From assembly GCA_010405405.1 (NCBI GenBank), contig MU004239.1, positions 1 through 64,000 of the forward strand: a DNA stretch of 64,000 nucleotides. Direction: 5' to 3'. Under the pieces are notes generated by a model. The model saw only the letters and a list, made by a program, of their open reading frames with translations, did no database searches and was not told the DNA's origin. Made by a program: the position numbers and the translations under genes. The stretch comes from Microthyrium microscopicum (lineage: Eukaryota). Positions 1 to 64,000 of the stretch are shown piece after piece. The number at the start of each line of letters is the position of its first letter. Position 1 is the stretch's first letter.

Positions 1-1115
1 CTGATTATAAGTTGCCTTCAAATCTGTTTATATAAAGGCATAGCTATCAGCCATTTGCCCACAGACCACATCCTTTCGCACATTACCTTGCGGTTATGCT
101 TCAGTTTTGTCTACTCAAACGACATGTTCGAAGAGCAGACAACTTGATCAAATTGTAGACGTCGATTTTCATCCAAGTCCGAAATTTGCAATACCAAGCT
201 ATTCAGCAAAATCTGCGTTAAGCATGATTGCGCGAAAAATCAGTTCAATGCCAACTAAAAATTGGCGATTGCTCGCTAATCTTTAGCGACTCCTCACTAA
301 TTCTTTCATGAAAGAGCCAAAATGGTGCTGTGGCCTTACTCTCTCAGTCTACTGCATAGCCGTGGAGCTGCCCCGTTCGGCTCCTCACTCTGCACTGTTG
401 CCACCACAAACTGGCTCAAATCAACTCCGGTCTATCTCCGATATTCTTCACTCTTCGTCGCCTTCCACGTTTCTCCTCTATTCCCTCGTCCACTCCAGTA
501 ATAACCCCACCCAACCCACCACATCTGCGGTATTTTGATCAGTCGATTTGGGCTGCTGCCCTCTATTTTACGCAGTTCAAAACCCATTTAAGCGCTGACT
601 CCTCATTATTACGGCGTCGCAATTTAGCTGCCGTTCCTCAGTTTATAATGGTTTTTTGCTATGGTTTCTGCCTCCGTACTCTGTATATTCATCCAAGTAC
701 CTGAGAAGCTCTTCACATGATATTTATTGCTTTCGAATGCCATCTTTTGCTAGCATTCTTTGCATCCTCGTCTCTATATTCCATTCCATTCACTATATCG
801 GCGCTTTTGAGAGGTTCCTAATACTAGCGGCGGGCATGTTTGTGCGGCTGGTGAGAGGTCACAATGCCATTTGAGCCATCCCATGATACATTGACAACAA
901 CCCAACGAGGTTACATACTGCAAAGGGTACATTCACAAGGTATTCCAAAGTAAGTGGTTTATGTGGAATGGCACTGGGGCAAGCTTTCTTGCCAATTCCT
1001 TCGTCATTATCTCTCCGATTTCGCATCCAGGTCGGCAAAACCACATTATTACATTACGTCCATCGACCATCCACACTTTTACCAGTACTGTTGCTTTTCA
1101 GCATATTCCCCAAAA

Positions 1116-3028
1116 ATGGCTGGACTTGTAGTACGATCAACCCGGTATGACCAATAGTGACGCTGGAGGCTGTGTCCATTTACTGACTGTACCACACGCA
1201 GTTCGAGAGGATCGTTCAGGTTGACCTTAAAATTTACACTGTGTAAACCAACGTTGCTTTTTGGAAATAAAATGAGGTTGGACCATACTGCTAGAAAATT
1301 TGGAACGCTATCTGAACCTCCTCGATTTGTCAGTAACACCAACCATACAGCGTGATATTGTTTGGTGTTGACAGTCATTCTATAGCATGTATTGCCAAAC
1401 CAGAACAGACCGAAGCAGGAAGCCCAACCTGCTCGAGTGTACAATGATAAAATCCAGGTCTTCTCGGATGTATCCAATAGATATGTGGATATGTAAGTAC
1501 AGGGTCCCTTGGAAGACCATCAAGTAACAATTCATAGACCGAATGTGTGGCTGAGGTTGGTGGTGTGCATTTCTATGTTCAAGACAGCCTTCTCATATGA
1601 TTATAGAGATCATTGCCACTGCGCAAAATGCTTCCATGAAGTTACCAAGCAGAGAATCATAGAAACATTTGACGAAGTGATTTTAAACGCGAACTAAAAT
1701 GCGAAACCGAGAATTGATTGTCATAGATACCCGAGGATGTCCGTATCGTGGAAGGAACACTCACAGAGCAAGCTGATACAATATCCATGCAATGTAAGAC
1801 TATCCTTTCAAATCACACCCGAAAGCACTTGCTGATATGTACCAGGGCAGGACGGTCATTCCAGTACCTTTGATAAGCAATGGCTTGTGGCTTGTGGTCT
1901 TAGAAACCGACCTAGATCTTCAGAAAGGCTAGCGGTTACTCGGTATGCTTATTCCAAGTCCAAGCATACCCAATTCTCAAGTGCAGCAGAACTCGGCTTT
2001 GGGACGGCAAGAGCATCAAAGCCAACCCACCGTCTGTTCAGTATGACGACATCATTAACAGCGACACTGGAGTGCTGGAATGGTTGCTGAAAATAGTGAG
2101 AAGCTCAAGAGTTCGAGGTTCTATACAACCTGACGATACAGTAGAAAGAATACGGCTTCAGCTATGTTGATAAATGCCCGCCAACTCCTGAAGCGAGCGA
2201 GGCGCTTTTGAAGAGAATTGCTTTCATAAGGAATACTCATTACGGTACGTAGTGAAAATACTACGGCAGAGAGCAACAAAGCTGAACTTCAACTAGGCGG
2301 ATTCTATGACTTTACAGCTGATCTTGCAAGTGGTGACACTGCGTATACCCAGCTCGGAATCGGGGCTCATACGGACAATACCTACTTCAGCGATCCTGCA
2401 GGCCTTCAGATGTTCCATATCTTGTCTCACACCAATGGCAGTGGCGGCGCCTCTCAGTTAGTCGACGGGTTCAGCGCTGCCGCCGAACTGTATGAGCAAG
2501 ACCGCGATGCATACAACATTCTAGCAACCACCACTGTATACAGTCATGCAAGCGGAGGTGATGATATGAGTATTCAGCCGTACAGAGCATTCCCAGTCCT
2601 TTTGCATGATTCCCAAGACGGCTCTTTAGTACAGGTCAGATGGAATACAACAGATCGAGCGACAATTGACACGCCCATGGAAAGTATGAGCCAGTGGTAT
2701 AGTGCGGCAAGGTGAGAAGGACCGCCACCCAACCCGAAATCGAAACAATAACGACTTATAGGCAATGGGCAAACATTCTGAGAAAGCAGGAATATTGGGA
2801 ACAACTGCAGCCAGGGCGGCCACTTGTGTTTGACAATTGGCGTGTTTTACACGGGCGCTCGGCCTTCACCGGGAACAGAAGAGTATGCGGCGGATACAGT
2901 AAGGCATTTGACATGGCGTTTGGCTCCTTTATTAACTCGATGTAGTCAACCGAGACGACTGGATCTCCCGATTTCGTATACTCAACAAAGGCCGTAGCGC
3001 GGTGCTTGACGAAGTCTTGCGGGCGTAA
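1116..3028 (+). CDS. Trimethyllysine dioxygenase (carnitine biosynthesis), about 12 exons, Arg/Ser-rich mitochondrial-type presequence
   Basis: Hand-spliced frame reads MAGLVVRSTRSRGSFRL...PNVWLR|DHCHCAKCFHEVTKQR (Zn-binding N-domain)...RNTHYG|GFYDFTAD...AHTDNTYFSDPAGLQMFH...FDNWRVLHGRSAF...NRDDWISRF. HxD...H 2-oxoglutarate/Fe motif present; stop TAA 3026-3028. Start codon less certain. Confidence 0.88.
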
Positions 3029-3162
3029 GCAGTTCAATCACTATGTGATACTCCGTAGGAAAGCCTTGATTGACAAATTCAATAACTGGACCATATGTTT
3101 GTCTGATTGATAGTATACACAAAAACCTTTGAACAAGAAGATATATACGGAGCTGTTAGTCG

Positions 3163-4736
3163 CTATTTCCCCGTAGATTGAACGGGTACGCAAGCCCAAG
3201 AACAACCACGACGTAATAGTGGCCAGAAATTTTCTTCGGATCCCATGGCTGAAGACCCTTTGGGCATACAGTGCCAGTATTCGATCCATTCAGCTCGTGG
3301 GATTTGGTAATGCCTAGAGCAAACACTGCAGACTCTTCCGCCCTCCTTCACCGAGCCATAAGTCTCCTCCAGAGCCCGAACAACCGGAATTGGAGTTTCA
3401 CTTGGAAGAAGTGATTGTATTTGATCAAGGTATGGTGAGGCCGCACACTGAGCCATGCAGAGTTCCAGCAAAGAAGGTGTAGAAGAGCTCGATCTTGGAG
3501 ATTCAACAGGCGCATAAGGATCTGCTTCAAAGTGGGTGACCGAGGCGGAAGCTTTGGAAGGCATAGTCCCCTTTACACCCATAATTGGTGTTCCGTCTGA
3601 ATTGAGATACCAGACTCGCGTGGATGCAATGTGGACGCAAAGGGGCCCAAACTTATCGGGCTCTGTCCATAGACACTGTGGTCCAGTTGCGGAAAGTAAT
3701 TGAGGGTCAGCTTCACGTAAGGCCTGCCAAACTCTTTCCAAGAGCTTACATAGCCACCGAGAAGGATGACTCCCTTGACCACCAGAGCTTATCTCGCTCT
3801 CCGATTTCAGCTCTTTTAACCGAAGTTTGTACATACCGGATTCTGGCGGAATATGATGAGTGCGGTCCATAGGGGGAGCATGAGCATCGATACCAATGAA
3901 GAGAGGATTTGGTCGAAGGTGCATAGTTCTAAGAGCCTTTCCGGGTCCGAGTAGCCGAAGAATTTCCCAAGGAAGTGAGCGCAGACTATTATTTGCCAAA
4001 TTCAATTCCGTTAGGTTGGAAAGCTTGGAGATTGATGCTGGAATGCTTCTCAAGTTATTATTGCGAACCGATAGCACAGTTAGGTTATCTAAAGACCATA
4101 GTGCCGGCGGTAGAGCAGGTAAGAGGTTGTTGGCCAAATACAGCTGTATTTTGGGTGCCAAAGGTTGGAATTCTTGTTCAATGGGTGATTGTGATTCATT
4201 GAAAAATCTTGGAACTTTGACCAGAGAGTCCAAATCTTTCGCTATTGAATTTGGTAATTCAACCAAGTCTAGATCTCTGAAACAGGTCAGCAAAATTTCA
4301 CTCGCAAGTGTCCAGTAACTTTATAGAGATAAGCTTACGACAAGTCCACTATATCGTCTCCCTTTTCAAGTGCCTCATTCACAATATCTTGCGCTCGACT
4401 CAGCGGAGTTGAGACACTTGCCACCCTACGGAACGCACGAGAAGGGATAACATGGTCTTTTATTGGAGCATGCTGATCTGACGACATAAACACACCGCTA
4501 TCAAAATTTCTAGCCAGGTCTGTTTTGTCGTTTGGCTGGTCGGGTGCGCCCCACCATGCTCCTGAATATATCCTTTTGCGTCTATCGGAGTCAAGAGAAA
4601 CTTCGGGCGGGTCCGAGGAAAAGACTGGCGGATCCGAACTGAAACCCGAAACGTCGTGAAGATGATCGAAGCGTCTTTTACGATCGAGTCGTGAGGTTGG
4701 TAGAGGTGGAGAACTCGGCAGGTCACTGTCTGCCAT
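3163..4736 (-). CDS. Leucine-rich-repeat protein, 2 exons
   Basis: ORFs 4335-4736 and 3163-4293 join through a GTAAGC..CTGAC..CAG intron (about 4278-4338). LxxLxLxxNxL repeats (LYLANNLL, LSVRNNNL, LNLANNSL) and a Cys-rich C-terminus. Confidence 0.8.
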
Positions 4737-5397
4737 ATTGATACTGAGCGGAATATAAGGAGGAAAAGAATTTGGCTAGGTATGGATAGCCAATCCAACG
4801 AATGACTGGCAAAAGGCGAGACTTCGAGAGCGCAGCGCGCTTTGGTGCTTCGTGGAGATGTGTTTGGGATCTGGTGGGTGGAGGTGTTGGACGCGTCGAA
4901 CAACTTGGAGCTACGATATCTCGCGTCATCGCGTCAGCCGAGGCCTAATCCTTTTTCAGGTTGGTGGCGTGACGCTGCTTTGTTTCTCACGAGGCGATAT
5001 TCGATTAAAGGTTGGGTGGGCAGTCAAGAAAGTCCTTGGCAAATAAAGCACTTGATAATAAAACGTAATACATAGGAGCCATCGAAGTTGATGGGGTGCT
5101 GATAATACCTCCGTATCCGTAGCTTCTCGATGTTGCGAGGACAGTTTGCTAGCGACTATCTGCGAGAAGATTAGTGGTAGCTGCTAGTGGCCTTCTTGTT
5201 AGCGACGTCCATCTAGTGAGGCCAGTAGCTGGCTCACAGAAAAATGGCCACGTTGCCTCGCTATTATTTAGTGGTGCTTCAGTAGGTATCAGGCACTAGA
5301 GCTCCCTTGCGCGCTCCCAGCAATGCGGATTGTACCTTTTGATAGGCACTGGTCTCGCTGTTATTAGCTAGTAGTTTCAGTGAGTGTAAGTCTAGTG

Positions 5398-5459
5398 ATC
5401 AAAAGGGACAGTGCCGTGTGAAATCAAAAGGGACAAAATGTTGCTGATCAAAGGGGACA
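5398..5459. repeat. Three spaced copies of ATCAAARGGGACA upstream of CAB2
   Basis: Copies at 5398-5410, 5423-5435 and 5447-5459 with unrelated spacers. Confidence 0.8.
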
Positions 5460-5662
5460 CAATTTGTTGCCCAAGTTCCCAAGTCAACCTCGCCCATCAA
5501 TCTCCAGGTCCAAGCAGATCATTTGTCACGTGAATATCTCTCCATCCTCCTTTTATCACATCTTTTCCAATTCGCATTTTCAGACACTTTGCATTTACTG
5601 ATAGTTCATTCAGCTTTCTTTTTCTTATTCTTCTTCTACCTGCAACTTGGAACTCTTCCGAT

Positions 5663-6766
5663 ATGGCTGAGTCTCAAAATCCTGCTGCAGCCGAGCAGGA
5701 CTACTTCACCACCAATTCTCCTCCACCCACGCTGCAGAAATATCTAACTTTGGCCAAAGCTTTCATCGATGAACATGCTGTGCAAGGTCGCAAAGTGGTA
5801 TTGGTCACATCTGGAGGCACAACTGTTCCTCTGGAAAATCAGACTGTTCGCTACATAGACAACTTCTCTGCTGGAACTCGAGGAGCCACGAGTGCCGAAT
5901 ATTTTCTTGATGCCGGCTATGCGGTCATTTTCTTACATCGGCAGTTCTCTCTATTGCCATATTCTCGGCATTATTCACACAGCACCCGGTCATTTCTGGA
6001 CTTTATGAAAGAAGAGAATGGCCAAGTCGTTATTGATCAGGAGCATCAGCAAGATATGCTTAAAGTGTTTCGAAAACATCACCATGCCAAGCAAAACAAC
6101 TTGCTGCTTGGCTTGCCGTTTGTCACAGTAACAGAATATCTCTGGGAACTTAGGGAGATAGCCAAAATCATGCATCCACTAGGCTCTAGAGCATTATTCT
6201 ACCTGGCCGCTGCTGTCTCGGACTTTTTTGTACCTCAGGACCGTATGGTGGAACACAAGATTCAGTCCAATGAAGAATTTACTGGCCATAATGAACAAGA
6301 TGTGACAGGCAAGCGACAGGCGGCACGAACAGACGGGAGCTCTCTTATAATTGATCTGGATCCTGTTCCAAAGTTTCTCAAGCAGCTCGTGGACGCCTGG
6401 GCACCTGATGCCATCATTGTCAGTTTCAAACTGGAGACAGATCCAGCAATTCTCGTTCAGAAGGCAGAATACGCCCTGAAGAAATACGCTCATCATCTTG
6501 TTATAGGTAACTTGCTCACAACAAGGAAATGGGAGGTTGTTTTCGTCTCAGACGAAGGCCACAAATGGATTCGAGTTCCGAGAGGACGCAGAGGCAAGAG
6601 CATATCTGGCGTTGAAGCACAAGTCGGACAAGCAGATGACAACTCCAATTCCTTGGATGCGGGTGACCACAAATTCGTTGGAGAACCTGCTGTCGAGATT
6701 GAGAGTTTAATCATACCTGCAATAGCTCAGATACAAGATCGTTTAATCAAATCAAGATCAGGATGA
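5663..6766 (+). CDS. CAB2: Phosphopantothenate--cysteine ligase (CoA biosynthesis)
   Basis: LVTSGGTTVPLE..VRYIDNFSAGTRGATSAEYFL, YLAAAVSDFF and VSFKLETD motifs; intronless 367 aa. Confidence 0.95.
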   Translation: MAESQNPAAAEQDYFTTNSPPPTLQKYLTLAKAFIDEHAVQGRKVVLVTSGGTTVPLENQTVRYIDNFSAGTRGATSAEYFLDAGYAVIFLHRQFSLLPYSRHYSHSTRSFLDFMKEENGQVVIDQEHQQDMLKVFRKHHHAKQNNLLLGLPFVTVTEYLWELREIAKIMHPLGSRALFYLAAAVSDFFVPQDRMVEHKIQSNEEFTGHNEQDVTGKRQAARTDGSSLIIDLDPVPKFLKQLVDAWAPDAIIVSFKLETDPAILVQKAEYALKKYAHHLVIGNLLTTRKWEVVFVSDEGHKWIRVPRGRRGKSISGVEAQVGQADDNSNSLDAGDHKFVGEPAVEIESLIIPAIAQIQDRLIKSRSG

Positions 6767-9036
6767 CACTTAGACTGGCTGGTAGTACTTCAGACATCTA
6801 ATAGATCAACGCACAAATGAGTATGTACGAATACATATTACCTTGCAAATTCCTCAATAACTCTCCTATCTAGCTACCGACCTTGTACTGATATGAAGAT
6901 GTGGAGGTTAGGCTGTGGGGGCATTTCAAGTTGCTTGCTGAAGGACATACCTTTTAACAAAATACCTTAAAGACTGCAGCAAACTTCCACGAATTTGAGG
7001 AAGCACGAACTGCTTACAGTACCTGAACGATTTGAAGTACACCAACGTGCTGTATCTGATAGTTCATTTGACGTTGGTGAAACATTACATATGAGCAGGA
7101 AGTTTGATCGAAATACGCTTTGTAAACCTGATACAAACTGAACAACTCAAATCAAAATAGAAAACATCGACTCGAAATAACCTTCTCTCTACCAGTACAA
7201 GTAATAGGGAGATTATAGCTTGGAATGTTTTAGAAACAAGTTTTACCTCGAATCAGGTACATGCAAACATACTGTCAGAAAGAAAAAATGGACTCATTGA
7301 TTGAACGGATCCTACCTAGAACAATACATAGATTTTGAAAGATAGCGAAAACTGGACAGAGGGATTAGGATGTCAATAATGATGAACAGGTTAATGTTAA
7401 ATCGATTAATAAAAGCACCGCCTTCAGCCCTGGCAACGATCAGTGCCAACATTTACCGTAAGCATGTAGATCTTTATTCAGTCCTTGCCAGGTATATCTA
7501 CTAACTCATATTTTTTTGAAGGTGTGATGGATCATATAGGAGATTAACCTGATGTTTTGAATCATGCCATGCGGCAAATCGTTTCATATTCCATGTTTCG
7601 TGGAGCAATGGTGGTTGAAAACGGGGCCGCAAACTTGGGAAATGCGTTCAGCTTAGGTGTATTTCTAACTGATGCTGTTAGTAACTTCATCTTTGCCATC
7701 ATTTACCTTGATGTTCAACAAGACAGAGCCGTTAGTGAGTTCGGACATCTAAGGGAGTGGAGAGCAGGCCAAATATTGAAAGGCGTTCGAGACCAGTGGA
7801 CTGAGGATCGGCAATCGGCGTTACGGTAAAAGAGAGACACGAGTCAGGCAATTTCTAACATCCAATGTGACTATGAAGTTTAAACTTAGACAAGTACCTA
7901 CCGTAAATAAAGCACACACAACCCGTCGTTCAAAATCAGAGTTGAAGGTCCTGTCTTTATTGTTCTAAAACCTGACATACGCACTTCAGCTAGTATTGTA
8001 GACTTTGAACGTACTGCACGCCAGTAGTTGTCAGCTTGGAGCGCATGTACGGCACAGTACCGTACGATGCCTAGATATATCATGTCTTTTATATTTGCAT
8101 GGCTTCCAACTTGTAGCATTCGCAAGTGTCTGACAGCCAAGAGTGTGCTAGACAACAATACAATATGTTCCTGCATGGGTTGGAAGAAGATTCGTAATGG
8201 GTGATTATCAAATGGCTCAAAGTCTCACACGATAGATATATATCGGGTCTAAATGGGAGTCCTTAGACGGGAAAGCAACTGATGCATGTGTTCATGATCA
8301 GGACCGCGTCAGCGCCAAGGGCGAGCAGCATATTGACCTGCAGCAGCATCGAGGAAGATCACAGGATTTTCGAAATATCTAAAGAAAGATCTCAGTCGCA
8401 AAAGAATTGTGTGTGTCCGAGCCTCATTTGTTGCAAAGTTGCGGAGTCGGAGTGTGGGGTGCCGGTCTGTTGGGAAAATACTCTTTCTAGTGTCGAGCAA
8501 GGATTCAAGGCTGGGGAAGAGAGAGAGACGAGACGCGTCAGCCAAAATGCGACTTTCTGCACCTCATCCTCAGCCTTGTCGTGCTGAATGTCTCGAGAAA
8601 CGCCTTTCTCACACTCTTCCGTACCATACGGCTTCACGGAGTCTTCTCTCAAGCCTCAAAAATGCTCTGACTTTTCGTCCGCCAGCCGCCTTACTGGCCT
8701 GGTCAGCACTTAGAAGCTAGACTACTGCTACGGCACCTACATCATGATGGCTACCTTCTCTTGGCTGTTCCAGTGTCCATGCGACTCGTTGTCTGAACCC
8801 GTTTCTTAGTACTGCGCCTTCTGGCTCTCCCACCCGGCTTCCGAACGATCAACACGATCCCGTTTCTATAAAGTTGATGGTCCTGCCTTCTTCAGCCGCT
8901 AGCCAAGTAAACACTGCTTTTCATCACCCTATATTCCCCATCGTTGTTTCCACTTCTACATCAAGCTTGGTAACCCGTTTCGCCAAACAACTCTGCCCTA
9001 TCAAACACCCTACCAGTTCAGCCTCAGCAATCAAAC

Positions 9037-9738
9037 ATGAAGTTCTCAACTGTCATAACTGCCGTGGTCGGCTCTGTCGCGGCTCAAACCACCACCTCAA
9101 CAGTTCCAACCACCACAATGACTACCTCTACCACACCATTCTCTGGATATCCTGGTTTCGGAGGGTTCGGCGGTTTCAGCGCTAACCCATCTGCCCTCTC
9201 AGCATTGAGCAGCTACACTTCTGCTCACCCAAGTGGTTTCAATAGCGCCGACTATTCTTCCTTCACCTCACAATATGGCCCAGCGCCATCATTTGGCCCA
9301 GGTGGGGGAGCCGGTTGGGGAGCACCTTTCGGTGTCGGGCCTGGCGGCTGGAAACCTGTGAGCGGCGCACCATTCGGAGGTGGAAACTGGGGACCATTCG
9401 GCTCAGCTGGCGCATGGACGTCTGCTGCATGGACATCTTGGTGGGATAACGACAAGTGTCCTGCCTCCAACTGGCCAGGTTGGACCAGCGGAACCTGGAG
9501 CACAAACGCGCCATGGACATCTTGGACTGCTTGCACCGCAACCGCCACTACTTCAAGCACCTATACCACTACCATCAGTGGTGTTGCATCTGTTGCAACC
9601 AGCTTTGGATATCAAGTCGCGCAAGCCGCTCAATCTGGCTCGTCATCTACCTCCGCGTCAACTGGTGCGGCACCAACCAATGCCATCGGCGGGGGTGTTG
9701 CTGCATTTGCTTTCGTCGGTGCTGTGCTTCTCGCTTAG
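9037..9738 (+). CDS. Secreted, probably GPI-anchored Ser/Thr/Gly/Trp-rich cell-wall protein
   Basis: Signal peptide MKFSTVITAVVGSVAA, S/T-rich stalks, C-terminal omega region plus hydrophobic tail (STGAAPTNAIGGGVAAFAFVGAVLLA); TATA-like TATAAA near 8867. Confidence 0.8.
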   Translation: MKFSTVITAVVGSVAAQTTTSTVPTTTMTTSTTPFSGYPGFGGFGGFSANPSALSALSSYTSAHPSGFNSADYSSFTSQYGPAPSFGPGGGAGWGAPFGVGPGGWKPVSGAPFGGGNWGPFGSAGAWTSAAWTSWWDNDKCPASNWPGWTSGTWSTNAPWTSWTACTATATTSSTYTTTISGVASVATSFGYQVAQAAQSGSSSTSASTGAAPTNAIGGGVAAFAFVGAVLLA

Positions 9739-10586
9739 ATGGGCCTGAGTGGGTAATTGGGGTCAGTGGATTCCAATTGTATTCATGGAGGTATTTATTG
9801 GCATAAAAGCACATGCTTAGAGCTTGGATCTTGTTTTGTACCCACTGAACTATTGTATAATGTTAAAATTTGATGACTGCTGGATTTGCAAGATACCACT
9901 CGTTTTACGGATTTCGAATCAAGGTTAGATTCTATTGGAAATATATAACCATAATTACCATATCATCTTGACCCTTGACTGTGATAGAAACTTGGGACAT
10001 TTTGGCGGACAAGTGAAAAGTGCTGCTGGGAATAGGATGAACAGTAAACAACTGAAGTTGGGGATACTGACAGATTGGGAAGGCACGCCGGGCGGATAGC
10101 TCGTGCCTGCCACTCAAATGTCAGTCACTAAGGTAAGTCTTAGATATCCAGTAGGGCAGGTACCTACCGGTAGATGGGCAACGTTGGTAACGTCGAGCTT
10201 CCTGTCTCATCTATGAATCGAGATACTAAAACAGGCAGATAACTTTAGAAAGCCGAGGACAGCCTCAAGGTATTGCAAGTGTCCGAGAGGACAATGTAAT
10301 GTATTCGAGTACCACTTTTGTATGCCGACCGCTACGCCCATTAACTATAAAACAAGAGTGCATGCATTGTACAACGCAAAACAAAACAAGCCAACTTTTG
10401 CCGCCCATGATGCGGTCATACCTCATGTACTATGTTACCAGCCAGTCCGGACCTTCAAGGACGAACAGCCATCAAAGGTATTCAAGAACAAAGGTAAAAC
10501 ACAAGACAAGTGAAATCTAAACTCTATAGCTGCTCCTTTCCAAGGACTGGAAGAGAGTAATCGAAGCTGAAGTGACCAAGGAGGCA

Positions 10587-12054
10587 TTAAATCATGCCAA
10601 TAATAGCTGAGGCCCCCGGCTCGCTGCTAACGTAGACAACATCATGTGTGTCCGAAAATCCGTTGAACTTTGTCGCAGAGCATTTGGTGTAGGCTAGTCG
10701 AGGTCAATAACAAAATGAAAGAGGGGAGAAAAATATAAACTTACCGCCCATGTCCTCAAAGTAGAGCCAGTCTCCAGTTTCAATCACATCATCGAAGCTG
10801 CAGCTCTGAGAGATGCAATCGATTCCGTCGCAAGTTGGGCCCCAGATGGAGTATTCGACCATATTTGGACTCTCATAGCCATCGCGATTGTTCAGTTGTC
10901 CATATAAGTAACGATTTCCAATGCTGAGAACCCGAGGAATAGGATTCTGGTGATCAAACATGATGCTCGAGAAATTGCCATAAACACCGTCGTTAAGGTA
11001 TAGCATGTAACTGGTAGTTCCAAGTGTAGGATCGGTGACGGTACGGCGCGCGATAACATGACAAGCAAGCGAGAACGCGGAGGAAACGTAGTAGCGACCT
11101 GGCTCGCCGATGATGCGAATGTGCGGAGGAATGTAAGCATCCAGAGCCTCAGACAAGTATCCAGCCATGGTTTCAAATGTTTCAGAACAAAATCCACCTC
11201 CGACGTCCAATGTATGCATAGTAAAGCCGAGTTCGCCAGCTTGGTCGAAAACAAAACGGGCATCTTGAACAGCCTTGATAAAAGCCTGGGGATCGGAAGC
11301 GCCAGAGCCAATGTGGAAAGCCACGCCAACAACATTAAGGTCTAGTCGGTGGGCAAGCTCCAACAGCTCTCGAGTGGTATCTAAGGAGGCCCCGAACTTC
11401 TGACTCAGGCGACACAAGCTCCCGGAATCATCTGTGAGTATGCGGAGATATAGTTCTGCGTCGGGAAACAGGCCTTTGATTTTATGCAGCTCATCGGAAT
11501 TATCAAAAGTCATCTGCTTGACACCAGTTTTGGATGCGTATCGAAGATGGGATTTGGTCTTGCATGGCTGAGCGTAGATAATGCGGCTTGGGTCCACTCC
11601 CATGGAGAGAACTTGGTCCATTTCGGCTTTGGACGCACAATCGAAACCGGTGCCAAGTGCTTCCAGCAATCGAAGAACTTGCTGATCAGGATTGCATTTA
11701 ACAGCTGTAGTTGTATTAGATACTTAAATACAGAATTAGAGACTCGAACTTACCATAATGAGGTTTGACACGATTCAGATGCGTCTTCCAGCGCATATGC
11801 TGACGGTAGATTTCACCGAGATCAGCCACAAAAAAGGCATCTTCATCACCGGCATCACAAGTATCGCTATCAATGGCAACGATGCGGTTTTTCATCGCTG
11901 CGCCAACCAAAGCTTTGGAAAGCGTGGCATTTTGAGCTTTATCGCACTGTTCATTGCCTTTCAGACCGCCATTTTTGGGACAGAGTGGGGAGTTGTTATC
12001 GTCAAGATAGGTCTCATCTGAATATTCGTGGTAATCAAAGGCAGATGGTGCCAT
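10587..12054 (-). CDS. SPE1: Ornithine decarboxylase, 3 coding exons (introns 11753-11705 and 10744-10694)
   Basis: AFFVADLG, PHYAVKCN (PLP lysine motif across the junction), FDCASKAE, FHIGSG, LDVGGGF, EPGRYY, WGPTCDGID, MGAYT; stop TAA at 10589-10587. Confidence 0.97.
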
Positions 12055-12191
12055 TCCCTAGCAAACAGGAGATGACAAAAAGGGTGGCGAATGAGATCTT
12101 GGAGGAAGGGTAAAGTCTCGACTGTTGACGACTTGGACTTGCTGAACGATGTGTGTGTAAGTTTTGAGGCGTTGTACTTCAAGGGCTCGTC

Positions 12192-12582
12192 TTAGGGGGG
12201 CCGAAAAGGCTCGTAAGACCTGCGAAATATTAGTCTTGGATTTTACGATGTTGACAAGTGCTCTGGGATTGGTAATAGCCAAAACTCTGGTTGGTTGGAT
12301 TGCGACTGTAGGTGTTGATGTTCACGCAACGATTCAGCATAGCCATGGCATTGATTCATTCCCTCAGGTGGTCTGAAGTTATGTGACGAATGCCCAGCAT
12401 TGAATTTTTACAAGCACTCCGATCCAACATGAATTTTCGGGGTTGACTCACTGATCCAAAGGGCGGTTAGGCTTCCCTGCCTCTTCCTCGGGGAGAGGAA
12501 GAAGTCCAGAAAACGTCCTATGCGGCAGCTGAGTGTTGTTTGTATCGATTTCGAGTAGCTCGTTAGGCGCAAGAAGTAAAAT
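12192..12582 (-). CDS. Non-AUG (AUU) upstream ORF of ODC (uCC), spliced join(12582..12452,12219..12192), 52 aa ending RPP*
   Basis: AAG-ATT start (A at -3); donor GTGAGT at 12451; branch CTAAT plus CAG acceptor at 12220. Peptide (M)LLLAPNELLEIDTNNTQLPHRTFSGLLPLPEEEAGKPNRPLDQSYEPFRPP*. The spliced leader has no AUG. Confidence 0.75.
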
Positions 12583-12632
12583 CTTGACAAGCCGGGAATC
12601 CAGTGGAAGATGAGGAGAGAAACCCTAAGAAT

Positions 12633-12997
12633 CTAGAGATAAAGTCAGTACCTGAGTTCAGAAGATGAGCGTGGCCAAGCTGGTGTGTGGTGTGGGTGAA
12701 AAGAAGACGAGATGAAGACGTAGGCGGCGTGAGCCCGAGGTGGCGATAAGGCTATGGATTAAGACACAGGCAGTGACAACTGGGTATCCAGTGGATAACT
12801 CCCGCCTTCACATGATGGGACAGTGAAATTGAACTAGAAAATGTTGTCGTGAATCCAAATTTTGCGAATTGCGGTTCGAATTCAATATAGGCAAGTCGAC
12901 CTGGATGGGTCACCGCCCAGGTTGCTTCAAGAGCAGCAATCCATACAGCAAACCGTTGCGAGCGGAAGAAGGAGGTTGAAAACAAAATAAAACATAC
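12633..12997 (-). other. Predicted first 5'-UTR intron of ODC mRNA
   Basis: Donor AAG|GTATGT at 12997, branch ACTGAC, acceptor TAG at 12633; removes upstream AUGs. Confidence 0.6.
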
Positions 12998-14298
12998 CTT
13001 TGTAGGAATAGAGCAAGATTTTGGGATGGTGATAGAGTGAGAGGTAATGGAAGATGGAGAAGTGGCAGAGGCTGCGTAATAAATCAAAGTGTGTAATGAC
13101 CGATGAGGCGGTGTTGCAATTAGCGTAAAGTAGTAGTACTTGGACCAGTAAAAAGGTAGAGAGAATTCCAGGATAATTAAGCTATGAATTAAAACACTGA
13201 AGAATTTTCGGTGCAGGAGTCAGTCTCCACTATCCGGCGCGGTACAAATCGGACTCACCGAAGAATCAAGATGATGTATCACATAATATTAGCTAATAGA
13301 GGTTTGTCACCATACCTTTCAACTTAAATAAATCTGCGGTAAGGTAGAGTATGGGGAATTGCCGACGGCACAAACAGTACTTGAATTATCAGGTACCTAG
13401 ATGTACTTGTACAGAAGCCCGTTCATAACTTCATTCTGAACCGCCTAGATCATTCGTTGTGTCAGCAAAAGACGCTCATACAAATTGCAATAATGTATGG
13501 TAGCAACACAATAGAATGCAAGCACTGTGACTTAATCGTCAAGTTGATCATTTACTTTCTGGACAATGGATGGGAAGTATCGCATCTGATGGCCCATGGG
13601 AGCAGGTAGAGTTATATACTACATTTCGAGGATTTTCTCCTGAGCCGAACCTAGTCTTTTGGACAAGTTTTGATCACACGGATCATGCGAGGTTATCACA
13701 CTTTATTTCGTATTCTTGCAGGCCCCTAGACTTGTCTGGGTCACGATTTCGTTTTGGCTATGCCGTTTCGAGACGCGTGAAAACGTCTGTGTCAAATTGA
13801 CTTTAAGATGCGGGAGCCTACATGTTCAATCCACAGCAGGTGCATCTGCTGGGGCACGAACAATACCACAATACAGCGATGTTCCAGCGATTAGTGAGTG
13901 CTAGACGAGTGCAGACGTGCCAGATTTAGTACCGTGGTCAATGGGCAAAGCAAATCACATACAAGTAGGTACTTTGTACCGAATACCGCAAAACATTATA
14001 CCAAGCAATGCAATAGCATAAGCTAGTCAATCAATTGACCCTTTTTTTTGGCAAACTTTCATGTGTATTTTGTTCAACATATGGGTGTAGGTTGTAGGAA
14101 CATACTTATATATTATAATATAAGCTCTATGAACTCTAAATTTTAATGTTACGGTAAGTGCACTCAGGCTCCTATGATTAGTCAAGCTAGTCCTTAAATA
14201 CCATCACAGTGATATAGAGCTGACTATGCTTTTAAGCTATCTACCAACGCCGTGCTATATGAACGTTCCCTGACCCGCAAGCTAAATCATAAACACTG

Positions 14299-15515
14299 TC
14301 ATGCAAGATTAAACTTCATTCTCTTCGGTGCTCCACCCTGTGAATCCGCCTTTCGCTTTCGATCCATTTCTTCCCTCATTATCCGCTCTGCTTCGCTCAT
14401 CTTCTTCGGCTGTTCCTTTACTGGCCCTTTTCTTGCAGCCAACGGGTTCTTTTTCGCTGCGGAGAATACGTTCTTGGGTCTTGGAGCCGTGCCCCCAAAA
14501 GAAAGCTTCATTGAGCTGGTCGCTGGAGTTGTGCTGGATGTAGGTACCGTGCTGTCAGTGCTCACATGCTCCGTGGTCGCTGCTACAGGAGATGCTACCA
14601 GCAACGTATCGCTCTCCTGAACTTCCAGATTTTCTTTGGTTTCGGCAACTGCAGCTTCCTCCGTTGGTGCTTTACTTCCGAACTGAAGTGTAATCTTCTC
14701 GCCCTCCTTGCGCTCAAGAGTAGTGTCCGCATCAGCCTGCCGTTGTTCTTCCAATCGCGCATTTTTACGAGCTCTCTGGACCTGTTCTTCGATAGCTCTC
14801 TTTTCGCGTTCATCATCGCCTTTGTCCTGTCTCTCCTTCTTCCGTATAGCATCCTGTCTTCTCAGCGCTTCGGGGCTGTTATCGATCCAAGAAATGTACA
14901 CGCCTTTGCCGTCTTCGTTATCAGTGATACGGCAGATACCCTCTCGGCTGAGAAATTTCGCAAACTCGGACAGGCTGTTCCATTGTGTGGCATTCATGTG
15001 AACATGCTCCCTACAGCTTATTAACAATGGCCTTCGGAGACACGCATTGGTGGCTTACTTGTTGGCAATGTATTCGTTGTAGAAGCGATTCAAAAGGATT
15101 GGCTTTTCGCCATGAGAGGTTCGAAGTAGGGAGAGGAAGTCGCGCTTGAATTCGTTGCTGTATTGCCGAATGAACTTTTTTGGATCTTGGCCAATCTAAT
15201 ATAACAATTAGTCTCATGATCGGATGACGGTTTTGCCCAAAATATAGTGACTAACCAGTTGCATGTTACGAACATGCCCTTCGCTAAGTGTATGTTGCTT
15301 GAAACCTATCGATTGTCAATACCATCATCGGTATTTGCGAGCATCATTTGGAGAATAGAACCACGCACACAAAACGTGCTAGCTGAGGGAGACTGACCAT
15401 TTTCATCGCGCATTTGGCGCTGGCAACCTTCACACCACCAGCGCAAGCGCTGAAGGCCTTTGCTTTTCATCTTGTTGGCCAAATGCTTCGTGGATCCAAC
15501 TTCGGCTTTTGGCAT
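14299..15515 (-). CDS. KIN17: KIN17/Rts2 zinc-finger DNA/RNA-binding protein, multi-exon
   Basis: MPKAEVGSTKHLANKMKSKGLQRLRWWCEGCQRQMRDENG, EHVHMNATQWNSLSEFAKFL, YISWIDNSPEAL. Confidence 0.92.
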
Positions 15516-15924
15516 GGTGGCGGTATTGGGGATGTTCTCGAGCTAAGTGGTTGTAAAGGATTCGGGAGATGAGATATGTAGAGAAAGTATGGCGGAGTTG
15601 TGGTATAAGTTTGGAGAAAAGATAAGACTTCTCTAGGACCTCATATGAAAGAATTGCTGTTCTGTTCAAATGTTCAATGTTTTTAGCTAGTAGATGTAAC
15701 AATTGATGCAGTAGTAAATGTTGGAGCGCAAGGACACAAGGCAGCCAAGGCAAACACGTGCGCCCCATAATTCCACCTTTTGGAATAGCCCCTCCTCCAG
15801 CCCCTTAAGCTAACTTTCACCCCACGTCGTACTATGACTATGATTTTGCATGGAGCCCTTCAACTCCTGATCTTGCTGCTGCTTGCTTGTTTGCATAGTA
15901 TCTATAGCCGTTTGTCCTTTAGCC

Positions 15925-17475
15925 ATGTCGCTTCGCTCGCCTTCTGAGGTGTCTATAGAAGCGTCGCCTGAACCTTCAGTTGATCCTGAAAACTTTGACG
16001 AAACCTCATCACAACTCGCTCACCATGGTGAAGAACAAGACAACTGGGTAATCACTACACCAGCCCAAATCCTAGATCTCTACAAACAACCTCGAAAAAA
16101 AGCTGTCAAAAAGGGAACCAAAGCCAAGGGAAAGGCCCCAGCCCAGCCATCCAGCTCCTCGCAGCACGTCAACCCATCTCGACCTCCACCTAAATCTGCA
16201 CGGTTGGCAAATATCCAACGACGAAAGGAGAAACAAAGGGAGCAGCAGCAATTACAGCAACAGCTCCAGCAGCGCTTAGCGCAAAATCTGGCTCAAGATC
16301 AAGACGCCTCCACCTCTGCGGGTGTACCCATTGAAGTTATTGCATCAGTGGAGGATGAACATGACGAGGACGACGAGGAAGAAAATGATGATGAGTTGGA
16401 AATCATCAGTGCGTCCAAACCTCGTAAAAGACGCAAGCGAGTCTCAACACCAGAAGGATCCGAGTTGGTGACAATCGTTCCCTCAATGATGAGCATGTTC
16501 GACCTTTCGGCTCGCACTCGTCGAAATGGGCTGAAATCTGAGCGAGAGTCAAAGATGCGAAAGATTGACTGGACTGCGGTAAAGCAACGGCGCAAAGAAG
16601 ACGAAGTCCGCAAAGCATATGAACGCGGTGTACCAAAGAACTATCTCGATGCTGAAAATGAGCCAGAGTTCGGTGAAGAAGCTACAGACGCTGATATGGA
16701 CGCAGCGCTAAACCGTGTCTTGGCTCAAAATGCGACCAAAAAGACTGCTCAGGGTGTCCGCATCCGTGTGGTCAATGGTGAACACGTAGTTGACGAACAA
16801 ACCCAGCGCGTGGACAGACATGCTCATGCCAACGAAGACCTTGAAGCATTGGAAGAGATTGAAGAGGACGATCTTACTCGTCAGTTCAACTCTCAGACTT
16901 ATATCCACATGAGAAGACGTGATCCCAAAGAACGTATCAGAACCAACGACAAGTGGAGTATGGAGTCAACCGACAAATTTTACAGGGCCCTTGCCCAGTT
17001 CGGTACCGACTTCTACATCATAAGTCAGATGTTTCCCGGACGTACCAGGAGACAAATCAAGGCCAAATATATCCGCGAGGAGAGGGCGGATCCAGAGCGC
17101 GTTCAGCATACTCTCTCGGCGTCGATAGAAGGTGAAGGCAATTCCAGAAAATGGGACCTGGAAGTTTTTCGCGAACACGCCGGCATGGCTCTTTCGGACT
17201 TCAAAGATCCTCGTGCCATTGAGGCGGAGCTTGAGGCACGAAGAAAGGAGCGGGAAGAGCAGATTGAAGAACAACGATTAGAGACGGAAGAGACTAAGCG
17301 GCAGAGAAGGCTGGCTGGTGAGCTTAGCGAAGGGAACGAGGATGAAGAGGGTAACACACAAGCTGGAGCCACATCCAAGAAGAAAAATGCTCCAGCCATC
17401 ACTCGTGATTTGCTTGACGAGGAGCTGGAAGAGATTGAGGAAGGTAGTGACCTTGAGGATGAGGATGAGGATTAA
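15925..17475 (+). CDS. BDP1: TFIIIB subunit B'' (Bdp1) with SANT/Myb domain
   Basis: KWSMESTDKFYRALAQFGTDFYIISQMFPGRTRRQIKAKYIREER is a Bdp1-type SANT domain; first ATG at 15925. Confidence 0.88.
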   Translation: MSLRSPSEVSIEASPEPSVDPENFDETSSQLAHHGEEQDNWVITTPAQILDLYKQPRKKAVKKGTKAKGKAPAQPSSSSQHVNPSRPPPKSARLANIQRRKEKQREQQQLQQQLQQRLAQNLAQDQDASTSAGVPIEVIASVEDEHDEDDEEENDDELEIISASKPRKRRKRVSTPEGSELVTIVPSMMSMFDLSARTRRNGLKSERESKMRKIDWTAVKQRRKEDEVRKAYERGVPKNYLDAENEPEFGEEATDADMDAALNRVLAQNATKKTAQGVRIRVVNGEHVVDEQTQRVDRHAHANEDLEALEEIEEDDLTRQFNSQTYIHMRRRDPKERIRTNDKWSMESTDKFYRALAQFGTDFYIISQMFPGRTRRQIKAKYIREERADPERVQHTLSASIEGEGNSRKWDLEVFREHAGMALSDFKDPRAIEAELEARRKEREEQIEEQRLETEETKRQRRLAGELSEGNEDEEGNTQAGATSKKKNAPAITRDLLDEELEEIEEGSDLEDEDED

Positions 17476-17808
17476 ACGCTCGTTCTGATATTCGATTTTT
17501 GCATACAAGATACCCCTATATGACAGAATGTAATAATACTCAATGGCCAATTACACCATGAAACTCACACTTTCCTGCTTGCAATTTGGATAAACTCTGC
17601 CTTCGTTATAATTGATGATCGCCATGCCCCCACATGATGAAATACTCAAAGTCTCTGAAGCACACCAAGTGCCAGTGCAGACCTCGCTCACGTTGACAAT
17701 GGCCGTTTCCATAAGTCTAAGATACCGCTTTCATTGCCTGCTCATGCTATCTACCTAATACAGTTGGGCGATTGTTGATACCTCCTAGCCAAAAGGTCCC
17801 GGAGAAAC

Positions 17809-18813
17809 TCAATTATCCATAGGTTCGGCCTTGATGAACACACCTGCGCTCTTCTTCATGACCCGAACCTCATCAATCAGCTGGGAAACAGCTGCACTAA
17901 GGTTGTTTCCCTTAGGAAACCCCGTATTGCCAGTTTGCGGTGAGGAAAGCTCCTCATAGTCACTGTAGCTCAGCAAAGGACGCTGAGTTATGAGTGAAGA
18001 ACGCCCAGACGCTCCGTGGGCTGGACGTGAGTGGGATTTGAGAACACGAGGCTCTCCAATCACTCGATGACCAACCCGCGAGGAACGGGCCAATTGTCTC
18101 GTCCAAGGACAGCGAATCCGGTCAGAACAGTCGTGTTGGGCTTCGGGTTCACGTTCGCGGTAAGGGAGGGAAATGGAGCCAGCCGAGTGGCCTTCCCGTG
18201 CGGTGTCTCCCTGAATAGGAGGGTTGGGCGCCTCCCGGGAGACGATTGATGCAACTTGAGAGCTGGCGGAAGTCTGGCGGCTCTTTGCCTCCGGACGCCA
18301 GCCATCACCTCCGCCAGGAAGCCGAATACTATGACCATTTGGTTCAGTGACAGTAGTGATATTTGGGGCAGTGACATGAATGACAGGTGGTTCGGTGACT
18401 TGGCTCAAGCCCTCTGAGATAAGGCGTTGATAGTCTCCTCGCATTGACAATGGACTCAGGGGAAGTGCGCGGGTAAGTTCGGTGGCAGTCTTTGAGATGA
18501 GGGCCTTGAGGCGAAGTAGATTGATCTCTGGGGCAGTCTTTGTCGCATGACCACGATCCCGCTGGGAGCAGAGCAGAGCAATTTCCTTGTCTGCGTCGTT
18601 TACCATTCTCGCCATCTGTGAACGCCAAGTCTTGAGCTCAGTTAGTCTCTTGTCGAACTCGTCCTCTGAAGTACAAGTGGAGTTGGAGCTGCCATAAGCG
18701 CCTTTCTTAATCTTGACTTCGACATGATACTTGTCGCTTATTGCTTGTTGAAGGACTTGGGCGAGGCGCTTCGGATCTGGCAGAGCGCCCTTAGAGGGCG
18801 CTATCAGAGACAT
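17809..18813 (-). CDS. Hypothetical protein (N-terminal coiled coil, disordered C-terminus)
   Basis: Uninterrupted ORF of about 334 codons from ATG 18813 (MSLIAPSKG); no family recognised. Confidence 0.6.
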   Translation of the reverse strand: MSLIAPSKGALPDPKRLAQVLQQAISDKYHVEVKIKKGAYGSSNSTCTSEDEFDKRLTELKTWRSQMARMVNDADKEIALLCSQRDRGHATKTAPEINLLRLKALISKTATELTRALPLSPLSMRGDYQRLISEGLSQVTEPPVIHVTAPNITTVTEPNGHSIRLPGGGDGWRPEAKSRQTSASSQVASIVSREAPNPPIQGDTAREGHSAGSISLPYREREPEAQHDCSDRIRCPWTRQLARSSRVGHRVIGEPRVLKSHSRPAHGASGRSSLITQRPLLSYSDYEELSSPQTGNTGFPKGNNLSAAVSQLIDEVRVMKKSAGVFIKAEPMDN

Positions 18814-19497
18814 TTGGAGACAGACGCGGAGTTGGAAAGTTATAGATGGATGAGAGGGTAAGAGCAAGAAGAGGATGGAGATAGCCTTGTTGTTGGCATC
18901 AGCACTCGGCAGAGATGTAAACAGGCAGCGGCCACGGCAGGCGCGACGTGCTTGCACTGTGACAACATGCTCTTTCCTTCCTTCCTTCCTTGATGGAGAA
19001 AGAGGGAGTTGCGACTGTTATCAAGGAAAGAGCACTTGAGTCAAAAGTGAGTCGCTCTTGCCTGTGTCAATATCATCGTGACCACCGATTGCTCTTTCCA
19101 CTTTTCATCTTATCTGACTGAGACCACCAACACCCTCAACATCAAAGATCAAAGAGGCCATTCCTGAAGGGTCAAAGTACGATACCATCTAGTCTATCAT
19201 TATTTCTAAATGATTTTGAAGCTTCAGACCGTAAGGCGTTGGTTGAAGTAAGAGTAAGAGTCTTAGCAAGCACGCGGGGAACATAGAAAATCTTAACCTT
19301 GACTTCGCCTCGTTGCTGCTAACAGGTTCAGTGCTACCTGTTACCACAGATCCACTGCCATCATTTTGATCTCGCTTCTTCTGACTAAATCCATATCCAC
19401 TCAGCAAAACGGGACTAACCCGACCTTTGATAACACCTACTGCATAATAACAAGGCCTCTGCTACACAGCTGGCAGTTCTTTCATTCTGGTTTTGAG

Positions 19498-20613
19498 ATG
19501 ATACCCATCACCATTATCACTGGCTTTTTGGGCAGCGGCAAAACCACACTCATACTCAACCTCATACCTCAAGTTCCCGAAACTTACCGCCTAGCCCTGA
19601 TCAAGAATGAATTCGGTGATGTTGCTGTCGATTCCCAACTGGCCGGCGCCCAAGCAATATCCGGTGTCAAGGAGCTTCTAAATGGCTGCATCTGTTGCAA
19701 TCTCGTCGGTTCGCTTGCAGAAGCACTCGAAACTTTACGCACAGAACAAAATCCAGATCGCTTCATCATCGAAACTAGTGGCTCTGCCTTTCCAGCGACG
19801 CTGGCTATGGAAGTGAACCGGATTTCGCGAGAGACTGGCCACTATCAACTCGATGGCGTCATCAGCCTGATAGATGTAGAGAACTGGAAAGGCTACGAAG
19901 ACACATCCTACACTGCCAAAGTACAAGCCCGATACACCGATCTTCTCGTCCTAAGCAAATGGGAGCTCGTCAGCGAAAGAGAGTACGACGACTGCATTGA
20001 CCGCATCCTCGATCTGGATCTCGACATACCAACCCCACGAGTAAAGTCCAACAAGGGCTGGGTCGATAAAGATTTACTTCTTGGACTAGATGCGAAGCTG
20101 GCTAAAACGACAAAGCATGGCGACTATCAGCATATATATCAGGAGCATGAGCATGAGCATGACACTGACCACGGCCACGATCACCAGAGTGAAGTTGAAG
20201 TCTTATCCATCACGCTGAACAGCGATGAGGCAGTTAATGGCGTGGATCTTGAAAAGCTTGAGATGTTGCTCGAAAGCGCGCCCAAGGACGAGGTTTATCG
20301 GATCAAGGCACTAATCTACGCCTTCGAAGGACCTGCTTCTTCTACCGGGGAGCATGCTGATGCGCCTGCAGAGGGAACTGCAGGTCGTTACATACTTAAC
20401 TGGGCATTTGGAAGATGGACGTTTACCGCAGTGCCGCGCACTGCGGAAGATGCTGGGGCCGCAAGTACAGGAAAAGAGCCAGTATTGCGAATGACGATTG
20501 TTACGGCTAGATATGAGGGTCAGAAGTGGGCAAAGAGAGCAGAGTCAAGCGAGTATATTGCTGTTACAAAGGGAAAGGAGTCTGCGGAACTTCGCGTACG
20601 CATGCTTTCATGA
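19498..20613 (+). CDS. CobW/COG0523 (G3E) zinc-metallochaperone GTPase, ZNG1-like
   Basis: ITIITGFLGSGKTT P-loop, NEFG, GCICC (CxCC), IETSG, His-rich linker HEHEHDTDHGHDH, YRIKA. Confidence 0.9.
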   Translation: MIPITIITGFLGSGKTTLILNLIPQVPETYRLALIKNEFGDVAVDSQLAGAQAISGVKELLNGCICCNLVGSLAEALETLRTEQNPDRFIIETSGSAFPATLAMEVNRISRETGHYQLDGVISLIDVENWKGYEDTSYTAKVQARYTDLLVLSKWELVSEREYDDCIDRILDLDLDIPTPRVKSNKGWVDKDLLLGLDAKLAKTTKHGDYQHIYQEHEHEHDTDHGHDHQSEVEVLSITLNSDEAVNGVDLEKLEMLLESAPKDEVYRIKALIYAFEGPASSTGEHADAPAEGTAGRYILNWAFGRWTFTAVPRTAEDAGAASTGKEPVLRMTIVTARYEGQKWAKRAESSEYIAVTKGKESAELRVRMLS

Positions 20614-20848
20614 TGGAACGAATCACGACTTGTCTAGTTTTCTAGCTTTATATCACCTGAGCTTGCCTTCAATACTTGGGCATCTGTACAATCTATTCAA
20701 CGTCATTTAGCATAAACAAGTTAACGTATGCTTGATTGTTCACATGAGAATGTTTACGGAAGTTATTTTCGGGGGATACAGCACCTGTATGTCACGATTT
20801 CGAGTCAAAGAGTCTATGTAACAACAGTAGCGAAGCAATATCGGAGTT

Positions 20849-22036
20849 TTATATTCCCCAAATCACAATGCGACCATCAACACCACTCGCTAGTAAAAGT
20901 TAGAAGGGATTTTGGCCATGCTTTGCGTTCGGACTTACTGCTGAACTTGCTAGCGCCCTGACCTGGTGGCCCATATACTCTGACCTTGGTAATTGTGTTT
21001 TGATGAACCGTATCAAGCTTGGTATCGTCCTTGGTTTTACCCTTGAGATCCATTTGTCGAAACATGTTAAGAGCAGATTCTTCGTGTCCGCTCGCCGCTC
21101 CCGGACGACTCTTTGTAGCCACAGTTCCAGAAAGCTGCCAGCCTGATTCCCCACCTTGCAACTTGTATGCTTGACAATCCTAGACACGATTAGAACAATA
21201 AATAGCCAGCTAGCGAAGTGACCTACATATCCTGCCGCAATGATCTCTGACTCTGAGCTCCAAATGACCCCAGAGAATGGAAGAAGCTGAGTGCTAACGC
21301 TGACAATGGCCTTGGGTGGTTGCTCCGGCGCGCTTGGATACACAACCGTCAAGCTGCTATCATGCGCGACAAAAGCTAAAGCGTTTCCGCTGGGTGAGAA
21401 CGCAACATCGTGAACCCAGCCTGCTGTACTGTTCATGTATTCTCCACAGACAGTATTGAACGGCAAACGCTCGCCCCAAGCAGATGGCTCCGGACGGGGA
21501 TCAATACCCTTGATGAAGCTTGAAAACACTCGCGCATGGCCATCGGTCGACGCCGCAGCCAAAAGCACCGAGTTTGGATGCCAGGCAACAGAGGTAATGG
21601 TACTGCGAATAGGCTTCTTCAAATGCTTTGAAACCCACCAGTTATCCTCTTCTTCAAAATGACAAATCGCAATTGTGCGTGCTCCCGAGCCAGCCGCAAA
21701 TTTCATCTCGGACGGTGACCAGCGGACGCAGGTGGCAGCGCGGTTAAGACGGAGGAGGACGAGAGTGGGCTTCCATCCGGTAGGAGACGGCTCCCAAACA
21801 TAGGCATTTCGGTCCTGAGAGCAGGTTACGATTTTGCCAGAGTTTGGTGCAATATCGACGCCTGTCACGGTCTTGTCGTGACCTGTCAGTTCATCCTTCA
21901 ATTGGAAGCCTTGGGGACCTCGTTTGTAGAGCTCGACGGTGGTGTCTTTGGCGACGGCGAGTGTATTCTGATCGGCGGAGAAGGAGTGGTCTGCGATGGG
22001 GTGGTGGAACAGATGGTGAACTTCTGGAGGGGCCAT
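20849..22036 (-). CDS. ARC40: Arp2/3 complex subunit 1 (p40, WD40), 3 exons
   Basis: IVTCSQDRNAYVW, WKPTLVLLRLNRAAT, NWWVSKHLKKPIRSTI, HQNTIT; last exon TSGVDGRIVIWGI*. Confidence 0.95.
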
Positions 22037-22843
22037 AGCTGTCAGCGATAGGAGTAGCTCTCTACTATCACGGGTTAGTTGTGAAGCTGGATGGTGTGCT
22101 GTCGTGCTGGAAGTGTTGAAGACGTCGAGGGGTGAGGTTGGTTGGCAGACGTAAGGCGGGCATTTGCAGCAAGCTCCACCCCCACTTTGGCATTTTCTGT
22201 ATCTTCAAGTTCTCAACTGAAAATTCCATCACCACTTCCTCCCTCCAGTAGGTACAGTAGTACAGTATGAAAGAAGAATTAAAATGCTACCCCATTTTTC
22301 GAAAGCTAGATCTAGTTTGCACCATTCATCTATCAGAACATCTGAGTCCGATGGAATCATCAAGATCAAGATGGAATGACTGTAGGGCCAGGCTCTCAAC
22401 CCAGCTCACAGAGCTTGCCCAGCCCTCTAACAGCTTATTGCTGCAACCATAGCGCACGTTACTGGAGTTTCCAATGTTGATGCTGTTAGTTGTCACGCAT
22501 TCAACGGAGACACCAAAGTTGAATGCTCGAGAATTCATGTTGGAAAGGCATTGGATATGTACAAGTCCAATCAGAATAATTGTGTAAGGTGGGAACATTT
22601 GGTTATTATCTAGGACTTCTGATGAAGGACAAGCTTTTTGATAAACCTGAACACGATCTTCATGACATCCCATGCGCACAGTGTCCTTTTTCATCAAGAA
22701 ATACTTCAATTCCCATAGAATGCCAATGTATTTATGGAAAGTCCAGTGAGGACCAAATTGCTGCCGCAATATTCTGACATATAGCACTCAGTTTTGGCTT
22801 GATAATGAAAATGCAAAAAAGAGTTTGCTATTCTCGCGGCTGC

Positions 22844-24544
22844 TCATACAGCTTTTGGAGCCTGGCTCTGATGCTCAATCTCGGCCTCGTCAACAGAGCT
22901 AACGCTATGTACGCTTTTCCTATCGAACAGTTCACTCAGGCCCTCTAGACTCTTTCGTGATGTCTCCGGGTACAAGAAATATATTACGGGCAGGCAAACC
23001 AGGTTGATAGCCATGAAAATGAAGTATGTCTTCGAGCCAATATTCTGTATTCCCACAGGCCATGCTTGAGCGACAATGATGGAGCCAATAGCACCTCCGG
23101 ACGCAGCAAAGTTTAGTCCACGGGCGCGGAAATTGGTTGGGAAGATTTCAGAACCGTATACCCAGGCTGCGGGTCCGAAACTGACGCTGTAGCCAAATGT
23201 ATAAAAGAATATGAACACAATGCAAGTGTAATCTGATGCGTGGTTGCTTTGATTCGGGTAGGCCAGAGGCAGTGCGCCGTTGATCTGATATCCTGTTAGC
23301 TTCTCTCAAGTTTTTGTCAGGTACTAGGAAAGTCTCATACCAGCATAGCAAAGAACATGACTGTAATCCCACCCAGCATAGTAGCCCGTCGTCCAATCAT
23401 GTCTATGAGGAACATTTCAATGATTGTACAACCGATCTTCAACGTCGATTCAACACCGCTAATAAGAAGTGATAGAGGATGGCCTATCCCGAGTTTGTTG
23501 AACAATTGAGGTAGGTAGTATTTCATAGCCGTGGCGCCGCACATTTGCGCCATGAATTGCAATAGGGCAGCTCGCCATAGTCTCTCGAAAAGATCGCGAC
23601 GAGCGAATAGCTGCGTCCAGCTGTTGTTTTCGGCGTGCTCCAATTCGGCCTTGAGCTTGATTGACTCGAACTCATCATCAATCTCGCTTTCCGTGTATGA
23701 GCCAACTCGGAAATAATGCAACGATTTCCGGCCTCTCTCCAATTGTCCATGTTGTATCAACCACCGTGGTCTAAGGAATATTAGCCAAGTACTTAGTAAG
23801 AGTGCAGATGATAGCTCAACACTCACGTTTCGGGTACGAATGGTAATCCAAGCATAAAGATAGTAGCTGGGATGAATTGGAGTGCAATGGACATGCGCCA
23901 GCCGTAGTTGAAGCCCTTGGTTCCTTTCCAGAAGGTTACCGCGTATCCCACCCAAAATGCAACAGCTATTCCGGTAGTAAGGCCGATGTGATTCATGACC
24001 ACATATCTTCCACGGTGCCGTGCAGGTGCAACTTCACTGTAGTTCTGGTCAGCTATTGGAACTCTGAGAAGACGAAATAGGATTTTACCTTTGATATGTT
24101 GGTACTGCGGTGCTGACAATTGCAATTCCAAGACCGCAGAAGATGCGGCCGATTACCATCATTGCAAGTGCTCCGCTTCCTGTTGCACCCGTTTGTAGAG
24201 CAGCACCGAAGCATGTGGTAAGCATTCCAACCAGGCATGCATATCTACGACCGAGATAATCACTTGCTGGATGTGACAAGAATATATAACTGAGCCAGGT
24301 TCCAAGGTAATATATGGCAGTAATGAGTCCAGTTTTTGATGCAGTTGGTTTGTGTAAAGCCTTCTTGAATCCTGCATTTGTGTAAATCGTTGCGAGAATG
24401 CCGATGTTGTAACCTTTAAACTTCAAATCAGTCTCACTCTGTAGATATTTTTGCGATTAACCCACCCCAGACAAAAGAACCAAGAGCAAAGAAGGCGCAC
24501 AAAAAGTACAGTCGCAAAAGCGACTTTGAGAATCGTGGAGACAT
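22844..24544 (-). CDS. MFS sugar porter family transporter, about 6 exons
   Basis: WG|YNIG, SDYLGRR, VPTYQ|SEVAP..RG, PET|PRWL, IDMIGRR, GPAAWVYGSEIFPTNFRARG, YPET. Confidence 0.9.
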
Positions 24545-25733
24545 GGTGGTGCCGAAAGTTGTTAAACAAGGGAGCTCGAAAAGAATTGAAGTTGAAAGCT
24601 CGAGGCTATGGGGTGCTTTTGACAACCGAGATGATGCTTGCTCAAATCATGGAGAGATCAGTCTGAATAATCCAGGATGTGGTGGTGGAGTTGCAGGAGG
24701 CTTGCAGGAAGGGACCGCTTCAGACATGGAGGCAGCAAAGAATCCAGCTCTCGAATCAGCAGCCCGGCAACACTTTTATCCCCATCAATGATCATTTAGC
24801 ACGAGCCGTCCCACAGTGCTGGAATCTCCATTTATGCTTTCTTAGACCATTTTGGCGTTATCGGAAGTACGGACACGCAGAAAAGAGGCATCGCGTCGCG
24901 TGCGATAGCGGCCTTGACCTTGAGCGGCGTCCTAAAAGCAAAAGGTCGCGATGGGTCCACAGGGTCCACCTTTCATCAACCGGAACTGAGAAGATGGATC
25001 TCGACCACTTAACGCCGTTTATTTGAAAAGGGTCTGTCTGCTAAGTTATTGGCTGAGACATGTGGTTTCTAGAAGCAACACTCGTGGATCCTGCCTTTAC
25101 TGATCTAGAAGCAGCTGGATACGGTACACATCTCTCAATAATAATAATCTAGCGGCCCTTGGCCCCGGTATTTTCTATGCGGCAGAGAAGTTCTGAGAGG
25201 CATTTGGCATGACTGGGGGACCCGTTAGTTCAACTTAGTTGCATGAGAGAGGAAGTAGGTGATGCATAGCACTTTTACTTCTGCTAACATGTACAGTTAA
25301 CTAATCACTGTACTGAGACCAGTACTCTAGTCGAGGTATGCTTGAAAGTTTAATGACATGATGGACCGCCATTCAGGGAATCACCACACATCAATCCCGC
25401 GCAGATCAAGGTCGACAGAGGAAGTTGAGAGACGAATGCAGCAACTCTAAATCTCCTAAGCAACTGAGAATTCTTCGGCACTCAACTCGGAAGCTGCCAG
25501 CTCTACCGCCTCCTTGGTAATGCCGCAGAAGTCCAGTCTCCAGGTGTCATCCAAGACCTGCAAGTGAGGCCAATAACTGAACAAATAAAATTCTAGGCGA
25601 ATACATGTGGTGCCACGCTGAGAAGAAAGTTAAGGAATTCCAGTTAGTAACTTATTTGAGAAGCCATGGAGCAGACGCCAAGGACTTCTCACATCTCAAC
25701 TCACATCTCAACTGTTTTCCAAATAATCCAGAA

Positions 25734-25794
25734 CCAGAATGGCAACAATATAGCAATTGCTATATAGTATGCTAGGGTAATGTTGCCATTCTGG
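25734..25794. repeat. Nested inverted repeat: 14-bp arms enclosing an 18-bp perfect palindrome
   Basis: CCAGAATGGCAACA (25734-25747) pairs with TGTTGCCATTCTGG (25781-25794); ATATAGCAATTGCTATAT at 25748-25765. Confidence 0.85.
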
Positions 25795-26555
25795 GGAACA
25801 TGATATCAGTCACAGTTTGCTGTATTTGAGAACTTCTTGGAAGGATCCCAAATGCAATTCCGGGTTCTTAGCTACCGCATACTAGGTACCAAGTGATAAT
25901 GACTGAACGCTAACAGAAGATTCTAGTGGGAGGGCAACTTTGGATTTGAATGTGTACTCATCACCAGACAGTGGACGCCACAATTCTTGCAGTGTCCATT
26001 GTGACATTGTGTATTAGTTTTTTTCAAGAGACTATTCTCAAGTTTTCGAAGTACCGCGACCAAAGCTACATTACATGACTGGCAAATACAGCTCAGGAAA
26101 TAAAAGGAGGTACAAGAAGTCCTCGAAGATCAAATTATGATCGGTGCTCAGAAAGAATATAAAGTACTTGGAGTAACTATCTACAAACCAGATCGAGGCG
26201 GCTCTGATTAACCCCATTTTATATCAGACATCGCATAGGTCCGGCCCTACCATGTATGTATTGACATACTAAACTAGCCCTCGTACCCAAATACTCCTTA
26301 ATTACACCGGCCTAACATAATTATATTCAGATAATAAGAAAGCCCGAAGCTTATCGCTGAAATAGGTCGGTGAGCTTGGGGAGACTATACGCCGGCTATG
26401 CTACGCTTTACGCATAAAGCACGGGTTACATCATAGATTGGTAAAAGGCAAATGTCCGCTGGATAGTATTTGATTTAAACTTATGGTTATCTTCGGACTG
26501 CTGCTTCGTTAAGGTTGCGATTTTCTCAATTTTAACCTCAAAATCGACAGTCAAG

Positions 26556-28004
26556 ATGTTGTTCGCATCAGCTACTCTTGTCTCTGCTCTGCTTGCCAAC
26601 ACTGCTGTTGCGCAAAAGTGCCAGGGAGCAGCTCCTTCCAAGGCAATTGTTGCCAAAGGCTTTATTGCCAAAGTTTTCGCAAGTGGTTTGAGCCAGCCTC
26701 GAGGACTGACATTTGACTCTGAGGGCAATCTTTTGGTAGTTGAGAGAGGCAGAGGTATCACTGCTTTCAAAATCACGGAAGATGCTGGTGGTTGTTTACC
26801 AACCGCTGGAGCCAAATCTACAGCAATTGGAAATGCTCAGGTACAGCAGATGTTGCCATATAGATACGAGTAGTGCTAAGTGTATCGCAGTTGAACCATG
26901 GCATCGATTTATCCCCAGACGGCAAAACCCTCTTCGCATCAAGTGTTTCCACGGCTTGGAGCTGGCCATATGATGCTAAACAAGCAAAAACCACTGGCCC
27001 AGCTACTACCTTGGTCACTGGAATGTCTGGATCCGATCACACCACTCGGACAATTCTGATATCCAAAAAGGCCCCTGGCACCATGCTCATCAGCCGTGGA
27101 AGTGGTTCTAACTATGATATAAGGGCCAAGACGATCGGTTCAGGTTTCAGCCAGATTCGATCCTTTGACATTGCAAAAGTCAGTGCGAAGAGCGTAGCCT
27201 ATACTGAAGGCAAAGTCATCGGATGGGGTCTACGAAATAGTGTTGGTTTAGGAGAAAACCCTGCAGATGGTGGAATTTGGAGCAACGAGAACGGCGCCGA
27301 TCAAATGGATTATGGATCTTCCAAGTTAGATATCCACGAGACAAACCCCGGTGAGGAAATCAACTACCACGGCAAGTTGACTGAGAACTCTCCCCAGCAT
27401 GGAAAGAATTATGGCTACCCAGAATGCGCTGCTACTTGGGATACCCGTGGAATGCCTCAAACCAGCTTGAAGGTTGGACAACATTTCGCACCAAATCCAC
27501 CACGAGGAACAAGTGGAGCTGTCACTGCCACTGATGCGGCTTGTCAAGGACCAAACTATGTCGCTCCAAGATTGAGCTTGCCATCCCACTGGGCGCCAAT
27601 CGACATGGCCTTCACCAAGTCCGGAAGCGTTGCCTACATGACCTCCCGAGGATCATGGTGAGAAATCGCAACGGCTCTGTCAAGGAATTGCTTGCTAACA
27701 TCCTCTTAGGAACAAGAATACCCCAGATGGTTACCAATTATTCGCGATTGACTTCAAGGATGGCCAACCAACGCACCCAGCGACGAGCAAGTCCGCTGCC
27801 ATTGCAATTTTAGAAAACCGCAACGTTGGCAGCGCCTGCAAAGGATTTGTCTCTGGTTGTTTCCGTCCAACTGGTGTTGCAATCGACGCCAAGGGCCGCA
27901 TCTACATGGCTTCTGATGGAACTGGAGAGATTTATGTCATTGGTAAATCAGATGGCTCAAGTGTCCACGATCTTGCTCAAGTAGAACCATATGTGCGAGG
28001 TTAG
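26556..28004 (+). CDS. Secreted glucose/sorbosone-dehydrogenase-like beta-propeller (AA12-like, PQQ-dependent), 3 exons
   Basis: Signal peptide; GLSQPRGL, LNHGI, HTTRTI, GWGLRNSVG, ENGAD, NPGEEIN, NYGYPEC, GSWN, CFRPTG; stop TAG 28002-28004. Confidence 0.85.
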
Positions 28005-28887
28005 ATGAGTAGATAGATGAACAAGCTTGATGGTTAGCAATACATTGTTCTTTGAAGTCTATTTGAGGATTCATTTTTAATAAAACATGAAGTACAATGA
28101 ATTCTTCGTATCCCAACGGTTGCCGGCTTTTTTTTGACCATTATCACAAACCATTTTTTTATAAGCACAAATGTGCAAACCAGCCTTGCTACAATTGAAG
28201 AAGTATGGAAGAATGCCTAAATGCTCTTTCATTGCATTCCGAATACGGGACATCAGGACTATAGAAAGCAGAAATATGTCTCAAATATTACAAGGACAGT
28301 ATCAATCGTCATTGAAGAGTTTATACATGCAACTCTTAGCAAATAAGATTATCCGAACGGTAATTCTGTGGGGAAAGAGCATATTGTGTACCTAAGTAGG
28401 GTATATACTTGCTACTGGGGCCAGTACTCTTTCTATCCGCATGTCAAATCAAGACTAGTACTATATTCCCTGGCGCGGATTACAGTTCTCCGAATGTACG
28501 GACTGATTTCGGTTGTATTAGTATGAAGATGGAGCGGCATGTTCCATAACGGATGCGCGTGACTAATCAGAAAGTGAGTACATCAAGACGTTGTGAATTT
28601 TGGTGTCCCATCCAGCAACGGATCTTGTTTCTGGAGAAGCTGTAGACTTATGGGAAGGTGCATACATACCGTATGTCATACATAAAAGTGTAAGACATGA
28701 TAATGATCAAACAGGTAGCTCATGTCGTACTCAAAAGCATGGCTGGTCACAATACTACCCCGTAATCGCCACACATCTTAGATGAAGGTACGGTATGTCC
28801 TGCAGCATAAATGCCATGGCTCCTTATCGATGATAGGGTCTATTTTGGGTATCGATGCTGGATTAGGCATGACTTCGTATTTCAGTT

Positions 28888-28923
28888 ACTATTCCCAACT
28901 ATTCCCAACTATTCCCAACTATT
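28888..28923. repeat. 10-bp tandem repeat (ACTATTCCCA) x3.5
   Basis: actattcccaactattcccaactattcccaactatt read directly. Confidence 0.85.
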
Positions 28924-29361
28924 TGGAAATGGAATTTGTGTTTTCGAACATGCGCTGGCCCAGCTTCTGAATGGCAAGATACTAGGGTAGGGTACTGCTT
29001 GTTATTATTTCCATAATGCCCCTGATGAAGAAGTTAAAGTAAATCAAGAGGGTTAAACCGTTAATCAACTTGAACAGCGATAGGCGGATTGGTCCATGCG
29101 GCTGCATTAGCTCGGCTGTCCTGTCAGGCCTGACTCCTGAGTGGATCAAAAAGGCCGCTATTGAGCCTATTTTGTTGTCGATTCACTCGATTGGCACAAC
29201 ATTCAAAAGTGGCGTTCAAAAGGTCGAGACTTATTCAGGGGACGTTGGAACTTTCAACTCGCGCCTTGTAAAACGCCTCGGATCGCGTGTCTACTCCACA
29301 GTCACACAGTCACTCGTTACATTCGTTCTTTACTTGTACTACAACTCTCTTGTTTCGCGAC

Positions 29362-31056
29362 ATGTCACGAAGCCGGGCAGAGAGCATAGGTTTGGGGATC
29401 CAGATTCCTGATCATTTATCGTTTCCTAACAGTCTTTCCAAAGCATCGCCCTCTCATAAAGTCACTGAAGTCATGACAACAAACAATCAAGAAAAGGCTC
29501 CGGCGAAGCCTCAAAACATACCATGGATGTCACTTCCCAACAAAGATCAGTTGCTCTTGCTGGGATTATGTAGACTTTCAGAACCGATTTCGAATACATG
29601 CCTCCTCCCTTATATCTTCTACCTCATGAAGTCGGTTCTCACCTCGAACTCGAACAATGGGTCTGCTGCTTCCGAAAACCAGCGCATATCACAATACTCC
29701 GGGATTCTAGTGGCGGCCTTTCCACTGGCGCAGTTTGCGACAAGTATGCCATGGGCGAGGTTAGCAGACTCATATGGAAGAAGGAGGACATTGCTGTGGG
29801 CGATTCTGTTGTCGGTGATATCCAACTTTGCATTCGGGTTCTCTAGGAGTTTCGGGGCTCTGATGTTTTGGCGTACTTTGGCTGGCATCGCCAACGGAAA
29901 TGTCGGAATAATGAGGACGATGACAGCAGAGATTGTGAAGGAAAGAAAGTACGAGACCAAGGCCTTTTTGCTGCTGCCTCTCATCTTCAACTCTGGCATG
30001 GTGGTTGGACTGGCTTTGGGAGGTTGTTTAGCAGATCCAGTCGTCAACCTAGCATGGCTGTTTGGACCAAAAGGCCTCTTCAACATCACTGGAAACGAAC
30101 AAGGAGTTGTATGGGCGGTGCATTACCCCTATGCGTTACCCGCAATGTTCAATTCGCTTATGCTAGGAACTGCCCTGCTGCTGTCATTTTTCTTCCTTCG
30201 AGAAACTCTGGCTGGTCAAGAAGAGCATGTCGACATCGGCATCCGCTATGGAAGATTTGTCCTCCGAAACGCTAAACGAATCATTCGCAGCCGCAAAAAC
30301 TCAGGGTATGCTGCTTTGGCACTGGACGAATTTGGCGACACTCCACCGCTCGCAGGTATTAAGCCAGCACCACCACGAGGTCCACCACCACCAAAACCGC
30401 CGGTTGCTACGATCTGGACCCGAGATGTCATCGCAGCTCTTGTTTCCTTTGCTCTACTCCCGCTCCATAATGGCGCATTCATGCACATATTTCCAGTCTT
30501 CCTTTCCAATCCACCAGCAGAGCACAGCACGGCCACTCTGTTCCACTTTAACGGCGGTCTTGGCCTTAAATCACCATCAATTGGACTCTGGCTCGCCCTT
30601 CTCGGCATCTGCGGTATAATGCTCCAGCTCTTCATCTATCCGCGTATGCAAGCACGAATCGGCACGTTAGGAAACTTTCGCGTCGCCCTATACATGTTCC
30701 CTATCACTTACCTCATCGTGCCATATCTCTCTTTCCTCACCCCTCATGGCTTTGGAAACTGGTTCTGCATCATCCTCGTTGCGTGGTCGCAGGTTATGGC
30801 GCGCACGCTTGCGATTCCAAGTACTGTGATTTTGCTCACCAACGCGGCACCAGCGAAACACGTTCTTGGTACCGTTCATGGCGCCGGTAACATGGTTACC
30901 AGTTTGGCGCGAGCAATCGGGCCGGCGCTTGGTGGATGGGTGTATGCTTGGGGAATCGATCATGACTTGATTGGTGCCGTTTGGTGGTTCTACTTGTTCA
31001 TTATTGCTGTTTGTGCTTTGGCTTGGTCGTATAGAATGAGGCCGATTGCCCAATGA
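29362..31056 (+). CDS. MFS transporter (ZIFL/YCR023C-like), intronless
   Basis: LCRLSEPIS, WARLADSYGRR, GIANGNVGIMRTM, LGTVHG, ARAIGP; about 12 hydrophobic segments. Start could instead be 29473. Confidence 0.88.
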   Translation: MSRSRAESIGLGIQIPDHLSFPNSLSKASPSHKVTEVMTTNNQEKAPAKPQNIPWMSLPNKDQLLLLGLCRLSEPISNTCLLPYIFYLMKSVLTSNSNNGSAASENQRISQYSGILVAAFPLAQFATSMPWARLADSYGRRRTLLWAILLSVISNFAFGFSRSFGALMFWRTLAGIANGNVGIMRTMTAEIVKERKYETKAFLLLPLIFNSGMVVGLALGGCLADPVVNLAWLFGPKGLFNITGNEQGVVWAVHYPYALPAMFNSLMLGTALLLSFFFLRETLAGQEEHVDIGIRYGRFVLRNAKRIIRSRKNSGYAALALDEFGDTPPLAGIKPAPPRGPPPPKPPVATIWTRDVIAALVSFALLPLHNGAFMHIFPVFLSNPPAEHSTATLFHFNGGLGLKSPSIGLWLALLGICGIMLQLFIYPRMQARIGTLGNFRVALYMFPITYLIVPYLSFLTPHGFGNWFCIILVAWSQVMARTLAIPSTVILLTNAAPAKHVLGTVHGAGNMVTSLARAIGPALGGWVYAWGIDHDLIGAVWWFYLFIIAVCALAWSYRMRPIAQ

Positions 31057-31330
31057 GCGCTTTTACTGTAAATTTATGCCTTATAATACCCTTGATAGAT
31101 TAAATGATTCACGTTTTCTGATAAGCTTCGGAACTCTTACATGGTCGTGACAATCAATGGCAGTCATGTTTTTCTTGGCATATTTCACACAGATGCTAAC
31201 ATCTTCAAAGAGATATCAAAGTACTCGACTTCAAAGCTTAAGGCATATCATTAGAGGCAAATTCTTCTTCTGAGAAGAACGACCTCGCGAGCGCTACAAT
31301 TGAAGGCTCGTTGATTTGTGGCCGCGTACA

Positions 31331-32125
31331 TCATGCCATCATGCCTCCATTCGCCATCAAAACCTGCCCATTCACCCAACTGCTGTCAGATCCACAAAAG
31401 AAAGCAGTTGCGTTGGCAATATCTTCTGGTGAGCCTAGCCTATTGTATGGATTCTGCGACTTGATCATATTAAGCATCTCCTCGCTCTTACCCTCGAAAA
31501 ACAGATCTGTACCCGTCGGCCCTGGAGCAATCGCATTGACATTGATTCCCTTGGTGCCCAGATCCTTCGACATGAATTTGGTCATTTGTTCGATAGCACC
31601 TTTGGTCGACGCATACAGCAAGTATGGCGGCATAACATTTGACTGATGGACAACGCCCGTAGAGACAAAGATGACCCTTGAACCAGGCTTCATATGCGGC
31701 ACCGCTTTCTACCTCTCGTTAGCCATCATCTCATACTGTCAGTTGTGAGGCTGAAAATATACCTGCACCAAGAAATACGGGCCCTTGACATTGAGAGCAA
31801 AAGTCTTGTCAAAATCCTCCTCAGTGGTATTGCCGACGGTGCGCATGGGCATAACGCCAGCGTTGGCAATCACAGCATCAATTCGACCAAACCGATCAAT
31901 TGAGCATTTGATAAGCTCTTCTATACCTGCAATCGTCGACACATCTGCCTTGACAGCGATTGCGTGGTCCTCGCCCAAGGTTTTCACAAGAGCGTTGGCT
32001 GGGGCTGGGTTTGAGGAGTAGTTGATTATGACGGAAGCACCGTCCTTTGCGAGGCGGGTTGCAATGGCTGCGCCAATGCCTTTAGAAGCACCGGTGATGA
32101 GAATGACTTTATCGGCGAGAGACAT
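31331..32125 (-). CDS. Short-chain dehydrogenase/reductase, 2 exons
   Basis: TGASKGIG Rossmann motif, NAG, YASTK (YxxxK), NAIAPGP. Confidence 0.93.
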
Positions 32126-33166
32126 GACGATAAGAATGGTGAAGTGTATAGTGAATGGAGTTGATCACAGATAAGTAGCAAGGGTGTTGGAGCAGAAGCG
32201 AGGCGAGAAGTTGTTGAAAACATATTTGATAACAGCGGGCCCCTTCTTATATGCAAGAGGTCCTTCTCATAAGGATACAAGACTGGTTTGTTTTCGGAGC
32301 TACACAGGTACCTTCTACTGTCTGATATGGATGTGCCGGGTACCCCAGACACTTGTTTAGTGAAGCCATGACTGATATAGCCATACCAAATCATTCTGCA
32401 TTCGTGAATCTATGTCATGAATAACATGGGTTAGCGAACTCCTAACATCCTGATGTGTTCATCATATCCTCCAATCTATCTCTGGGCATCCATTTCATTG
32501 AAAGTATGGAGTGAGCTTGAATTGGGCGATGTGGTAATCCGGATATACCTGTTACTTCTCACCTCCGGTCCGCTACTAACAGTGCAATGCTGGACTCAAT
32601 GGACTAGACTTCTGATGATCGAAAGGACCAAAGTGTATACCAGAGATGGAGAGAATAATGCAAGGTAAATATTAGTCATTCATAATTCAGGATCCCGCTA
32701 AGCTGTACTGTAGAGTAGGTAGTCGAGAATATCTGGGCTCGGAATAAACTCGAAATGACCCCTGGTTCGAACCTGCCGCTACTCTTGGAGTCTTCTCAGG
32801 CCTCACAGGTGTATTTGCCGGTATGGCAGCAATAAAGCATGATAGGAACAATTGGCAAAAGGAGGTTTAAGGAGAGAAGATGAGGAAGAGAAAAAAGGAG
32901 GAGGAGGAGGAAAGGAGATTTAGATCAAAATTTGAGGTTGAAATTGTAAAGTGATTCGCTGGCTTCCACCCTGGCCTCAAGCCTCAAGTTCAACCACGGT
33001 TCGCCTTCATCACTTCTCATCTTTCCATACTCTAACTTTGTCCAAAATCTCCCCAACGTCAATCCCTTTTCATCATCTGCATTATATCTCTTCACTGTGA
33101 ACAACACATACCACCCTCCTTCATCCTTCATGTCTTCACACACATAGCGCACCATCTATCTCCGCC

Positions 33167-33779
33167 ATGTCCTCCCGGTATGTGAAAAGCCGCCCGTCTG
33201 ATTCTCAACAACTAACAAGTCGCCCAGTTTCTCCCAACAAGCCTCACAAAGGCAGCGTCTATTCGCCAACTACGATGACGCCCGCCAGCAATCACAAAGT
33301 CCCTCCGGCCGCCGCCCAAACGGCTACGCGCACCCCTCCTACTCTGCCAACCCCAGCACACCGCCAACCGGCGCATTCGGCGCATATCCCTCCGATGGCA
33401 GCTCCTTTCGCGCCGCAACACCCAACTCGAAAGGACAATACAGCGATGCCGTGCTCTCCGAGCTAGAAAGCCAGAATGATGAACAGATGGCTGGACTTAG
33501 CGGCAAAGTGAAGCGGTTAAAAGATGTACGTTTACACACATCGGACAGGTGACGAAGCTGACATGCATATAGTTGACAATGGCAATTGGTGATGAGATTC
33601 GCGAGTCTACGACGCTGGCTGATTCGATGAACGAGACATTTGATGGCACGACGATACGGCTGAAGAATACTATGAATCGCATGTTGCGCATGGCGGAGCG
33701 GACCGGTATTGGTTGGAGGGTTTGGTTGGCTTTCTTTGCCGTTGTTGTGTTGCTGTTTTGGTATGTCAAATTATTTTAG
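33167..33779 (+). CDS. BET1: Qc-SNARE Bet1/Sft1-like, 3 exons
   Basis: MSSR|F..., ATPNSKGQYSDAVLSELESQNDEQMAGLSGKVKRLKD|LTMAIGDEIRES..., C-terminal transmembrane anchor. Confidence 0.88.
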
Positions 33780-33988
33780 AGCTTCAGCGCGTAATGCCTG
33801 AAGACTTTGCGGTGCATAGCATGCTTTAGGAGATTGTCTGATGAGAAGATGAGGCTAGTTTCGGAAGCATTTGTATTATAGGTTGTATAGATATGCTGCT
33901 GTTTGCACAGGTAATGCATCGTACTACGCATACTGTCTACGGCAAGTCTGCCTTTAAGTTTATGATGTAGGCCTCAATTCCTCGATCA

Positions 33989-35594
33989 CTACCGATACTT
34001 CTCCAAGCTTGCATCTTCGTCTATCCTTCTCTGTACTAGATCGCAGACTTTCTGATCGTAGACTTCCTCTGGAGTCTTATCTCCCTGCAGAACCAGCTTC
34101 ATATGTTGAGCAGCTTCTTCCTTGGTCATGCACACCAAATCGGACGTTGAGAGCTTGACGAGCTTTTGTCCGGGTATTGAATCATCAAAGAAGCCTGGCT
34201 CTGGCTTCCGCCATCTGGTCAAAACCAGTCGCGTGGAAAGACCACTGACCGCACTTCGCCCGCGATACATCTCATCAGCCACATAGCCCGCATCATCAGC
34301 GGTTAGTGACAGCTTGAGACCAACAGTATCTCCCCCCGTCGCCCGCGCCAATCGCTCCTCTTGCCCTAGTAGAGCACCTAGCAGGCCATCGTACATCTTG
34401 TCTCTCGACTTAGCCGCCACATATTCGTGCGGATAGCCCGAGATTTCTAGCATGACATGATTCGCAACCGCCATTCCAAAGATAGCTGGCATCGTACCCA
34501 AAACAGGCATAATCCGGACACGAAAGTTACTCAGCACTCCCAGCTCGCCCACATTCCCCTTCGCAAACTCATCTTCTGCCAGCGGGAGTAATTGCGCCTT
34601 GCCTGGCCCAGGCCGCTCTGTTGAAAAGACCACAGGTATGCCGCTTTTGATGCCGCGCTTTCGCAGCTTCACACGAGTAGACTTGCTCAACGGATCGTCC
34701 GTGCTAGCCGCAATATCGCCAATAACAATTCGTGTTGGATCGCTTTTTGCGCCCGCGCCCATGCTCGATATGACCTTTATTCCGTTTGCATCACAATACG
34801 CCAGCAAGTCGACTTTGCTGTCTATATTGTCAATAGCATCGACGACATAATCCGGTGCCTGGCCGTCCAGCGGCGCGAGTTGTGCATCCGCTACATGAGC
34901 GCCAAAGAGCTCGTTGCGGCAGTCAAAATGTACCCAGGGCGTGACAGCTTCGAGGCGGCGCCGGATAGCGTGAACTTTCGGGGTGCCGACGTCTGTGAGT
35001 GTGGCTACGGCGTGGCGGTTGAGGGAGGAGAGGGTAACTTGGTCAAAATCGATGAGACGGATTTTCGAGATGCCGGAACGTGCGAGGGCGGCTGCTGCGT
35101 GGGAGCCTACACCACCGCAGCCGACGATTATGATGAAGGCGGAGCGGAGTTTTTGGAGACCCTCATCGGTGAGGAAGACGCGATTTCGGGCTAGTTGTTC
35201 GAGAATGAGTTCTATGATGCGTTAGAGTTGTGCTTATCGTGTATGTTGTGTGCGGCTACCATCGTCGTAATCGCCTTGTCTTGCTCGTAAAGCTAAGACA
35301 GCGTTGCGCTCATCTTCTTTGCTTGGAGCTGCTAGATCCGCTGCTGCTCCATATTCGGTGAGCTGGAAGAAATGATTAGTGAAAGTTCCAATGCTTTGCG
35401 GAAAGACGTACTCGTTCAGATAAATGACTCTCAGATATCTCCGGGATTGAGTCCTTCACTGCTTTGACTCGAGTTCGGCGGCGGACTTCTTGGCCACCAA
35501 GTATAATGCCGGCAGTAAGTGATATTGATACCACACTTACTACGATAAGATGGATCTGGTTCGTGGACGGCGTGATCCTGCTAATGAATGACAT
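33989..35594 (-). CDS. tRNA threonylcarbamoyladenosine dehydratase (ThiF/E1-like, TCD1/TCD2 family)
   Basis: N-terminal TM segment; IVGCGGVGS, IDFDQVTLSSLNRHA, VVDAIDN, SSMGAGAKSDPT, RVRIMPVLGTMPAIFG; 2 introns near the 5' end. Confidence 0.9.
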
Positions 35595-35846
35595 GGAGTC
35601 GTGAAGGGTGTGGGTGATACTGGAGGTCGGAGATTTGGCGGGTAAAAAAAGTTCAACACCATCATCAGCTCCACAAATTACATCACCAGCTAAATCGATC
35701 AATGTTCAAGACTGCGAGCATCACATTTCCATATTTTGACATGGAAGATACACTGAAGACTGATAGTCATATTCTTTCTTTGCGACCTTTTATTGATGCC
35801 TTCTAGATTCAACATATTGGCTTGTAGAGCTCAAGCTTAAAGTACT

Positions 35847-36647
35847 CTATCTATCCGCACCCCGTTTCCAAACGGATGTTGCCCGATTATTCTCCACCTG
35901 ATACAAGTATTCGGAATCCGAACCCGTTTGTCTTTCTGCTGCCTGTCCCCCATGCGATATCATCAACACGCCGCTCACGTCCTTGGCATGTCCAGTGTCC
36001 AATACTCGTGTGGAGAGCACCAAATTTGCTTGATGGCCTAGTGTCATGAGGAATTGCTGCTGTTGGGTCCGTAATGGCGTTTGAGAATTTGCTTCAAGAG
36101 AAAAAAGGTCCGAAGCAGTGAGAATTATCGTGCTTCTAACCACCGCACGTAGACCTATGACTATAGCAAGCAGCGAGTCTGCGCTTATTGATACTGTCCC
36201 AAGAACAATATCAGGAGAATCTAGAACGAGGACGGCATTTTGGTATTGCTGATCTGAGCTAAGCAGAGTTGTAAGTTCTTTCGCCCATTTCGATAAACCT
36301 TCGGCGCTCGTGAGGGATGGATCGTCGTGGATGGCGAGCTTGTTAGACTTGCTCAATTCATCGGAGTCGATATTCTGATGAACACATGAGAAATCTGCAT
36401 AAAAGACACATAGGTTCCATGACGAAGGACTTACAGCAGCTTTGCGGAGCTCTTGACGCCAAAAGTTGGAGCTTCGCAGCCAGGTCACGATAATGACAGG
36501 TGAAGCTTGTTTCAGAACGGCGGCGACATATCTTATTGCTAGCCATGATGTACTCGTGCCTGCTGTTTCAAGCAGGAGATGCGAGGAACCATCAGGTAAG
36601 TCTGCGATGAGGGATTGCAGCTCAGCAGGGAATTTTGCGAAAGCCAT
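35847..36647 (-). CDS. ELP6: Elongator subunit 6-like
   Basis: RecA-like Elp6 features (LVLDSPD, LSTRVLDTGHAKDVSGVL, EYLY); probable 60-nt intron 36434-36375. Confidence 0.8.
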   Translation of the reverse strand: MAFAKFPAELQSLIADLPDGSSHLLLETAGTSTSWLAIRYVAAVLKQASPVIIVTWLRSSNFWRQELRKAAVSPSSWNLCVFYADFSCVHQNIDSDELSKSNKLAIHDDPSLTSAEGLSKWAKELTTLLSSDQQYQNAVLVLDSPDIVLGTVSISADSLLAIVIGLRAVVRSTIILTASDLFSLEANSQTPLRTQQQQFLMTLGHQANLVLSTRVLDTGHAKDVSGVLMISHGGQAAERQTGSDSEYLYQVENNRATSVWKRGADR

Positions 36648-36956
36648 GGCCACTTCACGAAATAGCGGGGGCGGGGATGCTCACGAACTGGAGCTTAAAA
36701 AACTTTATTAGGTGAAAGAAGATAGATATTCTGAGAATGTACATGGTAGCCGAGATGAAGAGTGGCAGACGCCTCAGTGCTTGGGTTGTCACGATTGTAA
36801 GAATATTTATGGAAGCATTAGACGCGGTGCAAAATGTACAGGAAAGTTTGGTGATCACGATAAAATTTGCTAGCTAGTAGAAGTCCCATCCATCGTCCAT
36901 CATCCAAACCCGCCATCATCTCCAGAAACACCAAAAGCCCAATAGGAAACCAAAAA

Positions 36957-37265
36957 GCCTGTCAGACTTCCATCGACACCCGCCCGGAGAGACCGGCCGA
37001 AGCCAAGACATCTAACAGGGACGAGATCATCACCACCGACGCCGAAGCGAAGGTAAAAGCAAAAGCAGTTTCACTCTAGGGTGTCGAGGATTTAGACTCA
37101 TCAGCCAGGTTGTGGAATCCGTGGCTCTGGTAAGAGATTTGGATGAGGACGTTTACTATAGAAATGATTCTCTGAAGTCTAAAGGGTTATAGTTAGCATG
37201 CTTTCGATGAATTTTGACCCGATGCGCAAAGCATATGGGGTGTTGGGGAAACGTACAAAGTCGAC
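36957..37265 (-). ncRNA. U3: U3 snoRNA with a 78-nt spliceosomal intron (37256-37179)
   Basis: Spliced 5' end GUCGACUUU|ACUUCAGAGAAUCAUUUCUAUAG (GAC box, box A', box A), hinge AGAGCCAC, box C' UGAUGA, box B AGAGUGA, box C UGAUGA, 3' GAUGGAAGUCUGA (box D), terminal stem, then a U-run. Intron GTACGT..GCTAAC..TAG. Confidence 0.95.
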
Positions 37266-37328
37266 TAAGAAAAAGAAGAAGAGGAGGAATTGGCGAAAAA
37301 ATTCGAGCGACTATATCGACAGTGCTTG

Positions 37329-37342
37329 AGCCCTAACCCTGA
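37329..37342. promoter_or_regulatory. Telobox/Tbf1-like site upstream of U3
   Basis: AGCCCTAACCCTGA contains an exact aRCCCTaa plus an overlapping degenerate copy, about 65 bp upstream of the U3 5' end. Confidence 0.55.
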
Positions 37343-37739
37343 GCTCGAGCCATTACGGTACAATGTTTCTCCGATTCCGTGCAGGGTTTGACCAGTGCAT
37401 GTGGTTCATGCATAAATGCCTTAGTGCCTCCAAATCCAAAGGCAGGAACGCGATGGTTGCCTGTTTTTAGCGGCCCGCCGAAATCTATGGACTTGATGGA
37501 AATCTGACATCCGATATCTTCAGTTGATACGTTTATTCATTCCGCACTAATCTCTCTCTTGTCCTCTATCTGCCTATTCTTGTTGAGCTGTCTTGCCGCC
37601 CTTCAATCCTTACACGCAAACCTTACGTTCCTTTGGTTGTCTGAGTTCCTGCTGTCAGTCTGTTTGCCAAATTGGCGAATTCCCAAGCTCTCACGATCCT
37701 GTTGGCCATGACCGGTCAATATCTCAGTGTACGCTCACG

Positions 37740-39919
37740 ATGAAGCCACAACTAACTGGCATGAAGCGAGGCTTGGTGAGCTCTATCAAACCGAGTTTTG
37801 TGGTGTATTTCGCTGACTGATATACGAGCCTGCGTCAATTGAGGAAAATGACAGCACAGTTGGCAAAAGAAGCCGTATGCGGCGAGACGGATCCGCAGAT
37901 GCAAATGGTCAATCTGGTGATCATATCTCTACACCCTTGAAGAAAACCGCCCTTCCCTCTCCCATGACAAATCTCAATTCCGATACCAATTCTAATACCA
38001 ATTCCGCATTGAAAGACGGGACTATTTCGCCTCCTAGTCCATCCGGCCGTCAATTAGCCACCCCCTCTGTCGAACACCAAATTTCTCAACATGCCGTTCC
38101 ATCGCAGTCTGGACTCGATTCGCAGACCCAGCCTTTCTCTCAAGTCATCTTCCCGCGGCTGGAATACAATTACGAAGTTGAGGATGAAGAAAAAGAAGGA
38201 GTGTGGGGCTACCTCGTTCCCATTGACACAAACGCCAATAAGTATGGCCATCTAGTGTTGAAAGATCGAAGCTCATGTACCCCGTCTCGTACCGAACGGG
38301 CTGAGGAAGAATCATCTGTGGCTTCCGATAGATACACGAAACAAGAGCAGGAAATTGAGGAGCATCAGAACCCATCAAGAGGCTATATCATAGGTCGTCA
38401 TCCGGAGTGTGGTATGTTCATCCGACCCTTCTCTTTTAAACAGCTACTAACCATAGCAAGATATGCGAATCAACGCACTAACAGTCTCGAATCGTCATTG
38501 CTTATTCTTTGCGGAACACAGAGCAGGAAACACCTACGCTATGGTTGAAGATACTTCGGCCAATGGAACCTACGTTAATGACGTGGTCGTCGGCCGAAAC
38601 AATCGCCGCGAGCTACGAGATGGGGACGAAGTTAGCATTGTTGATGAAGCTCGCTTCTCCTTTCGATATCCAAGACATCGAGCATCTAGTGCCTTCAAAC
38701 AACAATATGTTATTCTCGATCAGCTTGGCAAAGGTCACTTCGCAACGGTATACCTTTGTATCGATAAGGTCACTGGCCAAAGATGGGCCGTCAAGAAGTT
38801 TGACAGAATCCATGAAAAGGGACGCATGGATGGACTACAGCAAGAGATTGCTGTCTTGATGGCCATCAGTCACCCTTCCCTCCTCTGCTTAAAGGGGGCA
38901 TTCGAAGAGGACGATGGCGTATATCTTATACTGGAACTTGCTGCTGAAGGAGAGCTGTTCAACTGGATTGTGATGAAGCAGAAGCTTACGGAAGAAGAGA
39001 CACGCAAACTCTTCGTACAGTTATTTCAGGCCATCAAGTATCTGGTAAGACTTGCCCCGGCGCCGCTCTGGTATAATCAATTGCTAATCATGCCTAGCAC
39101 GAGCGAAACATTGTTCATCGAGACATCAAACCAGAGAACATTCTTCTAGCCGACAAAAATCTCAAGGTGAAGTTAGCAGATTTTGGCTTGGCCAAAATCA
39201 TCGGCGAAGAATCATTTACAACAACCTTGTGTGGGACTCCATCTTATGTTGCTCCAGAAATCATTCAGCCAAGTGGTAAGAGAAGATACACAAAAGCTGT
39301 CGATATCTGGTCCCTAGGAGTCGTACTGTACATTTGTCTCTGCGGGTTTCCACCATTCTCTGATGAGCTATGTACACGGGATAATCCATACTCCCTGGCC
39401 CAGCAAATCCAGGCCGGACGTTACGACTTTCCCTCACCATACTGGGACTCTGTCGGCGATCCTGCGCTTGATCTGATCGATAAAATGCTGAACATCGACC
39501 CCGAGAAGCGCTATACAGTTGAAGAATGCTTGGAACACCCTTGGCTCACCGGTAGCGACATGGGCCCGGCTACCGAGAGCGTTCTTTCAACAGATGGTTT
39601 CCTGGCTAGTCGCCTAGGTGACCTGGACTTTTCCAAGAAACGACCTCAGCGGGAACGAACCTTGTTGAGTGAGTACAATGATGTTCAAGTGAGCAAGACT
39701 ATCGATGCGTATCCTGGCGAGAAGAAAGACCTGCCACCGGTCTTGGTGTTCACAAAGAACACTCAAGCCTCGCAGAACGGCAATGCTGTTGCGGGCGCAT
39801 CAGGCCAGCGGTTCCTTGCAATGGGTGAGAATGGTGATGGGAAGCTCTTCACTGGCACTGAAGAGAGCAGTATCTATCCAGAAGGTGAAGAGTTCAGGAA
39901 GGCAGAAGCAAAAGAGTAG
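37740..39919 (+). CDS. CHK2/Cds1-type checkpoint kinase (FHA plus Ser/Thr kinase), 4 exons
   Basis: IGRHPEC|D...SNRHC...DTSANGTYVN (FHA); LGKGHFATV, HRDIKPEN, DFG, CGTPSYVAPE, LCGFPPFSD. Confidence 0.92.
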
Positions 39920-40478
39920 CCTTTCCTAATATTCGTGGCTCAGCGGTTAAGCTGTAGAGGACCTTCATTTTAGTAGGTCAAGAGCTGGGAACTTGTACCT
40001 GTTCCTAGCAAACCCAATTATTTTTTAAAAGATGGCAACGAATACTCATGAGGTAGATTTGAGACTTCAATTCAAATATTGCCAACCAACCAGTCTTGAA
40101 ACGCCAGAGCAATCCAACCGTCAACAATAATGGCTGGCTAGTGCTATTCGATTTCAAAGGCAGATCCAGGCCCTAGGAATCTTTGCTTTATTCTACTATA
40201 GGTCCATGCGCTCTGGCTGACCCTGGATTCTGGCTGGTAGCAATATCAAACCTATTGTATATGAGCCGGAATATCTCTCGCTAACCCGGAAATTTAAGCC
40301 ATGCTTGCATACATGGCATATGATATGTTTAAACAACACCCACTGCCGTTGCTGTCGCACAATACGCGGCCGGACATTTTAAAGAACTGAACATGCACTT
40401 ATATATAACTAGAGGGTCTTTATAGTAAGATATCCTGAATCCACCACCATCTTGTCTCCTAACCACCATACGCCCAAC

Positions 40479-41421
40479 ATGTATCTCATCCAAGCCCTCC
40501 TCATCACCGCGCAGGTAGCGCTCGCAGCCATAACGCCCGGCAGCCTATCGCAAGTGACCGAGAACTTTGGTAGCAATCCTCGTAAAGTCGGCTTCTACAT
40601 CTATGTGCCCACCAAGTTGTCGGAGAACCCACCAATCGTGGTAGCGAGCCATCACTGCCAGGGAACAGCACCGGGATATTTCAAGTCCAGCAACTACAAG
40701 CCACTAGCGGACAAACATGGCTTCATTATTATTTACCCCAATAGTCCGTATAGTGGAACATGTTTCGATATGAGCAGCAAAGCGACGCTGACGCACGACG
40801 GTGGTGGAGATACGACTGGTATTGCGAACATGGTTAGGTGGACACTTGAGAAGTACAAGGCGAATCCAAAGAAGGTGTTTGCATTTGGAACGAGCAGTGG
40901 AGCTATGATGACCGTAAGGATAACGAATTGGAGGAAGATGGGAATTTGATGCTAATATGGCTTAGAACGTACTTGCTGCCACGTACCCTGATCTCTTCGC
41001 CGCAGCAATTGTATACGCCGGCGTACCAGCTGGCTGCTTCATGTCCTCCGCCAACGCAATCAACGCGTGGAACAGCACTTGTGCCAATGGACAATCGAGC
41101 GCCAGTTCCGAAAAGTGGGCGAGCGTTGTTAAGAACATGTACCCTGGATACACAGGCCCGCGACCACGGATGCAGATATATCACGGAGGCGCAGATACGA
41201 CCTTGAAGCCAAATAACTACAAGGAGACGATTAAGCAGTGGGCTGGAGTGTTTGGTTTTGATGCGGAGAAGCCGGCTAGCAAGGCTGCTGGACCATCGGG
41301 ATTTACTTCTTCGAGATGGGGAAGTCCCGTTGTTCAATTGGAAGGGAACTTCAATCCGTCGGTTGGACACAATTTGCAGGTATTTGGGAGTCGGGATATG
41401 GAGTGGTTTGGAATAGCTTGA
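40479..41421 (+). CDS. Secreted CE1 acetylxylan esterase (PHB-depolymerase-like family), 2 exons
   Basis: Signal peptide; FGSNP, HHCQGT, LTHDGGGD, GTSSGAMMT (nucleophile elbow), YHGGADTTL, GH. Confidence 0.9.
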
Positions 41422-41851
41422 TAGTACCAAAATGGAGTCGAGTATTTCACGTACATATTCAATGAGAAAAAAAGCATTCGATAGCAGGGTGCGTCGTGTA
41501 GGAGCCGGGGAGGTCGATGGGCGCAGGCCAGTTGTTCTGTCGCCCGATTGACGCACCAAATGGGCCTTGGACTATAGAAGCCGCAGTACATTGTTTCTGA
41601 AGATGATGCGGCGTCAAGAGAAGGTCATGATTGAGGTGGCAGCACCCTTACAGCAAACGAAGAGTCCAATGTGTAAATGTCGGGTGGCTTCCACGTACCA
41701 TTTCGTTGAGTCTAGTGTCTAGGTTGCAAAGGAATCGGGAACTCGTTGGTAAGGATCGGATTGGTATTCCTATATAAAATACAATGGCTCACAGGGTAGC
41801 TCGTGCAATCATGTCAGTAGAAAATAAAGTGGCGAGGTCCTGCAACATGAA

Positions 41852-43090
41852 TCATCTGACATGAACATCCAGTAAAATTGGGTCCTTCGGGTCTTCGTCC
41901 ACGAGCTCAGAGTCTTTCATCGCCATCTCAGGATCGAGCATCTCTCCGTCAAACGAGATGTTGATTGTCAGATTGTCCGGGATTTCGCACTTTTTGCGCA
42001 CAACATCAATGACTTTCTGGAATGTATGATCCTCCTTGATCCTAATTCTCTGTTCATCATAGTTTTTGCTCTGTAGGATGAGTTTGAAGTCTCGAACCTT
42101 TGGTTCATCCACCAATTGGCCGTAACCTTCCTCTCGCTGCTTTTTGGCAAGCTCGGCTGCTGCCTTTTCTGCTTCGACAATGGCTTTGGTGGTCGCGACA
42201 ACTGCCACCTTGTCGATTGGTTGGTCGCCCAAATCCTCACTTTTCATGTAAGGGAAGCCGTGGTGATCGAGAAATATGCCCATACTTTTGCACGACTGAA
42301 CGTCAAATATTCGGCGGCCTCTCCAAGTCAAGAACATGGCCGAGGTTTCAGTAGGTGTGAGGTTGTTGACTCTGGCCCAAGCATGTCGAACTTCCTTGAG
42401 AGTTTGTTTGTATTTGCGCTGAACAAGTAGTGGCTTAGTATTGGGTATGTTTGGCTCAATAAAGATGTCCATGACAGGATTTGGACCTGTGTCAGCAGGT
42501 GGTGGGGTGAGAGTTTTCGCTTCCGGTTCATCATCGTCGGTATCCTTATGAGCTGTGTTGGTATTGTCTTCGTCGTCTGATAATTCTATTACCGCGGATC
42601 TCGAGGGTAGTGATTTGTTCAGACTGTGAGAAGGTAAGTGGAATTCGCCACCACTAATAACCTGATTTGGCTGTCTACGTCTTGAGGGCGAGAGAGATTT
42701 GGGAGGAGATAGGACGCCGATCAGAAGACTGTCCTCAGGAGACGCATCTCTGGAGTCGGCACTGATACGTCGACGCTTGGATGTATGAGTATCTTCACTT
42801 CGCGATGAGATTTCGGCTTCGGCAGCGGCACGAGCGATAACACTGTCACGCATTCTCTTCTCAAGTTCTTCCCGTTTTTTTTCGTTTTCTTCCCGTTTGC
42901 GCGCCTTCTTCTCCAGCTTCTCCTTCTTTCGCAGTTCTTTAGCCTTTTCATCGGCAGCGATTATGGCTTTTGTTTCGGTAGAGCGACTGAAAATGTCGAC
43001 GGCATTTTGAGGGGATTGCTCAGTGATAGGGGAGTTTTGTTGGGCAATTATCTTCTGGTCAAGCCAAGCAGGCCTCTGGTATCTGACCAT
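41852..43090 (-). CDS. Esc2/Rad60-like protein with SUMO-like domains
   Basis: SIM-like VIELSDDED, FLTWRGRRIFDVQSCKSMGI, C-terminal ISFDGEMLDPE...LLDVHVR; first plausible ATG at 43090. Confidence 0.78.
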   Translation of the reverse strand: MVRYQRPAWLDQKIIAQQNSPITEQSPQNAVDIFSRSTETKAIIAADEKAKELRKKEKLEKKARKREENEKKREELEKRMRDSVIARAAAEAEISSRSEDTHTSKRRRISADSRDASPEDSLLIGVLSPPKSLSPSRRRQPNQVISGGEFHLPSHSLNKSLPSRSAVIELSDDEDNTNTAHKDTDDDEPEAKTLTPPPADTGPNPVMDIFIEPNIPNTKPLLVQRKYKQTLKEVRHAWARVNNLTPTETSAMFLTWRGRRIFDVQSCKSMGIFLDHHGFPYMKSEDLGDQPIDKVAVVATTKAIVEAEKAAAELAKKQREEGYGQLVDEPKVRDFKLILQSKNYDEQRIRIKEDHTFQKVIDVVRKKCEIPDNLTINISFDGEMLDPEMAMKDSELVDEDPKDPILLDVHVR

Positions 43091-43572
43091 GGCGCAATGG
43101 GGGTCAATGTTGGAACAAGGTAGGTAGGCAGGCAGGCGGAAACGATGAATGGAAGCGCAATTTGAGTGTGGAGAAGTGGAACAGGTTGATGACTGAAACC
43201 TGGTGTTGATATATCGCAATGAAGGAAGAGTCGAATGTATATTCAAGATTGAAAGTTGAGACAGTGAGAGACAGAGACAAAGAAGCGCCAGAAGTTGAGA
43301 GACTGTGGAGATTATTTGACGCGGGGCAAAAAACACATACAGGCGCGCAATCATGTGACTCGATTCCAATTCAATAGAGAAGGTCACCGTCCAACCAGCT
43401 CACAGTCAAGACAGCCCATCAATTATTCAATATCTAATTCTCCATCTCAACTCGATCCAATAACAAGTCCAATATCCAGTGTCCGGCTGATTCCTGTAGT
43501 TGTGGAGTCGCACCAGCATCCCTTCGTCCACCCCCAAAATTCTCGCTTCACTTGTTCGTAAGGGCCAACGAC

Positions 43573-43915
43573 ATGGAAAACAATCCAGCAGACGGAAGAG
43601 ATCCATCAGGTTTCTTGACTGAAATCATTGGCGCCGCTGTCACTATCAAACTGAATTCCGGAATAGTATACAAAGGTGAGCAAGGGTCTGCTAATCAGTA
43701 TGCTATGGAACTAATCCATCCAAGGGGAATTGCAATCTGTTGATGGTTACATGAACATTGCTCTTGAGCAAGCCAAAGAGTTTGTGGATGGAAAGCTACA
43801 TCGATCTTATGGCGATGCTTTCATAAGAGGCAACAATGGTAAGGACTTTGATTTTGAAATGCGACCCAAGACTAAGTTTCTAGTAATGTATATTGCCGCC
43901 ACAGGAGAGTCTTGA
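43573..43915 (+). CDS. LSM6: U6 snRNA-associated Sm-like protein LSm6, 3 exons
   Basis: DPSGFLTEIIGAAVTIKLNSGIVYKG|ELQSVDGYMNIALE...YGDAFIRGNN|VMYIA. Confidence 0.95.
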
Positions 43916-44833
43916 AATTGAGCCCTCAACATCAGTTTCGAGCAAAATCAAAAATTGCGGAGCATGAGGAGGATGGATGCATACTGCAGCGATTGCGCCC
44001 GCCTACAGCTATCGACAAGTTATCCGGCAAACGTTGTTGGATGTTATGCAGTATCAGCAAATTGTACCAGAGGTGCATGTGTAGAGTATCGCATAGCAAC
44101 ATCTGTATACTTTGGCGCATGCAGTCTACTCTACTCTAATCTGCATTGAAGCTCTGAAGGCGAAGAATAAGAGCAGTTCCCACAAGATGCACGCCAATAC
44201 CTTAAAAGAAGTAAATGTGCTTGTGTGCTCTTAACTCGTCTTTGTATATTCTTATTCATTTATAAAGTGAAGGACTCAGTACTACTTGTAGCGGTAGACG
44301 GGAAAGACAAAAGCCGATGGTAGTACCTGTTGGACTTTGTGGATGCTAAAGTCTCAGCCACTACTGGCCATACTCCTTCTTAAAAAACATACGGAGGTAG
44401 CCCTGCCAAAGAATAGCCATCTTGCCATCCTGTACCAATAATAAAATAAAATAAAGTAGTCGGAATTCTAGATTTCTCGGATGGCCAAATGCAGGGTTTA
44501 ATTCCCATATCAGATGTGGAGCTTCCAAGGTTGTGAACATTGAACGGTAGCTGAGCCTCATGCTGCAACTACTTGTAGTACTGCGCCGTGCCCTCCAACA
44601 TCTTCGTCGCCAAACGTGAGACGCTGTTGTACTCCCTTCCGCGCCTCATCTAGGCACAGTACTACTGCCATGTGCCTTATTACTTGCCCATCCTCCTTTG
44701 TGTTCTCTGTCCAGCTCTTGGTCTCCAGCCTCTACAGCTCTGCGCTTGATCCATAATCCCTAGCTAAGTTACAGTGACCCACCATGCTGTGGTCAGACTG
44801 GTCATCGTCCTGTCTCCATAAACCCGGTCCCGC

Positions 44834-47563
44834 ATGAGCCGGTCCCCCAATCCACCTGGAATCATGGCCAATATACAAGATGATGGCCCCGAAAGCCTCT
44901 CCTCCAGCGTCCATCTTCCTTCGCGATTCCCACAGCCATATGCTCGACACCACGCCGACCTCATTGCTCCCACGTCATCACTCCCTCCCTCGGCTCATAC
45001 TACAAACATGGCGGGAAACGCGATACAAAATGGTGGTGTAGAGAAGCAGGACACAAGAGCATTGGATCGCCGGAAAGCTCTTAGCCCAAGCGAGAGTGGT
45101 ACAGAGGCTGATGACGAGTCGTTTACTTTCGTTCGCGCCTTGCCAGCTCCGCCAACAAAACCTCGCAAAGGCCTGCGCGGAGCAAGAGATGATGACGAGG
45201 ATGATCTGACTCCTACTGTACTGGACAGAGAGGTCATTCGACTCAGCGATCTTGGTATACCGGAGCCAGGTGCTAGAGATCCCTCTCCTGACATCGAAGA
45301 TGAGAAGGTTCTTCGGACTAAAGGCGTTCGAAGACGACGAGCTGAGATTCTCAGAAGGACGACTGAAGGTGCGCTGATAGTAATTTCCGGAGCACTTGTT
45401 TTGTTTTATCAAAAGATTTGGTGGCAGTTGTCAAAGCCAGAAAAGAGTGAGTTGGAATCCGACCGATTCACTTATCCATTGATACTGACATCGAAAGTTG
45501 CCTGCATATTCCATGCTTTCGTTCTCGCTTGCATTTACGCATTATATCCTCTTCGACTCATAAAATACTCGTGGCTCCAATCCGGATTCAAATGGAACAC
45601 TTGGAGCTGCGTCCGGCTCTCTGCTGGCTTTGATCCTGCACCATACATATATCCAACCGTTTTACCCTGTATCGTTGCATTGGCATTGTTCCCCAATATG
45701 ACAACAGCACTTATTCCAAACCTTGTTTTGGGACTTTCCGCTGTACCACCACATGTCCTTTCGCGACTACCACCAAAGATATCATCCGGAATGGGCCACT
45801 GGGTTGTTTCAATGATACCTATGGTTATATTTCAACATTTCCAACTACCTTTAGGATACGAGGAGCTACATTGGCTCGCTCCGGAAGTCACGGCCGCATT
45901 ATACCCACTGCATATGACTTTAACCACTGTTCTTCATTCTTTCACAACTACAAGCCTGCTGCCGGCTGAAGTTCATCTTCTTTCTATTGTTTTAATCAAC
46001 CTCCTGCTCCTCTCAACTTCACCACAAGCACAAATCCTGTCGTCAATTCTATGGATAGGCGGTTTGGGAATACTCATTTTGTGTTCTTCTGTCATACGCT
46101 GGGGTGTAGCCCTTGCCAGGATTCCAAGATGGCGACTAAGACGTGCTGGCCGGATAGTTCAAGCACGACAATCTTTCATAAAAGCTCTCAACGAAGGACT
46201 CAACAAGAAAACACGCCGCCGTAGCCGAGATATAGTGCAGAGTGACGCTGATGATGACGACGAGCTACTAAAACATCCGAAACCGACTGGATTGGACACT
46301 CTCAAGCAAGAGGTACTTGGAGCCTTGAGTAATTTCTTCCCGATTGAGCATGACGAGAGCCTGTCGGCCGTGGAAAAGCCTAATAGCAACCCATTCGGAC
46401 AAAATGAATCTCCTCTGCGTCAATCTCGCCGACGGCGTAATACAGTACCGGCAAACCCCAACCATGGCAGTGGCAGTAGCACAAATAAAAACCGGAGACG
46501 AAGGGCACGAAGCCTCGACGCGTCCTTCTTCCTATCACTAACTCCAGCACAAGCATCACTACGTACGAAGATGTACGCTGGCTTCATCTACATTACCATC
46601 ATCACCTTGATCCTCTTTCCCATTCGTTTGGCCGTCTCTCGCGCTCTAGGCTCAGAGCCCTTTGGCTGGGCCATAGGTTACCTATTCGGGGACCTACGCG
46701 ATCTAAGACTCTGGGTCGTTACCCATAACTTCACCACCTGGATCCCACTCCCACCTCTTCCCACTAGCTCCTTATCACCTGCGAACATACGCCTCCTCCT
46801 CGCCGGTTACGCAGCCTCGACCGTCATCGCTGGCCTCTTGATAGTCCTGCATCTGCCCGCAGCAGTCGAAGTCGACACACGCCGCAAAGTTTTCCACGGC
46901 ACGACGGTCGCTATGCTCCTCCCTAGCATCCCCATTGACGCACCGTTCTTCTCTCTAGCTCTCGCCCTTGTACTCACAGGCTTCTGTCTCCTTGATCTTG
47001 TAAGGGCTGCGCAGCTCCCGCCGTTCTCTCGGCCCATTGCACTATTTCTTGCGCCGTATGTTGACGGCCGCGATAACCGTGGGCCCGTCGTGGTTAGTCA
47101 TATGTTCCTACTAGTTGGCTGCGCCGTCCCCCTCTGGCTTGGTCTCGCCGCTACCCAGCTAGCCGGCACAGGCATCTGGCACGGCTGGGTCCTACGCCCC
47201 GCCGATGTCAGCGTCGACATGCTCGCCGGTGTAGTCTGCGTAGGCATGGGCGACGCAGCAGCATCACTGGTCGGTCGAAGGTTTGGCCGGCACAAGTGGG
47301 CTTGGGCGGGCGGGAAGAGTCTAGAAGGCAGTGTTGCGTTTGCGGGTGCAGTTGTACTCGGTCTTGCTTTTGCCAGATGCTGGATATGGGTAGTGAGCGG
47401 ATGGACAGACTATACTGGCTTGCTGGAGGTATGGGCACTAGCGTGGAAGAGTGTGATTGCAGCTACAGGCGCAAGCTTGATGGAAGCGGTGTTGACGGGC
47501 GGGAATGATAATGTCGTTGTTCCAGTCTTTCTATGGGTGCTGGTAAGAGCACTGCGGATGTAA
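44834..47563 (+). CDS. SEC59: Dolichol kinase
   Basis: EVDTRRKVFH, DGRDNRGPVVVSHMFLLVGCAVPLW, GMGDAAASLVGRRFG, GKSLEGS, GNDNVVVP; probable 51-nt intron 45447-45497. Confidence 0.92.
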   Translation: MSRSPNPPGIMANIQDDGPESLSSSVHLPSRFPQPYARHHADLIAPTSSLPPSAHTTNMAGNAIQNGGVEKQDTRALDRRKALSPSESGTEADDESFTFVRALPAPPTKPRKGLRGARDDDEDDLTPTVLDREVIRLSDLGIPEPGARDPSPDIEDEKVLRTKGVRRRRAEILRRTTEGALIVISGALVLFYQKIWWQLSKPEKSELESDRFTYPLILTSKVACIFHAFVLACIYALYPLRLIKYSWLQSGFKWNTWSCVRLSAGFDPAPYIYPTVLPCIVALALFPNMTTALIPNLVLGLSAVPPHVLSRLPPKISSGMGHWVVSMIPMVIFQHFQLPLGYEELHWLAPEVTAALYPLHMTLTTVLHSFTTTSLLPAEVHLLSIVLINLLLLSTSPQAQILSSILWIGGLGILILCSSVIRWGVALARIPRWRLRRAGRIVQARQSFIKALNEGLNKKTRRRSRDIVQSDADDDDELLKHPKPTGLDTLKQEVLGALSNFFPIEHDESLSAVEKPNSNPFGQNESPLRQSRRRRNTVPANPNHGSGSSTNKNRRRRARSLDASFFLSLTPAQASLRTKMYAGFIYITIITLILFPIRLAVSRALGSEPFGWAIGYLFGDLRDLRLWVVTHNFTTWIPLPPLPTSSLSPANIRLLLAGYAASTVIAGLLIVLHLPAAVEVDTRRKVFHGTTVAMLLPSIPIDAPFFSLALALVLTGFCLLDLVRAAQLPPFSRPIALFLAPYVDGRDNRGPVVVSHMFLLVGCAVPLWLGLAATQLAGTGIWHGWVLRPADVSVDMLAGVVCVGMGDAAASLVGRRFGRHKWAWAGGKSLEGSVAFAGAVVLGLAFARCWIWVVSGWTDYTGLLEVWALAWKSVIAATGASLMEAVLTGGNDNVVVPVFLWVLVRALRM

Positions 47564-47854
47564 CATATTGAGATGACAAAGTGTATGAGGATTATATATT
47601 TGCATTGGGTGGCTATCTTGATCATGTTACGTTGCATACCCCTAGAGCATTAGTTTGGCGTTGTTACATGGCCAATTGACCAGGCAATGAGATGGAGTTG
47701 ACAGAAAACTTTATAATCATTCATAATGGTATCATTGGAATAAAAAATACAACTCGATCGACGTTATCATCATCTAAGTTCTTCCAGGGGAATCATAGTG
47801 GTCATAAGCAAGTTAACATCAACAATCTCATCGCCCGAGCAGTCATCCAACAGC

Positions 47855-48528
47855 CTAAACAGCTGGGTCCTTCTTCTGCTCAGCATCAACCTGCTTCTGC
47901 AAATCAGCTTCGACACCTCGCTGCAAACTCTTTCCTTGATCGTGTTGAGCCTGGCGCTTGGCCTGTTCCGCCGTATTGCCCGTGATGCCAGCGACTGTCG
48001 AGCCGATAGCTCCTGTCACACTATCATCCGATTAGTCTTCCCTTTCTGTCTCGACCGTCTTCTGGTGGAGCGACTTACCGATCACCAACACCAGAGCCCA
48101 AATCATTGAGCTGTCCCTTGGCCTCCTGCGCCTTTCCGCTCTCATACTGCTTATCACCCGCCTGTTTCAGTCCCTCATGCCCAATTGCGCCACCGAGCGC
48201 AGCTTTCGCAGAGCCGACAGTCTGATCCCAGCTGCCTTCCGTACGATCAGTGGAGTCTTGGGCGACCGCGCCGGACGAGGAGAGGGTGAAAGGGCCGGCT
48301 TTGGCGGTGGCGTGGGATGCGTCTTTTTCTAGGGCGGCGGATGCTTTGTGCTCATCGGCTTTGGCCTGCGAAGAATCGTTAGTTGGTGGGGCATGGGTGA
48401 TGGGTAGAGAAAATGGTTACTTGGTCGGCAGGGTTGCCGGTGATACTGGAGATGACACTTTGGGCGGCGCCGATGGCTTGATCGACGTAGGCGCCTACGG
48501 TGGAGGGAGCGGTGTTTTTGTCAGACAT
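47855..48528 (-). CDS. CsbD-like/hydrophilin stress-response protein, 3 exons
   Basis: MSDKNTAPSTVGAYVDQAIG..., DRTEGSWDQTVGSAK..G.AIG.EGLKQAG, GKAQEAKGQLNDLGSG, QHDQGKSLQRGVEADLQKQ; stop TAG at 47857-47855. Confidence 0.8.
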
Positions 48529-49550
48529 TGTGGTTGCTGGAGATTTGGTTTGCGGTTTGTGGTATGGTAGTGGTGGTTTGGAGAATGTATGGTGAGAAAT
48601 GGAGAAGATGGAGAGGCGAGTTCGACGAACTTTATACTTGGCGGTTGGTAAGGTAGCAAAAACCAAAATGTGTTGGCAAACCTTGTTTTGGGAGGTGTGG
48701 AGCGCGTTGGTGTTCACATGCGAGGAGCTTGATGGTAAACACTGAATGTGTGACGTCATGGTAGAAATGGTGTGGGAGGTTTGAAGCAGGTAGGAATGAC
48801 CAAGACACGAGTTCCTCATCAGGCGACCTGTGGCCGATTTGGTGGTGAGCTCCAACTGCCGGTGGTCTAGTCTTCTCACACTCTTGTTTTAAGTTTCCCT
48901 TCCAAGAAGCACGAAAGGCGCCAATAGCTGCTTTAACAGCATACCAAGATCCTTAGATGCTTCTACAGCCCGACTCCTCTCCGCTTTCCACGATGCTAAA
49001 GTTACACATAGAGTGTATGAACTCATTCGTGCCATGGCGATGGCAAGATCGTTACCGCTATTACCAAAGAAATTCTTCAGAAGTTTCAAGGCTGATAGAT
49101 TGTCTGTTACAGTACTTTGACCTAGTTGCCAATACTATAAATTATCTACCATCAATTCAAACTTACAGAAGGACTAGATCTTTACCAAGAATGTCGAAAT
49201 CGTCACGCATAATGAAGTAATCGTGATAGGCTTTTGGAAAAGTTGAATGAATGAGAGGTACATCTCGGGTACTATGTGGTGTACATGCAGTTGAAGGTTG
49301 AAGCTCCAAGTGCAGGCCCTCGGCAATGCTTCTTCATGCACAAACCGACATGGATTTTGATTCTGAGAAGAACGGAGGGTCTACTCCGTTGAGCTTGCTA
49401 TCGCATCCCACTGGTAATTGACTGCCTTGACAAAACTTGAGAACTGAGTGTATACACAATTTCTCTTCGCATCAGAATCACCCCTCATATGAACCACTAC
49501 AACATCACTGCAACATATCAGCACCAATAAAACATCAAGTCGACTCAAAC

Positions 49551-51926
49551 ATGAAGTTTCGCGACGGTACTGTTCCTATCTACCTCTCTTTCAAGTTTAC
49601 TAACCTCTCACCCAGGCATGTGGCTGACCGCCGCCGACAAACACATCGAATATGCCGAAACAATTTACTCGACTACCCCTAATACCGACACCAATACTCT
49701 CAGCCTCCTCTGCCCCACTAAGGTCATCCGCGGCCGCGGCGATACCCTCAATTGTCCCACACTCACCATAGATATAAGCGCCGTCTATCCCGACGTTCTC
49801 AGTATCGAAGTCACCCACTGGGCCGGCGAGCGGCGGCGCTCGCCAAGCTTTGAACTCTTTCCCGATGGCGCCCCACCCACTGGTAAGGCGAGTGTAAGTA
49901 GCAAGGAACTCGTATCTGGGCGATTACGCGCCCGAGTAGTCGATACAGACGGTGCTTTTGGTGTCGAGTTTGAAGATGGATCCAGCGGAGCAAATGTGAC
50001 AGCGCTAAGGGCGCGTAGTGTGGGGTTTGCGGTTACGCCGCCGCCGGGCAATATGATAGAGACGGCTGATATGAGAGGACGAGAACATTATGTGTTTACG
50101 CAGACGGAGTTGGGAGTTGGTGAGAGTGTGCATGGGTTGGGAGAGAGGTTTGGGGCGTGGAATCGGGTGGGACAGAATGTAAAGGTGTGGAATGGGGATG
50201 GGTGAGTTGTACCATGTATACTGCTGGTCGGGATAAATGGAAGCTAATGATGGGTTATAGGGGAACATCATCAGATCAAGCATACAAAAATGTGCCATTT
50301 TGGCTAAGTTCGAGAGGATATGGAGTTTTTATAGATACTCCAGATTTAGTGGATCTGGAGATTGGGAGTGAGCGTTGTTGTCGAGTACAGACGGCAGTGA
50401 AAGCACAACGATTAAAGTGGTACCTGATATACGGACCGACGCCGAAGGAAGTGTTGACAAAATATACGATCTTGACAGGCAAAGCACCGAGAATGCCAGC
50501 ATGGAGCTATGGTCTGTGGCTGACAACTTCTTTTACGACTGAATATGACGAGAAGACGGTGACTGGATTTCTGGAAGGAATGAGAAAGCGCGCTATACCT
50601 CTTGAAGTCTTCCACTACGACTGTTTCTGGTTACGAGCATTCCACTGGTGTGACTTTGTCTTCTCGAAAGAACACTTCCCCGACCCCAAAGCCTCGATAG
50701 CCCGGCTCAAAGAGCAAAAGCTAATCAACAAGGTCTGCGTATGGATTAACCCATATCTTGGCCAGGCCTCACCTGTTTTCGCCGAAGCAGCAGAGAAAGG
50801 CTACCTACTCAAGCGTGACAACGGTGATGTTTGGCAATGGGATCTCTGGCAAGCGGGCATGGGTCTCGTCGATTTTACCAATCCCGAAGCCGTGACCTGG
50901 TATATCGGCTGCCTCACCTCCCTCTTCGACGTAGGCGTCGACACTATCAAAACTGACTTTGGCGAGCGTATTCCCACCGAAGGCGTGCAATGGCACGATC
51001 GCACCCTCGACCCATCACGCATGCACAACTACTACGCCTACATTTACAACCGCGTCGTCTACGATGCTCTGGCAGCACGATATGGGCCCAACGACGCAGT
51101 ACTATTCGCACGCACGGCAACAACAGGCTCACAGCGCTTTCCACTTTGCTGGGGTGGTGACTGCGAGAGCACGCCAGCAGCAATGGCAGAAAGTGTTCGC
51201 GGTGGACTTTCTCTGGGTCTAAGTGGCTTCAGCTACTGGAGCTGCGACATCGGTGGATTCGAAGGCGCACCAGAGCCGTGGATATACAAGCGCTGGGTTG
51301 CATTCGGACTTCTATGTTCGCACTCGCGGCTGCACGGCAGCGGATCGTATCGCGTACCCTGGGTGATAGACAACGACGACACCAGCCCCCAAGGAGCAAC
51401 CGCAGTACTGCGAACCTTTGTGCGGCTAAAGAGACGGCTGATGCCATATATTTATGCGCAAGCCGAGGAGGCAGCGCGCATGGGCTGGCCGGTTAGTTTG
51501 CGGGCTATTGCGCTAGAGTTTCCACAAGATCCGACAAGTTGGTTTTTGGATCGACAATTCATGTTGGGGAGTCAGTTGTTGGTTGCGCCGGTGTTCAGTG
51601 AGGATGGAGATGTCGAATTCTACTTGCCGGAAGGAAAGTGGACGAGCTGGTGGGATGGGACTGTTGTTCAGGGGCCGAGGTGGAGACGCGAGAAACATAA
51701 CTTCAATACTTTACCGTTGTATATCAGGGAGGGGACAGTGTTGCTGCTGGGCTCTGAGGAGGAGAGGGAGGTTGGGGAAGGGTTTGGCTATGACTGGTCT
51801 GCGAATATAGGTGAGATTCAGACTTTTGAGACGAAGGCTGGTGATAGTGCGGCGGTAGTGAAGCCGGATGGGACGGAAACTGGGCGGATCACTATTGATG
51901 ACGATGGCTCATTGTCTGGGTTCTGA
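49551..51926 (+). CDS. GH31 alpha-xylosidase (YicI-like), intracellular, 3 exons
   Basis: MKFRDG|MW, GLGERFG, WNGDG|GTSSDQAYKNVPF, KTDFGERIP (nucleophile), WGGD, SCDIGGFEG, HSRLHG. Confidence 0.93.
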
Positions 51927-52267
51927 TTGCAGGTTGTTCAAAAGACCATCAACGGGCTTATGGTTGGCCTATGGTAGCTGTGAATGTGACTTCTAGAGGC
52001 ACTATACATAGCAAGCTGGATACGAGTTTCATTCACGATATCAATAGCTTTGAACTAGAACCAGAAAATGTGTCCAGCGCGAATAATTTGCCGAATAGTC
52101 TTTGCAAACATAGTCCTGGCAGCTCGATATCAATTATTGCGCCCCTCCGTGTGATAATGTCTGGCCGGCTTCCGAATTTATATCTAGTCGATTTAAGAAT
52201 GAATTTAGCTGTAATATCTAGAAGATAGGGTATCCATCTATAAACTTGTTCATTGTGATAGCCTGAG

Positions 52268-54084
52268 CTAAACAACTCTCCCCGCAGAGTCCATCTGTCT
52301 TGTCTCACCAACAGCTTCAAAGCCACCATCCGGTAATGATCGAATGGCATGGACAGAAGTAGGAGCACGAGCAATAACTGTTACATTGTGCCCGAGGCCT
52401 TTCAAGTACTCCTCCAGTCCGGCATCAAAGCCCGACTCCAGGGCAACCACAGCGGGTTCAACCTGAGTATGTAAACGCGGCTGCTTAATAGAGCAAGACG
52501 TTGTCATATTTCGGTCCACTACATTCAAGATGGATTGAATAGTGGCTGTAGGAATACGTGAGCCGCCGGCGGCGCCGGTAACAAAGTAGACCGACCCATC
52601 GGGCTTTTCGACGATGATGACTGTTATGCTGGAGAGAGGCCGCTTGTGAGGCCGGATAAGATTGGCTTTTGAGGGTTTATAACCAAATGTATTGTTTTGG
52701 CCTGGAATTGAGAAGTCATCCCTATATGCTGTCAATGAATGTAAACAAGTTCAAAGGCACATACTTACATTTCATTATTCATGATGATTCCGGTATCAGG
52801 AGTCAAGACTTGTGAGCCAAAAAGCGTATTAACAGTTGAGGTTAGAGAAATGGCAAGACCAGAAGCATCAGAGGCGGAAATTTGGGATGTTCCATGACTT
52901 CTCAGGGCTTCGATATAATCTGGATTGTAGAACTCTGGTGGGTATGTCTGATTATCAGATATTTTGCTTCGAATGATCTCCAAGTTTGTCATGTTCAACA
53001 TTTGATGCTCTTCAAAATCAGAGTCTTCGACATAGTCGGGGTCTCCTATCCTAGTTCTCTATGGCATCGTTAGTAAGCTCGTGGTCCAAGGCAAAAGAGA
53101 ATAACATACTGCCGCGTAGGCCCATTTGATGGATTCAATGAGACGATGAAAGCTGACGTTGTACGTTTCCGGCCAGCCAAGATCTTTATATGTTTCCAGG
53201 GTTTTGATAACAGAGAGCGCAACGGTACCACTGGATGGAGATGATGGACTTGACATCTTGTGGCCTCTGTAGGTAATTTGCGAGACATTGCGTAGTTTGA
53301 TCTGATAATTCTTGAGATCATCTAGAGTCATGATGCCCGACTTCTTTTGCACTGCGTCAATCATGCTTTTGGCAAGGTCACCTTCGTAGAAGGATTTCAC
53401 ACCTTCTTCTGCGATAGTCGCCAGAGTCTTGCCATAGCGTTTGCGAGTGATCAGCTCTCCTTCTCGCAACAAGTGGCCGTAGGGTGCCATGTCCATCGCC
53501 CAGTTCGGATCTTCGGTCAAGAAAGCATTACTCGTAAAATTTCCCATGGCCGTCATATATCTGACTAGATCGGCATTCGCTTTCCAGCCATTGGTAGCCA
53601 ATTTGGCAGCTGGTAAGACAAGCTCTTTCCAGGGGAGACTTGCGTAGTTTTTGTGCAAGTACGCTAATCCACGAAGCTCTCCAGGTACGCCGGCTGCAAG
53701 GCCTCCTATAACGCTTCTTCTGTCGCCGCGTTGATACATGTTCTCCGTTGAGGCTGCTGGAGCACTCTCCCGAAAATCAATCGCTTCATAATGTCCATCT
53801 CGACTACGAACGAGGGCAAAGCCGCCACCACCAATGCCGGAATGATAGGAGCCAATAACTCCAACACAAAGTGTGGTAGCAATAGTGGCATCTATAGCAT
53901 TGCCGCCTTGGCGATAGATTCTGGCGCCAATGTCGGCACAGATGTCGTTCTCACATGCGATTGCTCCATGCGTCGGCTTTTGTGCAGAATTTGGATCCAA
54001 TGGTGTTTGATAATTGGTGCGGAAACCAAACGATGCGTCCCCGAATGACAGAAGCCGGGTTAGGAATTGCGTGATAGGCGCCAT
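52268..54084 (-). CDS. Gamma-glutamyltranspeptidase, 3 exons
   Basis: GGNAIDA, HSGIGGGGF, IDFRESAP, GVPGE, HGTSQIS (catalytic Thr), NNEM|DDFS, KRPLSS, GAAGGSRI. Confidence 0.93.
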
Positions 54085-54639
54085 CAGAAGTTCTTAACGA
54101 GACGGAGCTGTTATATAACGCGAGGGGTTACTCAGAAAGCCCCTCAACTGTTGCTTGTTCCCTGAACCGAGTTATTCTAAAGAGAAGAAGAGGCCATCAG
54201 TGTGAAATAGGATGGTTGTGTTCTGCAGCTTCTGCTACAAGGTGCTATCGAGCACAATGGCAAGCTAATAGTTTACTTGACAGCCCTGATGGTGACAGCA
54301 GTAAAACAGGCCTAGACCAGTGTAAAAAGAAGGATATTTAGTATTGTTATCGCTTGCCGATGAGTGTCCCGGCTCCTGGGTGGGTACTGGGTGGGCGTCG
54401 GTCGAGATTTTGCTGTTCAAAACTCAAAACTCCTGGATTGTGGGTCCTGATCCTGATCAGTTTCTTTTTGCACAATTGAAAGCTAGAACAACAGCAGAAG
54501 ATTGACAGCAAGTATAGATTTCTGATCAAGCTCCGCTCTAATGTCTCTCTCCCGTCTGATGTCCACCAAAATTAAGAGTTCAGTTCAATTACCAATCACG
54601 GCAGTAACGATCGCCGCCAATTCCGATTGAGCTAGTAGG

Positions 54640-54795
54640 TGTCACGGTTACGGAGCTGATGTGGTAGCAGTATGGTGATATGATTGAGAAACAAACTTTA
54701 AGGTTTGTTCTACTGCTACTCTGGTGGAGGATATGTCCTCTAGGGGCACGGGCCACGTGGTTCGTGCTTAGGGTTAGGATTTGGTTCCTATAACA
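54640..54795 (-). repeat. 3' LTR (156 bp)
   Basis: TGTCACGG...ACA; aligns without gaps to 61523-61678. Confidence 0.95.
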
Positions 54796-54808
54796 CAATC
54801 CCCCCCTT
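54796..54808 (-). other. Polypurine tract
   Basis: Minus strand AAGGGGGGGATTG immediately before the 3' LTR; this sets the element orientation. Confidence 0.85.
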
Positions 54809-55070
54809 CTCATTATGCGTAAGCTCCGGCGAAGCTCTTCTAATCTAAAAATAACCTTTCTAATTCCTTCCTAAATCCCATTTTGAACTCTCTAAACTTC
54901 TTAACCTCTAGACGTGAATCTGGTAGGCTTTAAGACACTATAGCGATAATAAGTCTATAGCCTCTTATAAGGATGAACTATCGTTCTTAATAACTAACTC
55001 TAATAGCTAGTTACTTAGTATACCTTCTCTATTAAACTAGAAGATATCTATCTTAGCAGTGCTAGCTTTA

Positions 55071-55116
55071 GTCTTTAAGAGTCTTAGTCTTTAAAAGTCT
55101 TAGTCTTTAAGAGTTA
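55071..55116. repeat. 16-bp tandem repeat x3 inside the retroelement
   Basis: GTCTTTAARAGTCTTA at 55071, 55087 and 55103 (last copy partial). Confidence 0.75.
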
Positions 55117-58100
55117 AATAATTAATCTATGCTCCTAATAGCTAAAATAACTCCTTACTACTATTATATATCTAATATTACTTATATAGTCTAAGCTTCT
55201 TTAAATTATCTTTATAGAACTTATTAACTTTATCTAAATAATCTAGAAAGAAATACTATAGTTCCTATACTAAGTTTTTATTCTAATTATCTTATTCTTT
55301 ATACTTAGCTTTATAAAATAAGTATAGCTTCTTATTTATAATTAAGTCTTTTTACTTTTTATTAAGCTTTAAATTAATAACTTTCTTAACTTAAGTACTT
55401 TAACGTCTATAATCTTTAATAACTTAAGTACTTTCTTAATCTAGCTCTTTTATAAAAGGATTTACTTTATATAAAAGCTAAAAGTAGAATATTAAAAATA
55501 TATTAAAATATAAAGAAAGCTTTAACTTATAAGCTATATTATTAATTACTTAGATTACCTAAAAAGGACCTATATTTTTTAAGTCTAGAAACTAGGTAAG
55601 ATAAGCTATAGTAATATTATATACGTCTAATATTACTTAGTCTTCTACTTTTAAGACTTCTATTAGTATTTACTTCTTATTTATTACTTTTATAATCTTT
55701 TTTTAAGTCTAGGCTAGCTACTAATATAGAAAGTCTTTTAATTAGCAAATATACTTAGCTATTTTATTTACTTACTAAACTTCTAAGTATAAGGCTCTAT
55801 ATAGGGCCTTTATAATTTTAAGAATAGCTTTAATACTACTCTTTAGAAAATACCTTTTTATAGCTAAGAATAGTACTAGCCTAGTTAATTTATTAACTAT
55901 AGAATTAGCCTTAAATTTAGTAATTAATAGCTAGTCTACTTAATTATTCTACTAATAATTAATATAAGCCTATAAATACTACTTTAACCTTATATTTATA
56001 ATTTTAATCTAGCTATTAATCTTTAAGTAGAATAATATAAAAAGCTTTAGCTTAGTTCTAATTTAGGTATATAAGTACTACTAAACCTTAGAGATAAACT
56101 AAGAGCCTTTATTAGAAACTACTATATTTAGATAGCCTTCTAAACGCTATATATAATCTATAAACTCTTAAATAACTACTTTAACTTCTAAGCTATCTAA
56201 TAGTATATATTATCTTAACTTATTTAGCTAGTCTATTATAACTATTATATATTTATATACTTAGCTAGTATAATAATACTCTAGTAGTAAAGTAATAAAA
56301 TCTATACTAATATCTACTTAGTATCTTATAGATATTAGTAGCTAGTAAAGTAAGCCCTACTTTATTATCTTAAATAGCTTAACTCTTTTATACTTAATAT
56401 ACTTTACTATATAATCTATAATATTCTTTATAATATAAAGCTAATAATATAACTAAGTAATATATTTATATAGGGCATTATAACCTATATAGCTACCTAT
56501 TAGTAAATTATAAGATACCTTTAATACTTCCTAACGCATATAACTAGTAAAAATAAATAGCTAGTTTTTTATATATAAGAGCTTATTCTAAATTAATAAA
56601 TCTAATATCTTTAGGTAATAGCCTTTCTTAAATAATTCTAATAATAAATACTATATTTTCTACTTCTATACTATAATAAAGCTTTAGAGTTCTTTATTCT
56701 TTAGGTAATTATTCTTTATTAGCTTAAGAATGCTTTAATAATCCTTAGGATTTAATTCTATTAAGCCTTTCTTAACTCTAGTATAACTATTCTTAATACT
56801 TCTAGCCTTCTAGCTATCTATAAGAATTCTAGTTTATATCTTATCCTTAGTTCTAATACTAGCGTCTTTATTCTTATAAGTAATCTCTTTATAAACTATC
56901 TTAGCTAAGTCTAGAATATCTACTTTCTAATTATCTAATACTATTTTAGCTAGTTTTTTTATATATCTTATATCTTAATATAGATTCTTATTAAAATAAT
57001 AAGCTCTTAAGATTTATTATATTATTTAAGTCTACTAAATATTCTCCTCTTTTAGTATACTACCTAGTAGCCTAGATAGTATATCTACTACTTTATTTTA
57101 TATACTTAAGGTATATAAGATTTTAAAGTTAAACTTAGATAAAAACTTAGCCTATCTAGCTTACTATTAATTTAAGCGTTTTAATATTATAAACTATTTA
57201 AAGTTCTTATAGTTTATAATAACCTTAATTAGGTTATCTATTCTTAATAACTCTAAGTTCTATTCCTTAAATATATAAATTATAGTAAGTAATTCTTTAT
57301 TATATATCTTATAATTTATTTCTACTAGTAATATCTTCTTAAAAAGGAATACTATTAGGTAAAGCTAGCTATTATACTTCTAAAATAGTATAGCGCTAAT
57401 TATAAAATCTAAGGTATTAAAATAAACCTAAGTTTTAAAGTCTAGATTAAAATATTTTAAGATAGGCACTATTATAAACGCCTTCTTTAATTTATTAAAG
57501 CTCTTTTACTTAATACTATTTAACTTCTAAGAAAAGGTAAATTTCTTTATATTACTTATAGTTAAGTTAACTAAGAGTACTATAATTACTAAATACTCTT
57601 TTATAAACTAGTAATAAAAATTACCTATACCTAAGAAATAATAAACTTCTTTAATAAATTAGAGTAGTAGTATATTAATAATTATATTAACCTTCTCTAT
57701 ATCTATTTTAATCCTATTAGGTAAAAGAATAATTCTAAGATATTTTAACTACTAAATAGTAAACTTATACTTATTAATATCTAAGTAGAGCTCTACTTAC
57801 TAGAGCTTCTTATAAACCTAGTAGATATAGTACTTATACTTCTCTAGCGTATTACTATAAATTAGAACGTTATTAATATAAGCTATATAATATATATCTA
57901 ATAGATTATATAAAACGCTATTAATATATTTCTAAAAAGTTACTAGTATATTAGTAAGCCCTATAAGCATAACTAAATACTTAAATAACCTAAATCTTAT
58001 TAAAAATATAGTTTTCTTTTTATATTTTTTAGCAACTTAAATCTTATTAAATATAGTAATAACGTCTAGCTTAGTATAATATCTTACCTTTACTATTAAA

Positions 58101-61100
58101 TTAAACGTCTTATTTATTAAAGGCAGAGTATTATAATTTTTAATTATAAAGTTATTTAGTATTTAATAATCTATATAGACGTAAATATCTCCTTTTAGCT
58201 TACTTACTATAACTAGTAGTAAGCTATATTTTAATATACTTAGGTAAATATATCCTTTCTTAATTATATTATTAATATATACCTTAATAGCCTTTATCTA
58301 TTATAGTAATATTCTCTAAGCTTTAAAAAATAGTAGCTTTACTTCCTCTTCTAAATAGATCTTATAATCTACTCCTAGGTAATAAGGTAGTACTTTTTAT
58401 ACTTCCTAAGAGTCTTATAAACTTATAAGGTCGCTTAAATAATAAGAAATCTAAGTCTAGAGATACTTTATAGTAGAATATTCCTTTTTTAATTTCTTAA
58501 AGAACTTATTATAATCTACTATAGTAGTATATATATCTATCTCTTCTAGCTAGTTAGATAAGTCTACTTCTTCTAGCTAGTTAGTTATATTAACGTCCTA
58601 ATTATAAATATCTTCTATAATAGTAAGAGTAATAAAGTAAATACCCTAGTATAAGAAAGTAGCTATAGCTATTATAGAGTATAACTTAATATTATATAAT
58701 TCTAGATTAAGTAAGTCTAAGTAGATTACTCTATTATTATAATAATAAATAAATAAATAACCTCCTTAGATATAATAATCTATATAATAGTTAAAATTAA
58801 AAGTTATTATTTTATTTTTAAAATCTAAGTATAAATTATACTCTTTTAGTTACTCTATACTAATAATAATATTAAAGTAAGTAATAGAAGTAATATAAGC
58901 CTAGGCTTTATTATAATAGTCTCTAATTAATAATAGTATATAAGCTATAAACTCTAGCTTACTATAATTTCTATTTATAACTCTTATTACTTTTAGTATT
59001 TATAATTTTACTTTATCTAGTTTTAGTTAATAAATAAGCTTCTTATTAATAAAAATATAAAATATACTAGTATCTAATAATATCTAGCTCTTAATAAACT
59101 TTCCCTCCTAGTTATAAATATAGTAAAGGAAGTCTTACTATTCTAATATTCGTAATGTCTCTTTATTTATAAAAATAAATAGTAAAATTCTTATAGATAA
59201 GTCCTTTAGTAGTTAAGTTAGGCTATTAGGCTAAAGACTAGCTACCTAGCCTTCTAGTTTAAAGAATTCTTTAAGTTATATTTATTTTCTATATTCTTAA
59301 TATAAGTAGTAAAATTCTTTAGCTTATAGTTTATAATTATCTTCTTAAAGGCTTTATAGAAAAGAGACTCTTTATTCTTATAGAGTAGCTTCTTATTATT
59401 AGCATAATAATTAAGTTTAGTATATTTAAAATATAAGTTATTCTTTTAGGTAAGCTTACGTATTTTTTTCTTACGTAATTTTAAGAAATCCTTATTTTTT
59501 AAAGAATTCTTCTTTATATTACCTTTATTATCTTTACTATCTTTATTATTATTATCTTATAATTTTAACCTATTACTAAATAACTTTTTTAAGAGCTTCT
59601 CTTATATTACCTTTTTAATATATTCTATATTTAGAGTTACTTTTATAACTTTAGCCTAGTAAAAGAGTCTATTTAAACCTTTATAATAAATACTATTATT
59701 AATAATGTAATAGATACTCTATTATAAACTTAATAAGAAATAATTAGTTAGGCTAATATTATTTATACTAGGTACGTCTTAAGTAAATATATAAAGGCAT
59801 TACTAGTACTATATAATAGTCTCTTTATTTTTCTAAGTATAGCTATTTAAATATAGAGTCTATAAAGCTTTAAAATTATAATTAGTTTTACTCTACTAAA
59901 ATTTTTTATTAAAAGTAGCTTATAGCTAATCTAGAGTTATAAAGTAGCATAGAGAAGATAGCTATAATTTTTATAGAAATATCTTTTATATATTATCCTT
60001 AATATAGTCTACTAAGTAATTTAGCTTATCCTAGTTAGTAGAAAACTAAGCTTTATTTACTTAGAATTTTTAAAGAATTTAGTCTTTCTATACTTTATAG
60101 TTATTATCTTCTTTATTACTAAATTCTAAGATATTACTAAGCTATTTATACTTTAAGAATACTTCTACTTCTAGTAAAATAATACTAAGCATAGTTAAAG
60201 TATAAGTACTAAATATATATAAATTAACGTAATTAAGCTTTTATAAACATAATAATAAATAAATTAGAACTTCTATATTAAAATTAATTTTATTAGTCTT
60301 TTTTTCCTATTTCTCTTATACTTAACTAGAACTCTATATCTTAAGAGTAGCTAATTATTTATATAGAGTATTAACTTATATAAATAATTAGTCTACCTTT
60401 TTAGTATACTTTTTTACTAAATTATAATAAGTACGCTTTATATCTTAATATTTCTTTATTTAGACTTATAAGTTTATATATTTTTATTTATAGAGCTTTA
60501 GATTTTATATATTATTTACTTTTACTATTACTAGATAATTCTTTATAATATTTTACTCTAAATTATAGTATACTACTTTATAATAAATTTTTTACTAATA
60601 TTTTAGTACTTTCTTAATATTCTATATTAGATCTTTTTTTAAACTTAAATAAACTAAGTAAACGTTACTATTAATTTTATAGCTAATAAAAATGCCTTCT
60701 TTTTAGCTAAGACTAATATAGTAGAGACCTAAATTATATTAATAGTACTTTTTATATTCTTATTCTTACTCTTTTTCTAAGCTATCTTTACCCTTTAGTA
60801 ATTTTAATTTATCTTTAATATTAGAATTTTCTATATCTATTAAGTACTTATAATACTTACTACTTCCTTACCTTTACTCTAAATTCTATAAAGTTTCCTA
60901 AGTATCTTTAACCTCTTATAATAGCCCTATTTTTAACTATAATAGATTATTTATTAGAGCTTATAGATTATTTTATAAACTACTTACTAATAGGTAATTC
61001 TTCTTTTTTAGAGCTTTTTATAATACTTACTTCTTTTTCTTTTTTTTAATCTTTACTATAGTTTTATATTACTACTATAGATCTAGATTATAGATATATA

Positions 61101-61510
61101 TTATAATTAGCTAAGTTAAGTTTAGTAGTAATAAAGTATATAGACTATTATAAATATCTTATAAATAACTATAAGATAATAGTTTACTACGTTATAAAAA
61201 TAATATAGAGTATATAATAAAGAATTATTAAATTATTTATCCTAAAATAAGAAGTAAATAGTATTAATAAAGCTAGCCTTTACTAGTATAAGCTTTATAA
61301 AGTTTTAGTATTAATAATAAAGTATTAGGATTAGGATTTATAGTTTTAGGTTTATTAAATCTTAATTATACTAGCTTTCTAGTAGATAAGAAATAAGTAG
61401 GTAGTTTATATACTTAAAGAGCTATAAGTCTAGTCTTTTTATTATTAAATATATAAAGCAAAAATTTTCTTATAGAAGTAAAATTTTAGCTTACTTATAT
61501 AATTATAGTA

Positions 61511-61521
61511 AAAGTTTGTTT
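61511..61521 (-). other. Self-priming primer-binding site (11 nt)
   Basis: Minus strand AAACAAACTTT, 1 nt after the 5' LTR, exactly complementary to AAAGTTTGTTT at 61582-61572 inside that LTR. Confidence 0.75.
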
Positions 61522-61522
61522 A

Positions 61523-61678
61523 TATTATAGTTATAAAGCTAATATAGTAGTAGTATAGTAATATAATTAAGAAACAAACTTTAAGGTTTGTTCTACTACT
61601 ATTCTGGTAGAGGATATGTCCTCTAGGGGCACGGGCCACGTGGTCCGTGCTCAGGGTTAGGGTTTGGTTCCCGTGACA
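61523..61678 (-). repeat. 5' LTR (156 bp)
   Basis: Ends CCGTGACA, an 8-bp inverted repeat of TGTCACGG; followed by TSD GTAGG. Confidence 0.95.
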
Positions 61679-61943
61679 GTAGGTATCGTTCTTTCCCACA
61701 CTGGCTGACTAGCTGGGAACTACACGCGGCAAGCGCCCACAGTGGTTTTTTAGACGCGCCACGCTTTCTTCCATCAACCTCAATTGACACTGGGTTTTCA
61801 CGCTTCATTTTCCAACCACTCAGTCTCTGGCCAGTCTTTCTCACCATCTCTGCTTTACGGCCACTCTTTAACCTTCCACTTTACCAACCCTTCTTGATTC
61901 TCTCGAACCCTGCGTGGCCCCGAAGGGTTCCCTACTCACAAAA

Positions 61944-64000
61944 ATGGATTCACCCGAGAGGATAAAACGTCGGCAGGAAATCATCGATAGCGAACCAATG
62001 GACGTTGCCGATGATAGGGGTAACCTGTCTGTATCTCTTGTCCTGGATCAAGACGCGCTGGAGCGTATGTACCGGGCTATGCAGGCAGAAGAGGATATGG
62101 ATAAACACAAAAGCTTCGATGAATTCATAACTGCAATCAAAGAAGGCGATTCACGACATTTGCAGTGGGTCATAGTACATTGGCTTTCTAGACCTCGAAC
62201 GGGGGACGCCGTATGGGCCCCAGGCTATGAGCACTGTGATCTCCGGGGCGAAAGCGTTCCGCGGGATGTTGCAGAGCGATACGTCGAATACGGCAAAAGG
62301 CTCGGGCCCAAAGCAGAGGCTCGTTTACTTACTCTGGAAGACGTTGTGCGGATCTGGGCGCCTGCCGAACAAACAAGAATTGTCACTCGACACGGCTTTG
62401 GGATCTATTTCCTAGAAGGTTATCCTCCTCATGAATTCCTGCAGCTTCTGAATACTCTCTCGCAGCGAGACGACAAGGAGACCAGTTCTCGTGCACGAGC
62501 AATTCTCAACTCTCGTGAGGCCGAAGACCTCAGAACACAACTGCGTCAAAGCATGGAATCAGCCAAAAGCATGAGGAAACTGCTTCGTAAAGATGAAGGT
62601 CTTCAAAAACTTCTGACACCGTTGAACCCGTACAATTTTGACAACAAGGAGTATGTCATTTACTTTGCTCGTGAACATCCATTTTACCGCAACGCAAGTA
62701 CAGATCAATCTAGTCACGAATTGGAATGCTATCTAGATGACATTGCAGAGTTTGCACTGCAAATCGACGATCCTCTAGAGTTGGATCCAATTCCTATTGT
62801 CATCGAGTGTCTGCGAGAGTACACTACCATCAAGCGGTGGCTAGAGAAGAGACCAGCCAACGTCGTCCTCACCGCTGCAACTCGCGAAAGTACTACTCAA
62901 CCTTCATTGCCTAGTCAACTAGTCTACATACCGGACAATTCACTAAACAAGCGGAAACGAACCGAAGAGGAGGAAATCTTTACAGATGCTGCATCGGAGC
63001 TGCAAGTCCCAGGTGCCAAAAGGCAACGAGTGGAGCCTTTAGGCGACGCTCAGACTCCAGTTGTAGCCGGTCCAAGCGGTACCAACGCATTCACGGCCGT
63101 TTTTGATGCTAATTCACCTTCGGCTTCCACAAATGGCGCCCCTGGAAAGCAAAGATACGTCTCTGCTAGATCTACGCCTCGTTTTGAGTCATTAGATCTT
63201 CTCGACATGACACGGCAAGCTGAAAGTCAAACTGGAGTTGATGTACCCTCGAGTGCCACTGCTGGACAGATGCAATTAATTCCTGGGACTGAAACTGGTA
63301 TTGGCGCTGAAATAACACAGAAACCGGTGGAGTCCCAACAAGTGTCTGCAAAATTAGCAAGCTTAGATGCTCCGACCAAAGATTTCATCCATGCCAGGGG
63401 TAATAACCATGACCTCGAAGGAAACACCAAAACACTCAGCCATGTTTCTGAAGAGTCGGAGGAGGAATCAGAGGAGGATTCCGATAGTGAAGACGAATCC
63501 GGTGTACCTGAAGACGAAAAGGAGAGTGCGATGCCTGATGCTCCAAAAGAATATATTCCCAAGGCCACCCTTGAAACAGAAGCCTCGCCTCAGACAATTC
63601 TAGATGACTCTAGCTCTGAGGAAGACACTGAATCATCCGAAGATGAGGACGATGTCCCAATTTCCGACACGATACAGCCTCTTGTACAAAGTACTGAAAA
63701 CACAAGCGTCACTGGAGTAGACCAGGAAAAGTCCGAAGCAAGTCATAGCAGCAACAAGGCCGGGAAACAGCCTATGAAAACTTCAGAGTCAAATGTAGCC
63801 AATATTCTGCCTAATGAAGTTTCAACTTTGGCGAAAGCAACACCTGCTGCGACCTCCTACCCAAACCCAGACACTGCATCAACATCGGTGGATCTCCTCA
63901 AACAATCACTAAATCCTCAATCGACCCCTCCCAGTCCTCCTAAGCCACCCAGCGGCCAACTGGCCCAACATGCAAGCTTAGAGGTGCCCCATGTCCCTAC
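61944..64000 (+). CDS. Hypothetical protein, >685 aa, runs off the window end; missing from the ORF track
   Basis: AAAATG start at 61944 (MDSPERIKRRQEIIDSE...). I translated it to 64000 without a stop. Folded-looking N-terminal third, NLS-like KRKR...KRQR, acidic tracts. Confidence 0.8.
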   Translation, partial: MDSPERIKRRQEIIDSEPMDVADDRGNLSVSLVLDQDALERMYRAMQAEEDMDKHKSFDEFITAIKEGDSRHLQWVIVHWLSRPRTGDAVWAPGYEHCDLRGESVPRDVAERYVEYGKRLGPKAEARLLTLEDVVRIWAPAEQTRIVTRHGFGIYFLEGYPPHEFLQLLNTLSQRDDKETSSRARAILNSREAEDLRTQLRQSMESAKSMRKLLRKDEGLQKLLTPLNPYNFDNKEYVIYFAREHPFYRNASTDQSSHELECYLDDIAEFALQIDDPLELDPIPIVIECLREYTTIKRWLEKRPANVVLTAATRESTTQPSLPSQLVYIPDNSLNKRKRTEEEEIFTDAASELQVPGAKRQRVEPLGDAQTPVVAGPSGTNAFTAVFDANSPSASTNGAPGKQRYVSARSTPRFESLDLLDMTRQAESQTGVDVPSSATAGQMQLIPGTETGIGAEITQKPVESQQVSAKLASLDAPTKDFIHARGNNHDLEGNTKTLSHVSEESEEESEEDSDSEDESGVPEDEKESAMPDAPKEYIPKATLETEASPQTILDDSSSEEDTESSEDEDDVPISDTIQPLVQSTENTSVTGVDQEKSEASHSSNKAGKQPMKTSESNVANILPNEVSTLAKATPAATSYPNPDTASTSVDLLKQSLNPQSTPPSPPKPPSGQLAQHASLEVPHVP

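Follow-up and report, generated by a model that had tools for sequence, protein, structure and literature searches.

The ornithine decarboxylase (ODC) gene of Microthyrium microscopicum carries in the 5' leader of its mRNA an upstream conserved coding region (uCC) that is free of AUG codons in its frame, is divided by a spliceosomal intron and, once spliced, ends in Pro-Pro-UAA. The gene lies on the minus strand of the window, i.e., the whole stretch of 64,000 nucleotides that was analyzed (contig MU004239.1 of assembly GCA_010405405.1, positions 1 to 64,000). The reading frame is a genuine copy of a conserved uCC under purifying selection, not a chance product. An earlier reading based on the sequence alone had proposed a spliced, AUU-initiated uCC of the ODC and antizyme-inhibitor (AZIN) class, invisible to ORF finders; both the homology and a splice observed in a contig support this proposal, and the ATT start is likely, if unproven. 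Thus a non-AUG and spliced element that any ORF finder would miss, yet recoverable from raw sequence, has been upheld by independent tests.

Exon 2 of the predicted ODC gene is 80-83% identical to its best database matches, which carry the PF02784 and PF00278 domains and include proteins named ornithine decarboxylase from the Dothideomycetes Trichodelitschia, Lindgomyces, and Delitschia; the full-length protein is 71-77% identical to three named fungal ODCs. These identities place the window in the Pezizomycotina, without a near relative among the sequences of that database. Two public runs, X1 and X2, match the locus (positions 10300-13400 were compared); neither is recorded as RNA, and the label "RNA?" is a guess. 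The X2 match covers 210 nt of ODC exons 1-2 and none of the uCC. A single X1 contig (2347 letters, mean word depth 4028.7) spans positions 13026 to 10371 and runs through the uCC into the spliced ODC coding sequence, and the uCC therefore sits in the leader of the ODC mRNA. This contig contains three joints, at 12220-12451 (232 nt), 11705-11753 (49 nt), and 10694-10744 (51 nt), each with CT..AC ends on the plus strand, which correspond to GT..AG on the strand of the gene; the 12220-12451 joint was placed with the "cut +2" reading. Since the contig lacks both introns of the coding sequence as well as the leader intron, we infer that it must stem from spliced RNA and that the 12452/12219 junction is real. 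The splice between 12451 and 12220 that had been claimed from sequence is therefore seen as a junction, and it is used in the mRNA, on the basis of one contig of one run with this deduced RNA origin.

The X1 contig stops at position 13026 and continues into 23 loose adapter-like letters, which we take to be sequencing adapter; the contig end suggests a fragment end, possibly the 5' end of the transcript. Another X1 contig (2154 letters) lies on the opposite, plus strand and begins by position 13333 (13333-13400 in the window), so that ODC and its divergent neighbor have a common intergenic region of ~300 nt, as expected of a divergent promoter. On the plus strand at 9037-9738, downstream of the ODC 3' end, there is a 233-aa ORF rich in Ser, Thr, and Gly, whose start resembles a signal peptide and whose end is hydrophobic; it probably encodes a GPI-type cell-wall protein.

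The layout given in the sequence-only reading, comprising the ATT, donor, acceptor, frame, and spacer, was re-read on the minus strand and proved correct in every coordinate (Table 1). The spliced uCC has 52 codons and ends in ...EPFRPP-TAA, and its frame contains no ATG from the TAG at 12627 to the TAA at 12192 in the spliced form. The intron lies 8 codons before the stop and is ~4.6 times longer than the two introns of the coding sequence.

Table 1. Features of the ODC locus of the window, listed from the 5' end of the leader
Feature	Position	Strand	Remarks
ODC mRNA 5' leader, according to the X1 contig	12055..13026	-	972 nt unspliced, 740 nt spliced
Conventional AUG uORF	12927..12995	-	22 codons + stop; second in-frame ATG at 12944; upstream of the uCC
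Minimal uORF, ATG TGA	12808..12813	-	231 nt upstream of the uCC start
In-frame TAG closing the uCC frame	12625..12627	-	14 codons above the ATT
Putative non-AUG start, ATT	12580..12582	-	A at -3, context gtcaagATTt
uCC part 1	12452..12582	-	43 codons + 2 nt; holds the conserved QLPHR and LPL.EEE motifs
Spliceosomal intron	12220..12451	-	232 nt, GTGAGT...CTAAT...CAG; 6 ATG; donor from 12451
uCC part 2	12192..12219	-	last base of codon 44, then 8 codons ...EPFRPP, and TAA (12194-12192)
AUG-free spacer	12055..12191	-	137 nt, from the uCC stop to the ODC AUG (12054)
ODC coding sequence	10587..12054	-	455 aa; exons 12054-11754, 11704-10745, 10693-10587; introns of 49 and 51 nt

A metagenome scan with ODC exon 2 yielded 80 related loci (L001-L080) at 64-80% identity. 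In 73 of them, an ORF with a PP-stop end is located 329-603 nt upstream of the VKCN motif, and these ORFs terminate in ...PF[KR]PP-TAA or ...RYRPP-TAA at the same place as the uCC of the window. The 73 loci represent 59 distinct uCC sequences. The ODCs of the relatives are nearest to those of Dothideomycetes (Didymella, up to 97%; Bipolaris, 95%; Delitschia, 91%), Leotiomycetes (Lachnellula, up to 87%), and Lecanoromycetes (Pleopsidium, 94%; Lasallia, 81%). Among the seven loci without a uCC, six have too little upstream DNA, namely five with 4-331 nt and L079; in L079, where ~120 nt precede the ATG, a PPP-stop ORF runs into the ODC N-terminus and was rejected as a uCC. The sole testable exception is L035 (1075-1445), in which a frameshift falls between QLPH and LLPP and the uCC closes with ...FRPS and 7 further codons, without a PP-stop; this damaged uCC may reflect an assembly error or a real loss.

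Alignment of the window peptide with the 51 relatives that have a uCC of at least 60 codons reveals the common block QLPH[RK]..S..LPL.EEES.RPR...LGF.PF[KR]PP, with one clade ending instead in ...GSDRYRPP. The window peptide aligns end to end with the family and matches the common block on either side of its intron. A profile was constructed from the 51 relatives, with the window excluded, and searched against 3724 six-frame pieces of the whole window plus the spliced leader. The spliced window ORF scored 51.6 bits (E=2e-14) and reached position 89 of the 89 model positions, whereas the unspliced exon 1 scored 38.5 bits (E=2.3e-10) and ended at position 78 of 89; the exon-2 piece accounts for model positions 75-89. 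Thus, splicing is needed to rebuild the C-terminus of the family. One further profile match (E=0.12, at ~22204 on the minus strand) falls in the leader of a WD40-repeat gene (~21200-22050, minus strand), presumably ARPC1-like, coincides with a low-complexity TSSTT stretch, and was taken as chance.

The family evolves as a protein-coding sequence chiefly toward its end. Pairwise dN/dS in the C-terminal block has a median of 0.39 for the coding frame, whereas shifting the frame gives 1.22 and 1.01 (as the underlying alignment follows the in-frame peptide, this frame is somewhat favored), and the mean column entropy is 0.67, 0.80, and 1.09 bits at codon positions 1, 2, and 3, respectively. The N-terminal part, with a dN/dS of 0.74, is under weaker constraint. 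The conservation of the frame and of the PP-stop in 73 of 80 loci, together with the in-frame dN/dS, thus agrees with what the earlier proposal implied.

All 59 distinct relatives, like the window, have the PP-TAA end. Although 11 different codon pairs encode Pro-Pro, TAA is the only stop used (60/60 including the window), a pattern that hints at a role of stop-codon identity and context. The invariant UAA after Pro-Pro suggests a termination-stage stall that would depend on this one stop codon, in contrast to the stall of AZIN1 during PPW elongation. The base that follows the uCC stop is C in 46 of the 59 relatives and G in the window, and TAA-CAC is frequent.

At the other end of the element, 40 of the 59 relatives have AAR followed by a near-cognate codon, TTG (23), ATT (9), ATC (6), CTG (1), or ACG (1), located 70-85 codons before the stop. 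The context of this putative start is yCAAR, and an in-frame stop is often found close upstream. No in-frame ATG occurs in the uCC of the relatives except in L036, where it lies 138 codons above the stop and upstream of the putative start. Between the start and the main AUG of the 40 relatives, there are 0 ATG in any frame versus 124.2 expected. Upstream of the start, 8 ATG were found versus 55.9 expected in the first 150 nt and 32 versus 55.7 in the next 150 nt, and the depletion is absent more than 300 nt upstream.

In the window, the spliced leader is AUG-free only in its downstream portion. The 526 spliced nucleotides from 12812 to the main AUG contain 0 ATG versus 5.7 expected from base composition, and all six AUGs present within 12812-12055 (758 nt) fall inside the intron; our count confirmed the six ATG that had been attributed to the removed intron, where 3.4 are expected. 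The companion claim, that the spliced leader has no AUG at all, holds from 12812 to the main AUG and fails for the upstream 214 nt, which contain three ATGs. The X1 contig is unbroken from 13026 to 12450, so the leader retains these ATGs, at 12995, 12944, and 12813, and the uCC model needs them to be bypassed or followed by reinitiation. We considered a second leader intron on the minus strand (12633-12996), with the donor GTATGT at 12996, a branch-like TACTGAC, and an acceptor TAG ending at 12633, which would delete all three upstream AUGs; we keep it as no more than a candidate, as X1 is unspliced there, although contigs are blind to intron retention and minor isoforms.

The intron inside the uCC is absent in 59 of 59 distinct relatives, which read straight through its position. 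The ODC intron before VKCN is retained in 38 of these 59 sequences, which are thus surely unspliced genomic DNA (L036, with a contiguous HYAIKCNP, is excluded from this number). Within this sample, the uCC intron is therefore specific to the lineage of the window. The literature searched, a set outside which the 2008 paper on the Pezizomycotina uCC and its supplement fall, contained no mention of a uCC split by an intron, and the word "intron" occurs 0 times in PMC2811004.

If the intron is retained, the uCC frame ends at a TGA within the donor. It is conceivable that the polyamine sensor is splicing-dependent, with regulated retention serving as a second off-switch of ODC that is independent of polyamine sensing or layered on it; we regard this as decidedly improbable. 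The retained leader would lose the Pro-Pro-UAA arrest module and expose six AUGs ahead of ODC.

Splice-like signals were also noticed near the uCC of other fungi. In the clade ending in ...RYRPP, whose ODCs are nearest to those of Leotiomycetes, a donor-like GTRAGT is located ~15-25 nt past the uCC stop and is followed by branch and acceptor signals (loci L016, L018, L021, L022, L027, L030, L037, L041, L046, and L051); in L016, L022, and L041, the first ATG lies inside the putative post-uCC leader intron. These putative leader introns would thus adjoin the uCC while lying outside the uCC itself.

We consider it probable that the element of the window is an orthologue of the Pezizomycotina ODC uCC that acts as a polyamine-responsive arrest switch on ODC. 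The splice, the homology, the purifying selection, the non-AUG start context of the relatives, and the AUG depletion come from the data; translation from the AUU, stalling, and dependence on polyamines and eIF5A we only infer, by analogy with characterized systems. In the proposed mechanism, most scanning 40S subunits would bypass the AUU at 12582 and initiate at the ODC AUG, while the few ribosomes that initiate at the AUU would read 52 codons to Pro-Pro-UAA. High polyamines would inhibit eIF5A, which is required for peptide-bond formation and release at Pro-Pro-stop, and the ribosome would stall with Pro-Pro in the peptidyl-transferase center and UAA in the A site. The stalled ribosome would block scanning, and queued subunits would boost initiation at the weak start, so that ODC synthesis would be turned off at high polyamine levels. 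In this genome, the sensor would be present solely in the spliced mRNA. Conservation is concentrated in the last ~34 codons of the uCC. A stretch of ~34 residues is about one ribosome exit-tunnel length, so the conserved block fits a contribution of the nascent peptide to the stall.

Several alternatives to this picture need to be weighed, one of which concerns only the start. The window uCC is shorter than those of the relatives (52 versus 71-84 codons from the putative start), and in the profile alignment the residues that follow the ATT fall in the middle of the family peptide and not at its beginning, so the ATT may not be the ancestral start. Other candidate starts in the frame are CTG at 12603 (C at -3) and ATC at 12549 (G at -3 and G at +4), and the N-terminal half is under weak constraint (dN/dS 0.74). 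The same uCC could then start at CTG 12603, at ATC 12549, or at several near-cognates, the ATT being one of several or unused. We find this unlikely: the tcAAG-ATT-t of the window reproduces almost base for base the conserved near-cognate start context of the relatives, and among the near-cognates that a subunit scanning past the in-frame TAG would encounter, the ATT comes first in having a purine at -3, save a weak adjoining AAG. A caution is that, by our own arithmetic, an in-frame pair of AAR and a near-cognate would arise by chance in the 22 codons above the conserved block with a probability of ~5%. The AUU at 12582 is the most likely start of the uCC judging by its sequence context.

Other alternatives concern the role of the element. 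Conservation, a non-AUG start, and a PP-stop are compatible with any stalling uORF, and the element could be a conserved repressive uORF without polyamine sensing, which would act through constitutive repression, through nonsense-mediated decay (NMD; its stop lies far upstream of the introns in the coding sequence), or through another signal. The Neurospora crassa precedent leaves room for this view, since the leader region that contains its uCC confers ~30-fold ODC repression, of which ~3-fold is translational, partly relieved by polyamine depletion, and the role of the uCC is described without a direct test (PMC2811004). We nevertheless judge such a uORF rather improbable, as the host gene encodes the rate-limiting polyamine enzyme, uCCs with adjacent prolines probably arose independently before ODC homologues in four groups (PMC2811004), and Pro-Pro and Pro-stop are eIF5A-dependent contexts affected by polyamines in AZIN1 and HOL1 (PMC9082881; PMC11550727). 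The amino-acid-level conservation, which spans three fungal classes, might instead point to a 52-residue free micropeptide with its own function in trans. This is highly improbable given that the constraint is concentrated in the last ~34 codons, PP-TAA is invariant, the start is never AUG, and the N-terminal length varies from 52 to 84 codons, a pattern typical of cis-acting arrest peptides. Finally, fungal leaders commonly hold short ORFs and 5'-UTR introns, and an ordinary 5'-UTR intron could by accident have created a functionless ORF; in view of the profile match (E=2e-14), the 73 of 80 loci, the in-frame dN/dS of 0.39, and the 0 ATG versus 124 expected, we give this explanation practically no credence.

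The polyamine-responsive arrest switch thus remains our preferred reading of the element, and the class to which it belongs is known already; what differs here is the intron within the uCC, the shorter N-terminus, and the three AUGs further upstream. The analysis adds 59 distinct fungal ODC leaders and that of the window to the uCC class, and it sharpens the rules of the class: Pro-Pro-UAA is invariant, the start is UUG, AUU, AUC, CUG, or ACG and never AUG, the last ~34 residues alone are constrained, and the leader is AUG-free from the uCC start to the main AUG. The stretch between start and stall is not fixed and can contract from ~78 codons to 52. The intron-split uCC constitutes a natural experiment, showing that an exon junction 25 nt from the stop is compatible with the arrest module, and provides a handle on a possible coupling of splicing and translational sensing. 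The accepted picture of polyamine autoregulation is unchanged by these results.

The uCC of Pezizomycotina ODC was reported in 2008 (Ivanov, Loughran & Atkins, PNAS; via PMC2811004). Such regions are described in the leaders of ODC homologues of animals, Pezizomycotina, Basidiomycota, and Zygomycota, with probably independent origins; their length varies between ~100 and 22 codons, a pair of neighboring prolines close to the C-terminus is nearly universal, translation mostly begins at a non-AUG codon (AUU, UUG, ACG), and conventional uORFs often occur alongside (PMC2811004). By sequence criteria, the element of the window is a Pezizomycotina ODC uCC, although the positional homology of its start codon is uncertain. 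It resembles the published Pezizomycotina uCC in having a putative near-cognate start in good context, C-terminal conservation, terminal prolines, and accompanying conventional uORFs, and differs from it in being intron-split and in its shorter N-terminus, its 52 codons being within the reported range of uCC lengths (22 to about 100) and below the ~100 quoted for Pezizomycotina (PMC2811004).

Among the characterized systems, the vertebrate AZIN1 uCC shares with the window uCC an AUU in good context, a length of ~50 codons, Pro-Pro close to the end, and a host gene encoding an ODC homologue. In AZIN1, high polyamine acts via eIF5A to cause a stall at PPW, followed by ribosome queuing and more initiation at the AUU (PMC9082881; PMC11550727), and the logic proposed here would be the same, with a polyamine-dependent stall and queuing that raises initiation at a weak start. 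The two elements are without sequence homology, however, and belong to groups of probably independent origin (PMC2811004). In the window and all relatives, PP directly precedes TAA, with neither the W that marks the animal AZIN1 type nor a PS end, so that the stall would occur at termination and not during PPW elongation.

In this respect the window uCC is like the uORF of Saccharomyces cerevisiae HOL1, in which a proline-containing C-terminus adjoins the stop in a gene of the polyamine pathway, and a polyamine- and eIF5A-dependent failure of peptide release represses the gene through a termination stall at PS-stop (Vindu et al., 2021, via PMC11550727). The very short HOL1 uORF starts at AUG and has a PS end, whereas the window uCC is non-AUG, has 52 codons, and ends in PP. 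The window uCC would thus work in a similar way to the AZIN1 uCC and the HOL1 uORF while belonging to neither type, having no homology to them. The echo of the HOL1 peptide that had been perceived in the MLLL start of the window peptide did not survive comparison with the family: none of the 51 aligned relatives conserves LLL after the start, the motif of HOL1 is PS-stop, and since the post-start residues vary freely among the relatives, the likeness is coincidental. The uORFs of AdoMetDC mRNAs from animals, plants, and fungi likewise combine peptide-dependent and polyamine-responsive stalling with a location in an mRNA for polyamine biosynthesis, and they differ from the window uCC in their AUG starts, their peptides, and their host gene (PMC2811004).
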